From the NCBI GenBank assembly GCA_965205595.1, contig CBDBHI010000028.1, positions 10,903-74,902 of the forward strand: 64,000 nt of DNA, written 5' to 3'. This document shows, piece after piece, positions 1 to 64,000 of the stretch (its first letter is position 1; the number at the start of each line of letters is the position of its first letter). The notes beneath the pieces are model-generated. The model was not told where the DNA came from, did not search any database, and worked only from the letters and a program-made list of their open reading frames with translations. Position numbers and translations under genes: made by a program. The DNA is from Bryobacterales bacterium. Its GTDB lineage: Bacteria > Acidobacteriota > Terriglobia > Bryobacterales > UBA6623.

Positions 1-402
1 GTTGAGGCTGCCCCAGGAGACGTGCTTCGCGCGGTCGGTGGAAAAATTCCGAAGTGGGAGGGGGCGTCGGAGTCGTTCAAACGGAGCGACGACGGCGGCT
101 GCTTCGACGGCGATTCGTATAAAGCTCGGCCGCTGGACAGCATATGGGCGACGGCGCCATATCTACACAACGGCTCCGTGCCAAATTTATGGGAACTGCT
201 GAAAACGGAGGCCGATCGCGTCACTTCGTTCAAAATGGGCAGCCGCTCATTCGATCCCATAAACGTCGGCTACGTCACCAGCGAAGGTGGCTTTACGTTC
301 GACACCTCGCTCGAAGGAAACTTGAACAGCGGCCACAAGTGGGGTACGGAACTTACCGACGACGAGAAGTGGGCTCTCGTCGAATACGTGAAAAGTCTCT
401 AG
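1..402 (+). CDS. C-terminal part of a RoxA-like / di-heme cytochrome c peroxidase-family protein (5'-truncated by window)
   Basis: Motif YKARPLDSIWATAPYLHNGSVPNLWELL and C-terminal GNLNSGHKWG...ALVEYVKSL, typical of RoxA/MauG-like proteins. Confidence 0.75.
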   Translation, partial: VEAAPGDVLRAVGGKIPKWEGASESFKRSDDGGCFDGDSYKARPLDSIWATAPYLHNGSVPNLWELLKTEADRVTSFKMGSRSFDPINVGYVTSEGGFTFDTSLEGNLNSGHKWGTELTDDEKWALVEYVKSL

Positions 403-407
403 TCGAC

Positions 408-1757
408 TCAGCCCCAGCGCAGTGTATATGCCTCTGGGAACGGTGTGCCCTTATAGTCGATTTTCGTTTCGGCGCGTACGTTTTTGAGCACGACCTGGCG
501 AACCATCTCGGGGATCATCACCATGCCCACGTACTTCCCTAGGCATTCGTGCGAGGCGAAGCCAAAGTTGAAGTGGTGATACCAATTGCGGTTCGGATTA
601 AACGTATCCGGATCTTCAAAGGCGTAACTATCAAACATCGCCGACTGCGTAATCGCAAGGACATTTGTTCCGGCGCTGACAGTCGTTTCACGCTCAGTTC
701 CCTTCGCAATTGTGTAGTCCTGCGACGCTGTCCGAAACAAATATGGGCTTATGGGCACGAACCGCAGCGCCTCCCAAACCATCGAATCGAACTCAGCCGG
801 ATCGTCGCGTTTGGCTGCGGACTGCGCACGCGCCATCAAGTCAGGCCGCTCGATGAGGAACTCGATAACTTGCGAAACCGCCTGCGACGTAGTCTCGATA
901 GCGCCAATCAACAGACCGCCCGCGTTCGCGCCCAGACGAAGTAGCGAAAAGTCGACTTCCTTGGCGAACGTCGACGCGAGCATGCGCGAAACGATATCGT
1001 CTTTCGCCGGCTCCGGCTTCTTACCGAACAACCGGCCGATCAGAGCCTTAGCCGCGTACCAACCGATAAGCAGAATATTCTTTGCCTGCTTGGCCTTTAC
1101 GGCGATGATTTTGCGGCCAATCAGCATCGCCATATACTCGCCCAGCTTCTTGCCCACGGCCTCGCGTTGAGAAACGATCTCTTGAAATTTCTCGGGCGAA
1201 TTCAGATCGAACGGTTGATTATGGAACGCATCGTACTGGTTCCAATACGACCACTCAATCAACTCGGCCTTGTCCACGCCGTCAAGCCCGAAGTATTCCT
1301 GGACCAAGACCGCGGGTACGACGCGGCAGTACTTGTTAACGATCTCGATCTCGCCGCCGGCGCTATCGAGCACTTCTTTGCCTGCATCCCCGACGAGCGC
1401 ACGCACGCGCGGCAGGTCGTCGCGATTCAGCATGCCCTGCATGATCGACTTCTCGCGATAATGCAGCGCGTCGTCGTCATGGGCCATCAAATAGCCTTCC
1501 TCGGTGTCGGTAACGCCCATCTTCGGCTTGTAGAGATCGACGGTGAAAACCTTCGGCATTTGCAACATGTCGCGAACGTCCGCAAATAGCGTCACGAGGG
1601 TGCATTCGGGCGTGACGAGCACTGGGCGACGCTCGCGAAGCTGCTTGAACAAAGCCAACGGCTCGGAGTGCATCCACTTTTTAATCAATGGGAACTTGTC
1701 GTCCGCCGAAGCCGCGTCATATTCGGAAAGATAATCTCGTGAAGGTGGGCTGCTCAT
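408..1757 (-). CDS. Cytochrome P450
   Basis: Heme-ligand motif FGFASHECLG, K-helix EALR, I-helix GAIETT. Confidence 0.92.
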   Translation of the reverse strand: MSSPPSRDYLSEYDAASADDKFPLIKKWMHSEPLALFKQLRERRPVLVTPECTLVTLFADVRDMLQMPKVFTVDLYKPKMGVTDTEEGYLMAHDDDALHYREKSIMQGMLNRDDLPRVRALVGDAGKEVLDSAGGEIEIVNKYCRVVPAVLVQEYFGLDGVDKAELIEWSYWNQYDAFHNQPFDLNSPEKFQEIVSQREAVGKKLGEYMAMLIGRKIIAVKAKQAKNILLIGWYAAKALIGRLFGKKPEPAKDDIVSRMLASTFAKEVDFSLLRLGANAGGLLIGAIETTSQAVSQVIEFLIERPDLMARAQSAAKRDDPAEFDSMVWEALRFVPISPYLFRTASQDYTIAKGTERETTVSAGTNVLAITQSAMFDSYAFEDPDTFNPNRNWYHHFNFGFASHECLGKYVGMVMIPEMVRQVVLKNVRAETKIDYKGTPFPEAYTLRWG

Positions 1758-2006
1758 TTAGTTTGCTCCATAATGCCGCCATGTTCTGGCCGGCCACGGG
1801 TAAATCAAGACTAGCGCGTCCGAAAAGGATATTCAATTGTTTTTATTAGGATCGCCTGTGTTGGCGCGGTGAAACGGGAGAATGCCATAGCGTGGAGGAT
1901 CAAATCCCAGTGTTCCACTCTGGGACTGCAGTTTGCACATTTCGATTCGGCCGCGCTTATTGAAAAAAGTCTACTTCGCCACTTCTGGCCAAACTCGCAA
2001 AAAGTC

Positions 2007-3032
2007 CTAAAGCGTCTCGGTCGAAGCGGGGCGGGCACTCTCAAACACTCGAAACAAGGTGTCCATGTCAGACGAGTCGAGCTGAATATCAAGCCGAATC
2101 TCGTCGCCGCTATCGAGGACGTTGATGTGTTCGAATAGAGCGCCCAGCTCGCCCGTTTCCGGGGTTAGCATCAGCTTCCCCATCGAGACGAAACCTCTCA
2201 CCGCCGAAGCGAGCTCGCGGGCGTTTTCCGGCGAGTCACATTCACCGCGCAGATGGAGGTCGAATCCATTCATCACGTCGAGATAGATTTCGGACTCCTC
2301 CATGTCGCTCAGAATTTTCAAGATCTGCATTTGAGGCCCGGGAACGTCGTCAGGCACATTCAACGCGGTCGGCACGGGCGTCGATTCAGAGACCGCCCAA
2401 TACTGCCCCAGCGCGCTAACGTGCTGCGCGCGCTCGACCAACTCTGGCTTCTCAGTCAGGCCCGCTGCCACGCCCGCGTTACGCTCAACGACAGCCATGA
2501 CCTGATCGACAACGCCCGCGACAATCGTCGAGTCGTCAATGAATGTCATCGCGTAAATCGGAATCTTGAGCTGATCGTCGGAGCCTTCTGGCCGCTGCCG
2601 CGGGAATCGATATACGTTGAGACCTCTCGATTCGAGGGCCTCAGCGCCCGAGCCGGTGACCGACTCAATGATTCGATCCCGATTGAATCCTCCAGTCGCA
2701 AATACGACAAACGGCATGTCCTCGTTGCGGTCCGCGCCTTGAGCCCAACCTGCTAACACGATCGAGTTCAATTCTGTCCGCGGGTCAATACCGGTATTTC
2801 CGATGAGATCGCCCCAAATCTCGTTCGACTTATCGCCTAGCGCATTTTCCCAGCGGCGATACAAATCGGTCTGTCGCAGAGCAGCGAAATCGAACCCCGA
2901 TATTTGCGAAGTGTCTGGTGGCAGCAACGGCATGAGTCGCCCGTCCACCTGCTCGCAGCGTCCCGCGGCCGGAAGGCATAGAGCCAGCAAAACTACGACC
3001 GGCGACAGTAGAGAAACGCAGTAATGTCGCAT
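2007..3032 (-). CDS. Exported hypothetical protein
   Basis: 341-aa ORF with N-terminal signal peptide; no recognisable catalytic motif. Confidence 0.7.
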   Translation of the reverse strand: MRHYCVSLLSPVVVLLALCLPAAGRCEQVDGRLMPLLPPDTSQISGFDFAALRQTDLYRRWENALGDKSNEIWGDLIGNTGIDPRTELNSIVLAGWAQGADRNEDMPFVVFATGGFNRDRIIESVTGSGAEALESRGLNVYRFPRQRPEGSDDQLKIPIYAMTFIDDSTIVAGVVDQVMAVVERNAGVAAGLTEKPELVERAQHVSALGQYWAVSESTPVPTALNVPDDVPGPQMQILKILSDMEESEIYLDVMNGFDLHLRGECDSPENARELASAVRGFVSMGKLMLTPETGELGALFEHINVLDSGDEIRLDIQLDSSDMDTLFRVFESARPASTETL

Positions 3033-3114
3033 CGCGGAATCGAGCCTCCACTAACTCTACGAATATAGACGCCGTTTCGTGCGATTTGTTTACACCCGGC
3101 GGAAAGCGGCGCGC

Positions 3115-4377
3115 CTACTCGTCGCTAAGCTCGAATGCCGCCCCGACGCCGGAAAGTTTTTCGGCCAGTCCTTCATACCCCCGCTCCAAGTGATAAATGC
3201 GATGAACTTCCGTCTTCCCCTCGGCAACAAGTCCGGCCAATACCAGACTGGCGCTGGCCCGCAAATCCGACGCCATGACGTCCGCTCCAGATAGCCCTGT
3301 CTTGCCACGCACGACCGCGCGGCTTCCTTCAATCTCAATTTCGGCGCCCATGCGCTGCAGTTCAGAAGCGTGCATGAAGCGATTTTCGAAAATGGTCTCG
3401 ACGACGTTGGATTGACCCACCGCCTGCGTCATTAGCGCCATGAATTGCGCCTGCATATCGGTAGGAAAGCCGGGATGTTCTCGAGTCGTCACATCGACCG
3501 CTCGAAGATCGCCACCACCTCTCACTCTTAGCGAGGTCTTGCTCGGGGCTGATATTTCACACCCGGCCTGGCCCATTTTTTCGAGTAGCGCTCCAAGGTG
3601 TGAGCGATCCACGTCCTCAAGCGTCAATTCGTCGGCCACTAAGGCGCCTGCGATCAAGAAGGTTCCCGTCTCGATGCGGTCCGGGATAATGTCGTGCTCA
3701 GCGCCATGTAGCCGATCGACTCCCTGCACGCGAATCGTTTTGCTGCCGGCGCCGTCGATCCGAGCGCCCATCTTTGTCAGAAGGTTTGCGAGATCGACCA
3801 CTTCAGGCTCGCGAGCGGCGTTGTCGAGGACCGTCTCGCCGTTCGCCAGCACCGCCGCCATCATCAAGTCTTCGGTGCCGGTAACTGTGACTCGTTTGAA
3901 GTGAATATGCCCGCCGACCAATCCACCGTCCGGGGCGATCGCTTCGATGTAGCCTCGGTCTTGATGGATCGCGGCGCCCAGCTTTTCGAGACCAGCCAAG
4001 TGCAAGTCGATCGGGCGCGCGCCAATCGCGCAGCCACCCGGCAAAGAAACACGAGCCCGCCCACAGCGCGCCGCCAGCGGTCCGAGCACCAGGCTCGATG
4101 CGCGCATTGTCTTGACGAGATCGTACGGAGCTTCGGGTGTCAACCCACTTCCTGCCCGAATCGTGTAGGTGTTCCCGTCGCCGGCCACGTCCGCTCCGAT
4201 GCTTTCAAGCAACCGCGCCATGGTGCGGATGTCGACGACGCCAGGAATCCTGCCCAGACGAACCCGGTCATCCGTAAGCAGCGTCGCCGCCAGGGCCGGC
4301 AGCGCGGCGTTCTTGGCCCCGCTTATCCGAATCGCCCCCGAGAGCCGATGACCGCCTTCAATCGACAATTTCCGCAT
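3115..4377 (-). CDS. murA: UDP-N-acetylglucosamine 1-carboxyvinyltransferase
   Basis: [20 protein letters not shown] (catalytic Cys), [16 protein letters not shown] motifs. Confidence 0.98.
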
Positions 4378-4636
4378 GTAATGCTCGATGAACCCGCCAT
4401 CGCAAGGCCCTCACCCTTTATCTAGCCACAGCCCAGCAGCGGAATGCAGGTCATACTCGTGCAGCCTCGTCTGGAGTCGAACTGCGCGAATTCGGAACCG
4501 TAACCCGCCGCCTGCCCAATCCGCCTACTCTGGCAAGGGGTAAACCCCCGCCGCGCCGTGCCGCAGCGTAGCTATTCCATGCGGCCCGACTCACCGTCGT
4601 TTAGAGTATGAATAGCTCGGGAGCGTAATCAACGCC

Positions 4637-6019
4637 ATGAAGTCTAGAATCCTCCGCGTATGCCTATTGGTCCTGATCGGAGCCGTCGCGGCTTGGAGCG
4701 AGGGATCAGGCTCGAACTGGGCTCAGTGGCGGGGTCCGAACCACAACGGCGCCAATCCCGCCGCGAAAAACTTGGCGGTCGAGTGGGATACAGAAAAGAA
4801 TGTTGTCTGGAAGACCGCCTTGCCGAGTTGGAGTGCCGCGACTCCGATTATCTGGGGCGACACGATTTTCGTCACCTCCCCGGAAGAGGGCTTCAACACC
4901 GCACAAAGCTACGCATCCGGACGCGGAGGACGGGGTGGAGCCGCTCGGAAGAAGGCCGGCGGAGCATCGCGCTTAGGCGCGCCGGGTGGCGACAAGGGTC
5001 AGATATCGCTGCTCGCCATCAATCGCTCCAACGGCGCGATCAAGTGGCACGCCATCATTGGCGGCGGCAACCGCATCTACCGTAAGCAAAACTTGTCTTC
5101 ACCCTCGCCAGTAACAGACGGCCGGCGTGTTTGGACGATGACGGGCTCGGGCACGCTCTGTAGTCACGACTTCAAGGGCGAAAAATACTGGGAGCGCAAT
5201 ATTCCTCAGGAGTACGGCGCGTTCGGCCTCAACCACGGCTACGCATCGACGCCGCTGCTTCATCGCGGGAGGCTTTATATTCAAGTGCTGCACGGCATGA
5301 AAACCGACGATCCGTCGTACGTTTTCGCCGTAGACCCGACAACGGGCAAGACCATCTGGAAGGTTGAGCGACCCACTGACGCGGACTACGAATCTCCGGA
5401 TGACTACTCGACCCCAATCGTCGTGCGTGTCAAGGGCAAGGAGCAACTCATCGTTTCAGGCGGCGACTACGTTACCGGCCACGATCTAGCAAGCGGCAAC
5501 GAACTTTGGCGAATGGGCGGACTCAACCCCGACCACCAGCGCGCATATCGCACGATTGCGTCTTCGATCAACATCGGTGATACCGTCTACACCCCCAGCA
5601 CGCGAGGGAATCCGTTCATCGCGTTCAAGGCCGGGGGCGAAGGTTGGATCACCGACACCGCGAGAGTTTGGGAGAACGCGCTCGGCGCCGACGTCCCGAC
5701 TCCGACGACTGACGGCAAAAATATCTACGTCATCAACGATCGCGGCATTCTGATAGTCCTCGATGCGAAAACCGGCGACCTTGTGATTGAGCGGAAACGC
5801 CTGGAACCTGGCACCTACAGTTCGTCACCGCTGCTTGCGGACGGAAAGATTTACGCGACCAATGAAGAGGGCTCGACATCAGTCATCCAAGCGGGCGGCG
5901 AATACGACATCCTCGCGGTCAACAAGCTTGGCAGCCACACGCTAGCGAGCCCGGTCGCGGTTGACGATCGACTCTACATTAGGACCGCGGATCACCTATA
6001 CTGCATCGCAAAGAAGTAA
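4637..6019 (+). CDS. Secreted PQQ-like beta-propeller (BamB-like) protein
   Basis: Signal peptide, NWAQWRGP start, repeated SSP/STP and GxxxW blade motifs. Confidence 0.85.
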   Translation: MKSRILRVCLLVLIGAVAAWSEGSGSNWAQWRGPNHNGANPAAKNLAVEWDTEKNVVWKTALPSWSAATPIIWGDTIFVTSPEEGFNTAQSYASGRGGRGGAARKKAGGASRLGAPGGDKGQISLLAINRSNGAIKWHAIIGGGNRIYRKQNLSSPSPVTDGRRVWTMTGSGTLCSHDFKGEKYWERNIPQEYGAFGLNHGYASTPLLHRGRLYIQVLHGMKTDDPSYVFAVDPTTGKTIWKVERPTDADYESPDDYSTPIVVRVKGKEQLIVSGGDYVTGHDLASGNELWRMGGLNPDHQRAYRTIASSINIGDTVYTPSTRGNPFIAFKAGGEGWITDTARVWENALGADVPTPTTDGKNIYVINDRGILIVLDAKTGDLVIERKRLEPGTYSSSPLLADGKIYATNEEGSTSVIQAGGEYDILAVNKLGSHTLASPVAVDDRLYIRTADHLYCIAKK

Positions 6020-6027
6020 AAGCGGTT

Positions 6028-6267
6028 ATGGCGGAAGAAATACGGCTCGGCGACATCATCGATGACTACTGCGCGAAGTGTAAAGCCATCTTGAATCACT
6101 CAGTCGTTTCGATGGTTAATGGTGAGCCCGCGCAAACGGAATGCCGCACCTGTTACAGCGCTCACAAGTACCGCCACGCCAAGGCGGGCAAGAAAAAACC
6201 CGACAGTGCGAAGCAAGCGCTCTTCGACGAAGTGTTGGGTAAAATTGGGCCGCCCGGCGCGCGTTAG
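6028..6267 (+). CDS. Small Zn-ribbon-like hypothetical protein
   Basis: 79 aa with CAKC and CRTC pairs; starts just after the propeller gene. Confidence 0.7.
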   Translation: MAEEIRLGDIIDDYCAKCKAILNHSVVSMVNGEPAQTECRTCYSAHKYRHAKAGKKKPDSAKQALFDEVLGKIGPPGAR

Positions 6268-6687
6268 CTACAACTGAATCGCGAAGTGATGGCTGGTGAT
6301 ATCCATTCGATGATTCAAGTAAAAGCGATGCGCCCCATAACGCTGAACTCCTGAGTCTAGGTGCAACTCCGCGCACTCGCGTTTTCGCGCCCAAGCGATC
6401 AACCATTCAAGCATCGCGTCACCATGTCCGGCGGATCGCTGCTCTGCCTTGGTCACCAAATCGTCGACGTAGACATGACGTCCCCAGGCCAAGCTTTCGC
6501 GGAGCCAGAACCCGGTCACGCAGACGACTTCGCCATCCACCGTGCCACGAGCCAAGTGAAATCCTTTCAACTCCTGCTTGCGTACCTGACGGGTAAACGC
6601 TTCCTCGTCAAATTGCGGGCGCAGCTCGACCATCACCGGAAAACAGGCCACAATCCCGTCACGGCTTTTCGTCTCTTCGATAGTCAC
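6268..6687 (-). CDS. GNAT family N-acetyltransferase
   Basis: YVDDLVT...RSAGHG, LHLDSGVQRYGAHRFY motifs. Confidence 0.9.
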   Translation of the reverse strand: MTIEETKSRDGIVACFPVMVELRPQFDEEAFTRQVRKQELKGFHLARGTVDGEVVCVTGFWLRESLAWGRHVYVDDLVTKAEQRSAGHGDAMLEWLIAWARKRECAELHLDSGVQRYGAHRFYLNHRMDITSHHFAIQL

Positions 6688-6826
6688 GACTGAATCTCAG
6701 ATTCTACGATACCGCCCACGCGAGCCCGCGATTCTCGCCAAATGGTGATAAATGAGGGCTCGGTCCGACGGCTGCTAAAGCGAAAGCCCGACCCCCGCCC
6801 TCAAGTAGACGCCCTATTGACCTTGG

Positions 6827-8752
6827 TTGTATGCCGCCACTACCGTGAGAGTGGTAGATCACGTGTTCGGGCGTCGATATGCTTCTGGCCGACGTCTGCG
6901 AGAACGCCAAATACTCTTTTTGTCCGTGGCTAAACTAACTTCGAACCACAGCTTGAGAAGCGCGTCGAAAGCCGCACTTCTCGCTGCTATAGGTGCGGCC
7001 CAAGCCGCCGCCCAGGCTGACAATTTCGAACCGATTTCAGAAGAGGCGTTCCGCCAGAACGCGGCCCAGGTCTTTTGGATGGCATTCGCCGTCGTCGCCG
7101 CATCCGCTCTATTTGTAATTGGTCTGCGTTGGTACTACAGTTGGCGGGTCGAGAAACTGCGCAGCCATCTAGGCCGCCTATACGAAATCGCTGAACACGT
7201 CCTCGTGGCGGTCGACCCCGGCGACATCGAGCAACTCGTCGTCGACTCGGCGCTGGAGATCTCCGACGCCACGCATTGCTACCTCTTGCTGGCGCGTGGG
7301 CGCCAGATGTATTACGCGTCCGGTAGCGACGTCCTCCCGGACGAGACTTTTAGCCTCGAATCACCCGCCGCGCCGGTTATCTGCTTGCGTAATCGCGAGA
7401 TCATCGAAGCCCCCGATGCCGCCAAGGCCGCCGGAATCAACAAAGACCTCGCACGGCGCCTCGAGCGTAAAGCATTGCTCTACCTTCCGATCGTCGTCGG
7501 CGAGGACTGCCTAGGCGTACTTGAAGTCGAGGACCGCCGCAAGGTGCGCCGATTCGCGAGCGAAGAGCAAGACCGCCTACGACACCTGGCCAACCTCGCG
7601 GGTGTTGGCGTCCGGCTACGCGATCAGCGAGCACTGAAAGAGCAACTGCACCGCAGCGAGAAACTCGCGGCGATCAGTGAACTCGCCGACGCCATAGCTC
7701 GCGAATTCAGCGGCGCGTTCGAGCGCATCGGTGAACTGAGCGACCGCTCAGAGTATGCGGAAGACGGCCCGCCCGAGAGTCAGAATTCCCAATTGGATGA
7801 GATTTTTCGCGAGGTTGTCCACGCTGGAGACGCACTTGACCGGCTGTTGCAGTTTACGCGGCCCCGCGAGGGCAATGTTGAAACCGTCGACGTCAACGTG
7901 CTCCTTGCGGAATTCGCAAACGCCGCGACCCGTCGGCAAGAGGGTGGTAGCGTCGGCGTAAAACTCGAACTATCTCGCGAGACCCCATTAATCCGGGGCG
8001 ACCCCGCCCATCTCGAACAAGTATTGGTTCTGCTTGGCCGCCACGCAGAGCACTTCGCTGGACTTCTCGAGAGTCCGGGTCTGAAGATCTACTCCAACGT
8101 GACAGACCAGTCGGTCATTGTTTCGTTCGTACCCGCCGGTTCCGCGCAACAATCCATCAGAGCCGCTGCTCGGCACGACCAGGCCATCGATCTCGACCGG
8201 CCGGGCCTTGGACTCACCGTTTGCCAGACCCTGATCGAACGAGCGGGCGGCACGCTCACGATCGACCGCGACAGCAGTCTTGGATTCCGAATTGAAGTTG
8301 AGTATCCGCTGTCGAGGCGCGAGTGGGACAACCCGCATACCGCTAACCCGCCTGGCGCCGGTCAAGATCGTGACCGCACGCTCTCGGCGCTTATCTGTGA
8401 GCCCGACGACGAGGCCGAGGAGTTGCTAACGCAGCATCTTTCCGAACTCAACTGTCGGGTCGTTCCGGTAGGCTCAGCGCAAGAAGCGATCGATCTGTGT
8501 AGTCAAGTCGACTTCGATTGGGTTTTCTGCGCGCTACAGCCGCGAGGGATGAGTGGGTTGAAGGTCTACGAGCGTGTCCATCACCGTGTCGAGCGCTTCA
8601 TCTTTCTCGTTGACGGGAACGGCGGCGACGGTAGCGGTTCATTCCCGGGCCCAGGCCGGGCGGCATTGCAAAAGCCGTTCGACCCCGACGAAATTAACTC
8701 GCTGTTGAGCGGCTTCTGGTCAGACGCCGCTACGGTCCCGGCCGACCAATAG
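6827..8752 (+). CDS. Membrane GAF / histidine-kinase-like / receiver-like hybrid protein with degenerate phosphorelay motifs (start uncertain)
   Basis: TM helix, GAF domain, EKLAAIxEL coiled coil, GLGL G2 box, C-terminal REC-like domain with KPF. Confidence 0.8.
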   Translation: MYAATTVRVVDHVFGRRYASGRRLRERQILFLSVAKLTSNHSLRSASKAALLAAIGAAQAAAQADNFEPISEEAFRQNAAQVFWMAFAVVAASALFVIGLRWYYSWRVEKLRSHLGRLYEIAEHVLVAVDPGDIEQLVVDSALEISDATHCYLLLARGRQMYYASGSDVLPDETFSLESPAAPVICLRNREIIEAPDAAKAAGINKDLARRLERKALLYLPIVVGEDCLGVLEVEDRRKVRRFASEEQDRLRHLANLAGVGVRLRDQRALKEQLHRSEKLAAISELADAIAREFSGAFERIGELSDRSEYAEDGPPESQNSQLDEIFREVVHAGDALDRLLQFTRPREGNVETVDVNVLLAEFANAATRRQEGGSVGVKLELSRETPLIRGDPAHLEQVLVLLGRHAEHFAGLLESPGLKIYSNVTDQSVIVSFVPAGSAQQSIRAAARHDQAIDLDRPGLGLTVCQTLIERAGGTLTIDRDSSLGFRIEVEYPLSRREWDNPHTANPPGAGQDRDRTLSALICEPDDEAEELLTQHLSELNCRVVPVGSAQEAIDLCSQVDFDWVFCALQPRGMSGLKVYERVHHRVERFIFLVDGNGGDGSGSFPGPGRAALQKPFDPDEINSLLSGFWSDAATVPADQ

Positions 8753-8815
8753 AACTTCTTCTGGGTAGCTTACTGACCGCCCCCGGTTACTGCTAAGCTG
8801 TCGGCGGAAATCGCA

Positions 8816-10048
8816 ATGCTTTGGAATGCCAATGACCGTCGACGATTCTTTCACTCTATGCTCGGTCTGCCGGGACTAGGCGTGTTGGCGGCGGGCTCAC
8901 TACAAGCCGCTCAAGGTAGCAAGCCGGCCGCACCCGTACGCGATGTTCTCGACGAACTGCGCGTGCGTACGTTCATCAATGCTGCAGGCACCTACACGCG
9001 CCTTACGGCGTCCCTCATGCCCTCCGAGGTGGTTGCAGCGATTCGAGCCGCATCCACGAAGTTTGTGCCCTTAGACGAGCTCCACGAGAAGGCAGGCGCC
9101 TACCTTGCGAAGCGTCTAGAATGCGAGGCCGTGCTGGTTACCGCCGGCTGTGCCTCGGCTCTGACAATGGGCACGGCTGCATCTATCGCCGGCGACGACG
9201 CGGCAATGATCAAGCGCTTGCCCGATACCGCGGGCATGAAGAGCGAAGTGATCATTCAAAAGTCCCATCGCAACGGATACGATCACGCCATTCGCAACAC
9301 CGGCGCGAAACTGATCGAGGTAGAAACGGCGCAAGAACTCGATGCGGCGATCGGCGCCAACACAGCGATGCTTTTCTATCTCAACCACGCCGCGAACGAT
9401 GGTCAAATCGGTCACGAGGAGTTCGTCAAGATCGGCAAGAAACACTCGGTCCCAACGATGATCGATGCCGCCGCCGATGTCCCACCGGTGGAGAATCTTT
9501 TTCGCTTCACAAAGCTAGGTTACGACCTCGTTACTATTTCCGGCGGCAAGGGATTACGCGGCCCCCAGTCGACCGGTCTACTGCTGGGACGCAAAGACCT
9601 GATCGCCGCGGCAACGAAAAACAATAGCCCAAACTCTGATTCGGTGGGCCGCACAAACAAGGTCAACAAAGAGGAGATCGTGGGTCTCGTGACGGCCGTT
9701 GACCTTTTCCTCGACCGCGATCACGAAGCCGTCTGGAACGCCTGGGAGAGCAGCTGCTCGCGCATTGCCAAAATGGTCGGCAGTCTAGACGGAGTCGAAA
9801 CGGAAATGTTCGTTCCTGAAATCGCGAATGTAGTGCCACATCTTCGCATTCGCTGGGATTTCGAAAAGACCTCCTTCTCCCCCAAGCAAGCGGCCGAGCA
9901 ATTGCGTCAAGGCGAGCCAAGCATTGAGGTTCGGCCTCAGTTCGATTTGGGGCTCGAAATCGCCGTCTGGATGTTGCAGCCCAATGAAGACCGCATCGTC
10001 GCGCGTCGAACGCGGGAAGTATTGGCTCAGGCGATACGGACCATCTAG
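8816..10048 (+). CDS. SelA-like PLP-dependent enzyme with Tat-like leader
   Basis: FINAAGTYT, IDAAA, ISGGKGLRGPQSTG (PLP lysine); RRRFF leader. Confidence 0.85.
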   Translation: MLWNANDRRRFFHSMLGLPGLGVLAAGSLQAAQGSKPAAPVRDVLDELRVRTFINAAGTYTRLTASLMPSEVVAAIRAASTKFVPLDELHEKAGAYLAKRLECEAVLVTAGCASALTMGTAASIAGDDAAMIKRLPDTAGMKSEVIIQKSHRNGYDHAIRNTGAKLIEVETAQELDAAIGANTAMLFYLNHAANDGQIGHEEFVKIGKKHSVPTMIDAAADVPPVENLFRFTKLGYDLVTISGGKGLRGPQSTGLLLGRKDLIAAATKNNSPNSDSVGRTNKVNKEEIVGLVTAVDLFLDRDHEAVWNAWESSCSRIAKMVGSLDGVETEMFVPEIANVVPHLRIRWDFEKTSFSPKQAAEQLRQGEPSIEVRPQFDLGLEIAVWMLQPNEDRIVARRTREVLAQAIRTI

Positions 10049-10428
10049 TGCGAGCGTTGCCCGCTGTAGGCTTCAAGCAAGCGATGCGGCAGGCGTTGCG
10101 GCTGCGCTGCCCGGTGTGCGGAATTGGCCGGCCTTTCTCAGGCTTCTTCGAGATGGAAGCAGATTGCACCGCGTGCAGTTTTCACTTTGAACGAGAGCCG
10201 GGATATTTCCTAGGCGCGATGTATGTCAGCTACTTTATGTGCGCGGCGTTCTTGCTGCCGACAGTCGCCGCCGCGCTATTGCTGAAACTTTCGGTTTCCA
10301 CGACCGCGGCCCTGGCGCTTGTGCAGATCGCGCCGCTCTCGCCGTTGATCTTTCGTGACTCGCGTGGAATCTGGCTGGCCGTCGACATCGTGTTGAGCCC
10401 CCTCGAGTCCCGAGAATTCAGCGACTAG
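10048..10428 (+). CDS. DUF983-like membrane protein
   Basis: RCPVCG...CTAC...FEREPGYFLGAMY followed by two TM helices. Confidence 0.75.
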   Translation: MRALPAVGFKQAMRQALRLRCPVCGIGRPFSGFFEMEADCTACSFHFEREPGYFLGAMYVSYFMCAAFLLPTVAAALLLKLSVSTTAALALVQIAPLSPLIFRDSRGIWLAVDIVLSPLESREFSD

Positions 10429-10455
10429 CAAGCAGCCAGACGGCTGGGCGCGCGA

Positions 10456-11979
10456 TCAATCTCCGGCCCGTACCAAACCTTGAGGACCCCGTGGCGTTAG
10501 CTGCTCCTCATCTCGATAAGCCATCTTGATCTTCGTCAAGTCGTCGTGTCGAATCGTTCGCCGAACCACCATCGGGTCGATTCCGTACAAGCGGGCCGCG
10601 TTCAAGCCAAAAATCTTAGCCTTGTCGCCGTTCGACAACTTCGAGTAGCCAAACTTTTCGCAAAGCTCATCCGTAATCTGAAACCGCTTGAAGGCGTCGA
10701 TACACCACTGCGGCGAGCCCCACCAAATGCAGTCCGTCCCCCACAGAACCTTGTCGATGCCATAGTGCTTGATGTTCTTGCCCATCAGATGCATAGCCAT
10801 CACGGGATGGCTGATCGCCAACGTTCCGAAAGCACTGCCGATCTCGCAATAGACGTTGTTCATCGCCGGGTTCCGTCTCTTGATGTCCATCAAGACGTTG
10901 TGCCACTCGAAGTCACCACTCGTTGGATCGAAGAATCCCGGCTCGTCGAATTGAGGCTCCGTCGGACCATGCTTTAGCGCCGAGTGAAAAACCACGAACG
11001 TCAAGTCAGGGTTATCGAGAGCCGCCCTTTCAACGTCCTTTGGATTCGCTAGATGCCCGTACCTTGATGACTGCGACGCGTATCCTTTGTGAACGCAAAC
11101 CGTCTTCTGCCCTAGCTCGCGAGCTACTTCGTAGAAGTAAGCCGACGCTCCGTCGTCTAACTGAAACCCGTTGCCCGACCGCGCCGGATCGAAGTGGCAA
11201 TAGAAATTCCAGGCGCAGGTCTTGTACTTCTCGACTTCGCGAATCATCTGCTCTTTGAGGGCAACCTTATCCTGCTGATTCGCAACGTCGTCCCAGTAGT
11301 GATTCGGAGCGCAATTGCTTTGCGCCAATGCACGTTGGCCGCCGGTTATCGAATTGATGTCGTCGCGACGTTCGGCCATCAGCCAACTCGGCGCGATCCC
11401 GCCTCCTCGTTCCACGCCTTCAAGCAGCGCACCGTCGTCGCCTAGATTCTTCTCGCGGCCCGGTAACCCTGACAGCACAACCATGTCGGTCTCTGACTCT
11501 AGAAACATCTCCTGGAAAAACGTGCGAAAGCTGTACGCCGCCGGGTCGTCAGTCAGCCGGAATCCCATGTCGCGCATAAACGCCGACTCGCGGAACTTCA
11601 ATGCAACGCCATTCGTGAAGTGAGAGTTGACATCGAAAATGAAATGCTCGCCCTTCGGCCACTTCGCCTCGATCGCAACCGCTTCGAACATTTCCTCGCG
11701 ATCAACCTGCCAATAGCGCTGTCCGTAAACTTCGTTCGAAGCCCAAAAAACTGTTGCCAGCCCCATGCCAGTCCGCATGAAAGCTCGCCGATCCATTCCG
11801 ATTGTTTTAGAATTCGCTGACGCCAGCTCACCAATACGGTGTTCCCACTCGCCCTGGCACCCACTCTGTGGCCTTGGCGAAATCTCGCTATTTGAAACGA
11901 CCTGCGTCGGTACAGGCGAATCGACGCCCTTAGCCAGGTCGCGCCGCCACTTCGGAATCCAAGCTGAACGCCGGCTCAT
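10456..11979 (-). CDS. Amidohydrolase-family (TIM-barrel) protein
   Basis: FDVNSH, CVHKG, FHS, NVYCEIG, LWGTD, KIFGLNAARLY motifs. Confidence 0.85.
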   Translation of the reverse strand: MSRRSAWIPKWRRDLAKGVDSPVPTQVVSNSEISPRPQSGCQGEWEHRIGELASANSKTIGMDRRAFMRTGMGLATVFWASNEVYGQRYWQVDREEMFEAVAIEAKWPKGEHFIFDVNSHFTNGVALKFRESAFMRDMGFRLTDDPAAYSFRTFFQEMFLESETDMVVLSGLPGREKNLGDDGALLEGVERGGGIAPSWLMAERRDDINSITGGQRALAQSNCAPNHYWDDVANQQDKVALKEQMIREVEKYKTCAWNFYCHFDPARSGNGFQLDDGASAYFYEVARELGQKTVCVHKGYASQSSRYGHLANPKDVERAALDNPDLTFVVFHSALKHGPTEPQFDEPGFFDPTSGDFEWHNVLMDIKRRNPAMNNVYCEIGSAFGTLAISHPVMAMHLMGKNIKHYGIDKVLWGTDCIWWGSPQWCIDAFKRFQITDELCEKFGYSKLSNGDKAKIFGLNAARLYGIDPMVVRRTIRHDDLTKIKMAYRDEEQLTPRGPQGLVRAGD

Positions 11980-12053
11980 CTCACTTCACCCGTCCGAAGT
12001 ATCATAGGATCTTTGCCCGAGTTGCCGTTGGCTCGGGCGCGGAGCTTTCATTC

Positions 12054-13055
12054 GTGTCAGCAACCCAAACACGCGCCAAGATTACCGCCGTCGGCTGCTA
12101 CGTCCCACCAAAAATTTTAACCAACGACGACCTCGCGGATATCATCGAGACGACCAACGATTGGATCATGACGCGTACCGGCATACGCGAACGCCACATT
12201 GCCGTGGAAGGTACTGCTACGTCTGACCTTGCCACCGAAGCAGCGAAGAAAGTCTTGGCCAAAGTTGGAATCGCGCCCACTGACATCGAAGCGATCATCG
12301 TCTGCACCGTAACGCCCGACATGCTGTTTCCCTCTACAGCGTGCCTCGTGCAAGACAAACTCGGAGCCACCGGCGCCTGGGGCTTCGATTTGGTCGCCGC
12401 TTGCTCCGGCCTGCTCTACGGCCTCACCGCTGCCTCGCAATTCGTCGTCACCGGTAATCACAAGCGAGTGCTCGTGATTGGAGCCGACACGATGTCGCGC
12501 ATCGTCGACTACCAAGATCGCGCCACTTGCGTTCTCTTCGGAGACGGCGCCGGCGCATTCCTCATCGAACCCACCGACAACGACGACGAGGGTCTCATCG
12601 ACTTTATTCACGAGGTCGACGGCTCCGGCGGATCATACCTCTGCATGCCGGCCGGCGGTAGCGCGAAACCCGCATCGCATGAAACGGTAGATGCGCGTCA
12701 ACACTTCGTTCACCAAGAAGGCCGCCAAGTCTACCGCTACGCAGTGAACAAGATGCATGAGCTATGCAGCACGCTGCTCGATAGAAACGGACTCACCATC
12801 GACGATGTGGACTGGTTGATTCCACATCAAGCCAACAAGCGCATCATTACCGCGGTTGCCGAACGCCTGAATCTACCACTCGATAAAGCGGTCATCAACA
12901 TCGACAAATTTGGCAACACCACCGGAGGCACGATCCCTCTGGCAACAAACGATGCGATTGAATCCGGACGCTTAAAGAAAGGCAACCTCGTCTTGATGGC
13001 GGCCGTGGGCGCCGGCTTTACCGCCGGTGCGGCGCTGTGGCGTTGGAGCTACTAG
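12054..13055 (+). CDS. fabH: 3-oxoacyl-ACP synthase III
   Basis: AACSG, LFGDGAGA, PHQAN, GNT catalytic motifs. Confidence 0.96.
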   Translation: MSATQTRAKITAVGCYVPPKILTNDDLADIIETTNDWIMTRTGIRERHIAVEGTATSDLATEAAKKVLAKVGIAPTDIEAIIVCTVTPDMLFPSTACLVQDKLGATGAWGFDLVAACSGLLYGLTAASQFVVTGNHKRVLVIGADTMSRIVDYQDRATCVLFGDGAGAFLIEPTDNDDEGLIDFIHEVDGSGGSYLCMPAGGSAKPASHETVDARQHFVHQEGRQVYRYAVNKMHELCSTLLDRNGLTIDDVDWLIPHQANKRIITAVAERLNLPLDKAVINIDKFGNTTGGTIPLATNDAIESGRLKKGNLVLMAAVGAGFTAGAALWRWSY

Positions 13056-13365
13056 TCAACCACAGGCGCACTACAGCGACGGCGCCGCCGCGTCGATCAT
13101 TTCAACGAAGACTTGTTTTATAGGCACTGAGTACTTCGAGTCCGACAATTCTCGTGAACCAATCACGACAGATCGCGTTCGATTCGCACAGTCGTCACAA
13201 AAACAATATTCAGAAAAATGTTTCAATCACACCGCGAGTCGTGATAAAACAGAACTGATGAGGAACGTTGTAGTAATCTGTTCGCAAGGATACTGCCAGG
13301 CCTCGTAAACGCGCGCTCGCGATTCAACGCGATCGTCAATCCAACTCAAAGAGAGGATAGTGAAT

Positions 13366-13593
13366 ATGGCGAAGAAAGCAGCCAAGAAAGCCGCGAAAAA
13401 AGCTGCCCCGAAAAAAGCAGTGAAGAAGGCAGCTCCGAAGAAGGCAGCTAAGAAGAAGGCAGCACCGAAAAAAGCCGCCAAGAAAAAAGCTGCCCCAAAG
13501 AAGGTAGTAAAGAAGGCAGCACCGAAGAAGGCAGCGAAGAAGGCCGCCCCGAAAAAAGCCGCCAAGAAGAAAGCTGCAAAAAAGAAGAAGTAG
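13366..13593 (+). CDS. Histone H1-like Lys/Ala/Pro-repeat protein
   Basis: Almost entirely KKAA(P)K repeats encoded with varied synonymous codons; GAGG RBS upstream; terminator downstream. Confidence 0.85.
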   Translation: MAKKAAKKAAKKAAPKKAVKKAAPKKAAKKKAAPKKAAKKKAAPKKVVKKAAPKKAAKKAAPKKAAKKKAAKKKK

Positions 13594-13647
13594 CCATTGA
13601 GCCCGCGAACCCGCGTAGGGTTCTAAGACTCGTCAGACTGCTTCCAA

Positions 13648-13684
13648 CGGCAGCGATCCCACGGGCGGGGTCGCTGTTTTTTTT
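13648..13684 (+). terminator. Rho-independent terminator of the H1-like gene
   Basis: Stem GCAGCGATCCC / GGGGTCGCTGT followed by a T run. Confidence 0.85.
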
Positions 13685-13737
13685 GTGCCCAAATCGCGTA
13701 CTCTAGAGCAATTTCTGGAGACTAGATTCCGTTCTCC

Positions 13738-13894
13738 AAAATCGGAGGCGCGACTGTAAAGGAGTGCGGTGGCGAAGCAGCTTTCTGTAATACGTTGAGT
13801 TAGGATCTGCTGATCATTCCTCAAAAGAGCCCGACTCATTTTTTCGAGTCAACCCTCCGCCACCGCACGCCATTACAGTCGCGCCTCCGATTTT
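13738..13894. repeat. 37-bp imperfect inverted repeat pair (REP/MITE-like)
   Basis: 13738-13774 is the reverse complement of 13858-13894 with 2 mismatches. Confidence 0.85.
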
Positions 13895-13986
13895 CACGGG
13901 CTTAGTGCTGCGGCAAGCAGCCTATGCCATTCCCGAAAATGCTTTAGCCGTCGGGGGGTGAGCAATGCGGGCTGGCCGACCCGCCG

Positions 13987-15495
13987 TTACGCCTTGGCGG
14001 GTAGCGTATCCACGTGATTGCCAGCCGCGTCGACCGCGCGGACCTTGTAATACAATCCGCCGCTTGCGCCACGCGGCGCGCTTTTATCCTCGAAAACAAA
14101 CGGGTCGCGAGTCGTCTGCGGACGGAACGCCACTACGCCGATCCGTTCGTGACGGCGGTAAATCTCATACTGCTCAATCGGATCTCCCGCCGCGTAGGCG
14201 GAGTGCCAACTCACCGTGACGTGACCGTCTGACTTACGCTCGACCGCAAAGTCCTGCGCCTCTTGAAAACCACCCGACGTCTGCTGAAAGAAGTTTGTGC
14301 GCGTGCCGTGCAGTTCGGCGACAGTCTGTTCGATATCTTTCTTCTCGCGCGCGGTTAAGCGGCTGGCCACCTGCGCCGCCGCCAAATTCGCGACTACCTG
14401 ATCGCGTTTCGGATCGTTGTTCTTATCGATCAGTCCGATGCCGGTGATAATCGTCGACATCCCTTCGGGGTTCAACGAATACCGAATGAAATCTTCATAG
14501 GGAAGTTTGTCCGGTTGCCCAACCGTCAGTACGCTCTGGCCGGGTCTGTGCGCGTACTGCTGCTGAAGTCCGTACATCACGCCGTCGGCAAAAACTTTCA
14601 TTCCGATTACACCCATGCCCTTAGCGTTTGCCACGGGGATCGAATTGGTCTGATGACAGAAGTAGCGTGGGTCGTTTGGATTCGCGACAACCAGCAGCGT
14701 ATCCAAAATATTCCGCGTGTCGCGCTGAATCGCATACATGTGAACGGCCGGGTTCTCGTGCCCAGTAATTCCGATGTGGCGAATCCACTTGCGGTGATCC
14801 GGATTCAACCCAGTGCGGTTTGTGCCGTCGCGATAGTCCAACAAGCCGGCCAGCGCGCCTACGCGAGGGACCGACTTGTCACCAGGGTTGTCCAATCCTT
14901 CGTAGACGGCATCGACGTCTTCCTTGCTGCCGATGTGATGCACCTGCATCAAGTCGAGATATGCGCCTTCGGGAATATAGCCCTTACCGTCGCCGAAAAA
15001 CTGCGTGAGAGAACGCTTGATATCGTCCACCACGAATGTGCCTCCGCCCGACGATCGGCCCATCGGCTTTGACCCATCACGAACGAGCGAATGACGCAAC
15101 CCGGTCTTTGAGGCAATAAACAGTCGCGCCCGCAAGCTATGGTCGTAACCCGGCTTGCCTGGCTTGAGGTTCAACACTTCGAATGCCTTACCGTACTTTT
15201 CTTGGCTCAGAAAATAATTGTTTGCGGTCTCGAGATAGGTAATCCCGGCGCGAACCGCCTTCACGACGATCTGCACTGCTTCATCGCCCGGCAAGTCCCA
15301 CTGGATCTTGTTGCCGCCGGCAAGCCCGTAGCTGGTGACCTCGCGCCCGGTACGTCCGAGCATGCGCGTAGCAAGCATCTTTTCCGCCGGATGCGCCCAA
15401 GCGCTAAACTTGCCCGTCATCGAAAGAAAAGTCGTCGCCATCGCCGCGCCGCCGGCCCAGCGCAAAGCATCCCGTCGTGAAAATCGATTCGCCAT
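13987..15495 (-). CDS. Tat-exported aldo/keto reductase with C-terminal FN3-like domain
   Basis: SRRDAL leader; RMLGRTG, YLETANNY, YLDLMQVH, IGITGH, GMKVF; C-terminal YYKVRAVDAAGN. Confidence 0.82.
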   Translation of the reverse strand: MANRFSRRDALRWAGGAAMATTFLSMTGKFSAWAHPAEKMLATRMLGRTGREVTSYGLAGGNKIQWDLPGDEAVQIVVKAVRAGITYLETANNYFLSQEKYGKAFEVLNLKPGKPGYDHSLRARLFIASKTGLRHSLVRDGSKPMGRSSGGGTFVVDDIKRSLTQFFGDGKGYIPEGAYLDLMQVHHIGSKEDVDAVYEGLDNPGDKSVPRVGALAGLLDYRDGTNRTGLNPDHRKWIRHIGITGHENPAVHMYAIQRDTRNILDTLLVVANPNDPRYFCHQTNSIPVANAKGMGVIGMKVFADGVMYGLQQQYAHRPGQSVLTVGQPDKLPYEDFIRYSLNPEGMSTIITGIGLIDKNNDPKRDQVVANLAAAQVASRLTAREKKDIEQTVAELHGTRTNFFQQTSGGFQEAQDFAVERKSDGHVTVSWHSAYAAGDPIEQYEIYRRHERIGVVAFRPQTTRDPFVFEDKSAPRGASGGLYYKVRAVDAAGNHVDTLPAKA

Positions 15496-15745
15496 TTTTT
15501 CTTGCCTCGCCGCGAGTGTTTCGCCGCCTTTTGGACTTTAGCATGACGACCCCCGTGGCATTCTAGAAAGGAGCGCACTCCGCGCCAACCGATAGACGCC
15601 ACGCAATGACGGATAACTCCCATGGAAAGGGTAGTAGCGTAACGTGCTACGTCCGCAAGCTTCCCGGAGCAGTGATGCTTCCAGAACTCCGCCCGTCAGC
15701 GGCAATCCAATCTCCTGCTCTTGATTTGAAGGCCGCCCACGAGCC

Positions 15746-15919
15746 ATGCAAGACCTCCTAATCAACGTCGCCCTAGTTGTCGCTATCGCAGGCTCTGGCG
15801 CCGTCTTCACCCAGATCTACTGCAAGCTCGCATACTACACCTGCGCCAATTGCAAGAGTCTCAACGCGAAGCGCCGCAACCAGTGCCGCAATTGCGCCGC
15901 GCCTTTGGGAGATGAATGA
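15746..15919 (+). CDS. 57-aa membrane-anchored Zn-ribbon protein (not in ORF track)
   Basis: MQDLLINVALVVAIAGSGAVFTQIYCKLAYYTCANCKSLNAKRRNQCRNCAAPLGDE; stop overlaps the next start (ATGA). Confidence 0.7.
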   Translation: MQDLLINVALVVAIAGSGAVFTQIYCKLAYYTCANCKSLNAKRRNQCRNCAAPLGDE

Positions 15920-16743
15920 AGAGGGTTCCCAAGTTCGTTGGGCTGGCGATCCATCGATCGTTGGCCCACAAGCTGCCTATCCTCGCCAAGGCCGCCGGGT
16001 TCTCGTCGACGATGTCGCTATTCCCAGCGCTGATATTCATAACAGCGTTGTTTTTTCGCAGCAGCCTAGGACGCTCTCTCATTGAACAGGTTTCAACCGC
16101 ACTCGCCGAAGTCGCCCCCGCCAACGTCCACGAGTTACTAACCGCTTTTCTGGGTGGAGGCAGCGCGGGTTCCAACTACTTAATCGTCACTACGGGTTTC
16201 GCCGCTTTTTGGTTCGCGAAAGATGTTAACTACATCCTGATCGAAGGATTCCGCCGAGCCTACGAACTTCCAGAGCGAAAAGCCTGGTGGAGTGACATCG
16301 CCGTGGCGTCGATATTGGTGTTCCTCACCGTAGTGCCGTTTGGAGTCGCTAGCGTTTTTCTAGTCTTCACCAGCCAGATACGCGATCGCTTGCTGCCCTT
16401 CTTGGGGTTCGATGGAAGCATCAGCGGCGTCTTCGCCATCAGCGGATGGTTAATCGCCTTCGCCACGATCGTGCTAATCATCGCGACGCTCTACTACGTT
16501 GCGCCCAATCGCAAGCAACGTTGGCGCCTCGTCTTTCCAGGAGCGCTCATCGCAACCGCTCTGTGGTTTCTCTCCACGTCGCTATTCACGTGGTACGTCC
16601 AACATCTTGCGCACTACAGCGATCTTTATGGCTCGGCCTCAACCGTCATCGTGCTGCTGATCTGGGTTTACATAGCAAACCTAGTCATCCTGATCGGCTG
16701 CGAATACAACGCCGTTCGCGAACTGCGCCTATCTACAACGTAG
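15916..16743 (+). CDS. YihY/virulence factor BrkB family membrane protein
   Basis: SLFPAL, LYYVAPN, PGALIAT, YGSASTVIVLLIWVY...IGCEYN motifs. Confidence 0.9.
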   Translation: MKRVPKFVGLAIHRSLAHKLPILAKAAGFSSTMSLFPALIFITALFFRSSLGRSLIEQVSTALAEVAPANVHELLTAFLGGGSAGSNYLIVTTGFAAFWFAKDVNYILIEGFRRAYELPERKAWWSDIAVASILVFLTVVPFGVASVFLVFTSQIRDRLLPFLGFDGSISGVFAISGWLIAFATIVLIIATLYYVAPNRKQRWRLVFPGALIATALWFLSTSLFTWYVQHLAHYSDLYGSASTVIVLLIWVYIANLVILIGCEYNAVRELRLSTT

Positions 16744-16912
16744 TCCCACAGAACTTACAACACTTCGCATCGGTATCATGCCCTTCGCTGCCGCATGAGG
16801 GACACGCCTGGGTACTTACCGGCTCATGCCTTTGAATCGCCAACTCGGCCGACATGATGCCCGTAGGCACGGCGATGATTCCGTAACCCAAAATCATCAG
16901 GACCGCCGCAAG

Positions 16913-18487
16913 CGTCTTGTCCAATACAAGATGAGCCTGACGGGGATCCGTTGGGTGGTCAGGAACAGAGCAGCTGCGGGCGATGGGAGTCGCCGTGCAG
17001 CAAGCCGAATCGCTGAGTCTGGAGCAGATCGAGTGTTTTCTCGACGGGTGCCAATCCGTCGCCTTCGAGGGCGGCAATCGAAGCGACAAATATGCGCTCG
17101 TCGAAAGCGTCTTGAAGCGGCATCACTATGCCGACCAGAAGCGCTCCGTCAAGGGTCTCCTGCGGCGTTATCTCGCTAAGCTCACGGGCTTAAGCCGCGC
17201 GCAACTCACCCGCCTGATCGGACAGTTCTTGCACACGCGTTGCGTCCGTCCGAGGGCCTATCGGCGGCGCCGTTTTCCCAGCAAGTACACACGCGCCGAC
17301 AGCGTCTTACTGGCGCACGTCGATCGAGTTCATCAGCGCCTCTCGGGGCCGGCCACCCGCCGCATTCTCCAACGCGAGTTCCAGATCTACGGCCGCAAAG
17401 AGTTTCGACGCCTGGCCGAATTGTCCGTGGGCCAGCTGTACAACTTGCGAAAAAGAGCCGTCTACCAACGTCACAGTTTGCATCTCGACAAGACCCGTCC
17501 CACGCCCGTGGCGATCGGCGAACGCCGCCAACCCGAGCCGCGAGGACGTCCGGGCTACCTGCGCATCGACACCGTGCACTCGCCCGAACAGGAAGGCGAA
17601 AAAGGCGCCTACAGCATCAATGTGGTCGACGAAGTGACGCAGTGGCAGGCCGTCGGCTGCGTCCAACGCATCAACGAAAATCACCTCATTCCCTTGCTGG
17701 AAGGGCTTTTGGAACAATTTCCATTTATCGTTCGCGGCTTTCACTCCGACAATGGCAGCGAATTCGTCAACCATCAAACCGCTAAACTGCTCGAGAAGTT
17801 GCGAATTGAATTTACGAAGTCTCGCGCGCGCCGTTCGAACGACAATGCCTTGGTCGAAACCAAGAACGGCGCGGTGGTGCGCAAGTGGATGGGCTACCAG
17901 TTTTTGCCCTCGGAAGCGACGCAGGCGATCGACACCTTCTACCGCCAGTGGCTCAACCCGTACTTGAATTTTCATCGCCCATGCGCTTTCGCCAGCGAGC
18001 GCCGAGACCGCCGCGGCAAGTTGCGCAAGGTGTACGCCGAGTGGAGCACGCCGTGGGAAAAGCTGCTCAGCCTGCCCGCCGAGCAGCGCGGCCTGCGCGC
18101 GGATCGCTCGCTCAAGAAGCTCCAAGCGCGAGCGGACACTTGTTCCGACACCGAGTTTGCCGAGCAACTCGACGCTCAGCGCAACGAACTGCAACGCGTC
18201 TGCAAAGACCTCGCGATCTGCTGGCGCACGCGCTAGACAACGCCCCGACCCGAGGCGTTGTCGGCTCCTCCGGCCCACGTCCGAAGACGGCCGTGGGGTC
18301 TCGCCTGGGATGGCTGCAAAGGGGGACTGGGGCTGCCGCCCCTTCCCCCTTATGCAATCCCCCTCACCCCGCCCTACGGGCCCCACAACGGGCTTCAACC
18401 TCAAGCCCCAATCCGAGCTATAATCCCTCCTGCCCACAGCTACCTTCGCCTGCCTCCTGCAGGCTCATCTTTCGATTGGAAAAGAGG
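16913..18487 (+). mobile_element. IS element, copy 1 (DDE/rve integrase-type transposase; ISNCY/IS481-like, family uncertain)
   Basis: Imperfect IRs CGTCTTGTCCAATACAAGATGAGCCTG / CAGGCTCATCTTTCGATTGGAAAAGAGG; 4-bp TSD CAAG at 16909-16912 and 18488-18491. Confidence 0.92.
16983..18236 (+). CDS. DDE transposase (integrase core)
   Basis: RIDTVH, FHSDNGSEF, DNALVETKN catalytic triad. Confidence 0.93.
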   Translation: MGVAVQQAESLSLEQIECFLDGCQSVAFEGGNRSDKYALVESVLKRHHYADQKRSVKGLLRRYLAKLTGLSRAQLTRLIGQFLHTRCVRPRAYRRRRFPSKYTRADSVLLAHVDRVHQRLSGPATRRILQREFQIYGRKEFRRLAELSVGQLYNLRKRAVYQRHSLHLDKTRPTPVAIGERRQPEPRGRPGYLRIDTVHSPEQEGEKGAYSINVVDEVTQWQAVGCVQRINENHLIPLLEGLLEQFPFIVRGFHSDNGSEFVNHQTAKLLEKLRIEFTKSRARRSNDNALVETKNGAVVRKWMGYQFLPSEATQAIDTFYRQWLNPYLNFHRPCAFASERRDRRGKLRKVYAEWSTPWEKLLSLPAEQRGLRADRSLKKLQARADTCSDTEFAEQLDAQRNELQRVCKDLAICWRTR

Positions 18488-19254
18488 CAAGCACCTGACC
18501 AAACTCCGTCTGTGGGGCGATATCCCCATACCCCACCGTAGTTACGGTCACGATCGCCCAATAGACACTGCGGGGAATGCTGGTAAACCCGCTATCTTGT
18601 CCCCCTTCGATCAGATACATCAGCGTGCCCGCACAGACTGTGATTGCCACTACGGCGCCAAGAAAGACGGTAATTTTCGCCCGACTGGCCCGCGTTGCCG
18701 CCATCAACACCTCGGCCTCGCCGACATAGTGCGCGAGCTTCAATACGCGAAAGATTCGCAGCAGCCGAAACGCGCGAATCACGGCGAGAGACTGCGTAGC
18801 GCCGAAAAACAGACTTGCGTAAGTCGGCAGCACCGACAACAAGTCCACCACCCCAAAGAAACTCAGCGCGTACTTTAAAGGCCGCCGCACCGCATACAGA
18901 CGAAGCACGTATTCCGCCGTAAACAGCAAGGTAAAAAACCACTCCAACGCCCGCAGCGCGGCACAATATCGATCGCTGAATGCCGCCACGCTCTCAAGCA
19001 TCACCACCGTGACGCTAGCGACGATAGCCACCAGCAGAGCAACATCGAAGAGCTTACCGGCCGGCGTATCAGCCTCAAAGATAATCTCGTGCAAACGATG
19101 CGAAGCCATATTCCAGCGATTCAATCGTAGCAACCAAGCAAGAAATCCAACTGTCGCGTCGAATTCTCTCCCTACACCACACCGCGAGTCGAGGAGTGCG
19201 CTTTCAGCCCCGTTCCGTAGTCTCGGTAGTTCACGTAAACGCCACTCCCCAACC

Positions 19255-19278
19255 TTCCCTAGTAAACTAGTAGAGATT
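19255..19278. promoter_or_regulatory. Putative Rrf2 operator
   Basis: Imperfect palindrome TTCCCTAGTAAACTAGTAGAGATT directly upstream of the Rrf2 start; resembles IscR/CymR-type boxes. Confidence 0.5.
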
Positions 19279-19282
19279 CGTC

Positions 19283-19714
19283 ATGGATGTCTCTGTCAAA
19301 GGGGAATACGCGCTTCGCGCGGTCTTCGACCTCGCCTGCCGCGACGCTCCCGACCCGACCAAGATCGCTAGGATCGCCGAACGTCAAAAAATTCCCCAAA
19401 AGTTTCTTGAGCTGATCCTCTCCCAGCTCAAGCAGGGCGGCTACCTCAATTCAAAACGCGGCGCGGACGGTGGGTATTTGTTGGCCCGCCCAGCCGATCA
19501 AATTACTGTCGGCGACATTTTGCGAGTCATCGACGGGCCGGTACAACTCTCACGCCGTCCAATCGAAAACGAGTCCGCCGATTCGCCGTTTCCCGAAATG
19601 TGGAAGCGTGCCGAGCGTTCGCTTTCGAGCGTCATTGACAGAGTTACGTTCGCCGATCTTGTCGAACGCTGGAAGCAAAATCGCTCCAAGCGGGTCGTAA
19701 ACTGGGAGATCTAA
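19283..19714 (+). CDS. Rrf2 family transcriptional regulator (CymR-like)
   Basis: KGEYALRA...[10 protein letters not shown]...[11 protein letters not shown]; no Fe-S Cys cluster; upstream of cysK. Confidence 0.92.
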
Positions 19715-19718
19715 ATCC

Positions 19719-20675
19719 GTGGCTCGCATCTACGACGACAACTCGCTCTCAATCGGCAATACCCCACTGGTGCGTCTCCGACGCATCACCGATGGCGCGA
19801 AGGCCACGGTCCTAGGAAAAGTTGAGGGCCGCAACCCTGGGTATTCCGTCAAATGCCGCATCGGCGCGTCGATGATTTGGGACGCCGAAAAAAGCGGACG
19901 CCTGCGTGAAGGCATGGGGCTCGTCGAAGCAACCAGCGGCAACACAGGAATCGCGCTGGCCTTCGTCGCGGCCGCGCGCGGCTACCCGATCACAATCGTG
20001 ATGCCTTCCAGCTACAGCGTCGAGCGCCGGCGCGTCCTCAAAATGCTAGGCGCGAAACTCGAACTCACCCCCGGTGATGACGGCATGTATGGCGCCGTGG
20101 TCCGTGCCGAGCAACTCGCCGCCGACGAACCTGACCGCTACTTCCACCTCCAGCAGTTCAAGAACCCGGCCAACCCCCGCATTCACGTCGAAACCACTGG
20201 ACCCGAAATCTGGGATGACACAGACGGCAACGTCGATTTGTTCGTTGCGGGAGTCGGCACCGGCGGAACCATCAGCGGGGTCTCTCGATATTTCAAACTC
20301 CGCAAGAAGAAACAAATCATCACGGTTGGCGTTGAACCCGAGCGCAGCCCGGTAATCAGGCAACACTTGGCGGGCCAACCCATGCAGCCCGGCCCGACGG
20401 ACATCCAAGGAATCGGTGCGGGCTTCATCCCCGATACGCTCGATCTCGAAATGGTCGACCGCATAGAAGGCTGCGGCGATCAAGAGGCCATCGAATATGC
20501 CAAGCGGCTTGCCAAAGAAGAGGGAATCCTTAGTGGAATTTCTTGTGGCGCCGCCGCGGCCGTAGCTTGCCGGCTGGCGAACGAACCCGAATTCGAAGGC
20601 AAAACGATCGTCGCCATCCTCCCAGACGCCGGCGAGCGGTACCTGAGTAGCCCGCTCTTCGATGGAATCGGCTAG
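19719..20675 (+). CDS. cysK: Cysteine synthase A
   Basis: [42 protein letters not shown]. Confidence 0.96.
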
Positions 20676-20838
20676 TCGCTAAAAAGCTCGTACCGGGGGT
20701 TTGAAATATTTTTTCAGCCTGAAAACTCAACAACTTAGCCGTTTTGAGTCCCCGCCAGACCCCTAAAAACTTGACACGGGGGTGTAGGGTTGAAACAGGT
20801 TCCTAAGGGCGTGCAAAGTACAAGCGCGGATGCCTATG

Positions 20839-21100
20839 GAGTTTGCCTGGCTTAAGCGAAAGATGAGACCATCCATCCGGTGTTGTGAAAGCAACATCAA
20901 AAAAACGAGGTTTCGGTCCTGGCTGTCCTCGGGGAAAAGAACAACCTAGCAACCCGGCGTTGCTGTCAAAAAGCTTGCCCGCACAACGTCACTGGTACAC
21001 GGAGGTTTAGCAACTTGGGAGCTCCCATTTTATCGGTTTGTCGAGTTGAAACCAGCAGGCAAACCAACCGGCGGGGCAGTCTAATCTAGGCTGTCCCGTC
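20839..21100 (+). ncRNA. Candidate structured non-coding RNA
   Basis: Closing stem GTTTGCCTG (20841-20849)/CAGGCAAAC (21056-21064), GAAA-tetraloop hairpin, further hairpins, strong 3' hairpin; TTGACA at 20771; no ORF of 60 aa or more. Confidence 0.5.
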
Positions 21101-21293
21101 CAATCTAACAGCGCAGGGGGAACTGCATCGCGGGGCGGGACTGTCCCATCAGACAACGCAATCTAAATCGCGAAATCGAACCCACGTGTGGACTGTCCCA
21201 TCCAAGCGGAACAACCCACGAACCGCCGCCGATCAAAAGCCCAAGAACCCTCAATCCTAATCAAAACAATGCGGGCGAAGTCGGCGAGAGCCT

Positions 21294-21623
21294 TCAGTGG
21301 GACCCTCCCCCGTCGTGCACGGCCCAACCCGCGGGCTCGCTGATCCACGCCCGGCTGGCAAAATCCATCGAAGTGATACCCAGCAAAATAGCCAGCCAGC
21401 AAAAGCCGAGAGCGACGAACAACTGCGTGAGCTTGGTCGCATATTTCACGTGCATAAAAAAGAGAATCACCACCGTCGCTTTTACAGCCGCGATTCCTAG
21501 CGCCACGAAAATGTTCAGCGCTCCCATGTCGATATAGGCGGCGGCCACGGTCAGCCCCGTCAATGCAAGCAGCAATGCAAAGATCGAATAGTAAGTTTTA
21601 AGAGGTAGTACGTGTCCGGCCAT
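21294..21623 (-). CDS. coxD: Cytochrome c oxidase subunit IV (caa3-type)
   Basis: LLALTGLTVAAAYID...KATVVILFFMHVKY; last gene of operon. Confidence 0.88.
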   Translation of the reverse strand: MAGHVLPLKTYYSIFALLLALTGLTVAAAYIDMGALNIFVALGIAAVKATVVILFFMHVKYATKLTQLFVALGFCWLAILLGITSMDFASRAWISEPAGWAVHDGGGSH

Positions 21624-22291
21624 CAGTGGTGCCTGCTTACCAAGTACAGAAGCGGGTAAAGGAAGATCCAAACGATATCGACGAAGTGCCAGTAGAGACC
21701 AAACATCTCCACCGGCGAGTTGTAGGCAGCGCTGAAGCGCCCCCGTCTCGCCATCACAACCAGCCAAACCAATATCCCCATGCCGATAATCATGTGCACG
21801 GCATGCATGCCGGTCATGGCGAAATAGAACGAGAAAAACAATTCGACGTTTTGAGCAGCCGCCCCGCCGCCATGAAACTCGAAGCCCGCGCCGGGCACCA
21901 GCTGATGCTCGAACTTCGCCGAATACTCAATCAACTTTACGCCCAGAAACGCCGCCCCGAAGAACATCGTCGCCACAAGAAAGCCGACTAGCTTTCGGCG
22001 ATGTCCCAACTGCGCCGCGTGCACCGCCAGCGCCATCGTCAAGCTCGAGCCAATCAAGATCGCTGTGTTCCCGCCGCCGAGCGCCACGTCAAGCTCATTC
22101 GAGCCCGCCGCGAACGCCTCGGGAAACTTCATGCGATACACGGCGTAGCCCAGAACGAGCCCGCCAAAAAACATGATCTCCGTTACCAGGAAGGCCCACA
22201 TCCCAAGCGTCGCCGACTCGTGCTGTTGCTCGGCATCTTCGAACTGATGCGCGACAACCGGCGGGTCATAGGCCAGGGACGAGTTAGACAA
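21623..22291 (-). CDS. coxC: Cytochrome c oxidase subunit III
   Basis: [33 protein letters not shown]; TTG start inferred. Confidence 0.93.
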
Positions 22292-23702
22292 GGGTGGCCT
22301 CCTTCGGCGCATCGACGACGGCCGACGTTTCGTAGGCGTAGGCTTCTTCGGTGACGATCGGTGTCACGAGAAAATTACTGTGGGGCGGGGGCGATGTCGT
22401 CTCCCACTCAAGCCCCTTGGCGCCCCACGGGTTCGCCGGCGCAAGCTTGCCGTAGCGCATCGACCAGGTGAGATAGATCATCGGCATCGCAAATCCAATC
22501 GCCAGTATTGAAGCCCCGGCCGTCGACATTACGTTCAGTATTTGAAACTCCTCCGGGTAGGCGTGATAGCGCCGCGGCATGCCGAGATAACCGAGCACGA
22601 ACTGCGGAAAGAACGTCAAGTTGAAGCCCACAAATATCATCAAGGCCGAGAGCCGCCCCCAGCCGAAAGGGTAGAGCCGCCCCGAAATCTTTGGCCACCA
22701 AAAATGGATCGCCGCCAAGTAGCCCATCACCGCGCCGCCGACCATGATGTAGTGAAAATGCGCGACCACGAAATACGTGTCGTGCAAGTGAACATCAATC
22801 GCCAGCGATGAATAGGCGATGATTTTGTATCCGAAAATCCCCTTACGGCTAAAGCAGGTAATCACCTCGCTCATCACGCCCATCGCCGGCAAGATCATCA
22901 CGTAAACCACCGGGTGCGAATAGAACCAAAACAAGTGCTGAAACAGCACCGGGTCGCCGCCCAGTTTCGGATCGAAGATTCCGACTCCGAAAGCAGTTTC
23001 GAGCGACAGTAGAACCATCGTGATCGCGATCACGGGCGTCGAGAGAATCATGATCACGCTAGTCGCATATTGAGCCCAGATAAACAGCGGCAAACGAAAC
23101 CAGGTGAGCCCGGGCGCTCGCATTTTGTGGATTGGTACGACAAAATTGAGCCCGGTCAAAATACTCGCGAAGCCGGTAATGAACACACCGCCGGCGACCA
23201 TCGCGACGGCCGAGTTCGAGTAGGTGCTCGAGTAGGGCGTGTAGAAAGTCCAGCCCGTATCAACCCCGCCCGTGGCTGCGGCCACCAATGTGATTGCGCC
23301 GCCGATCGAGAAAACGTACCAACTCAGGAGGTTCAAGCGCGGGAAAGCCAAGTCGCGAGCGCCAATCATCAGTGGCACTAAAAAGTTTCCCAGCACGGCC
23401 GGAATCGATGGCACCAGAAAAAAGAACACCATCATCAGCCCGTGCATGGTGAACATCTTGTTGTAGTTCTCGGCCTGCAACAGATCGCCCTCGGGCGTGA
23501 GCAACTCGAGCCGCACGGCTACGGCGAACGCGCCGCCGACAAAGAAGAACACCGTGATCGTTGCCAGGTAGAGCAGAGCGATGCGCTTGTGGTCGAGCGT
23601 CAGCAGCCACGAGCGGATTCCCGACGAATGATTCAGGTAATGAGACGCCGGCAGCTCGCCCGCGTCACGTGGCTCAATCAACGGAGCAAACGTGCTACCC
23701 AT
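22284..23702 (-). pseudogene. coxA: Cytochrome c oxidase subunit I (A2 type) with in-frame internal deletion
   Basis: [35 protein letters not shown] present; WxHH segment absent (YSSLAI joins directly to DVHLHD). Confidence 0.85.
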
Positions 23703-24661
23703 CAGTCGCTAGCTCCTTTCACAGCGGTTTCGGTGGCCTCGAGTGATTCCAGGTAAGCGATGATTTCCATCACCTGTTCTTCCGTCACCTGACCTTGAAA
23801 CGTCGGCATCACGGGTTGAAACCCCGCCACGATTTTTGCGCTCGGCTGCAAGATCGATTGCCGCAGATATGGCTCATCGGCAATCACCTCAGCGCCTGTA
23901 TTCAAGCGGGTCACGGCGCCGTAGCGGCCCTCCAACGCCGGCCCCCGCCCGCTGCTATCCGGGCGATGGCAACCGTCGCAGCGCAGCTCGCTGAATAGCC
24001 GCTCGCCGACCGATGACATCGCCTCGCCCTCTTGGGTCGCGTTCAGCCAGCGCTCGTAATCATCAGGCGCCATGACGTAAACCTTCCCGCCCATCTTTGA
24101 ATGCTCGTTGCCGCAGTACTCGGCGCAGAAGAGATGGTATTCGCCGGCCTTGGTGGCTTCAAACCAGGCTGTCGTGTAGCGCCCCGGCAGCACGTCCATC
24201 TTGATGCGAAACGCGGGTACGTAGAAACTGTGAATCACGTCCTCCGATGTCATGATCAATCGCACCGGTTGTCCGATCGGCACGTGCAATTCGTTGATCT
24301 CGCGGCGTCCTTCGGGGTGCTGCAACTTCCACATCCACTGCTTGCCGACGACGTGAATATCCATCGCGTCCGGCGGCGGCGCGGCGTTTTTGAAATACAG
24401 ATTTGCGCCCCATCCGAAGATGATCATGCCGATCACAAACGGCACGACCGACCAGAACACCTCAAGCGCCACGTTGCCCTCGATCGCGGTCGGATGCTCG
24501 TTTCCCGGCCGCCGCCGATAGCGAATCGCGAAGTAGAACGTGACAGAGAAGATCAGGACCGTGAACAGCGCGCCCACTCCGATCAAGAAAAAATACAGCG
24601 AGTCAACGCCCTCGGAAATCGTCGAGGCACTTTCAGAAAATAGCGGAAATTGATCCCACAT
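23702..24661 (-). CDS. coxB: Cytochrome c oxidase subunit II with fused cytochrome c (caa3)
   Basis: [18 protein letters not shown] CuA motif; C-terminal CDGCH. Confidence 0.94.
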
Positions 24662-24666
24662 ACAAT

Positions 24667-25545
24667 CTATCCCTCGATCGGCGCGCCGAGACTTCGACGC
24701 TCCAGCCAAACAGACAGGCCCATGAATCCCGCCAATAACAAGACCGTCGCGATGCCCGCCAGGCGCAGCACGTTCATGATGACCAACCCGTATTCACCGC
24801 TCACGGGGTCGTAGTGAAAGCAGTAGAGAAGTATCGAGTCAACCAGGCCGCCGATCCTCCCGTCGGCCGCTTCAATCAGCGCGAACTGCAAATCGCGCGC
24901 CGAGTATTCGACGCCGTAGAAATAGCGCGACGTCACGCCGCGCGGAGTCGCCACGACAATGCCCGCCGCGTGACGATACAGGTCGGTCTCAGAGTCGTAG
25001 CGGTAGCTGTATCCGATTGCGTCGGTGAGGCGCTCGATCGCCGCTTGGTCGCCCGAGAGAAATCGCCAGCCGCCGGCGGCGGCATCGCGCCCATATAGGC
25101 CAACGTAGTGCGCCTTTTTCTCGGCAGCCATGCGCGGCGTTTCTCCGGGGTCGATCGAAAATGTGATTACGTCGAAGTCTTCGCCCGCGGTCAGCCTCAT
25201 CGCCCGCAGCGCTTTCAGCAGCCCGTTGAGTTCGAGCGAACACAGCATCGGGCATTCGTAATAGACGGGCGCCAGGATCACGGCTCGATCGGCAAATAGC
25301 TCGCGCAGCCGGATCGCAATGCCCGCCTCATCGACAAACCGCGCGTCGAGCGGCAGCTCACGGCCGAGTCGCTGTTCGAAAGCGACACCTTCTAGTTCGC
25401 GAGGCAGCTGCCCGGCCGGAGTCATCGACTCCTTCGCCGCAAGCAGCGGAGCATACGCCGCGATCAGTATCAGCGTCGTCAGCGCAACCAAGCCACGGAC
25501 GGAAAGTGCGTCGTTGCAAGTTTCTCGGCTAATCCGCGGCTGCAT
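24667..25545 (-). CDS. SCO family protein
   Basis: YYECPMLC and conserved His (YRHAAG); position in act-cox operon. Confidence 0.9.
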   Translation of the reverse strand: MQPRISRETCNDALSVRGLVALTTLILIAAYAPLLAAKESMTPAGQLPRELEGVAFEQRLGRELPLDARFVDEAGIAIRLRELFADRAVILAPVYYECPMLCSLELNGLLKALRAMRLTAGEDFDVITFSIDPGETPRMAAEKKAHYVGLYGRDAAAGGWRFLSGDQAAIERLTDAIGYSYRYDSETDLYRHAAGIVVATPRGVTSRYFYGVEYSARDLQFALIEAADGRIGGLVDSILLYCFHYDPVSGEYGLVIMNVLRLAGIATVLLLAGFMGLSVWLERRSLGAPIEG

Positions 25546-25942
25546 CAAGAACCTCCGCACGAACCGCGAACCCTCGTCGCAAAGCCAACTCCATCGCACG
25601 CTCAACCGGCACGCGCACGATGCCTGCCTGCTCATCCACCCAGCCGTAGCTCGAAAGCAGCGACTCCTCGCGCGCGCGCAGCTGGTCCAAATCCATTCCC
25701 GCCGTCACCTGCAATCTCGGCTCGGGCGGCAGGAAGTCGGCTTCGGCTGAAGCCACCAGGCCTTCTCGCTCGGTAAGGTAAGCGAACAACATCGCTGTAA
25801 AGCCCAATGCAGCGGCGAGCATCCAGACAATCAACATTGCCGCGCGCGCCACCGGACGCGGGTTGGCATCGCTCTTTTCGTAGCCGCTTTCGCGCTGTTG
25901 ACGCTGGAGTTGGCGGGCAAGGTTGTTGAGAGGTTGATTCAT
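25529..25942 (-). CDS. ActG-like single-TM subunit of alternative complex III
   Basis: YEKSD...TM...PPEPRLQ...SYGWVDEQAGIVRVPVERAMEL; between actF and sco. Confidence 0.75.
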   Translation of the reverse strand: MNQPLNNLARQLQRQQRESGYEKSDANPRPVARAAMLIVWMLAAALGFTAMLFAYLTEREGLVASAEADFLPPEPRLQVTAGMDLDQLRAREESLLSSYGWVDEQAGIVRVPVERAMELALRRGFAVRAEVLDAAAD

Positions 25943-25944
25943 GA

Positions 25945-27117
25945 CTAGTGGCCGCCCGCCGGTTCCATCGCCGCTTCTAACAGCGGATCGTTCACCGGTA
26001 GTAAGGGCTGCGAGCGCAACTGCCGAGCGAAGTAGGCCAGCCACAAACCACCCAGCGCGGCCAGCGTCGTGAAGTCCAGCCAGTGAATCGTAAAGGCGCC
26101 GGTACTCAAGCTCGGAGTGATGATCCAGTGCAAATCGATCCAGCGCATCAGCAGCATAAAGCCGGCGACCTTCACCAAATTCGACTCGGCCCTCTTGGTA
26201 TGGCGCGTCAATAAAACCAAGAACGGCACGAAGAAGTGGAACAGCGCCAGCAACACCGAAATCGCCTGCCAGCCGTTCGCGTTGCGGTCGAGATACCAGC
26301 CGACCTCTTCCTGCAGATTGCCCGACCAGATGATCAGATATTGCGAGAACGACAGGTAGGCCCAGACCATCACGAAGCCCATCAGCAGATTCCCAAGATC
26401 GTGAAAATGCTGGGAATTCAGGATCCGCGAATACGGGTCGCGGTCTTTTAGGTAGACCAATACGCAGATCGAAAACGCGAGCGTCGCCAAGATGTCGCTC
26501 GAGAGAAACATGAACCCAAACAACGTCGAGAACCAGTGCGGATCGAGCGACATCACCCAATCGACCGAAGCGAACGTAATCGTCAGCGCGAGCAACGCGA
26601 TGCCGCCGCCGGAAATGCGGCGCATCATGCGCGCCGCGTCATCGTCGCCTGTATCGTCGTGCCGCGCGGAGAGCTTGCTGAGCGCCGTCCCGATGCTGAT
26701 CCAAATCGCGAAGTAAAGGGCCACGCGCGCCAGAAAGAACGGCACGTTCAGGTAAGCGCTCTTCTGCTGCAAGATGTGGTCGCCGGCCACGACGTCGGCA
26801 TGGGTCCACTCATAAAGCTCGTGAAGCCCAAACAACACCGGCAGCAGCAGAACGGCCATCAGCGGAAACGTGCGCGCGGCGGCCTCGGCCGGCCGCCGGA
26901 TGATCAGGCTCCAGGCCCCGCCCGCAATGTGATGAAGCATCAGCAGCGCCAGGCTCCCGAGCGGAATCGCGATCCAATAGCAGAACGCCGTCAGATACGA
27001 GCGGAAGAATTGCTCGGCATCGAGCAATGCGCCCGCGGTGGTCAACAGCGCGGCGACCACGCCCACTGTCAGGGCGCGTTGTTCGAACGTTTCCAGATGT
27101 GCGTCTTTAGCCGTCAT
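25945..27117 (-). CDS. actF: Alternative complex III membrane subunit F
   Basis: Polytopic; DWVMSLDPHWFST, HDLG, YLSFSQYLIIWSGNL motifs. Confidence 0.9.
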   Translation of the reverse strand: MTAKDAHLETFEQRALTVGVVAALLTTAGALLDAEQFFRSYLTAFCYWIAIPLGSLALLMLHHIAGGAWSLIIRRPAEAAARTFPLMAVLLLPVLFGLHELYEWTHADVVAGDHILQQKSAYLNVPFFLARVALYFAIWISIGTALSKLSARHDDTGDDDAARMMRRISGGGIALLALTITFASVDWVMSLDPHWFSTLFGFMFLSSDILATLAFSICVLVYLKDRDPYSRILNSQHFHDLGNLLMGFVMVWAYLSFSQYLIIWSGNLQEEVGWYLDRNANGWQAISVLLALFHFFVPFLVLLTRHTKRAESNLVKVAGFMLLMRWIDLHWIITPSLSTGAFTIHWLDFTTLAALGGLWLAYFARQLRSQPLLPVNDPLLEAAMEPAGGH

Positions 27118-27682
27118 TGCCTTTACTGAGTTGCGTCAGGTCCTCGATTGAAAGCTCTTCCCGCAACGCATGTTGCGCCAGTTGCAGCGCTTCGATGTAG
27201 GCCGCGATCGCCCAGCGATCATGGGCGCGAATGCGGTCGGGAAAATCGGTCATCGACCCGAAGCCGTTCGTGATCACATCGAAGAAATGTCCGGGTGGCG
27301 CGGCGCGCAAGCGCTCGGAATGATACGACGGCGGGTGTCGAAAGCCGCGCATCGCGACCATGCCGTTTCCGTCGCCGAGGCGTCCGTGGCAGGGCGCGCA
27401 ATAGATATCGAAGCGCTGCCTGCCGCGCGCCAGCGTGGCTGGGGTAATTTCAATTGGGTAGCTGCGGGCGGGCTCGCCGTCGTGCCGGCCGGCGTAGAGA
27501 TGCTCGTCCGCGTAGAGTTCGCCGCGCGCAACCGTGCTTGCGATGCTTGGACGCGCCGCGCGTCCGTCGGCGAAAAATGGATTCGCCTCAAGTGCCTCAA
27601 ACTTCGGTTGGTCGTGCATGTCGCTGCGGCAGCCCGCGGCGGCAAGCAACACGCACAGCCAGGCGATCGGGCTAAGCTTCAA
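27107..27682 (-). CDS. actE: Alternative complex III monoheme lipoprotein cytochrome c
   Basis: Lipobox AAGC-RSDMHDQPK, CAPCH; TTG start inferred. Confidence 0.9.
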   Translation of the reverse strand: MKLSPIAWLCVLLAAAGCRSDMHDQPKFEALEANPFFADGRAARPSIASTVARGELYADEHLYAGRHDGEPARSYPIEITPATLARGRQRFDIYCAPCHGRLGDGNGMVAMRGFRHPPSYHSERLRAAPPGHFFDVITNGFGSMTDFPDRIRAHDRWAIAAYIEALQLAQHALREELSIEDLTQLSKGNDG

Positions 27683-28220
27683 CTTCAGCCACCTCGCGAG
27701 GGTTGAGCCCTTCGAGAAACGTACGGGTCGATTCGCCGTCGTAGCCCGGGTCGCGCGCTTCGATGCACAGAAAAAAGCGGTCTTTTGAAGCCAGCTCAAA
27801 ACGCGGGTGATTAAAGATTGGATGGTGTGGCCGCGGCAGGCCGTTCAGCGCCAGCATGCCGAACACCGCCGCGACCGCGGCCACCAAAATTGTCATCTCA
27901 AACGTGACCGGGATAAACGCCGGCCAAGAGTTCAACGGCCGCCCGCCAACGTTTGTCGGATAGGAAATCGCCGAAACCCAATACTGAAAGCCAAACCCCG
28001 CGACACAGCCGAGCACGCCACCGGCGAAGACGATCCAAGGGAGCTGGCGACGCGTGTGCCCGAGCGCCGCGGCAAGACCATGAATGGGCAGCGGAGAGTA
28101 AGCGTCCATGCGACGGTAGCCGGCCTCGTGAGCCGCTGTCGCGGCGTCGACCAAATCGTGCGGCTGTTCAAACTCGGCGATCAGCCCATGCACCGGAGTT
28201 CTTGTTGTGACGTCGGACAT
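27672..28220 (-). CDS. actD: Alternative complex III subunit D (DUF3341)
   Basis: DAYSPLPIHGL, VGGRPLNSWPAFIPVTFE. Confidence 0.92.
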   Translation of the reverse strand: MSDVTTRTPVHGLIAEFEQPHDLVDAATAAHEAGYRRMDAYSPLPIHGLAAALGHTRRQLPWIVFAGGVLGCVAGFGFQYWVSAISYPTNVGGRPLNSWPAFIPVTFEMTILVAAVAAVFGMLALNGLPRPHHPIFNHPRFELASKDRFFLCIEARDPGYDGESTRTFLEGLNPREVAEVEA

Positions 28221-29600
28221 TTACTTTTCTCCGCTGGAGTGGTCGGGGTTCTCAGGCACCAGCGTGCGCATCTCGAAAATTGAAATCATCGGCAGAAACC
28301 GCAGGAACAAGAACAGCAACGTCGTGAAGAAGCCGAGAGTTCCGATGTAGAGCGCCCAGTCCCATACCGAGCCCGAATACATGTCCCACGACGAGGGCAG
28401 ATAGTCGCGGTGCAGGCTGGTCACTACAATCACGTAGCGCTCGAGCCACATGCCGATGTTGACCACGATTGCGATCACGAAAAGCGCGACGACATTCTGG
28501 CGCACCCTCGCCGACCACAGTAGCTGCGGCACCAAACCGTTGCAGAAGATCAAGGCCCAGTACTGTGTCGCGTACGGGCCCGTCATGCGGTTCCAAACCA
28601 TGAACTGCTCATACTGGCTCGCCGAATACCAGCCGAAGAAAACCTCCATCAGGTAGCCGTAGAAAACGATGCTGCCCGTGGCCAGAATGATCTTGGCCAT
28701 GTTGTCGAGGTGGCGCAACGTGATAAAGTCGCCAATTTTGTAGAGCGCGCGGATTGGGATCGCCAGCGTCACCACCATGGCGAACCCGGAGTAGATTGCG
28801 CCCGCCACGAAATAGGGCGGAAAGATAGTCGCGTGCCATCCGGGGATGATCGCGACAGCGAAGTCGAAACTCACGATGGTGTGAACCGAGATCACCAGCG
28901 GCGCGGCCAGTCCGGCCAGCAACCCGTAAGCGATCTCATAGCGCTCCCAGTGGATCGCCGAGCCGCGCCAACCCATCGCCAGCGTTCCGTAGATGAGCTT
29001 CTTGATTTTCGTTTTCGCGGCGTCGCGCAACGTTCCGAGATCGGGGATTAGTCCGACGTACCAGAACATCGCCGAGACGCTTGCGTAGGTTGAGACCGCG
29101 AAGACGTCCCATAGCAGCGGCGAGCGGAACTGCGGCCAGATATCCATCGTGTTGGGCACCGGCAGCAGCCAATAGGCGAGCCACGGACGCCCCACGTGAA
29201 CCAACGGAAAGACGCCGGCGCAGGCTACGGCGAACAGCGTCATGGCCTCGGCAAAGCGGTTGATCGAGGTGCGCCATTCCTGGCGAAATAGCAGCAAGAT
29301 TGCCGAGATCAAAGTGCCGGCGTGGCCGATTCCGACCCACCAGACGAAATTGATAATCGCGAAGCCCCATCCCACTGGAACGTTTAGGCCCCACACGCCG
29401 ACACCGGTCGTCAGCAAGTGAGCTAGCGACACCAGCATCAGCAACGTGCCCGACAGGCCGATGCTGAGACCGACCCACCACCAGCGCGGAGTCTTCTGCG
29501 TAAGCACCACCGACGCGATCTTGTCGGTGATTGATCCGAGATCGTAACCGGGCTCGATCAGCGGTCCGACGGCGTCGAGGTCGCCCGTCTTAGTCGCCAT
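28221..29600 (-). CDS. actC: Alternative complex III subunit C (NrfD family)
   Basis: NFVWWVGIGHAGTLISA, WRTSINRFAEAMT, FRSPLLWD. Confidence 0.95.
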   Translation of the reverse strand: MATKTGDLDAVGPLIEPGYDLGSITDKIASVVLTQKTPRWWWVGLSIGLSGTLLMLVSLAHLLTTGVGVWGLNVPVGWGFAIINFVWWVGIGHAGTLISAILLLFRQEWRTSINRFAEAMTLFAVACAGVFPLVHVGRPWLAYWLLPVPNTMDIWPQFRSPLLWDVFAVSTYASVSAMFWYVGLIPDLGTLRDAAKTKIKKLIYGTLAMGWRGSAIHWERYEIAYGLLAGLAAPLVISVHTIVSFDFAVAIIPGWHATIFPPYFVAGAIYSGFAMVVTLAIPIRALYKIGDFITLRHLDNMAKIILATGSIVFYGYLMEVFFGWYSASQYEQFMVWNRMTGPYATQYWALIFCNGLVPQLLWSARVRQNVVALFVIAIVVNIGMWLERYVIVVTSLHRDYLPSSWDMYSGSVWDWALYIGTLGFFTTLLFLFLRFLPMISIFEMRTLVPENPDHSSGEK

Positions 29601-31637
29601 GGTGAACAGACTCCCCGGCTGTCGGCGCGTTGGTCGCCAGGCGCGGATTCGGGTTCGTGACTTTCGCTAGATAGGTCGTGCGAGGCGCGGTGTTCAGCTC
29701 CGTCAGCAATCCGTAGTTGCGAGGGTCGGCCTTCAACTTCGCGACCCGCGAGCGGGGGTCGTTGATGTTCCCAAACGTAATCGCCTGCGTCGGGCACGCT
29801 GCTTCGCAGGCCGTCTGAATCTCACCGTCGCGAATCTCGCGGCCGGCCTTCTCGGCCGTGATCCGCGCGCTGTTGATTCGCTGCACGCAGTAGGTGCATT
29901 TCTCCATCACGCCGCGCGAGCGCACCGTTACGTCCGGGTTGCGCATCATCTTGTAGCTCTCGGTCTCGAAGTCGGAGTACAGGAAAAAGTTAAAACGCCG
30001 CACCTTGTACGGACAATTGTTCGAGCAATAGCGCGTCCCAACACAGCGGTTGTAGACCATGTCGTTGAGGCCTTCGGAGCTGTGCACGGTCGCCCCCACG
30101 GGACACACAATTTCGCAAGGTGCGTTTTCGCAATGCATGCAGCCGACGGGTTGATGGTGGACTTGCGGCTCGTCGAGCGGACCTTCGAAGTAGCGGTCGA
30201 TCCGAATCCAAGCCATCTCGCGGCCCATCAGCACCTGCTCCTTTCCGACCACCGGAATGTTGTTCTCCGACTGACAGGCCAGCGTGCAGCCATTGCAACC
30301 AATGCAGGAGTTGAGGTCGATCGTCATCCCCCAGGCGTTGCCTTCGTACTCGTGGGCGGGAAAGATCGACAGACCTTCTTGCGAGTGGTCAAATTTTTCA
30401 GAGAACGCGGGGTCTTCGCGAAAGCCGTCAAGGGTGGCGTGGCGCACCAGGTGACGATCTTCCATCGAGCTGTGGTCTTGGACCGAAGCCAGACGGTAGG
30501 TGCGGCCGCGCGGTTCGATCTTGAGGCCGGCACTTGCGTCTAGCGATGCTGTTGTTCGGATGCGGTAGGCATTGAACCCGAGCCCCGAGCCCACGCGGCC
30601 GGTCTGTTCGCGGCCGTAGCCGAGCGCGATGCTGCAGCACTCGTCGGCTTGGCCGGGAGAAATCCAAACCGGAGCTTCGACCGAGCGGCCCTCGATGCGT
30701 AGAGTCACGACATCGCCGTTTGTTAAATACAGCTGTTCGGCGGTGGCCGGGCTCAAGTGCGCTGCGTTGTCCCAGGTGAGTTTGGTGATCGGCTTGGGGG
30801 CCTCTTGCAGCCAGCCATTGTTGGCCCAGCGGCCGTCCCAGACCGTAGCGTCGGGGCGGAACAACAATTCGATTCCGTCGTTCGACGCCGGCCTCGGGGC
30901 GCGGCTCGCCCAATCCGCGCGCACGACGACGCTGCGTGATGCGAATGCGGAATCAGCCACCGAGCCGTCGTGCAGCGATTTTCGGAAACGCTTTTCGAAA
31001 GCCTCGTTTTCTAGCTGCCAAAGATTGGCGAGATGCTCGCGCAGCGCCTGCTCGCCGGACTGCTCGCGTTTGCCGAGCACCGCAAGCAGAACCGAGGCAT
31101 CGGACTTGCCTTCGTAGAGCGGCTCGATGAGCGGCTGCTGCAACGTGTGCGTGCCGTCGAAGGCGCGGCCGTCGCTCCAATTCTCAAGCGCGTGCGCTAT
31201 CGGCAGATGCCATTGGCAGCGCTCGGAAGTTTCGTCAAGATGCGCCGCTAGGTGCGCCTGAAACGGCACCTTCCCAAGGGCCTCGGCGAACTCTAAATCG
31301 GCCGGCGCATCATAGACCGGGTTGCCGCCGAGGATGAGCAAGGCGTCGACGTGCCCGGCGCTCATGTCGTTGGCGAGTTCAGTGATCGATCGCGTCTGAT
31401 CAACCGGCGCCGCGATAGGATTGTCGAGCAGATGGACGGTCTTACCAACGTTCCCGAGGCGCTCGTTGATCGCGTGCGCGGCGGCGTGAACGAAGGCCGG
31501 CTGCTGCTCGCCGGCGATTACGAGTGAGCGGCCGCGGTGATTGTGAAGATCTTCGGCGACGGCTTCGATCCACTCCGCGTGAGCTGAGACTTCGCCCTCG
31601 ATTGGAACGCCAAGCCGCTTTGCGAGCGCGGCGGCTA

Positions 31638-32756
31638 GTACTAACTTGCGAAAGTAAGGCCTTTAACTGTAAAATGTCGGTATGGCAAGACCGGCAACGG
31701 TGATTCGACTGAACGCCGAGGAAGAAGAGACGCTGCGACTCTGGGTGCGCGGCCACAAGTCCGAACGGCGCATGGTGGAGCGCGCTCGCATTGTGCTGCT
31801 GGCGGCCGCCGCTACCTCGACCGCCGAGATCGCCCGGCAACTGGGATCCCCGGCGGCGCGCGTGTCGAAATGGCGCACCCGCTTCGCCCAGCAACGTCTG
31901 GCGGGATTATGCGATCAAGCGCGTTCCGGCAGGCCCGCGCGGTACGACCAAGCGACGCGCAAACGCATCCTCTGCCAACTCGACGAAGCTCCGCCCGAAG
32001 GGCACGCCACTTGGACAGGCGAACTGCTCGCGGAAGCTCTCGGCGACGTCAGCAAGCATCAAGTCTGGCGCGTACTGCGGCAGCTCGGCGTGTCCTTGCG
32101 GCGGCGGCGCAGTTGGTGTTTGTCAACCGACCCGGAGTTCGCTCGCAAGGCCGCCGACATTGTCGGACTCTACCTCAGCCCGCCGGAAAACGCCGTGGTG
32201 CTCGCGGTCGACGAGAAGCCGAGCATCCAGGCCTTGGAGCGAGCGCAGGGCTGGCTACGCTTGCCCAACGGCAAGGCCTTGACGGGCTTCTCGCACGGCT
32301 ACAGGCGGCACGGCACGACGCCGCTTTTCGCCGCGCTGGAAGTGGCTACCGGATTCATCATCGCCGGACACTATTGGCGCCGACGGCGTCGCGAGTTTCT
32401 CGACTTCATGAACCACATCGCGGCCATCCACGAAGGCCGCGAGATCCACATCATCTTGGATAACTTGAACACTCACAAGCCCAAAAATGACCGCTGGCTG
32501 CAACGTCATGCGAACATCCATTTTCACTACACGCCGACCTACAGTTCGTGGATGAATCAGGTTGAGGTGTGGTTTTCGATTCTGAGCCGCCGCGCCTTGC
32601 GGGGGGCGAGTTTCACTTCCCCCCGGCAGGTGCGCGAGGCCATCGACAGCTTCGTCCGCGTCTACAACTCCAAGGCTACTCCGTTCGAATGGACCAAGAC
32701 CGTCGTAGCCCCTCGTCCCCTCGCCAGTAAATATTCTAACTTACGCAACTAAGTAC
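31638..32756 (+). mobile_element. IS630 family element
   Basis: IRs GTACTAACTTGCGAAAGT / ACTTACGCAACTAAGTAC; TA duplication at 31636-31637 and 32757-32758 within CTAG. Confidence 0.95.
31682..32752 (+). CDS. IS630 transposase
   Basis: HTH N-terminus; VDEK, ILDNLNTH, SSWMNQVE. Confidence 0.95.
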   Translation: MARPATVIRLNAEEEETLRLWVRGHKSERRMVERARIVLLAAAATSTAEIARQLGSPAARVSKWRTRFAQQRLAGLCDQARSGRPARYDQATRKRILCQLDEAPPEGHATWTGELLAEALGDVSKHQVWRVLRQLGVSLRRRRSWCLSTDPEFARKAADIVGLYLSPPENAVVLAVDEKPSIQALERAQGWLRLPNGKALTGFSHGYRRHGTTPLFAALEVATGFIIAGHYWRRRRREFLDFMNHIAAIHEGREIHIILDNLNTHKPKNDRWLQRHANIHFHYTPTYSSWMNQVEVWFSILSRRALRGASFTSPRQVREAIDSFVRVYNSKATPFEWTKTVVAPRPLASKYSNLRN

Positions 32757-33753
32757 TAGTCCGCAAACGTCCGAGCTCTTGAGCCGCAAGCGATGGTCTG
32801 CCGTCGAGCCGGTTATGGTCACTTCGGCCTCGGCCACGTAGAGCCGGTTCATCCGCGCGCGGCCTTGGGAGAGCTTACGCCGGCGCGAAAATTCGCGTGC
32901 GTGGCGTAGCACCCCCGGGCCCACGCTCAAGAAGTCGGCGTCGAGAGATACGATAACGTCGGCATCGTCAAGCGCATAGCGAACGCCTAGGCGTTCGCCG
33001 AACGCGGCCTCGGCCCCCGCGAAAGCGTTGTCGCGATTGACGGCTTCCCACTGATGCCACTTTGCGTTCGGGTATCGTTCGAGGACCTGTTCGATCAGTG
33101 ACAGCGCCAACGGTGAGCCGACGGTCGGAGTGAGCAGGCGCAGCCCGGCCCCTTGTTTACGCGTTTGCTCCGCGAGCACCGTTCGCAACGCGGCCAAAAA
33201 GCTTACCCAGCCCGAAATGCGGCCTTCCCGCCGAACAACTTGCGAGCGATCAGGATCGTACAGATCGAGTACCGATGCGATCGAGAACGAGCTCGCCGCG
33301 CCAAGGCTCGCCGGGTGCTCGGGGTTACCCTCGATGTGCGTGGGCCAGCCCTGATGCGACTCGGCAAGCACGCCTTCGGCGTAGCCGCCCAGCGACGTCA
33401 TCGTGGCGAAATAACGTGGCACGCCGGGAATCTCGCTCTCGGGGCGGCGAGCGTAGGGGACAATCGATTCGCGTGGCTGGATCGTGCAATTCGTCAGTCC
33501 ACCAAGCGCCAACGAGGCGCCCATCACGCTCAAGAACTTGCGGCGGCTTAGGCCGTCGGACCAGACGTCAGCCTGAGTTGGAAACTCGTGCTTGAGGACG
33601 TCTTGAAACTCGTCCGTGGCGGCAATCTGTTCGAGGCTCTTCCAGTAGGTCGGCCCATTGGCCTCGTTGAGCTTTTGGCGCAGCGGCGCCAGGTGGTTCT
33701 TGGCGCGAAGCGGGGGCTTGGGCTCGATCTGAATCAGCTCGCTCATTGTGTTG

Positions 33754-34413
33754 CTATCGATGACACGCCGAACAATCCGTGACTCTGCGAACGCCATACT
33801 CCGCGACCAATTGCTGCGCCAATAACACCCGTTCCTCTGGGTCCTCGGGCGGCTGCCAGTTCATGTTGAACACCTCTTCCTTGGGGCGGATGTTCTCCGC
33901 TGGATGGCGATGACAGTCGAGGCACCATTCCATCTGCAAACTATTCTGCTGACGGATGAGCGGCATCTCGTCGACCTGGCCGTGACAGCTTACGCAGCCG
34001 ACCCCCTTGGCGACGTGGATCGAGTGGTTGAAGTAGGCAAAGTCAGGAAGGTCGTGGACACGTGTCCACTCAATTGAGCGGTCGTCGCGGAAGCTATCGC
34101 GGATCGGCTCGAGCATCGGCGCGTCGCCCCAAACTTGCGAGTGGCAGGTGTAGCAAGTCTTGGTCGCCGGCAGCCCGGCAAAGGCGCTTTCCTCGACGGA
34201 TGTGTGGCAGTGCCTACAATCAATACCTAGTCCCTTGACGTGGTGCTTGTGGCTGAACGGGACCGGCTGCTGTTTCGTTACACCGGCACCGTTGACATAG
34301 GGTGAACGCATCAAAGTGAGGCCAAGCCATAGAGCCCCGGCGACGATGAATACGCCCCCAAAAATGGTCAGGCGGGCGAGGGTGTTGGCGCTGCGCTGAA
34401 AGAGTTACCCCAC
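33754..34413 (-). pseudogene. actA: Alternative complex III pentaheme cytochrome c with nonsense codon 3
   Basis: Five CxxCH motifs; GGAG RBS then GTG GGG TAA CTC TTT CAG CGC..., in frame with the TM anchor and heme domain. Confidence 0.85.
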
Positions 34414-34851
34414 GGATGCTACTCCCGAGCCAGTCGACGGACCGCCTCAAAGTGTTCCATCGACGGTTGGGGCATAAAACCTAAGTGATGTGTTAAATGC
34501 CGCAACCGTTAGTCTAACATCATATTTTTATACTGTAAAACAGTTGTTATACGTGTTTAACAATAATAACATGGATCGAGACGGGCAAGACGACGGTTCG
34601 TCAAGGTGGGGGGACTACGAGATCGCATGTGCCAGTTCCGGCCGGAAATTCCTTGGTTTGAAGTTTCGCGTCAGTCTAGCCAGCGGCGAGGACCCGATCA
34701 CTCTAGGGAGAATCTCGCGGGTCCGTGGCTTTGGATGTGGGCCTGTGGGCGTTTCGAAGATGCACTGGTCGCAATCTTTCGATTGCGGCACTGTGGTGGC
34801 GGTTCGACGAGGCAGTCTTTGGAATATCTGAAAATGCTCTAGCCTCGGTTT

Positions 34852-36261
34852 TCAGTTCGACGTAAGCGTAACGGCGTTCTGCACAAACCCCGCCGGCCGG
34901 ACGTTCTTTCCCTGCTTCTTCCCGTCGCCAAGGTCGGCGCGCGCCCATTCTGTAAGTGAGCGCAATTTTTCGACCACCTGCGGGTTTTGCTGCGCCACGT
35001 TTGTCGTCTCACCGATGTCCGAGTGCAGATCGTAGAGCTCGGTGACCGGCTCCGGGTAAAAGTCCGGGTAGCGCCCGGTGGCTCGTGCGACGTGCAACTT
35101 CCAGCGGCCACTGCGGACTCCGGTGAGGTGGCTCATGAAGTAGTAGTAGTAAGCGAGGTGCGGCGTTGGCCGCGGTTTGTCGCTCAACAAGAGCGGGCGA
35201 ATATCCATGCCGTCGATGACCCGATCGGTGGGCGCGGCCGTGCCCGCCAGCGCCGCAAACGTCGGCAGGATATCGACTGATATCGCTAACTCGTCGCTCG
35301 CTGTGCCGGCCGGGATGTGGCCTGGCCAGCGCGCTACAAAGCAGACCCGATGTCCGCCCTCCCACGTGGTGCCCTTACCGCCGCGGAGGGGTGCGTTCTG
35401 AGCGCCGTGTTGCATCGCGCCGCCGTTATCGGACGTAAAGATCACCAGCGTGCTGTCATCGATCCCGAGTGCCTTGAGCTTTTTGAGAATTTCACCGGTC
35501 GACCAGTCGACTTCCTCGACCGCATCGCCCCACTTACCGTTCCTCGACTTGCCCGCGAATCGCTCCGACGAATACTGCGGCCAGTGCGGCATCGTGTGCG
35601 GCAGGTAGAGGAAAAACGGCCCCTCTTTGTTCGCCTCGATGAACTGCAACGCCTCTTGGGTATAGCGCTGGGTGATCAGACGCTGGTCCGGCTCTCGCTC
35701 GATGACTTCTTCGTCGCGTAGCAAGGGCAACGGCGGGTAGTTGTAAGGCTTGCGGCGCGAGTCATGCCCCATGTCGTTTGAAAACGGGATGCCGAAATAG
35801 GAGTCAAAGCCCTGATGTGTCGGCAGAAATTCACGCTGGTCGCCGAGATGCCACTTGCCCACCATGCCGGTTTTGTAGCCCGCATCCTTGAGCACTTCCG
35901 CGATGGTCACTTCATCGGAATGCAGCCCCTCTTTGTTCCCCGGAAAAAGCACCCAGCGGCCTTCCTCGTTTTCGTCGAGGCCGACGCGGCGCGGGTAGCT
36001 GCCTGTCATTAAGGAACTGCGCGATGGCGTGCAGACGTTCGCTGTGACATAAAAACTGGTGAGCTTTCGCCCCTCGGCCGCCATGCGGTCAAGGTGTGGC
36101 GTTCGATGCAGTTTCGAGCCAAACGGACCAATGTCGGAGTAACCCAGGTCGTCGACGAAGATCAAGACGAAGTTGGGCTTGTCCGCCGCTGTCAGCGGAA
36201 TCACCAAAAACAGCAGAACCATCAATGCCGAAATCGAAATTCTCATCACACTAACCCCCAC
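34852..36261 (-). CDS. Arylsulfatase-family sulfatase
   Basis: KPNFVLIFVDDLG, CTPSR, GKWHLG, TSDNG; signal peptide. Confidence 0.95.
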   Translation of the reverse strand: MGVSVMRISISALMVLLFLVIPLTAADKPNFVLIFVDDLGYSDIGPFGSKLHRTPHLDRMAAEGRKLTSFYVTANVCTPSRSSLMTGSYPRRVGLDENEEGRWVLFPGNKEGLHSDEVTIAEVLKDAGYKTGMVGKWHLGDQREFLPTHQGFDSYFGIPFSNDMGHDSRRKPYNYPPLPLLRDEEVIEREPDQRLITQRYTQEALQFIEANKEGPFFLYLPHTMPHWPQYSSERFAGKSRNGKWGDAVEEVDWSTGEILKKLKALGIDDSTLVIFTSDNGGAMQHGAQNAPLRGGKGTTWEGGHRVCFVARWPGHIPAGTASDELAISVDILPTFAALAGTAAPTDRVIDGMDIRPLLLSDKPRPTPHLAYYYYFMSHLTGVRSGRWKLHVARATGRYPDFYPEPVTELYDLHSDIGETTNVAQQNPQVVEKLRSLTEWARADLGDGKKQGKNVRPAGFVQNAVTLTSN

Positions 36262-36650
36262 GCGCCTCCCAGGATAGCCCGCGGAGGCGGCTCTCGAGTG
36301 GAGGCGGAGATCCGGGCTGGGAGTGTCACAGACGAGTTCATGAGCCGTCTCCGACTACGCATCAAGAAGCGACGGGGCGGTTATTGCCGAGCGGGGCTGA
36401 CGGAAGGGGCCGGATCGGCCGAGTTGGAAATTGGTGGTTTGCTTTGCTGGAAAAGTGTCAGTAGGCCGCTCTTTGACTGGACCAGTCCGCCCTTCGCCAC
36501 AGCGCTTGCTTGACGGTCGAGCCTCCGAGATCGGTGCTGAAGTCGTAGTATTCTTGGCCAATGATAAGGTTTCAGGTTCGTGTTGACCGTTTCGGGTGAG
36601 ACCCTGCAGGATGTTGCTAAAATCCGCAGGTTACGGCTGGCCTTTCGTTG

Positions 36651-38228
36651 ATGAGTGACATCTTTATCAGTTACGCCGGTGAGGACCGCGATCGAGTGCG
36701 GGAATTAGCTGTAGCGCTCGAGCGGCAAGGCTGGGAGGTTTGGTGGGATCGCGAAAGCATAGCGGCTGGAGAATTGTTTGATGAGGTAATCGACAAAGAG
36801 CTCAATGCCGCCAAAAGTGTCGTTGTTGTCTGGACGACGACATCCGTTAAGAGTCACTGGGTTAAAGATGAGGCGACAGTGGGTTGGGAACGCAACGTAC
36901 TTGTGCCGGTGTTGCTTGAGCCAGAACCGTTCAAGCCACCTTTAGGCTTCCGCCAAATCCATGGGGCGGAACTGTTCGATTGGAACGGTGATGAGACCTC
37001 TCACGCTTTCCTAAAGCTGATTTCGGATTTGACAAGGGTAATTGGAGCGAAACTGCAAACATCCACCGACGCGCCCGGCAACGCCATCATCCGCATTAGT
37101 GCTCCTCCGGTTACGGTGCACATAACAGAACCGCCTGCGGCGAAGCCAGAACAACACCTCCGCGTTTCGGTCCATCGCGCGTTCTTTGAAGGTGATCCGA
37201 TCGAAAAATTTTTCGTCAATGTGGTCAATCAATCGGCGGATCAGCAGGTTGAACTAACCCATGTTTGGTATGAGGGCTCGAAACGCGTCGACATCGTAGA
37301 GATTGCGCGGTCGCTTCCTAAACTGCTAGGCCCTTCAGAATCCTGGGAGACGTGGGTCTCCGCCGCAGACGTGCCCAGTGACGATAACCCGTTCCAGAAT
37401 TTCCGAGTTCGGACCTCAACTGAAGAAGTCGTTGCATCGACGCAGAACGTCGGTGTGCCTCGTCGAGGGTTCGTCCCTGGCGGTCTCGTCACCGCCCCCC
37501 CGCACGTTCGACAAATCGCCCGAATGGGGAGCGAGCTGCCGCAAAGTTTTTTCGCACATGACGGCTCGGATGACAAATACAGAGCAAGTAATTTCGTACT
37601 GTTTGTGGCCAGTCCTACAATATCGGAAGAAACGATTCTCGATAAGGAGAAGCAGCGAAGCTTCAATAGAGCAGTCAAACATGCATTTCGTGAAACCGTC
37701 GGCTTCGATCGAAGAATTATCCGAGGTCAGTATCACCAGATTGAATCAGACGCATCGTATCGATCGTGTAGTCATCGAGGCTGGTTTTTCGGTGAGATTG
37801 GGCAAATCGGGTGTTCGGCAAACTTAGAGACAAAGCGCGACGTGATGGTTGGCGACCTTGCCCTCCATTACGTATTTTTTGTGCGTCTGTGTGAATCAAT
37901 GTTTTCACCTTCGCAATCGATTGATCTCTCTCTCACACTAACGTGCCCGAGCGCCGAACTTGCACCATTCTTCCCGGATCCTGACGGCGGGCATGAGGAC
38001 TACGATCAAGTAGACGTTCGTTTCAATCAACGGGAACCGTATTTGCCTAAATCTAACGTAGCGACAAGTACGCTTAGCTCGGCGCGCGAGCCAGTTGCGC
38101 TGGCGAGGCTGGTGTTTCGTCAGCTACAGGAGGTCGCAGGAGCTGAGGCAAGACTTGAAAGCTGGGTGGAATGCTTCAGTTCCCTATCGAGGCAGACTCG
38201 TGCTCCGTCTTGGGGAATGCTGCGGTAG
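36651..38228 (+). CDS. TIR-domain protein with uncharacterised C-terminal domains
   Basis: DIFISYA, VWWD, SHWVKDE (catalytic Glu), LVPV. Confidence 0.85.
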   Translation: MSDIFISYAGEDRDRVRELAVALERQGWEVWWDRESIAAGELFDEVIDKELNAAKSVVVVWTTTSVKSHWVKDEATVGWERNVLVPVLLEPEPFKPPLGFRQIHGAELFDWNGDETSHAFLKLISDLTRVIGAKLQTSTDAPGNAIIRISAPPVTVHITEPPAAKPEQHLRVSVHRAFFEGDPIEKFFVNVVNQSADQQVELTHVWYEGSKRVDIVEIARSLPKLLGPSESWETWVSAADVPSDDNPFQNFRVRTSTEEVVASTQNVGVPRRGFVPGGLVTAPPHVRQIARMGSELPQSFFAHDGSDDKYRASNFVLFVASPTISEETILDKEKQRSFNRAVKHAFRETVGFDRRIIRGQYHQIESDASYRSCSHRGWFFGEIGQIGCSANLETKRDVMVGDLALHYVFFVRLCESMFSPSQSIDLSLTLTCPSAELAPFFPDPDGGHEDYDQVDVRFNQREPYLPKSNVATSTLSSAREPVALARLVFRQLQEVAGAEARLESWVECFSSLSRQTRAPSWGMLR

Positions 38229-38317
38229 GAACCCGGACGAATTTTCGCCAGTTGTCGTCACGACCAAGGTCGTTCAGACGAAGGGTCATCTAACTCGCCG
38301 ACTAGAAAACATAGAGT

Positions 38318-39211
38318 ATGCGTTTCATCAACGAAGCCGAAGTAGCATCGGTCCTCCGGATGGAAGACTTGATCCCCGCGATGCGCCAGGCGATGATCGA
38401 TTTTTCCCAGGGCAAGGTGGGGCAACCTACTCGCCATATCCTCTCGGTCAAAGATCACAACGGATTTTTTGGTGGAATGCCCGCCGTCACACCAAGCGGC
38501 ATGGGCGCCAAACTCGTAGCCTTCTACCCCGAGAACGCAAAGAAGAACCTGCCGACGCACATGGCGACGATCGTGCTGTTCCGGCCCGAAACCGGCGAGC
38601 CGTTGGTAACGATGGACGGCGGTCTCATCACCGAGATGCGCACCGCCGCCGTGACCGCAACATTCGTCGACGCCGTAGCCGCTCCCGACGTGAAGGCTCT
38701 CGCAATCTTGGGCGCCGGCCTACAAGGCGAAAGTCACATCGAAGCGCTTTCGCACATTCGCAAGTTCGACGAGATCCGCATCTGGAACCGCACGCCGGAA
38801 CGCGCCGCGAAACTAGCCGAAAAAGTGGGCGGTAAGGCAATGGGGGCTGAGGATGCGGTGAGCGGCGCGGACGTCGTTGTGACCACAACCGGCTCCACCG
38901 AGCCAATCATCGACGGACGGTGGCTGGCCCCTGGCGCGAAGGTCGCCAGCGTAGGCTGGTCAGGCGCTGAAGGCGCTGAACTCGACGCGGCAACCATGAA
39001 TCACACGGTAGTGGTCGATTCCCGCGCTGGAACTCAAGCCGAATCGGGCAATGTGCGGCGACACAAACCCAAAGTCTACGCCGAACTTGGCGAAGTGCTC
39101 GACGGCAGCCGACCGGTCGACCCGAGCGCGCTGGTGGTTTTCGACTCGATCGGCATGGCCTGCCAAGACGTCGTCGCGGCTGGCCTTGTTTGGGAAAAAC
39201 TCGGGAGCTAA
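38318..39211 (+). CDS. Ornithine cyclodeaminase / mu-crystallin family protein
   Basis: GAKLV, ITEMRTAA, GAGLQG, FDSIGMACQD. Confidence 0.92.
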   Translation: MRFINEAEVASVLRMEDLIPAMRQAMIDFSQGKVGQPTRHILSVKDHNGFFGGMPAVTPSGMGAKLVAFYPENAKKNLPTHMATIVLFRPETGEPLVTMDGGLITEMRTAAVTATFVDAVAAPDVKALAILGAGLQGESHIEALSHIRKFDEIRIWNRTPERAAKLAEKVGGKAMGAEDAVSGADVVVTTTGSTEPIIDGRWLAPGAKVASVGWSGAEGAELDAATMNHTVVVDSRAGTQAESGNVRRHKPKVYAELGEVLDGSRPVDPSALVVFDSIGMACQDVVAAGLVWEKLGS

Positions 39212-39295
39212 TTGGTGGCGAGCACCTCGGCCTTGTCCTCGGTCGACAACTGCCGTGCCGTACGAACTAGCCCGAGTTTCGCGATTCGGTCTCGG

Positions 39296-39505
39296 TTAGG
39301 TTATTTGTGGTTGTGAGAAGAGGCCGAACAGAGTGGACCGGTTCCACGTAGAAGTCATATCGAAGCCGACCTCGCCGTGGGATTGCCCCGTCGACGATTC
39401 GAGAGCCATTTCTTGTTTGGCATCGTAAATCGATTAAAAGACAAGCAGGGCGGTGCAGACCAAAAGTACCGTAGCGCTTAGAACCATTTTGCGTTTGAAA
39501 GACAT
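39296..39505 (-). pseudogene. Possible small membrane/secreted protein with in-frame TAA
   Basis: MSFKRKMVLSATVLLVCTALLVF*SIYDAKQE...: signal-like helix, then a stop, then the frame stays open. Confidence 0.3.
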
Positions 39506-39812
39506 TGGCATTGACCGGTGGGCTCCTTTCGTGCCGACTTGCGATTTGCGTTGCTATCGCCTAGAGACACCGCTCACCGATGCTTGCCGGTGGACGGGGG
39601 CTCGCGCGTCGCCGCACGGGGGAAATTCCGGAGCGTCGTCGATTTTGAATCTCAGGGTTGCACCCTGAGCTAATACAAACGCCACCCCTACGGGGTTCAG
39701 TTTCTGTGGCTTCGCGCACAGTGCTACGCGCGGTCCGAATTCTTCAGGGCTTATAGCCTCCAAGAAAGCCAGACTTCAGACGTTGGCGCTGTTATGATTT
39801 TGATGAGTCGAA

Positions 39813-40613
39813 ATGCATTGCAGGCGAAAACCGGTTTTATCAGTCGTGCTGTCGGCAGCGATGTTTATTGCGCTTGCCGCCGGCGCTAGCGATATTCCCC
39901 GCTCGTTCGACGACCACCCCGATCTCAACGGCGTTTGGCAGGCCATCGGCACGGCATATTGGGATCTCGAAGATCACCCGTCCGCCGCCGGTCATCCCGA
40001 TCTCGGCGCGATTGGGGCCGTCCCGCCAGGTCAGGGCGTCGTCGTTGGCGGCGAAATTCCCTACAACGATGATGGCCTCGCGAGGAAGAAGGCGAACGCG
40101 GGGAATCGCCCTGACAAGGACCCGGAGGCGCGGTGTTTCCTGCCAGGGGTTCCGCGTGCCACGTATCTGCCTTTCCCGTTTCAGATCGTGCAAGGCGACA
40201 AGAAAATTATGATTGTCTACGGATTCGCCGAGGCCAACCGCACGATCCACATGGATAAGGACAATCCAGAGCCGCCGCCGCTGGACTCGTGGATGGGCCG
40301 TTCGCACGGCCGCTGGCAAGGCGAGACGCTGGTCGTCGACGCCGAGGGGTTTAACGGTGAGGCCTGGTTCGACCGCGCCGGCAACGCCGCGACATCGACG
40401 TTGAAAGTTGAAGAGCGCTATACGCCGATTGGCAAAGACGCTCTGATGTACGAGGCTACGCTCAGCGATCCGGCAGTCTTCACTCGGCCTTGGAAAATCC
40501 GCATGCCGCTGTATCGGCGTCTCGACGAAAACGCTCGCGTGCTTGAATTCAAATGCGTTGAGTTCTCGGAAGATCTCGTTTACGGACATCTCCGCAGGAA
40601 GCCTACACGATGA
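39813..40613 (+). CDS. Secreted hypothetical protein (PDLxGVW...C...GxWxGxTLVV family)
   Basis: Signal peptide; PDLNGVW, DPEARCFLPGVPR, GRSHGRWQGETLVVD, EFKC. Confidence 0.8.
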   Translation: MHCRRKPVLSVVLSAAMFIALAAGASDIPRSFDDHPDLNGVWQAIGTAYWDLEDHPSAAGHPDLGAIGAVPPGQGVVVGGEIPYNDDGLARKKANAGNRPDKDPEARCFLPGVPRATYLPFPFQIVQGDKKIMIVYGFAEANRTIHMDKDNPEPPPLDSWMGRSHGRWQGETLVVDAEGFNGEAWFDRAGNAATSTLKVEERYTPIGKDALMYEATLSDPAVFTRPWKIRMPLYRRLDENARVLEFKCVEFSEDLVYGHLRRKPTR

Positions 40614-42340
40614 AGACAACTCTTGTTGCCCTGACGCTGCTTGCATTCGCTATCGCTTTCCCGGCCCGGGCCGCGGACGCCAAGTTCCATCACGTTCACG
40701 TCACCGCCGCCAGCCCCCCGGAGGCAGCGCGGTGGTACATCCGCTACCTCGATTGCCAAGCGATCGCCGAGCGCAACGACGCCGCAAACTGCCAGGGCAT
40801 TGAGGTCGCGTTCGTTTCGCAAACAACCATGGGCAGCACTCAAGGGACAGGCGTCAACCACATCGGGTTCTCCTACGCGGACCTATCGACCAAGATGGAC
40901 GAGCTAGCCTCGGTCGGAGTGCGCGGCTCGGGCGTTCGCCTGCAGCGATTCGAGGATGGCTCGACGTTGCGAGACGAGCCGGGCCTATTCAAGTACGGGT
41001 TTATTTTTGACCCTTGGGGCACCCGCATCGAATTGGTTGAGGACGGTGACTATCTTGGCTTTCATCACGTCCATCTGAGTTCTAACGACCCGGCAGGAAC
41101 GTTGGCCTGGTATCAGAAAACGTTTGGGGGCAAAGCCGCCAAACTGCGAGGAAAACTCGATGGGATTCTGCTCGGCGATGTCTGGCTGCTCGCCGCGCGG
41201 CACACTGAGGGCGACCCGGCGCCGACACGCAGTCGAGCGCTCGATCACATCGGATTTGAGATGGCCGGCCTCGCTAAAGCTGCATCGAAAATGCGCAAGC
41301 AGGGAGTCAGCTTCCAGACAGATCCAGCGGTTCCAGACAACGCACGGTCAGATGCCAAGCGGGCATTCATCGCAGGACCGGACAGCGTTCGCATCGCCAT
41401 CGTCGAGCCGGGATTCGCCGGGATCAAGCCAGTCGTGGAATCGACGCAGGTAAGTGAAGTCAGCGCGCCATATTCTGTGCCGCGCACGCCATGGGGCGAG
41501 CCCGACCTGCAGGGAGTTTGGAGCGGCAATTCCTCTCACGGCATCCCTCTCGAGCGGCCGTTAGACCTTGCTGAGGTTCGGGATCTCACCACGGAAGAAG
41601 CTGCCGCTCGACGAGAGCGCGGCACCCTTGGCAGCATTTGGGGCTACGAACGCGAGTGGCGCGACACGACTCTCGGGTACGACAAAATGACGCCGTCGAC
41701 TCAAGTAGCGATGATTGTCGACCCGCCCGATGGCCGCCTCCCGGCATTGACCGCCGCGGGTAAACGCATCGTCGAGCAAGTGCGTATCGCACGTGAAAAG
41801 TACACCACCGAGCCGGTCGACGGACCAGAAGATATGACGCCGTACGTCCGCTGCATTACGCGTGGTCTGCCCGGTATGATGATGCCCTCGATCTACAACA
41901 ACGGGCTTCAGATCGTCCAGGGCCCGGGGCATGTCGCTGTTCAGAAGGAGATGGTTCACGAAACTCGAGTGATACCGACCAATCCCCGCAAGCCGGTCGG
42001 CTCGAAGCTGACGACTTGGCTGGGCGAGCCGCAAGGGCACTGGGATGGCGATACGCTTGTCGTCGAGACTCGCGGCTTCAACGGCAAGAGTTCCTACCGT
42101 GGAACCACCAAAGACATGAAGCTCACGGAGCGCTTTACGCGAATTGGCGAAACCAAACTGGCATACGAATTCACCGTCGACGATCCGACGGTCTGGACGG
42201 CCCCATGGACCGCAAGGTTCGGGTTCGACCTCGACAACGAGCAGTACGATCTCGTCGAATACGCCTGCCACGAAGGCAACTACGGCATGTTTAACATTTT
42301 GAGCGGCGCGCGGGCGCGGGACAAAGAAGCCGGTCAATAA
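40610..42340 (+). CDS. Secreted fusion of tandem VOC/glyoxalase domains and a PDLQG-family domain
   Basis: FHHVH, NHIGF, DPWGTRIE, DHIGF; then PRTPWGEPDLQGVW...GHWDGDTLVVET...EYACHEGN. Confidence 0.8.
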   Translation: MKTTLVALTLLAFAIAFPARAADAKFHHVHVTAASPPEAARWYIRYLDCQAIAERNDAANCQGIEVAFVSQTTMGSTQGTGVNHIGFSYADLSTKMDELASVGVRGSGVRLQRFEDGSTLRDEPGLFKYGFIFDPWGTRIELVEDGDYLGFHHVHLSSNDPAGTLAWYQKTFGGKAAKLRGKLDGILLGDVWLLAARHTEGDPAPTRSRALDHIGFEMAGLAKAASKMRKQGVSFQTDPAVPDNARSDAKRAFIAGPDSVRIAIVEPGFAGIKPVVESTQVSEVSAPYSVPRTPWGEPDLQGVWSGNSSHGIPLERPLDLAEVRDLTTEEAAARRERGTLGSIWGYEREWRDTTLGYDKMTPSTQVAMIVDPPDGRLPALTAAGKRIVEQVRIAREKYTTEPVDGPEDMTPYVRCITRGLPGMMMPSIYNNGLQIVQGPGHVAVQKEMVHETRVIPTNPRKPVGSKLTTWLGEPQGHWDGDTLVVETRGFNGKSSYRGTTKDMKLTERFTRIGETKLAYEFTVDDPTVWTAPWTARFGFDLDNEQYDLVEYACHEGNYGMFNILSGARARDKEAGQ

Positions 42341-42353
42341 TAGAGGGAGTCCG

Positions 42354-42791
42354 ATGTCGAAATCAGTAGCTATTACCAGCGCCGCGATCTGCCTGGGACT
42401 CGTTGCACTGTCACTACCGACGGCCGCGCACCACGCATTCTCGTCAGAATTCGACTCCACCAAGCCGGTGCGCCTGCGAGGAAAGATTACGAGAATGGAG
42501 TGGCTCAACCCGCACTCTTGGATGCACGTGGAAGTGAAAGGCGAAGACGGCAAGGCGGCCACGTGGATGATCGAAGCGGGCCCGCCAGGAGCGCTCATTC
42601 GCCGTGGCTGGCGCAAAGATTCGGTCAAGCCGGGCGTGGAAGTTTTAGTCGAGGGCTACCGAGCAATCGATGGCAGCACCAGAGCCAACGGCCGTGACGT
42701 AACGTTGCCAGACGGCACGCGCCTGTTCGCAGGTTCGTCGGGCACGGGCGCCCCGTACGACGACCCGAAGTCGCCCGAACGCCGCAAGTAG
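42354..42791 (+). CDS. DUF6152-like secreted protein
   Basis: AHHAFSSEFD...EWLNPHSW...W after a signal peptide. Confidence 0.8.
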   Translation: MSKSVAITSAAICLGLVALSLPTAAHHAFSSEFDSTKPVRLRGKITRMEWLNPHSWMHVEVKGEDGKAATWMIEAGPPGALIRRGWRKDSVKPGVEVLVEGYRAIDGSTRANGRDVTLPDGTRLFAGSSGTGAPYDDPKSPERRK

Positions 42792-43321
42792 AGCTTGGCT
42801 AGCTGGGTAGCGAAAATTCCGTCGTGTCGTCGAAATTGCACTTCCGTTTTTCATCCTCAATTATCAGGGAAACTTACGGTATTTTAATCTCGTCTTGAAG
42901 CGATTCGACAGCGCGCGGCCTGAGTTTTCGCCCTACGGCTTTAGCTGCGTGCTGTGGACGCCGGGATCGACTTGAGCGTAGTGAATCGAGTGCTCGGGGG
43001 CGAATTGTTGATCGATTCCGTTCGAGACTCCCGCGATGAACTCAAGTTTCAGCTAGAGCGTCTTCAGTAACGGCATAGACCGGTTTCTCTCCTGGTCGGT
43101 CGGTGCGCCCTAAACTGGAATCACGGGTGACAAAAAGGTTAGCACCGAGCCGAAACAACGGTGCCGCAACCGTCAGTACCTATGTCAACAAGTTCCGCGC
43201 GAATTTGGCAGGAGTTGTGTTTGAGCCGCGCGCGCAAGCAAACGCTTGTCTCGGATTCCCTTTACCCTCGAAAGGCCAACTCCAGCGTCAGCACAATCCG
43301 GGGTAGAGCCCAACACCCCGC

Positions 43322-44041
43322 TCAACGCACATGCCGGCCGCCGTCTACCGGCAGCGCCAGACCCGTGATGAACGACGAGTCGTCGCTCGCTAAGAAAAGT
43401 ACCGCTTTGGCGACGTCATCCGCGGTTCCTAGCCTGCCCATGGGGTGTTTGGCGACTAGTTCGTCGCGGGCCGCGAGGTCTTCGAGGATCGGCTCCGTCA
43501 TACCTGTACCCTCGATCGTGCCCGGACAGACGCAATTTACCCGGATACCGCGCGTCGCGTAGTCCAGCGCCATCGATCGCGTCCGCGCTACGACCGCGCC
43601 CTTGGAAGCCGAGTAGGCGGCCAGATCGTAGTTTCCGCGAATGCCGTTGATCGAAGCGTTGTTGACGATGGCGCCTCCACCGTGCTCAATCATGCCGGGT
43701 ACGAAATGGCGGCAGCAAAGCACGACGCCGCGCAGATTTACGGCGAGGATGCGCTCCCACTGGGCATCGTCGGCCTCTGCCACGTTGCCGTGTTCGACGA
43801 TGCCCGCGTTGTTGACTAGAATGTCGACCCTACCGGATTCAGCGGCTAGCTTCCGCACTGCGGACTCGTCCGTCACATCGAGCTCGATCTTGCGGAGGCG
43901 CTCGTCCACAAGCCCGTGCTCGAACTGTAGGTCCGCCGCAATCACCCCCGCCCCCTCGCGCAGAAACCTTTTCGCCACCGCGCGGCCTATGCCTCTCCCC
44001 GCGCCGGTAACGATTGCCGTCTTGCCTTCCAGTCGCATCAA
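43322..44041 (-). CDS. SDR family oxidoreductase
   Basis: TGAGRGIG, NNAG, YSASK. Confidence 0.93.
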   Translation of the reverse strand: MMRLEGKTAIVTGAGRGIGRAVAKRFLREGAGVIAADLQFEHGLVDERLRKIELDVTDESAVRKLAAESGRVDILVNNAGIVEHGNVAEADDAQWERILAVNLRGVVLCCRHFVPGMIEHGGGAIVNNASINGIRGNYDLAAYSASKGAVVARTRSMALDYATRGIRVNCVCPGTIEGTGMTEPILEDLAARDELVAKHPMGRLGTADDVAKAVLFLASDDSSFITGLALPVDGGRHVR

Positions 44042-44138
44042 ACCATGCTATCCCGCTGAGCTGGTAAACAGCCGCCGACTCCGGCGGACCGGAGTTGTCG
44101 AAGCCGACATCGCGATCAACCCCGCAGGACATGGATCG

Positions 44139-45063
44139 TTATAGAGCTTCATCCCAAGCTTGAAGCTGTTTAATAGTGACGCCTGACCCGCCACAGACGA
44201 TGACCAAAACGTTGCCTTTGTCGACTAGAATATCGAGCGCTTGATAAATTGGCACGAGCGAAGCACTGCAAGCCGGTTCAACTAAGAGTCGATGGTGGAG
44301 GGCGAAGGACAGGCAAGCGTCTACCGCCTGACGGTCAGTGACAATATGGTTTATAACCCGATGGCTATGGCAATAATCATAGGCTTTCAGGGCAACTTGT
44401 TTGGCTCCAAGCGTAGTGGCTACGGTGGTGATGGCTGGCAACGTTACCAACTGACCCGCCTTAACCGAAGCAGCGAGCGACGCTGCCCCTTCGGTCTCAA
44501 CGGCAATCACCGGTACATCAGCCAAATCGTTGCGGCGTAGCCCGTCGACGACCCCCACACAACAACCCACCGCCCCCGACCGAGACAACAATCGCATCTG
44601 GCACAAGGCCACTCTGTGCGACCTCATCAATCATCGTCGCGTGACCCGCCCACACCAGCGGATCATCAAATGGGTGAAGACAGGCGTCGTGCGCTTCAGT
44701 GATTTGTTGGGCGTACTCATGTGACTCTTTCCAGCTATTGCCATTAACGATGACCCTAGCTTCTTCTTGCTCCAATACTTCAACCGATCGGGGCGATACT
44801 GTTTCTGGCACCACGACGACCGTTCGTACGCCCAATTTTCGACCCGCATAGGCGACAGCAATACCTGCGTTACCGCCAGAGGCGATGATGAAGCGCTTAG
44901 CACCGTCAGACACGTGCTTCTGACAGGCGTGCCCCAGACCTCGCAACTTGAACGACCCAGAGGGCTGTAGGGCATCCATTTTCAACCAAACCCGGCCTGC
45001 TACCAATTGAGACAGTGGCTGTGATTCGATCAAGGGTGTTTCGATGTGTAAAGGCTGCTTCAT
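44139..45063 (-). pseudogene. PLP-dependent serine/threonine dehydratase with +1 frameshift
   Basis: QPSGSFKLRG, SGGNAG, VGGGGLLCG; extra G in run at 44552-44556 shifts to the VVDGL...VEPAC...VCGG frame. Confidence 0.85.
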
Positions 45064-45366
45064 TTCGAGTTGTTGACGAGTTGCTAGGGTACCGGAGCCT
45101 GGAAGTGGGGGCCGATCATGTTGGCCGATTCTATCGCTCTTCGACACGGCGCGATCGGTTCCAGGTCGTAGTCCGCCAAACTGGGGTCTCGGTAGTTTGG
45201 GCCGGCTTTCGAGATTGGGGCAGCGCTGGAAGTGGAGCACCGCAATGCGGGTGGCTTTCGCGAGCCGGACATGAACGAAGCCTGACGGCAGACGCTTCGC
45301 GTGGTGGCAAGCGAGGTGAAGACGGGAAGGCGGGCGTAAGGTCGTGGACACCAAAGGAGGTGTCCC

Positions 45367-46251
45367 ATGACACGTTTACGCCGGCAGATGCTCGACGAGC
45401 TCGAGCGTCGCAATTACTCCGCGAACACGATTCGCTGCTACATCCGCGCAGTCGAAGAGTTCGCGCGCTACTTCAAGCGGCCGCCCGATCAGTTGGGTCT
45501 GGAAGAGATCCGCAAGCATCAAGCTCATCTGTTTCGTGATCGCAAGCTCGCCGCCAACACCGTGGCTCAACATCTGGCGGGGCTGCGGTTCTTCTACGTC
45601 AAGACGCTCGGACAAGCGTGGAATTTGACGTACACGCCCTATCCCAAGAGACCCCGAAGCTTGCCGAGCATCCTTTCTGTCGAAGAGGTCGCCCATCTGA
45701 TCGATGCAGCCGACAGCATGTTCCACCGCATGATCGTGATGACGCTCTACGCCACCGGCGTGCGTCGGGCGGAGCTGACTCAGCTCCAACTCAACGACAT
45801 CGACTCTGAACGCATGGTGGTTCATGTTCGCGGCGGCAAGGGCCGCAAAGACCGCGATGTGATGCTCAGTCCAGAGTTGCTCGTCGCATTACGCGAGCAC
45901 GTTCGGGGGCTGCGGCGCAAGCCGAAACAGTGGCTGTTTCCGGGAGGGAAGTGGCACAACAGCGACGATCCGATCAGCACCAAAGCGGTCTGGAACGCTT
46001 GCCACGCAGCCGCCCGGCGGGCCGGCATCGATAAACCCGTTCATCCCCACACTTTGCGTCATTGTTTCGCCACGCACTTGCTCGAAGCCGGGGCGGACTT
46101 GCGTACCATCCAGATGCTGCTCGGGCATCGCGACCTGGAGCAGACGGCGGTCTATCTGCACTTGTCGGCGCGTCACTTCAGCGCCGTCGCGAGTCCGCTG
46201 GACGCCTTGCAGTTAGCTTCAGCGGCACAACAAGATCCCGGGACAACGTAG
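45367..46251 (+). CDS. Tyrosine recombinase (integron-integrase-like N-terminus)
   Basis: RRNYSANTIRCY, TGVRRAE, GKGRKDR, HTLRHCFATHLLE, LGH...TAVY; AGGAGG RBS. Confidence 0.95.
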   Translation: MTRLRRQMLDELERRNYSANTIRCYIRAVEEFARYFKRPPDQLGLEEIRKHQAHLFRDRKLAANTVAQHLAGLRFFYVKTLGQAWNLTYTPYPKRPRSLPSILSVEEVAHLIDAADSMFHRMIVMTLYATGVRRAELTQLQLNDIDSERMVVHVRGGKGRKDRDVMLSPELLVALREHVRGLRRKPKQWLFPGGKWHNSDDPISTKAVWNACHAAARRAGIDKPVHPHTLRHCFATHLLEAGADLRTIQMLLGHRDLEQTAVYLHLSARHFSAVASPLDALQLASAAQQDPGTT

Positions 46252-47439
46252 ATGCAACGGCCGCCGCTGGAGGTGGCCGATCTGGTTCGCGCCGCGGGAC
46301 AAAGCTTCTTCGTCAGAACTCGCGGCTGGCTTCGCGGACAGCACGTCAAAGTGTTGTCAGCAATCGCACGCTGCCGCACCGCCGCGCTGGGCGGTCATCG
46401 CGATAAGTGCGACGACTGCGGCCATGAACCGCCCATCTCCTACAACTCGTGCCGCGATCGGCATTGTCCGAAGTGTCAAGCCAACACGCGCAAGCGGTGG
46501 CTTGAGGCTCGCCGCAGCGAACTGCTGCCGGTGCGCTACCTGCACGTCGTGTTCACCTTGCCGCACCTGCTCTCCCAGTTCGCCTTGCAGAACAAAAAGG
46601 TGATCTACTCGCTGTTGCTGCGCACGAGCGCCCAGACGCTGCGCCAAGTTGCTCGCGATCCCAAGCACCTTGGCGCCGAGATCGGCTTCTTCTCGATTCT
46701 GCATACCTGGAACCAGAGAGTCCAAGAACACGCCCATGTCCACTCGGTGGTCCCCGCCGGCGGTCTCGCGCTCGATCAGGACCGTTGGATCGATGCCCCC
46801 TCCAAGACTTTCTTCCTTCCCAAGGACATCTTGGCTGAAGTCTTTCGCGGCAAGTTCGTCGAAGGGTTGCGCAAGGCCTTCGCCAAAGGCGAGCTGCGTT
46901 TCCACGGGCGCTTTGCGCCGCTATCTCAACCACGCGCCTTCAAGTCTTTCGTGCGCACGCTGTACCGCACCAAGTGGGTGGTCGAAGTGCGACCGCCCTT
47001 CGGAGGTCCCGGGCAAGCTCTCGAGTATCTGAGCCGCTACACCCACCGTGTGGCGATCTCGAATCAGCGCCTGGTCTCGTTCGAGCAGGGCCAAGTCACC
47101 TTCCGTTGGCGCGATTCCGCCAACGGCAATCAACAACGGCTGATGACGCTCGCGCTCGATGAGTTCCTGCGTCGCTTCCTGCTGCACGTGTTGCCGAGCC
47201 GCTTTGTGCGCATTCGCTACTACGGCTTCCTGGCTCACCGCAAGCGCGCTGCTCTGTTGCCGCTGTGTCGCCGCCTGATCGCTCGCGTCAATCCGTCGCG
47301 CATGATCTCCTACGGCGCTCACGAACCCACTCATACCTTCTGGGGCTGTCCTCGCTGCGGCGGCCGCTTGCGCGTCGTCGAACGCTTCAGCGCAGCGGAA
47401 CTGTGCGCTCGTGCTCCACCCGTTCTCGCCGCCGCATGA
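46252..47439 (+). CDS. IS91-family rolling-circle (Y2/HUH) transposase
   Basis: Zn region CRT..CDDC..SCRDRHCPKCQ, HVVFTLP, HTW...HAHVH, YLSRYTHR. Confidence 0.95.
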   Translation: MQRPPLEVADLVRAAGQSFFVRTRGWLRGQHVKVLSAIARCRTAALGGHRDKCDDCGHEPPISYNSCRDRHCPKCQANTRKRWLEARRSELLPVRYLHVVFTLPHLLSQFALQNKKVIYSLLLRTSAQTLRQVARDPKHLGAEIGFFSILHTWNQRVQEHAHVHSVVPAGGLALDQDRWIDAPSKTFFLPKDILAEVFRGKFVEGLRKAFAKGELRFHGRFAPLSQPRAFKSFVRTLYRTKWVVEVRPPFGGPGQALEYLSRYTHRVAISNQRLVSFEQGQVTFRWRDSANGNQQRLMTLALDEFLRRFLLHVLPSRFVRIRYYGFLAHRKRAALLPLCRRLIARVNPSRMISYGAHEPTHTFWGCPRCGGRLRVVERFSAAELCARAPPVLAAA

Positions 47440-47865
47440 TGCTACTCCTCATCACAGCCCGGGATTCTTGGTCGCTTCGGCGTGAGCCGCGCTCGTGCGC
47501 CTCGGCTAGCTTCGCCCCCCTATGCGCCTCGTTTCGACCGCCTTCCCCACAGCGAAACCTTTGGCCGCGCCCCGCGATCACAACTCCAACTCGCTTAGCC
47601 GTGTCGCTGAACCGCCCTCGGACGCCGTTTCGACTCTCTTCAGCGCCTCTCGCTCGCAACATTCAAAACGCATAGACTGCAAACACCGGCGGGGGCTTCC
47701 TTCATGTCGTTGTATCGCAAGCGGTTAGCTCTCTCGTACTGCGAGACCTCTATGTGCGCCGCTCGCGATACAACACTCAGACATGTCGGAAGTGTCCGGC
47801 AGGCCCTCTGGAGCTTCGTCTTGACCGCGAGCCGTTGCGGCCCGCATCTCACGTAGCATGAATGC

Positions 47866-48879
47866 ATGCCAAAGGTGACTCTCTACGGAGCCGCTCTTCT
47901 GATTGCTGGGACGTGCAGCGCCGAGTCACGGATCGGAGGAATCGAGTTCTTCGGGTATGGCGGCCTTGACGTTGGGGAGATCCGTAGCGCTCTGCCTCTG
48001 AACGAAGGCACTCCTTGGGTCGAGGAGAACCGGCGCGTCCTTCGGGAGTTCGTAAAGGTCTCTTTAGGTACCGACGCCACGGACATCGCGGCTGTCTGCT
48101 GCGATGAAGGCGGCGATCGCTGGGTATATATCGGGCTCCACGGCGGCACCAGTAAGACTATCCGCTTCCTCGACGAGCCCGCGGGGGCCCTGCGTCTTCC
48201 TCAAGAGCTACTTCAGATCAGCGCGAGGCTCGAAGGCGCGCTGCGCGCAGCGGTCGAGCGTGGCGGCGATGCGATCCAGGAAGACAGGTCTCGCGGTTAT
48301 GCACTTACGAATAATCCAAGCGCGCGATCTGTAGAGCTGGAAATGAGGGAGTACGCTCTTGGGCGCGCTCCGCAGATATTCGCCGTGTTGGCCGACTCCT
48401 CCGACGCGCAACATCGAGCGATCGCTGCCGAGGCAGCCGGGTATGCCGAACACACAGCAACGCAGGTACACGTGCTTTCCAGGGCGACTCGCGATCCTAA
48501 CAGGACCGTTCGAAACAACGCCATCCGGGCTCTCGCGGTTTTGGCTGGCTCGGACATCGGGTTGGCCGTGCCCATAGAAGCATCTCTATTCATAGAGCTG
48601 CTCTCGTCAGGCAGTTGGGAGGACCGCAACAAGTCCGTTGCCGTTCTCCTCTCGCTGACGCAATCCCGGGATATACGACTACTGTCGGAGATCAAGGAGC
48701 GGTCTCTGAATGCGTTGGTTGAATCCGCGCGCTGGCGTTGGATTGGTCACTCTTACGGGGCAAGGGTCATTCTAGGCAGGATCGCTGCGCTCGAAGAGAG
48801 CGTGATCGTTGACGATGCTTCAACTTCCGACTTCGTGGATGCCGTTCTGAGCCGCATTCGGAAATCCCGAACCCCCTAG
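47866..48879 (+). CDS. Secreted HEAT-repeat-like protein
   Basis: Signal peptide; DPNRTVRNNAIRAL, WEDRNK helical repeats. Confidence 0.75.
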   Translation: MPKVTLYGAALLIAGTCSAESRIGGIEFFGYGGLDVGEIRSALPLNEGTPWVEENRRVLREFVKVSLGTDATDIAAVCCDEGGDRWVYIGLHGGTSKTIRFLDEPAGALRLPQELLQISARLEGALRAAVERGGDAIQEDRSRGYALTNNPSARSVELEMREYALGRAPQIFAVLADSSDAQHRAIAAEAAGYAEHTATQVHVLSRATRDPNRTVRNNAIRALAVLAGSDIGLAVPIEASLFIELLSSGSWEDRNKSVAVLLSLTQSRDIRLLSEIKERSLNALVESARWRWIGHSYGARVILGRIAALEESVIVDDASTSDFVDAVLSRIRKSRTP

Positions 48880-49131
48880 GCTGGCTCAGGCGCTAGGCAG
48901 CGCAGATCGATGGTCGGGGAAGCACACTTCCGCGGATGGGGATCGTCGGACCTGTAGACACTGCTAACTACCAAAAAGTTCCCGAGCCTACCCTAGCTTC
49001 GCCAGTGGGGCTCGAAGGACTGAGACGTCTGCTGTGCGGTTGGCTCCGCGAGCCGGACTCGCCGCAAGCGAGTCGCCGGCATCTTAGTAAGGGCTCGAAG
49101 CCACCGACTCTAGCCGGATCGAAGAGCCTAT

Positions 49132-50331
49132 GTGCCCGGCGACGCTATGATCGATCCAAAGGCGTTGAGCACGAAAGGAATGTCTGAGGGCAACGAGAGT
49201 TCTGAACAGGATGTCCGCGTTAAAACCCTGTGCGACGATATCGAGCAAATTTACGATTCCGGTGACCGCTATCCGAAGATCACCGTTAACAGGCACTGGT
49301 CGAACCACAACCCCACGATCTCTGGAGAGATTGCTAGACCCAAAGCATTTCGATGGTATCTGGAACGCGAGCTGCTTGCGTTAGCTCGCAAGGGCGCGCA
49401 AATTGAGGTCGAGCCGTCGCGACAACGGATCAGCCTAAATTCTCCCGAGCTGCTCCAGAAGATCGACGAAAGTTCGTTCGATCTAACTCGGAAGAAGCTG
49501 TTCTTATTCGGGCCCGAACGCGTAGACCTATCTATTGAGCGCCTTGAGCACTACACCTCGACCGAGGCGCATCACTTTCAGCGCTTCATCCTGCTAACGA
49601 ACTACCAGATGCATATGGACGCGTTTGAGCGCTTGTATCCAAGTTGCGTCAAGCCTGGCCGGCAGGGCGCCCAAATGCCCGCCTATCATCAAGCCCTGCC
49701 TGACAACGCCGGGCTCAGTATCGTCAATATCGGCGTCGGCCCGTCCAACGCAAAGACCTTCACCGATCACGTCGCCGTTCTGCGCCCCGATGCGATGCTC
49801 ATGATCGGCCATTGCGCGGGCGTGCGCAACCACCAAGAGATAGGCGATTTCGTATTGGCCTCCGGCTACATGCGGGCGGATCGCATCCTCGACGCGGCGC
49901 TTCCCCTGAGTGTCCCTGTCGCACCGAACTTTCTTCTCAACAAGCATCTGGCGCGGGTGTTGGATGAGCGTGGACAGCGTTATCGAATCGGAACGGTGTA
50001 CACCACCGTCGATCGGAACTGGGAACTGTTCTGGCGCGACTCACTCGCAAACTTACGATCAAGCCGCAGCATCGCCGTGGACATGGAATCGGGGACAGTG
50101 GCAGCCAACGGATTCCGCTACCGTGTCCCGAACGCGACACTGCTTTGCGTTTCCGACAAGCCGCTGCACGGCCAGCCGAAGCTTCCCGGGGACGCCAAGC
50201 GATTCTACGAAGAGTCCAAGAACCAGCATCTGGCGATAGCAATCGACGCGCTGGAGAGTGCACGGGACGACTATCCCGGCGGATTTCCGAATACAGAGCT
50301 GCGAGCACCGAACGATCCGCTAATTCGCTGA
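49132..50331 (+). CDS. amn: AMP nucleosidase (start uncertain)
   Basis: RVDLSIERLEHYT, FILLTNY, QMPAYH, NIGVGPSNAKT, MIGHCAG, DMES, VSDKPLHG. Confidence 0.9.
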   Translation: MPGDAMIDPKALSTKGMSEGNESSEQDVRVKTLCDDIEQIYDSGDRYPKITVNRHWSNHNPTISGEIARPKAFRWYLERELLALARKGAQIEVEPSRQRISLNSPELLQKIDESSFDLTRKKLFLFGPERVDLSIERLEHYTSTEAHHFQRFILLTNYQMHMDAFERLYPSCVKPGRQGAQMPAYHQALPDNAGLSIVNIGVGPSNAKTFTDHVAVLRPDAMLMIGHCAGVRNHQEIGDFVLASGYMRADRILDAALPLSVPVAPNFLLNKHLARVLDERGQRYRIGTVYTTVDRNWELFWRDSLANLRSSRSIAVDMESGTVAANGFRYRVPNATLLCVSDKPLHGQPKLPGDAKRFYEESKNQHLAIAIDALESARDDYPGGFPNTELRAPNDPLIR

Positions 50332-50414
50332 TTGACGCAGCAACTCGTGACGTTGGCGCCGCGAGTCGGAGTCGCCGCAAGTATTGTCGGAGCGATTATC
50401 GTTGGACGCAACGC

Positions 50415-52044
50415 GATTTGAACCTAACCGCTACGCGGTGGGTGGCAGCGAAGCTGTGCAGGGCAAGCCAAGCAGTGGTGGTCGGCTTGGCTGAGTCAAG
50501 AAGAATCCGTCATCATCAACGGCATCTGTCATCAAGCATCAGTCGAGCAGGATACGGGGCGTCAGCAACGGCCGACGCTGGCCGCGGTGGTGCGAGCCTA
50601 TGGGGAGGAGTATCTCGGACAGACTCCGACTTCGGTTCAACAGCGCCGTGCCCTGACAGACATCGCAGCGTGCCGCACGCCGGCGCTAGGCGGCCACGTC
50701 TACGAGTGCGACGAATGCGGTCAGCGTAAGACCAGCGGCAACCCCTGCGGCAACCGGCACTGTCCGCAATGCCAAGGCGCGGCGCGAGCACAGTGGCTCG
50801 AGAAGCGGTTACTCGATCTGCTGCCGGTGGTCTACTTCCACGTCGTGTTCACACTGCCACATCTACTGGGTCCGTTAGCGCTGCAGAATCCGCGCGTCGT
50901 CTACGGCATCCTGTTTCGCGCCGTCGCCGAGACTTTGCTCGAGCTGGGCGAGACTCGACGAGCGGCTCGTTTCGGCTTCCTGGCCGTGTTGCATACGTGG
51001 GGGCAAAGCGTCGAGCATCACGCGCACCTACACACGGTAGTTCCCTCCGGCGGCATCGCCCTGGACGATTCGCGTTGGGTGCGTTTGAAGGGCAAGCGCT
51101 TCTTCCTGCCGGCGCGGGTGTTGCGTCATCTCTTTCGAGCGAAGGTCCTCGACTACTTGCGGCAAGCCTTCCTCGGCGGCGAACTCGAGTTTCACGGTCG
51201 CATCGAGCATTTGGCGGATGAGGGCGAGTTCCGATGCCTGCTAGCGGCGACCAAGCGCAAAGCTTGGGTAGTACATGCCAAGCCCCCCTTCGGCGGACCG
51301 CAGACGGCGTTGGGCTACCTGGCGCGCTACACCCACCGCGTGGCGATCTCCAACGAACGGCTGCTCTCGATCAAAGATGGTCGCGTGTGCTTCGCCTACA
51401 AGGACTACTCCCAGCAAAGTCGACCACGCGAGATGACGCTCGACGCCAACGAGTTCCTGCGACGCTATCTGCTGCACGTCTTGCCGCGGGGTTTCGTGCG
51501 CATTCGCTATTACGGGTTCCTAGCCAACTGCCATCGTCGCCAAAAGCTGGCGCGGGCTCGCGAGTTGCTGGCGACTCCCGCACCTGAAGCAACCCCCCCG
51601 AACGGCGCCCGCGTCCTGGTCCACCGCTGTCGACGTTGCGGTCGGGGACGCATGCTGTTAGTCGCAACCTTCGACGCGGAGCTACCCGCGACGGTGATTG
51701 TCTTCGACAGCTCTTAGCGCCATGTCCTCAACCACGCCTCTCGTCGTTCGTGACTGGCCCGTCGTAGGCGCGCCAAAGCTGTGTCCGGCACGCTCATTCG
51801 AGCTTCTTCGGCCTTTCCAACAAGGTCCAGATTGGCCTCAGATCCCCGCAAAAGTGCCGCAACGGCGAGAGTCCAAGATCTTGAACAGACTCTTTGCCGC
51901 TCCCCCGAGAGCACCCCAGACAATAGAAACCCCTAAGCCCGTTCGGCTCCGCGGTTAGCTTCAAATCGTTGTACCGCTTGCGACAACTTTCCCGTTTGGC
52001 CACGCTCCTCCTGTCACGTCGCCAGCGGTACAACACTCAGATTT
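50415..52044 (+). mobile_element. IS91-like element 2, lacking the recombinase gene
   Basis: Direct repeat GATTT at 50415-50419 and 52040-52044; same end architecture as element 1. Confidence 0.78.
50587..51717 (+). CDS. IS91-family Y2/HUH transposase (homology begins about 50566)
   Basis: CRTPALGG, CDEC, CGNRHCPQCQ, HTW...HAHLH, YLARYTHR. Confidence 0.92.
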   Translation: MVRAYGEEYLGQTPTSVQQRRALTDIAACRTPALGGHVYECDECGQRKTSGNPCGNRHCPQCQGAARAQWLEKRLLDLLPVVYFHVVFTLPHLLGPLALQNPRVVYGILFRAVAETLLELGETRRAARFGFLAVLHTWGQSVEHHAHLHTVVPSGGIALDDSRWVRLKGKRFFLPARVLRHLFRAKVLDYLRQAFLGGELEFHGRIEHLADEGEFRCLLAATKRKAWVVHAKPPFGGPQTALGYLARYTHRVAISNERLLSIKDGRVCFAYKDYSQQSRPREMTLDANEFLRRYLLHVLPRGFVRIRYYGFLANCHRRQKLARARELLATPAPEATPPNGARVLVHRCRRCGRGRMLLVATFDAELPATVIVFDSS

Positions 52045-53608
52045 AGCGAAAGCCTCTATGTCGTTTGTTTCGATCCAGATACGGCTAGCCATCGCAAGAA
52101 CCAATCATTGGATGTTGACGGCGACTGGATTGGCAGCGACGCCATCAAACACGAACTTAACTTCGACTTCGCCTCGTCCTGCGAGCGATGGGGGGAGCGG
52201 ACCGACAACGGCCTGGTCCAAACCGTCAAACTGACCCTGCGCCACCGCGCCCAAGACGGGTACATTGACCCCTCCGACCGTGGCGGACACCGATGAGTGA
52301 AAGCGGAAGCCTGTTCCGAAAATGCTAAGGAACACTTGGTCCTCCCCGGGGTTCAAGGCGACCGGAAGATTTTGCCTCGGGACCGACACTGTGCTGAAGG
52401 TGAACCCTTCCGTCCGTGCTCCGTCCGCCGCGACACGTAGGTATGTCGCCGCCGCCGGCCCCATTCCGCTTGCGTTGGCTGAGAAGAGTCCAGGAGCGAC
52501 GGCCTCGATTCGTACACCAGCGGTGGCACGGCCGTCGCTAGTAACTTCGACTAGCGCGTCGCCCGCCGCGGTTCCCTTTGGGATAAGAAAGTTGAGCTGA
52601 CTCGGCGCGACAAACTGCAACCGAGCCGGACGCCACGTCCCTGTACTGTCACGGACCGAGACGCTAGTTCCGCCAAGTGATGTCGGGAGTCCGCCGACGG
52701 CCACGACGAGGCTGTCCGCCAGATTTTCTCCAAAGAGGGTCACCCACATTTCGGGTGCAATCCGATCGCTCGTGAAACTAGCGGCGCTGACGACTCCAGT
52801 GGTGGTGAATCTAGGTGCTGGCGTAATCGGCACAGCTTCAACGGCCATGCCAACTACGGGCAAGACGACCTCGGCGACATTCGGATCGCTGCTGCGAATA
52901 GTGAGTGCGGTTTCAAACCTTCCCACTGATTCGGGAGCGAACGAAACTTGAACGAATCCGTTCTCACCCGGACCGATACTGAGGTCGCTCGCGCCAGCTT
53001 GAGTAGAGAACGCGGCTGCTCCAGCTAAGCTCCACTCAACCTCTAGGTCAACGAGGCTGGGGTTCGCAATCTTCAACGACTGGCTAGGCATCGATCCTAC
53101 CGTCACCGCCTCGAAGAAAACGATCTCGCTCTCGATGAGCATCCGGGGTGTCTGCCCGTCAGTTCCAGTGCCTTCAATAGTCACCGCCGATTCAGGCTGG
53201 TCGGTATCGTTGGTTCTAACCGTGAGATTCGCGGTCTGCACGCCCTCGGCTGACGGCTGGAACCGAATGGAAACGTTGCGGCTATCACCGGAGATGATTA
53301 CCAGCGGAAAGTTTCTCGTTAAGACTTCGAACTGATCCGAATCACTTGCGACAGACGTGACGTCGAGAGGTCCACTACCGGTGTTCTGGAGCGCGACCGA
53401 GCCAACAACGATCTGACCGACCACCGCTTCGCCAAGATTCACCGGAGTCTCGCTGACGGCAAGGTGCGGCTGCTGAACCACGTTGACCGGGCCAACTTCC
53501 GCCTCGGTACGGTGAAAGCCGTCGCTGCCTGTGACGCGGAATCTTACCTCCGAACCGCCGCGAATCTCAGATGGGTCGAAGCGAATCTCGGTCGCATCAA
53601 GGCCGGTG

Positions 53609-55218
53609 CGTCTTGTCCAATACAAGATGAGCCTGAAGGGAGGGGTGATTCCAACACAAGATGAGCCTGGAGGTAATTTGGGCAAGGTCGATTAGGAACA
53701 GGCAAACTGCGGGCGATGGGAGTCGCCGTGCAGCAAGCCGAATCAGTGAGTCTCGATGAGATCGAGAGTTTTCTCGACGGGTGTGGGTCCGTCGAGTTCC
53801 AGGCCGGAAGTCGAGCGGATAAATACGCGCTCGTCGAAGGCGTCCTGAAGAGGCATCATTATGCCGACCAGAAGCGCTCGGTTAAAGGATTGTTGAGACG
53901 CTTCCTGAGCAAGCTAACCGGCTTAAGCCGCGCCCAATTGACTCGCCTCATCGGGCAGTTTTTGCGCGAAAAGTGCGTTCGGCCGACAGCCTATCGAAGG
54001 CGCCGCTTCCCCACCAAGTACAGCCGCGCCGACATCGTTCTCCTGGCGCATGTCGACCAAGTACAGCAACGTCTCTCCGGGCCGGCGACGCGTCGCATTC
54101 TCCAGCGCGAGTTCCAAATCTACAACCGCAAGGAGTTCGAACGCCTTGCCGAACTGTCGGTGGGACACCTCTACAACTTGCGCAAACGCGCCGTCTACCG
54201 GCGACACAGTTTGCATCTCGACAAGACTCGACCGACACCCGTGGCGATCGGCGAACGCCGCCAACCCGAGCCGCGAGGACGTCCGGGCTACCTGCGCATC
54301 GACACCGTGCACTCGCCCGAACAGGAAGGCGAAAAAGGCGCCTACAGCATCAATGTGGTCGACGAAGTGACGCAGTGGCAGGCCGTCGGCTGCGTCCAAC
54401 GCATCAACGAAAATCACCTCATTCCCTTGCTGGAAGGCCTTTTGGAACAATTTCCATTTATCGTTCGCGGCTTTCACTCCGACAATGGCAGCGAATTCGT
54501 CAACCATCAAACCGCTAAACTGCTCGAGAAGTTGCGAATTGAATTTACGAAGTCGCGCGCGCGCCGTTCGAACGACAATGCCTTGGTCGAAACCAAGAAC
54601 GGCGCGGTGGTGCGCAAGTGGATGGGCTACCAGTTTTTGCCCTCGGAAGCGACGCAGGCGATCGACACCTTCTACCGCCAGTGGCTCAACCCGTACTTGA
54701 ATTTTCATCGCCCATGCGCTTTCGCCAGCGAGCGCCGAGACCGCCGCGGCAAGTTGCGCAAGGTGTACGCCGAGTGGAGCACGCCGTGGGAAAAGCTGCT
54801 CAGCCTGCCCGCCGAGCAGCGCGGCCTGCGCGCGGATCGCTCGCTCAAGAAGCTCCAAGCGCGAGCGGACACTTGTTCCGACACCGAGTTTGCCGAGCAA
54901 CTCGACGCTCAGCGCAACGAACTGCAACGCGTCTGCAAAGACCTCGCGATCTGCTGGCGCACGCGCTAGACAACGCCCCGACCCGAGGCGTTGTCGGCTC
55001 CTCCGGCCCACGTCCGAAGACGGCCGTGGGGTCTCGCCTGGGATGGCTGCAAAGGGGGATTGGGGTGCCGCCCCTTCCCCCTTATGCAATCCCCCTCACC
55101 CCGCCCTACGAAGCCACAAATAGCTGTAGCCGCCGACCTCAACTCACGCTATAATCCCCCTCAACCCGCAGCTGCTTCGCCTCTCTCCTTCAGGCTCATC
55201 TTTCAATTGGAAAAGAGG
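53609..55218 (+). mobile_element. IS element, copy 2 (same family as 16913-18487)
   Basis: Same termini CGTCTTG...AAAAGAGG; 4-bp TSD GGTG at 53605-53608 and 55219-55222; extra internal copy of left IR at about 53650-53669. Confidence 0.92.
53716..54969 (+). CDS. DDE transposase (integrase core)
   Basis: C-terminal portion identical in protein sequence to 16983-18236. Confidence 0.93.
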   Translation: MGVAVQQAESVSLDEIESFLDGCGSVEFQAGSRADKYALVEGVLKRHHYADQKRSVKGLLRRFLSKLTGLSRAQLTRLIGQFLREKCVRPTAYRRRRFPTKYSRADIVLLAHVDQVQQRLSGPATRRILQREFQIYNRKEFERLAELSVGHLYNLRKRAVYRRHSLHLDKTRPTPVAIGERRQPEPRGRPGYLRIDTVHSPEQEGEKGAYSINVVDEVTQWQAVGCVQRINENHLIPLLEGLLEQFPFIVRGFHSDNGSEFVNHQTAKLLEKLRIEFTKSRARRSNDNALVETKNGAVVRKWMGYQFLPSEATQAIDTFYRQWLNPYLNFHRPCAFASERRDRRGKLRKVYAEWSTPWEKLLSLPAEQRGLRADRSLKKLQARADTCSDTEFAEQLDAQRNELQRVCKDLAICWRTR

Positions 55219-57489
55219 GGTGGCTAGAGATCGCCAATTGCTACCGCCATCGGGTGAGTACAGCACCGAGTAACGCAGCGTATCATCATCGGCGTCGTTA
55301 CCCGCCCAACGAATGACTTGTTCCGAGGAGTCCTCCCATCGATCACCGGCTATCGGCGTTTGAATCTGAACGGTCGGGGCGCTTTGCGAGGCGGCTACGA
55401 AGTCGAGTTCCGCGCCGAGGCGTTGGAAGGATACACGAGCTGTCCCAACGGGAACGGAGACCAGTCGCGAGAACGATTGCCCATCGAGGTCCGCACTGCT
55501 TTCACTATGTTTGAAATTGAGAGCAAAACAGTGCTCATCCAGTAGAGTTCCTACCGCATCGATGAACTGCAGGCAAAATTCTCCTCCGGGTGCGGGAGTA
55601 TTCGCCTCCATCACTGCGGTGAAGCGATGTATGTCATGTAACTCGCCAGTTAGTCCGACTTTGTCGGCTCGGCCGCTGATAAATGCCAGATCGCTAAGCG
55701 CCTGCCTTGTCTCGCCAGGTGAAAGCAATGCGGGCTGGAACTCGGTCGGCTCGAAATCCCCGGCGAACAGAAATGCGTAGTGGAAGGGGGAGATCCACGT
55801 CTTCTTATAGGAACAGGTACCCATCACGTCGTACCTGATGTCCGGATGGTCTACAGGTTTCCCGACCCTAATGCTGTTTGCGAGGGGAAACGCCCCGTGC
55901 TCCTGAATACTGGGATCGGGGAACGGCCAGCGCGATGCTCCCGCCGTCTCCTGACCGCCGTTAGGGCACTTGGTCCGATCGGCGTGTCTAAGACCGAAAT
56001 TGTGCCCGATCTCGTGCGCGATGGTCATCAGAGTGGGATCGGGGCCAATGTATGGGGCTTGCCGGCCGTCCAGCACGACCGCCACACGCCCTTGATAGCC
56101 TGCCCCCTTCGCCGCCGCCACACCGAGGATTTGCGGCCCGAACTCGCGTGTGTATCCGAGGGGTGCCCGGCCGACAGGCACCCCATCACTGTCTTCGCCT
56201 AGGGGAATCAGCCCCGGCACGATCCCAATGAGCTGGTCGAATGTCGGCCGGCCGTTCGAGGCGTCAGCCACATCAACGTATATTTCCTCCAAGCGTTCGA
56301 ATATTTCTTCAATATGAAATGTACCGTCCCCTTCCAGAAATTGCATCGGCAAATCGAGAGAGAGATTCGGGCGCTCAAGGGCGGTGAACTCAAACAGATC
56401 ATCCGCCACGGGGAACCGCGCTCCGGCGATTTCGCCATAATCTCCAAGAACCGCCCCCGGACAATATAGTTCACCACGGAACCGCAAACATACCGGCATG
56501 TAGCGGACCCTCAGCGGTGGCCGTGCCTGGAACCGCAGCGGCTTCGTCTGAGCGGCATTGTTTTCAAAATCGCTTTCCTTGACCGTGCGATCCGGGTTCA
56601 CCTCGGCGGAGACCCTGAAATTGCCGACGAGATCTTTAGAAAGGTTGCCAGCAATCGACACGTTATAGGAATGCGTTTTGTCGCCGCGGAACGGGGCTTC
56701 TGTGATCACAGTGTCACGCCAATTGACATCAATATCGAAAATTTCTTCATCGTCCTCGATCGAAATCTTCACCGGCACGCCGGTCTGGTCGGGTCCCGAG
56801 TTCACCAGCTTCGGAAATACACGAATCATGAACGCCTTCCCATTTACGAGGGGGATGGAGTTGATTTCGTCTTGGACTACTTGAACAACCTCGATGTGGT
56901 CGATCGCGAAGTCTGGGCGTGGTTCGCTGATGACACGAATCACGCCCGAGCTGGCGATGATCGGGTTCGAGCCAGCCATCCCTGTGTTGATTTGGCGTAG
57001 CGTCAGCCGGAACTCAAGCGGCTCGGCCGGCTGCGGAGGGTCCGTGCGTTGCACGCCAGCCGGCCGAGGAACTCGAACAACAGTCGGCAAAAAGCCGGTC
57101 GCGCCGGTGACGGTGCCGGCGCCGGTGAGACCGATACTACCGTCGAAAGGGGTCACTGCGGTCGTGAGCATCTGGTTTGGAAAATTGTGCTCCAGGCCGG
57201 CGCTGGCGACGACATCTTCAGGAATGTTGTAGCTGTAGCTGACCGCGGTAATCTCGAAGTCCTGGCCGGAAAACGCCGCCCAAGCATTGGTCTCACCCGG
57301 AGTGAAGCGCATCACTTCGCTGGTCGGCTGGACGACGTTGCGAACAAAGTCGACGAAGCGGACTTCTACCCAGTGCAGGGTGGCTGAGACCTGAGCCTGC
57401 GCCGACAGCGCGGCGAACGCGAGGCAACTGGCGATTATTAGCAGGCCCGCGGACGACGATCGCTGAAACATCACAGCAGTACCGACCTC

Positions 57490-57755
57490 GGCGCGAACAT
57501 TGGCCGCTCTGCCACCTGGATGGCGATATCCGGAGCTTCGCCGCGCTTAAGCGGGCGCACCTCGAACTTCTCGCTCATTGTCGGGCCTTCAATGTATACC
57601 ACGCCGATGTAAACATGAGTTTTAGCCTTATCGGTTTCATGGACCGCCGCTACGTTGGGGTAATCGATTGCATCCGCCGCCTTGTGGACCACGCCCATCT
57701 CGCCCACACCGAGCCTGTCGAGGATCTAGTAGTGGCTGATCGTTTGGCCGATCGC
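57490..57755 (-). pseudogene. Degraded N-terminal remnant of a Hanks-type Ser/Thr kinase
   Basis: IGQTISHY*ILDRLGVGEMGVVHKAAD...YPNVAAVHE...DIAIQVAE, with a stop and an internal deletion. Confidence 0.75.
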
Positions 57756-58061
57756 GACACCCCAATTTTAGCGTTGAACTGCTACCGGCCCAATACGTAG
57801 TGAAAACAAACGATGCCACAAACTCTCATGCCAAAGCCTGTCAAATTCCCGCCAACCGCGCTTTAAGGACCTGTTCAAGCGGTTTAGAGCGATTTCAGAG
57901 TGCCGTCAGCTCAGCGTGAAAATAATTTAAATAATCTATCCGTCGGACTGCTCGAATGGACGCTCCGAGGTGCCGTCGGCAGATACGGAGCAGCGTCGCG
58001 ATCTGTCAGCGCTGGGCGCGCTTCCGCTTTTGGGGATCGTCGGTACTGAGAAAAACCCAGC

Positions 58062-59447
<1,386 letters not shown>

Positions 59448-59485
59448 TGCGAACCTCCAGTTTAGCCCAGAGGTGCGCCGCCCCC

Positions 59486-60157
59486 TTAGCCGCTGGATTT
59501 CGATCGGACGTAAAGGCCACGCTGAATGCGATCTCGCTCTTGGCGCTTGAACCGCAAAGTGCCGCGCATCACCTCAAGCAGCTCCGACGGGCTCCACGGC
59601 CCACTCATGACACCCGATTTGCCATGGTGAACCCCGAATAGGTGCGCCAGTTCGTGGGCAAGTACATAACCCAAGATCCGCACTTCGCGGAGCCTGGCGC
59701 TGCCCACCTCAAGCCCCAGGCTGACAGGTCGCGCCGGACCGCCGGCTAGAGCTTGCACACGTGGCCAATAAACGCTGGCGTAAGTGCCCCGGGAGCGATC
59801 TGAAACCAAGTGCGCCCGCCCGAATTCGACGCCCGAGTCGGTCAGTTTCGCCATCATCTCAGGGGACAAGATGCGCAGTACTTTGGTCGTCGGTCCGCGC
59901 TTGGCGCCGCAGCGCGCGTCGATGTCGGCCAGGCCCGGGGTGCAGTTAAGCCATCGAGTTTCGATACCCGCGCGCCGAAACACAGCCCGCGAAGTCGCGG
60001 TCGCCGGCCGCAACACGGAGCCCGGGACCCCAGCGAAATCCTGGACGCGAACGTCGACAACGAGACGAGCCTCATGCTCAAGACTAAGACCCTCGGCTCC
60101 AAGGGTTTGCCAGAGAAGTAAGGCCGGAACCGAAAGAACTACTGCAGTTCTGAACAC
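59486..60157 (-). CDS. Secreted hypothetical protein with HExxH motif
   Basis: Signal peptide; LGYVLAHELAHLFGVHH...GVM. Confidence 0.75.
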   Translation of the reverse strand: MFRTAVVLSVPALLLWQTLGAEGLSLEHEARLVVDVRVQDFAGVPGSVLRPATATSRAVFRRAGIETRWLNCTPGLADIDARCGAKRGPTTKVLRILSPEMMAKLTDSGVEFGRAHLVSDRSRGTYASVYWPRVQALAGGPARPVSLGLEVGSARLREVRILGYVLAHELAHLFGVHHGKSGVMSGPWSPSELLEVMRGTLRFKRQERDRIQRGLYVRSKSSG

Positions 60158-60419
60158 AAGACTCGCCCCTTACGTCGCATTGACAGGGGTGAGTGTGCGC
60201 CCAGATCGGCCTCAAAAGCGATAGACGCGAGATCCAATCTAAGTCGAACTTTTCTCGAAACGATGTAGATCGACAACTAACTCATTTGATTGAAGTTAGG
60301 TCGAAACATATATTGGCCGTGGCCGTTTTGGAATCGATTCTTCGCTTATCTAATCAATGACCAAGATAATTCGTTTAACCGTAATCATATACTTGACACA
60401 AGGTCATCATTGTAGTACA

Positions 60420-60572
60420 CTAGTCTTGTGAGTTGGTTAACTTCTTTTCTTTCAGTTCTTTCGAGTCCTTCTCATGAGCTACTCTGTGAAGCTCCTCACG
60501 CGCCTTCTTCGGGAAGATCCTTTTCAGGGCTTCTTCCGTTGTCAGATCCTTCGCTGGTTTCTTTCTAGGCAT
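60420..60572 (-). CDS. 50-aa divergent ORF inside IS1595 (not in ORF track)
   Basis: MPRKKPAKDLTTEEALKRIFPKKAREELHRVAHEKDSKELKEKKLTNSQD; ATG 4 bp from the transposase ATG. Confidence 0.55.
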   Translation of the reverse strand: MPRKKPAKDLTTEEALKRIFPKKAREELHRVAHEKDSKELKEKKLTNSQD

Positions 60573-60576
60573 AACT

Positions 60577-61467
60577 ATGAGCACTGCCAATATCGACTTA
60601 ATGACTTTGATGGACCGCTTCCACTCCGAGGAAAAGTGCTTGGAGTATTTAGAAGGTCTCCGCTGGCCGGATGGCGTCCACTGTCCCCGTTGTGACTCTG
60701 ATAAGATTTCACGGATTGTAAAACGTGCCCAATACGATTGTGATTCATGCCGCTACCAGTTCTCCGTCAAGGCAGGAACAATTTTCCATGACTCCCACTT
60801 GCCACTGCGTAAGTGGTTCGCCGCTGTCTATTTGATGTGTGAGGCACGCAAAGGGGTTTCGGCTAACCAGTTGAAAAGAACGTTGAAGGTCGCCTACAAG
60901 ACCGCGTGGTACCTCTGCCACCGTATTCGAGCAGCACTGAAGGATGCTGATACCAAACCTCTTGACGACACTGTTGAAGTTGACGAGACATTTGTTGGCG
61001 GAAAGATCAGAGGTAGGGGACGAGGGTACCGCGACAACAAAGATATGGTACTTGGTGCTATTGAGCGTGGCGGCTCTATCCGGCTGAGGGTTGAAAAGAG
61101 AAGGGACCGAAAGACACTTCACAAATTTATTGAGGATACTGCCCCAGATGCTAAACGGGTGTTCACTGATGACTTTCCAGCCTACAAGGGCATTGCTGAC
61201 GAGAAGACACAACACGAAACGGTGAACCATTCGGCTGACGAGTATGTCCGTGGTGATGTCCATACGAATAGCATTGAAGGGGCCTTCTCGCTCTTCAAGC
61301 GGTCGATTGTAGGCGCTTACCATCAAGTCAGCACCAAGCACCTTCCAGCGTACCTAGACGAGTTTGAGTTCCGGTTTGACAATCGTGATAACCCATATCT
61401 GTTCCGGGATACACTGCTGCGGTTGATTGGATCTGAATCTCTGAAGTATGATGACTTGGTTGCATAA
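60577..61467 (+). CDS. IS1595 transposase
   Basis: RWPDG..CPRC..CDSC zinc ribbon, VEVDET, TDD, VNH, HTNSIEG, YLDEF. Confidence 0.95.
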   Translation: MSTANIDLMTLMDRFHSEEKCLEYLEGLRWPDGVHCPRCDSDKISRIVKRAQYDCDSCRYQFSVKAGTIFHDSHLPLRKWFAAVYLMCEARKGVSANQLKRTLKVAYKTAWYLCHRIRAALKDADTKPLDDTVEVDETFVGGKIRGRGRGYRDNKDMVLGAIERGGSIRLRVEKRRDRKTLHKFIEDTAPDAKRVFTDDFPAYKGIADEKTQHETVNHSADEYVRGDVHTNSIEGAFSLFKRSIVGAYHQVSTKHLPAYLDEFEFRFDNRDNPYLFRDTLLRLIGSESLKYDDLVA

Positions 61468-61473
61468 CACACT

Positions 61474-62349
61474 CTAGGGTCGCCCAGATTTTTGATCTTC
61501 ACCGCCGAAGCGTCGTCGTATAGCATCCATTGGAATTGATCCTTTGATGTTTAGACCCCACATCCGCTCATCAAACAAAGTTGTTCCAGGCTCACTTATT
61601 AAGTAGAATCTCTGCATCCAGAAATTGGCTCCGTCCACAACCCTGGAGTATTGGAGGACAACTCGCATTACCCTTGTCCCTCCTGGTCCGCTTGGATCAG
61701 TAATCACGGTATTCATCTGGCGTAATACATTACTGCAATCGACAGTAAACGACTCCCGTTTCTCACTAGGAAGGCTAGAGATTAGATACTCTTTGAGGCT
61801 TATACTATTTGGAAGTTTTAGCACAAGTCCATCAGCGTAGCTTGCAATGATACAGTGTGTTCTAATTCTTATATCTTTCAAGTCAACAAGTCCAGAATTG
61901 AACACTTCTAGCCTAAATCGTCCTACCTCTTCATCAAAATCAACTCTGGACTTGGACTCTATCTTCACAACCGGGGGCGTAAGTGCCCTCAAGCGATCAA
62001 TCTCAGTATTGGCGTTTACTAGATCCCCCCTCAACGTGGATAGATCAGACATCAACATGGAGTTTTGCTTTTTCTCTTCGGTGCTGATCCTGGCTGGAGT
62101 TACAAGAAATAACACCCATACAAAGACTGCCGCCGCCGCTAAGAGAATGTACTTTCCAGTTCTCTTCCAAGCATCCAGGGAAGTTCGTTTTAGTTCTTTC
62201 ATGCCTCCCTCCCGAAATGCTGTGGCAACATAAATAATTGCGACAAAGACGAAAGCAAGCAAAGGCTTGTCCGCTGCAATTGACCAAGTAGATTCAACAG
62301 ACTTTTCAATCGCCAACTTCCAATAGGACAGCCAGTCAAAGAATGACAT
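61474..62349 (-). CDS. Passenger membrane protein of unknown function
   Basis: 291 aa, two TM helices, coiled coil, beta-rich C-terminus; lies inside the IRs. Confidence 0.75.
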   Translation of the reverse strand: MSFFDWLSYWKLAIEKSVESTWSIAADKPLLAFVFVAIIYVATAFREGGMKELKRTSLDAWKRTGKYILLAAAAVFVWVLFLVTPARISTEEKKQNSMLMSDLSTLRGDLVNANTEIDRLRALTPPVVKIESKSRVDFDEEVGRFRLEVFNSGLVDLKDIRIRTHCIIASYADGLVLKLPNSISLKEYLISSLPSEKRESFTVDCSNVLRQMNTVITDPSGPGGTRVMRVVLQYSRVVDGANFWMQRFYLISEPGTTLFDERMWGLNIKGSIPMDAIRRRFGGEDQKSGRP

Positions 62350-62371
62350 GTTCGCAAGACTATCACCCCAT

Positions 62372-63344
62372 CTAGCCTTGCGTCAAGTAGATAATTACGA
62401 AATAGACTAATTCGTTGGTTAGGGACATCTGATAGTCCGGCTGGATTCGCTGGACGGTCGCGGGAACAACTTGAGCGTCGTCCTCGCGATAATAGATGCA
62501 GAGCGCGAGCTTGGGCTTGAACCGCTCAAGCGTATTGCGTGAGCCCTCAAGGGCATCCCTCTCGGCGCCCTCGATGTCTAATTTGATGAAATCGACGCTA
62601 CGCAGGTCGAGCGATTCGACCGTGTCGTCCAAGGTGACCGCCTCGACTTCGAGCGTGCCCCCACTCGACACCGTCCCCCGCGCCGATTCGTGCCCGCCCG
62701 TGTCTATAGAAAATTTGAGCGTCCCCGGCTCGTGCCATAGTGCCGCCTGTATTAGGATCACTCTGCCGGCGTCAATCTCTTGGCGAAAACGTTGTGCGCA
62801 GGCAATCCGCGTTGGTAGGCTCCGGTTCGAAAGCAATGACTTTACTAGCGCCCTTGCGCAGAGCGTTAAGGGTGAACGTGCCGAGGTGCGCCCCGCCGTC
62901 GACAACGATGTCGCCTTCGGCAACGGACGCACCCTCAAAACTGTAGATATTGCGGTCAACCTGCTCGCGGAACAGAAACTCCAAGAGATCGTCGTCGACA
63001 ATTCGGCTGTGGATCTCACCGAATGGCGTATCGAACACGACGGGACAAGGGCCGGATGGGTCGCGGTGACTGTAACGGACAACGCCGCTGACCAAGCCAC
63101 CGGTTATCTCATCGGAATAATTCGATCTCAAGACCTTTGGAATCTGAGCCACGAGTACGGCCAGCCATGAATACTCGGGCAACTCTCCGCGGAGTTTGAG
63201 CTTGAGCGTGTCGATTCGCCGCTGCCCCTTAGGAGATAACAGGGCGACGACCGCGATAACGGCAAGCGCCGCAATAGACAGCTTAGTGATTCGTTTATAT
63301 CGACACGCGCCGCGTTGCCAAACGCGATGGAACCCAAAATGCAC
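62372..63344 (-). pseudogene. FkbM family methyltransferase, frameshifted, 3' end running into the IS1595 IR (start uncertain)
   Basis: VVDGGAHLG, FEPEP in one frame and VDFIKLDIEGAE in another; extra base in A run 62786-62789. Confidence 0.85.
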
Positions 63345-63435
63345 CTTCAAACTACCATGCAAGACGTGTTGGTATGCTCGTCGTTGGTCTGCTGATTCAC
63401 GGGAGTCGCGCCACGCCTCCCGAGGAACGGGCGAT

Positions 63436-64000
63436 TTGCAAGTGAGAGAAACGGGTTCTGAATTAGCGACAGGCCATCGGGCGCTTCTATACCTGTGCTG
63501 GCTCGTGGCCACTGCTTTGGGCGGCTGGCACGCCTGGGTTTCGCGGCACGTCATGTCGATGGACGGAGTCTGTTATATCGACATGGGCGAGGCCTACCTC
63601 GAAGGCAAGTGGGACACCGCGATCAACGGCCTTTGGAGTCCTCTGTACTCGTGGCTGATCGGCGTGCTGTTCGCTTTGGCTAAGCCCGGGCCGACGTGGG
63701 AGTTTCCGCTGGTGCATGTGGTCAACTTCCTGACGTACTTGGCGTCACTCACAGCATTCCATTTCCTGCTGTGCCAGTTTCTTGAGGATCGGCAGGACGC
63801 CGGTCAGTCTGGCGCGAAAACGATCGGAGTTCCGCGGTGGACCTGGATCGGATTGGGATACGGATTCTTCACCTGGGCGGCGCTGACCATGGTCACAGTG
63901 AGAGACGCGACGCCCGACCTTTGCGTCGCTGCTTGCGTTTTTGTCATTTGCGCGCTGTTGATGAAAGTTCGACGTGGTGCGGCGACTCGGCAGACCTTTG
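63436..64000 (+). CDS. Polytopic membrane protein, GT-C glycosyltransferase-like (3'-truncated by window)
   Basis: MSMDGVCYIDMGEAYLEG...INGLWSPLYSWL...TPDL with multiple TM helices. Confidence 0.7.
   Translation, partial: MQVRETGSELATGHRALLYLCWLVATALGGWHAWVSRHVMSMDGVCYIDMGEAYLEGKWDTAINGLWSPLYSWLIGVLFALAKPGPTWEFPLVHVVNFLTYLASLTAFHFLLCQFLEDRQDAGQSGAKTIGVPRWTWIGLGYGFFTWAALTMVTVRDATPDLCVAACVFVICALLMKVRRGAATRQTF

Follow-up and report, generated by a model that had tools for sequence, protein, structure and literature searches.

In IS91, Orf121 modulates accuracy, and in IS608 guide sequences present the cleavage sites to the transposase. According to PMC13181058, IS91, IS801 and IS1294 transpose by means of TnpA, using a 4-nt target adjacent to oriIS and passing through a circle of the bottom strand; in IS91 the functional intermediate is a bottom-strand ssDNA circle, and the terIS site read CTCG in all 43 + 68 events, the targets being variable. 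Recombinases found in IS91 are included in the 'integron-like' subgroup of tyrosine recombinases, as described in the preprint 10.1101/542381.

The window (the whole stretch of 64,000 nt analysed) contains two features that are almost certainly integrase-linked IS91-family elements. Both insertion sequences belong to a widespread integrase-linked clade of this family, i.e., to rolling-circle elements with a Y2 HUH transposase. Element 1 (45268..47779, 2512 bp; this and all following features on the + strand) is autonomous and has genes for both an integrase and a transposase of the Y2 HUH type (Pfam and profile searches), whereas element 2 (50415..52039, 1625 bp) is an integrase-less derivative with the transposase alone. 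An identical second copy of element 1 is situated on contig C4, and the two copies of element 2 (the second on contig C38) are 100% identical; in both cases the flanks differ. Concerning the limits of element 1, one contig from a public run stops at 45265 and a further one starts again at 47756, and the limits are consistent with the logic of the tandem junctions described below. A paralogous uninterrupted site for element 2 possesses a single GATAT (C67:140339-140380). Element 2, although it encodes no integrase, has the same ends as element 1 and has transposed; in the genome of the window, no integrase-encoding element with element 2-like ends was seen.

The tyrosine recombinase gene of element 1 (45367..46251, 294 aa; PF00589, 1.9e-40, and PF13495) is integron-like/Xer-like, and its product is a member of the 'integron-like' subgroup, scoring under the curated cut-offs of the XerA and integron-integrase models. 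Its N-terminus contains only a SAM-like core-binding domain, without an arm-binding domain. The catalytic residues are conserved in the full-length copies (R133 in 69/69, H228 in 67/69, R231 in 67/69, H254 in 68/69, Y263 in 67/69), which suggests an integrase built for DNA cutting. The integrase stop directly abuts the start of tnpA (TAG ATG), the IS91-family Y2 HUH transposase gene (46252..47439, 395 aa; PF04986, 4.7e-60, and PF14319), whose product reaches 411.5 bits against NF033538 (cut-off 125). In element 2, the corresponding gene (50587..51717, 376 aa from a GTG start; PF04986, 3.2e-61, and PF14319) reaches 396 bits, and the two transposases are 49% identical. These matches bear out the initial annotation, in which both elements had been read as IS91-like with a Y2 HUH enzyme. 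In the transposase, the two tyrosines and the zinc domain that characterise transposing IS91 members are retained, and the catalytic residues of both enzymes are intact. The proposed pairing of a recombinase with an IS91 transposase holds for element 1, the integrase being situated directly upstream of tnpA in 78/80 related loci (stop/start spacing mostly +1 or a 4-nt overlap), an arrangement that indicates a conserved operon; it does not extend to element 2, which is devoid of the recombinase gene. One integrase frameshift is common to four copies that are 97.7-99.4% identical.

The left end of the clade, terIS, consists of a 5-nt motif, a conserved linker of ~7 nt and a small hairpin; the right end, oriIS, consists of a guide of 12-17 nt, a hairpin of 16-26 bp with a loop of ~34 nt, and a 5-nt spacer that terminates the element, and the motif of the left end recurs in the flank right after this spacer. 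Element 1 begins with GACATGAAcGAAGCC (45268-45282), the first five bases of which are the left pentanucleotide GACAT (45268..45272), the presumed crossover/target motif. The terminal 15-17 nt (terIS tail, 45268..45284) are complementary to the guide according to fold and covariation, and the DNA fold places a small subterminal hairpin with a GCC-TGAC-GGC core at 45276..45294; in relatives, the equivalent GCCGC-N3-4-GCGGC hairpin covaries. The guide (subterminal IRR, 47692..47708), which includes the right-side outer-stem arm GGCTTCcTTCATGTC (47694-47708), is situated immediately 5' of the foot of the oriIS hairpin (47709..47774; inverted-repeat search, 94%), with 16-bp arms (47709-47724 and 47759-47774), a 34-nt loop and a TATC motif. 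The element ends with the spacer ACTCA (bottom strand TGAGT; 47775..47779), and GACAT recurs as the right-flank pentanucleotide (47780..47784; flank comparison) within a REP-like near-palindrome. Three GACAT-type insertions were compared by flank, and uninterrupted look-alike sites exist elsewhere in the genome.

In element 2, the left pentanucleotide GATTT and the terIS tail (50415..50431) precede a small hairpin, ACCGC-TAC-GCGGT (50427..50439), and the guide (51951..51967) is followed by the oriIS hairpin (51968..52034) with 17-bp arms (51968-51984 and 52018-52034) and a 33-nt loop, the spacer ACTCA (52035..52039) and the right-flank pentanucleotide GATTT (52040..52044). Tail, guide and hairpin were detected by the inverted-repeat search (hairpin, 94%), in which the outer arms extend over 18 nt (50414-50431 and 51951-51968, 94%). 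The stems, ACTCA and the repeated 5-6 nt quoted in the initial annotation were all found where it had placed them. Its duplicated core exists (GACATG follows the spacer of element 1, 47780-47785) with 5 nt as the preferable length (GACAT / GATTT).

When the ends were joined in silico and folded with DNA energy parameters (control: 200 dinucleotide shuffles), both junctions formed an outer stem, a 5-nt bulge and an inner stem, in agreement with the shared architecture claimed before. The free energies are -30.6 (top strand) and -34.0 kcal/mol (bottom strand) for element 1, and -29.0 and -35.8 kcal/mol for element 2, whereas shuffled junctions average -11 to -15 kcal/mol (z of the real junctions, -7.1 to -8.0); the bottom-strand folds are 3-7 kcal/mol more stable than the top-strand ones. 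Nearly all stem mismatches are A.C, C.C and C.T on the top strand, i.e., G.T, G.G and G.A on the bottom strand. Top-strand A.C mismatches exceed G.T in the inner stems (42 v 3) as well as in the outer stems (26 v 2), and also when distinct position classes are conservatively counted (21 v 4, binomial p = 0.0009). Since top-strand A.C corresponds to bottom-strand G.T, this bias points to folding of bottom-strand ssDNA, and the mismatch spectrum appears to reflect selection on one single strand. The bottom strand is also the one used by IS91. A functional bottom-strand fold joining both ends is very probable, and the strand written in the initial annotation has to be exchanged for the bottom one. 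Relative to the dnaA-based replichores, the orientation of the elements exhibits no bias (44 v 37).

A hairpin that could be scored was present 200-470 nt downstream of tnpA in 71 of the 80 related loci. When right ends were filtered for a guide with at least 3 guide/flank pairs, a hairpin, a 5-nt spacer and the pentanucleotide, 48 distinct ones remained; the left ends are situated ~970-990 nt ahead of tnpA. The end design is a feature of the clade. In 39 unique guide/left-end pairs, 7.77 of the positions 1-8 are Watson-Crick paired versus 4.91 with shuffled partners (maximum 5.72 in 2000 shuffles). Between guide and right flank, 4.59 of the positions 1-5 are paired versus 2.78 (maximum 3.46). 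For 44 bottom-strand right ends, RNAalifold predicted 21 pairs, 19 of them with compensatory changes, and 97.6% of the paired cells in the alignment can pair versus 76.6% after shuffling, the observed value being reached in 0/500 shuffles. The ends hence covary strongly as a folded structure, as the initial annotation had expected. The C.C mismatch, which it had noted in both elements, is not universal and is found in 19/39 guide/left-end pairs, the same position being Watson-Crick in 18/39. Equally, the bulge ACTCA is identical in both elements but represents one variant of the spacer across the clade (besides ACTAG, ACTAA, CCTAA, GCTAA and others), of which the central 'CT' ('AG' when read on the bottom strand) is the same in 44/44 aligned right ends. 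Across the clade, the final 5 nt of the guide base-pair with the left pentanucleotide, and both change together between lineages. In an integrase-less relative of element 2 from another genome (91% identical), guide, left end and flank have all changed together (ATATC / GATAT) in a compensatory manner.

The main source of pentanucleotide statistics is a family of 33 near-identical copies in one genome. Here, the left body of 95 nt contains no variable column (30 copies) and the right body of 150 nt three, whereas the pentanucleotide varies in 10/30 copies on the left and in 10/33 on the right, the two being unlike in 15/30 copies. The right pentanucleotide is constant at its first two bases, and all of its variant classes (CGTTA, CGTCT, CGCTN) are found on the left, too. 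Variation at both ends next to constant DNA fits crossovers flanking the pentanucleotide, one on each side, which leaves room for the integrase. In two insertions, a rare variant (CGCT; CGTTTT) is identical on both sides, resembling a duplication, and the targets share merely ~5 nt and a hairpin-loop context. Miniature derivatives are present in five copies, all with CGTTT on the left and GGTTT on the right. A junction pattern search yielded seven matches, five of them true junctions, three of which are tandem int-tnpA dimers sharing one pentanucleotide. Such chromosomal head-to-tail copies contain the full junction in double-stranded form, such that the full outer stem is not exclusive to the excised circle, contrary to the initial annotation. 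In contigs from four public runs, the proposed junction search detected neither a back-joint nor a circle junction.

The initial annotation had suggested that the HUH enzyme produces an ssDNA circle which the recombinase integrates at the folded site. In an integrated copy, the bottom-strand guide would pair with the flanking pentanucleotide, and in displaced ssDNA or a circle with the whole terIS tail. Either pairing would put the cut-and-join point at the junction of helix and 5-nt bulge, beside the hairpin, such that the pentanucleotide would behave as a short crossover (overlap) site, read by base pairing with the element's own guide. At ori as well as at ter, the HUH transposase would nick the bottom strand directly 3' of the complement of the pentanucleotide, and a single-stranded circle would be rolled out as in IS91. 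At insertion, the crossover would take place at the opposite edge of the pentanucleotide, a polarity to be expected if a tyrosine recombinase were bound to the 11-12 bp of the outer stem that are conserved. The target would then supply the left pentanucleotide of the new copy, and the parent's left end its right one. We infer the existence of the circle, the action of the integrase on the folded junction, and which enzyme cuts where, and the whole cycle of HUH circle formation and integrase-mediated insertion is proposed tentatively. The conserved operon, the intact catalytic residues of the integrase, the covarying fold, selection on a single strand and the two-sided variability in the 33-copy family speak for it. 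Against it stand the mobility or maintenance of element 2 and its 91% relative without an integrase, the frameshift shared by four copies, the two insertions in which a rare variant recurs left and right, a shared target of ~5 nt that is small for a sequence-specific recombinase, the unseen circle junction and the unbiased replichore orientation; the constant ends of the miniatures would better fit one inherited and one target side, unless they stem from a single master.

Several of these points favour HUH-only transposition as in IS91, which we consider rather unlikely: the transposase alone would make the bottom-strand nicks at ori and ter, close the circle and insert it, the pairing of the guide to terIS or target would merely present cleavage sites in the manner of IS608, and the integrase would have another catalytic job (for instance in the resolution of tandem copies or of double-stranded circles) or modulate accuracy. 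Element 2 and its relative with compensatory guide changes, the spread of integrase-frameshift copies and the constant left end of the miniatures agree with this, as do the TATC-containing ori hairpin and the terIS hairpin, which resemble canonical IS91-family ends, the two constrained bases beside the proposed HUH nick, and the precedent of IS91, IS801 and IS1294. As every insertion restores a target beside oriIS, tandem copies would be expected to arise alongside. However, a faithfully inherited left pentanucleotide would be predicted, whereas 10/30 copies vary there next to 95 invariant nt, and the retention of a catalytically intact integrase in 78/80 loci would be left unexplained, as would the lack of long ter-ori pairing in two canonical integrase-less copies.

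It is improbable that the integrase drives double-strand transposition by staggered cuts around the pentanucleotide, comparable to the coupling sequences of Tn916-type elements, with the HUH protein merely replicating the excised circle. Both ends do show pentanucleotide variation (a given copy usually differs on a single side, occasionally on both), and the conserved integrase residues and the double-stranded tandem junctions would fit; but the bottom-strand G.T bias in both stems would be unneeded, an arm-binding domain beyond the SAM-like one is lacking, integrase-less copies move, all five miniatures have the same left/right arrangement, and the transposase keeps the tyrosines and zinc domain of transposing members. 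Terminal inverted repeats of transposons act, as a rule, as duplex protein-binding sites, and if one protein bound them here, folding being irrelevant, left end and guide would covary too; this is very improbable, as it does not predict the strand asymmetry of the mismatches, hairpin and spacer separate the right-hand repeat from the element end, and the flank pentanucleotide, outside the element, matches the guide as well. Hardly credible is a bottom-strand-sense non-coding transcript analogous to the IS110 bridge RNA, even though G.U-tolerant covariation cannot tell RNA from ssDNA and a non-coding stretch of ~250-330 nt follows tnpA, since no Rfam family matched (best 23 bits, gathering score 91, and 22.3 bits, 49.4), a promoter consensus search of 45100-52200 gave one match (50395-50422, minus strand) and none at the right ends, the full outer stem requires both ends in one molecule, folding leaves no part of the guide free, all of it being paired with the end of the element itself, and the IS91 precedent is ssDNA.

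Despite the general similarity of the ends, among which the terIS hairpin of element 1 resembles by eye the GCAGCC-TGAC-GGCTGC palindrome near the left ends of IS1294 and IS91, there are differences from the canonical elements. Neither of the two integrase-less copies inspected showed long pairing between ter and ori across the cleavage motif: in the copy of IS1294 there is only a 10-nt internal inverted repeat, and between the ends of the IS91 copy none was found. Furthermore, IS91 keeps terIS constant, whereas the 33-copy integrase-linked family varies at both ends; a second crossover position beyond the pentanucleotide, as in the two-enzyme cycle, predicts this variability, and the constant-terIS scheme (PMC13181058) does not. 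The conserved folding-end design seems to set the point at which these elements are cut and inserted, and it may link them to an integron-like recombinase.

The end architecture proposed in the initial annotation was confirmed and, by comparative criteria, proved to be general to a large clade, in which it is a structure of the bottom strand. When the window was read from 44800 to 52500, all sequences quoted for its two elements were present at their positions, and an inverted-repeat search recovered the outer arms of element 2 unaided (18 nt, 94%), as well as the inner hairpin arms of element 2 (17 nt, 94%) and of element 1 (16 nt, 94%). Element 1 (45268-47779) contains a tyrosine recombinase ORF at 45367-46251 (PF00589, 1.9e-40; PF13495; hereafter the integrase) and an IS91-type transposase ORF at 46252-47439 (PF04986, 4.7e-60; PF14319). 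Element 2 (50415-52039), which shares with element 1 the size class of 1.6-2.5 kb (insertion sequences), has a second IS91-type transposase ORF at 50587-51717 (PF04986, 3.2e-61; PF14319), with merely around 170 nt and no recombinase gene between its left end and tnpA. The pairing of a recombinase with an IS91 transposase is thus present in element 1, whereas element 2 possesses the transposase gene only. With the NCBIfam IS91 equivalog model NF033538, the transposases of elements 1 and 2 score 411.5 and 396 bits, respectively (cut-off 125). The transposases are 376-395 aa long and combine a Y2_Tnp domain with an N-terminal zinc-binding domain, as members of the IS91 family do. In the transposase alignment, H160, H162, H164, Y259, and Y263 are invariant; we read the three histidines as the putative HUH motif and Y259 and Y263 as the two probable catalytic tyrosines.

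Both elements begin at their left end with a pentanucleotide, which is repeated in the right flank after a spacer of 5 nt (ACTCA in both), and a guide of 12-17 nt at the foot of the right-end hairpin (oriIS) is complementary to the tail of the left end (terIS). The window's genome (7.35 Mb in 92 contigs) contains 17 transposase matches and around 20 right ends bearing the TACAAC-ACTCA motif. An identical copy of element 1 is situated on contig C4 and one of element 2 on contig C38, with different flanks in each case, and similarity between copies ends just before the left and just after the right pentanucleotide. The intergenic repeat interrupted by element 2 has a paralogous copy on contig C67 with a single GATAT at the matching place, such that the empty site contains one pentanucleotide and the occupied site two. 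An orthologous empty site was not found in the 40 related genomes searched with each left flank; for one of these flanks the coding part is conserved in relatives, but not the intergenic site. In species-representative genomes, a degenerate junction pattern was matched at 7 places, of which 5 are true junctions; three of these five are head-to-tail int-tnpA dimers, in which a single shared pentanucleotide lies between spacer and left end, and a further tandem junction of the same kind is present at the related locus L064. From the copy limits, the paralogous empty site, and the tandem junctions it follows that the unit can be delimited in two equivalent ways, either with the left pentanucleotide as its start and the spacer as its end, or starting at the base that follows the left pentanucleotide and including the right one. 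The earlier view that the full outer stem is confined to the excised circle does not hold, as the junction sequence also exists in tandem chromosomal copies. Of 24 public sequencing runs, all stored in the form of contigs, four (X1, X12, X18, X20) were searched for the back-joint of a circle, and it was not found in their contigs. In run X1, summed contig depth across window positions 44900-48200 was around 55-60 over element 1 and 18-21 over both flanks, which exceeds the expectation from the two identical copies of the assembly, contig depth not being copy number; extra copies or extrachromosomal forms could be the source of the excess.

Five gene-less miniature derivatives of around 290 bp were found in the window's genome (C4:170253-170526, C15:1742-2020, C30:389238-389520, C50:4130-4412, and C57:7526-7810). 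They keep the end features of the full elements, namely the left end, the guide, the hairpin, and a spacer that reads ACTCA or ACTCG; four have CGTTT on the left and GGTTT on the right, and the copy on C4 is of the GACAT type. At C26:52901-52973 of the same genome, a solitary palindromic hairpin is located that is bordered on either side by the spacer (TGAGT...ACTCA) and has a pentanucleotide-like motif in each flank, but neither guide nor genes; it could have remained from two right ends in inverted orientation, or represent a palindromic element of minimal size.

Searching with three aligned transposases yielded 80 related loci, mostly from metagenome-assembled genomes of Acidobacteriota and some from Proteobacteria and others. 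An integrase match lies directly upstream of tnpA in 78 of the 80 loci (one of the two remaining loci has merely 220 nt of upstream sequence), and in most of them the integrase stop is either immediately adjacent to the tnpA start or shares a 4-nt overlap with it. A scorable hairpin follows tnpA after 200-470 nt in 71 loci (after 250-330 nt in most relatives), and 48 distinct right ends passed a filter of at least three contiguous guide/flank pairs and a 5-nt spacer; the corresponding left ends are situated around 970-990 nt before tnpA, i.e., at the distance the integrase requires. Clostridial and other relatives of around 40% identity also possess the integrase and a hairpin followed by ACTCA, and integrase-transposase pairs are annotated in RefSeq on plasmids of Paraburkholderia and Sphingomonas. 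The Paraburkholderia plasmid pBN3 (locus L018, 3960-4010) bears an integrase-IS91 pair, a left end, and the guide-like repeat GCGGTTTAG, with no hairpin visible after the repeat; this right end may be truncated or differently built. The complete 6.4 Mb genome G045, reached via L064, contains 46 matches to the transposase; three pairs among them lie on the same strand at a spacing of exactly 2506 nt, as tandem dimers do. This is an expansion unusually large for an IS91-family element. In the complete 8.6 Mb genome G041, reached via locus L119, more than 100 weak matches to the AAA+ portion of the DnaA model with identical scores were encountered, which look like a very high-copy family of IS21-type helper ATPases (IstB-like).

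For the folding analysis, the ends of each element were joined in a script and folded with DNA energy parameters, with dinucleotide shuffles as reference. As predicted, the junction folds into an outer stem, a 5-nt bulge, and an inner stem (z from -7.1 to -8.0), and the bottom strand is more stable than the top strand, with -34.0 vs. -30.6 kcal/mol in element 1 and -35.8 vs. -29.0 kcal/mol in element 2. Covariation, suggested in the initial annotation as a check, is strong both between guide and left end (39 unique pairs) and within the right ends (44 sequences). At positions 1-8 from the hairpin foot, guide and left end form on average 7.77 of 8 Watson-Crick pairs, compared to a mean of 4.91 and a maximum of 5.72 in 2000 shuffles of partners; at outer-stem position 1, C:G and G:C are found in 19 pairs each, and all four pair types occur at position 2. 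Guide and flank pentanucleotide are paired at 4.59 of 5 positions (shuffled 2.78, maximum 3.46), the classes of guide and motif including AAGTC/GACTT, AAACG/CGTTT, TAACG/CGTTA, TGACG/CGTCA, AAACC/GGTTT, AAATC/GATTT, ATATC/GATAT, and ATGTC/GACAT. At flank position 6, the complement of the guide is not visibly enriched (by eye), and in three flanks the match reaches 8-10 nt. For the 44 natural integrated right ends taken as bottom strand, RNAalifold predicts an outer helix of 5 bp, an unpaired spacer, and an inner helix of 16 bp, with compensatory double changes in 19 of 21 pairs. On this structure 97.6% of cells are paired, compared to 76.6% after shuffling (none of 500 shuffles reached 97.6%) and to 31-43% when partners are slid by 1-3 columns.

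Two details of the original description are less general than the fold itself: The C.C mismatch of the outer stem occurs in 19 of the 39 pairs, whereas 18 have a Watson-Crick pair instead, which rules it out as a universal recognition feature, and the ACTCA bulge is common to both elements, but among relatives it is one of several spacers, of which only the central CT is invariant. Concerning non-Watson-Crick positions in unique stems, A.C on the top strand, equivalent to G.T on the bottom strand, outnumbers the reverse arrangement by 42 to 3 in the inner and by 26 to 2 in the outer stem; when distinct position-and-type classes are counted once, the numbers are 10 vs. 2 and 11 vs. 2 (joint p = 0.0009). 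The other frequent mismatches of the top strand, C.C and C.T, correspond to G.G and G.A on the bottom strand. Such an asymmetry is the trace that selection for a bottom-strand fold would be expected to leave; deamination of exposed bottom-strand cytosines with subsequent retention of pairing would generate it as well. As the bias extends to the outer stem, left end and guide have to meet on one single strand, which may be a circle or ssDNA that has been displaced. For IS91, the functional circular intermediate is reported to be the bottom strand (PMC13181058). An Rfam search gave no match near a gathering score. A promoter and terminator scan found nothing at the right ends, with counts at or below shuffle expectation, and its sole promoter-like match lies on the minus strand at 50395-50422, overlapping the first bases of the left end of element 2.

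The closest solved structures to the integrase are those of an archaeal XerA-type protein (4a8e, 2.3e-40), IntI4 (2a3v, 2e-35), XerA, and XerD. The NCBIfam models of XerA and of integron integrases score around 210 bits each, both under their cut-off; the integron-integrase model TIGR02249 reaches 210.5 (cut-off 265) in two stretches, and NF011946 146.7 (cut-off 435). A preprint on the classification of tyrosine recombinases assigns those 'found in IS91 and IS3 transposons' to an integron-like subgroup and describes them as lacking the IntI insertion (10.1101/542381), and by its sequence the present integrase likewise appears to be an integron-like recombinase. The catalytic residues show almost no variation among the 69 integrase ORFs that reach 250 aa or more (R133 in 69, H228 in 67, R231 in 67, H254 in 68, and Y263 in 67), which argues that the integrase is kept as an enzyme and not as a mere DNA-binding regulator. 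Nevertheless, the integrase-less element 2 exists in two identical copies with different flanks, and a relative of 91% identity in another genome also lacks the integrase, its left end being located 175 nt before tnpA; in this relative, guide, left end, and flank have changed together to ATATC/GATAT. A third, degenerate copy retains a remnant of the integrase C-terminus, indicating that the gene was lost in this lineage. Moreover, four copies in the window's genome (contigs C13, C18, C20, and C51; 97.7-99.4% identical) share the same 1-nt insertion in the integrase gene, by which CTTCTTC-TA became CTTCTTCTTG and the frame is split at around codon 78; this points either to the spread of an inactive gene or to programmed frameshifting. 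These copies are evidence that the integrase may be dispensable at least in cis. Since both genomes harbour other elements with intact integrases, supply in trans is possible, perhaps structure-specific as in IntI.

The targets have the pentanucleotide in common, often in a hairpin loop. Insertions of the GACAT type sit in a repeated near-palindrome, of which uninterrupted look-alikes exist, and at least one miniature (contig C30) splits the loop of a hairpin with a 10-bp stem; many of the G045 insertions lie between ...ACGG and ...GGGGA, i.e., in the loop of a CCCCA/TGGGG stem. In the window, a repeated intergenic sequence, GTTGGC.CCGCGAG.CGGA.TCGCCGCAAG, is found at 45250-45270, 49034-49068, and 50347-50381, adjoining both elements and occurring once between them. 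Element 1 is situated inside a related near-palindrome, and similar uninterrupted sites exist on contigs C6, C26, C67, and C87. The intergenic repeat looks like a REP-type sequence targeted by these elements. Orientation relative to replication is without bias in three complete genomes (co-oriented 15/21, 20/46, and 9/14; 44 vs. 37, p = 0.5), the origin being placed at dnaA and the terminus roughly, at the assumed opposite point.

The pentanucleotides were compared in G045, where ends were fetched for 45 of the 46 transposase matches and 33 copies form one near-identical family (guide ...CAAACG, spacer CTAAG). While the body of the right end has 3 variable columns in 150 nt and that of the left end none in 95 nt (30 copies), 10 of 30 copies have a left pentanucleotide other than CGTTT, and each of its five positions is affected (TGTTT and CGTTA in two copies each; two length variants and GGTTT, TGTCT, CGTCT, and CGCTT in one copy each). 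The right pentanucleotide varies in 10 of 33 copies (CGTTA in 5, CGTCT in 3, and CGCTC in 2), at positions 3-5 only. Left and right motifs are unequal in 15 of 30 copies, and variants are found in both SNP lineages of the family. In G041, left ends with AACAT for GACAT and CATTT for GATTT exist. For IS91, PMC13181058 reports CTCG at terIS in all 43 + 68 sequenced events, with variable targets, i.e., a scheme in which the left motif is inherited and the right one comes from the target; judged by its motifs, the G045 family seems to fit neither this scheme nor its mirror image. As counter-examples, two insertions bear an identical rare variant on both sides, and the miniatures of the window's genome are uniform in left CGTTT and right GGTTT (at least four of five). 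This evidence is indirect and comes essentially from one family.

The pattern would be explained by a cycle of two enzymes, in which the HUH transposase makes a bottom-strand ssDNA circle and the integrase inserts its folded junction. The circle would carry the left pentanucleotide of the parent, and the crossover of insertion would lie on the inner side of the pentanucleotide in the target; the target would thereby supply the new left motif, and the parent the new right one. A parent whose left motif mismatches the guide beside the HUH nick would leave no progeny, which could account for the constant first two bases of the right motif. The second crossover would occur on the bottom strand with the polarity of a tyrosine recombinase, the cut lying between the conserved arm of around 11 bp and an overlap of 5-6 nt, and the swapped strand would be tested against the guide. 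The recombinase mechanism first suggested for these elements gains from the pentanucleotide statistics and the conserved catalytic residues, whereas the integrase-less copies argue against a strict need for the recombinase, and the two-enzyme cycle is, tentatively and by a narrow margin, the leading explanation. A cycle driven by the transposase alone, in which the integrase has some other role, would agree with the integrase-less copies, but not readily with the two observations in favour of the recombinase, and is only somewhat less probable. The remaining probability is spread over other rivals. A 5-bp target duplication is ruled out by the unequal motifs in 15 of 30 copies, and pure inheritance of either pentanucleotide is ruled out within the 33-copy family. 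The two-enzyme cycle in its fully specified form, i.e., a bottom-strand ssDNA circle copied by the HUH enzyme, joined ends folded like attC, and insertion by the element-encoded integron-like recombinase into 5-nt targets read by reprogrammable guide pairing, is a speculative proposal that is, as a whole, less likely than not.

The mechanics of the IS91 family are poorly known, and only four members have been shown to transpose, according to the review part of PMC13181058. No published account of these ends, of the covariation of guide and pentanucleotide, or of the strand-specific wobble bias was found in the full-text literature searched, i.e., outside subscription journals, ISfinder/TnPedia, and supplementary files. 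ISfinder probably includes IS91 members that carry an integrase; literature searches with the names of such members gave no informative papers. Should cutting and insertion be positioned by the pairing, these elements would constitute a second class of HUH transposons whose target choice is guided by DNA and can change. A simple system for studying the origin of folded-ssDNA recombination, and perhaps of integrons, would be available if the folded junction is a substrate of the integron-like recombinase. If the two-enzyme reading is true, the clade would be, among free-living systems, the nearest relative of the IntI/attC reaction and could plausibly model how that reaction arose.

By transposase and end anatomy, the elements belong to the IS91 family. 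With IS91, IS801, and IS1294 they share the Y2_Tnp and zinc-domain transposase, exceeding the NCBIfam IS91 cut-off, and, in terms of structure only, an oriIS hairpin downstream and a terIS hairpin upstream of tnpA. The terIS of the clade is a small covarying hairpin (GCCGC-N3-4-GCGGC) starting around 12 nt from the left end, which is resembled by a GCAGCC-TGAC-GGCTGC palindrome seen by eye near the left ends of IS1294 and IS91 copies; the right-end CCTATC/CCTATAC of these copies resembles the TATC(G) motif of the clade's ori hairpin. Further similarities to IS91 are a short specific motif beside oriIS without ordinary target duplication, an upstream ORF that ends where tnpA begins, as orf121 does, and a bottom-strand bias matching the functional bottom-strand circle of IS91 (for orf121 and the circle, PMC13181058).

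Despite this general similarity, the elements differ from the studied IS91 members in possessing an integron-like recombinase gene, in a guide paired with terminal tail and target alike, in a 5-nt motif linked to the guide, and in the variability of this motif at both ends. The upstream ORF is, as far as its residues indicate, a catalytically intact tyrosine recombinase, and the transposases are around 23-28% identical to those of the IS91 and IS1294 copies. The left 12-17 nt, including the cleavage motif, pair with the guide in the clade, whereas this was not seen in the one copy each of IS91 and IS1294: The sole end-to-end inverted repeat of the IS1294 copy comprises 10 nt without the cleavage tetranucleotide, and the IS91 copy has no inverted repeat of at least 10 nt between its ends. 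A long ter-ori pairing that includes the cut site therefore sets the clade apart from these canonical copies (a sample of two). In addition, the clade's motif has 5 nt and changes with the guide, its left version being variable, in contrast to the constant CTCG reported for IS91 in PMC13181058.

In IS608, the guide lies at the base of a subterminal hairpin and recognises the cleavage and target motif by base pairing, such that target choice follows the element's own DNA (PMC3201880, PMC5934647). A target motif read by a guide, established for IS608, is a putative feature of the clade. However, one and the same guide pairs here with the flank motif and with 12-17 nt of terminal tail via ordinary Watson-Crick helices. 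The clade further differs from IS200/IS605 elements in its transposase, which is of the Y2 type with a zinc domain and not a Y1 protein of about 130-150 aa, in the lack of a replication-orientation bias, and in the recombinase gene. Folded-ssDNA recombination in integrons and CTX is cited in PMC9345347. The clade's integrase resembles IntI in falling into the integron-like subgroup (10.1101/542381) and in having IntI4 among its best solved relatives (2e-35), but it lacks the IntI-specific insertion. The proposed substrate resembles attC in being a bottom-strand ssDNA hairpin of imperfect pairing, whose two helices are separated by an unpaired spacer. The R and L boxes of attC follow the consensus RYYYAAC/GTTRRRY; such boxes were not seen by eye at the stem feet in the alignment of 44 right ends. 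Neither attI nor a cassette array nor Pc was seen in the window; at 45000-52300 no array is visible, and tnpA directly follows the integrase. Unlike in integrons, the hairpin is made up of two transposon ends, and the partner gene encodes an HUH transposase.

In Tn916-type conjugative transposons, the short flanking sequences on the two sides (coupling sequences) differ from copy to copy, and those of one copy may be unlike each other. The end pentanucleotides of the clade equally vary between copies and are often unequal on the left and right; the clade differs in lacking an arm-binding integrase domain and conjugation genes, in its tiny size, and in the strong evidence of single-strand folding. 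CTX-type phages generate ssDNA by HUH rolling-circle replication, a tyrosine recombinase integrates a folded ssDNA site, and replication completes the event; this is the same logic of HUH enzyme and recombinase as proposed for the present elements. While CTX borrows the host's XerCD and targets dif, the recombinase of the clade is encoded by the element, which is itself an insertion sequence of 1.6-2.5 kb and has numerous 5-nt sites in the loops of hairpins as its targets.
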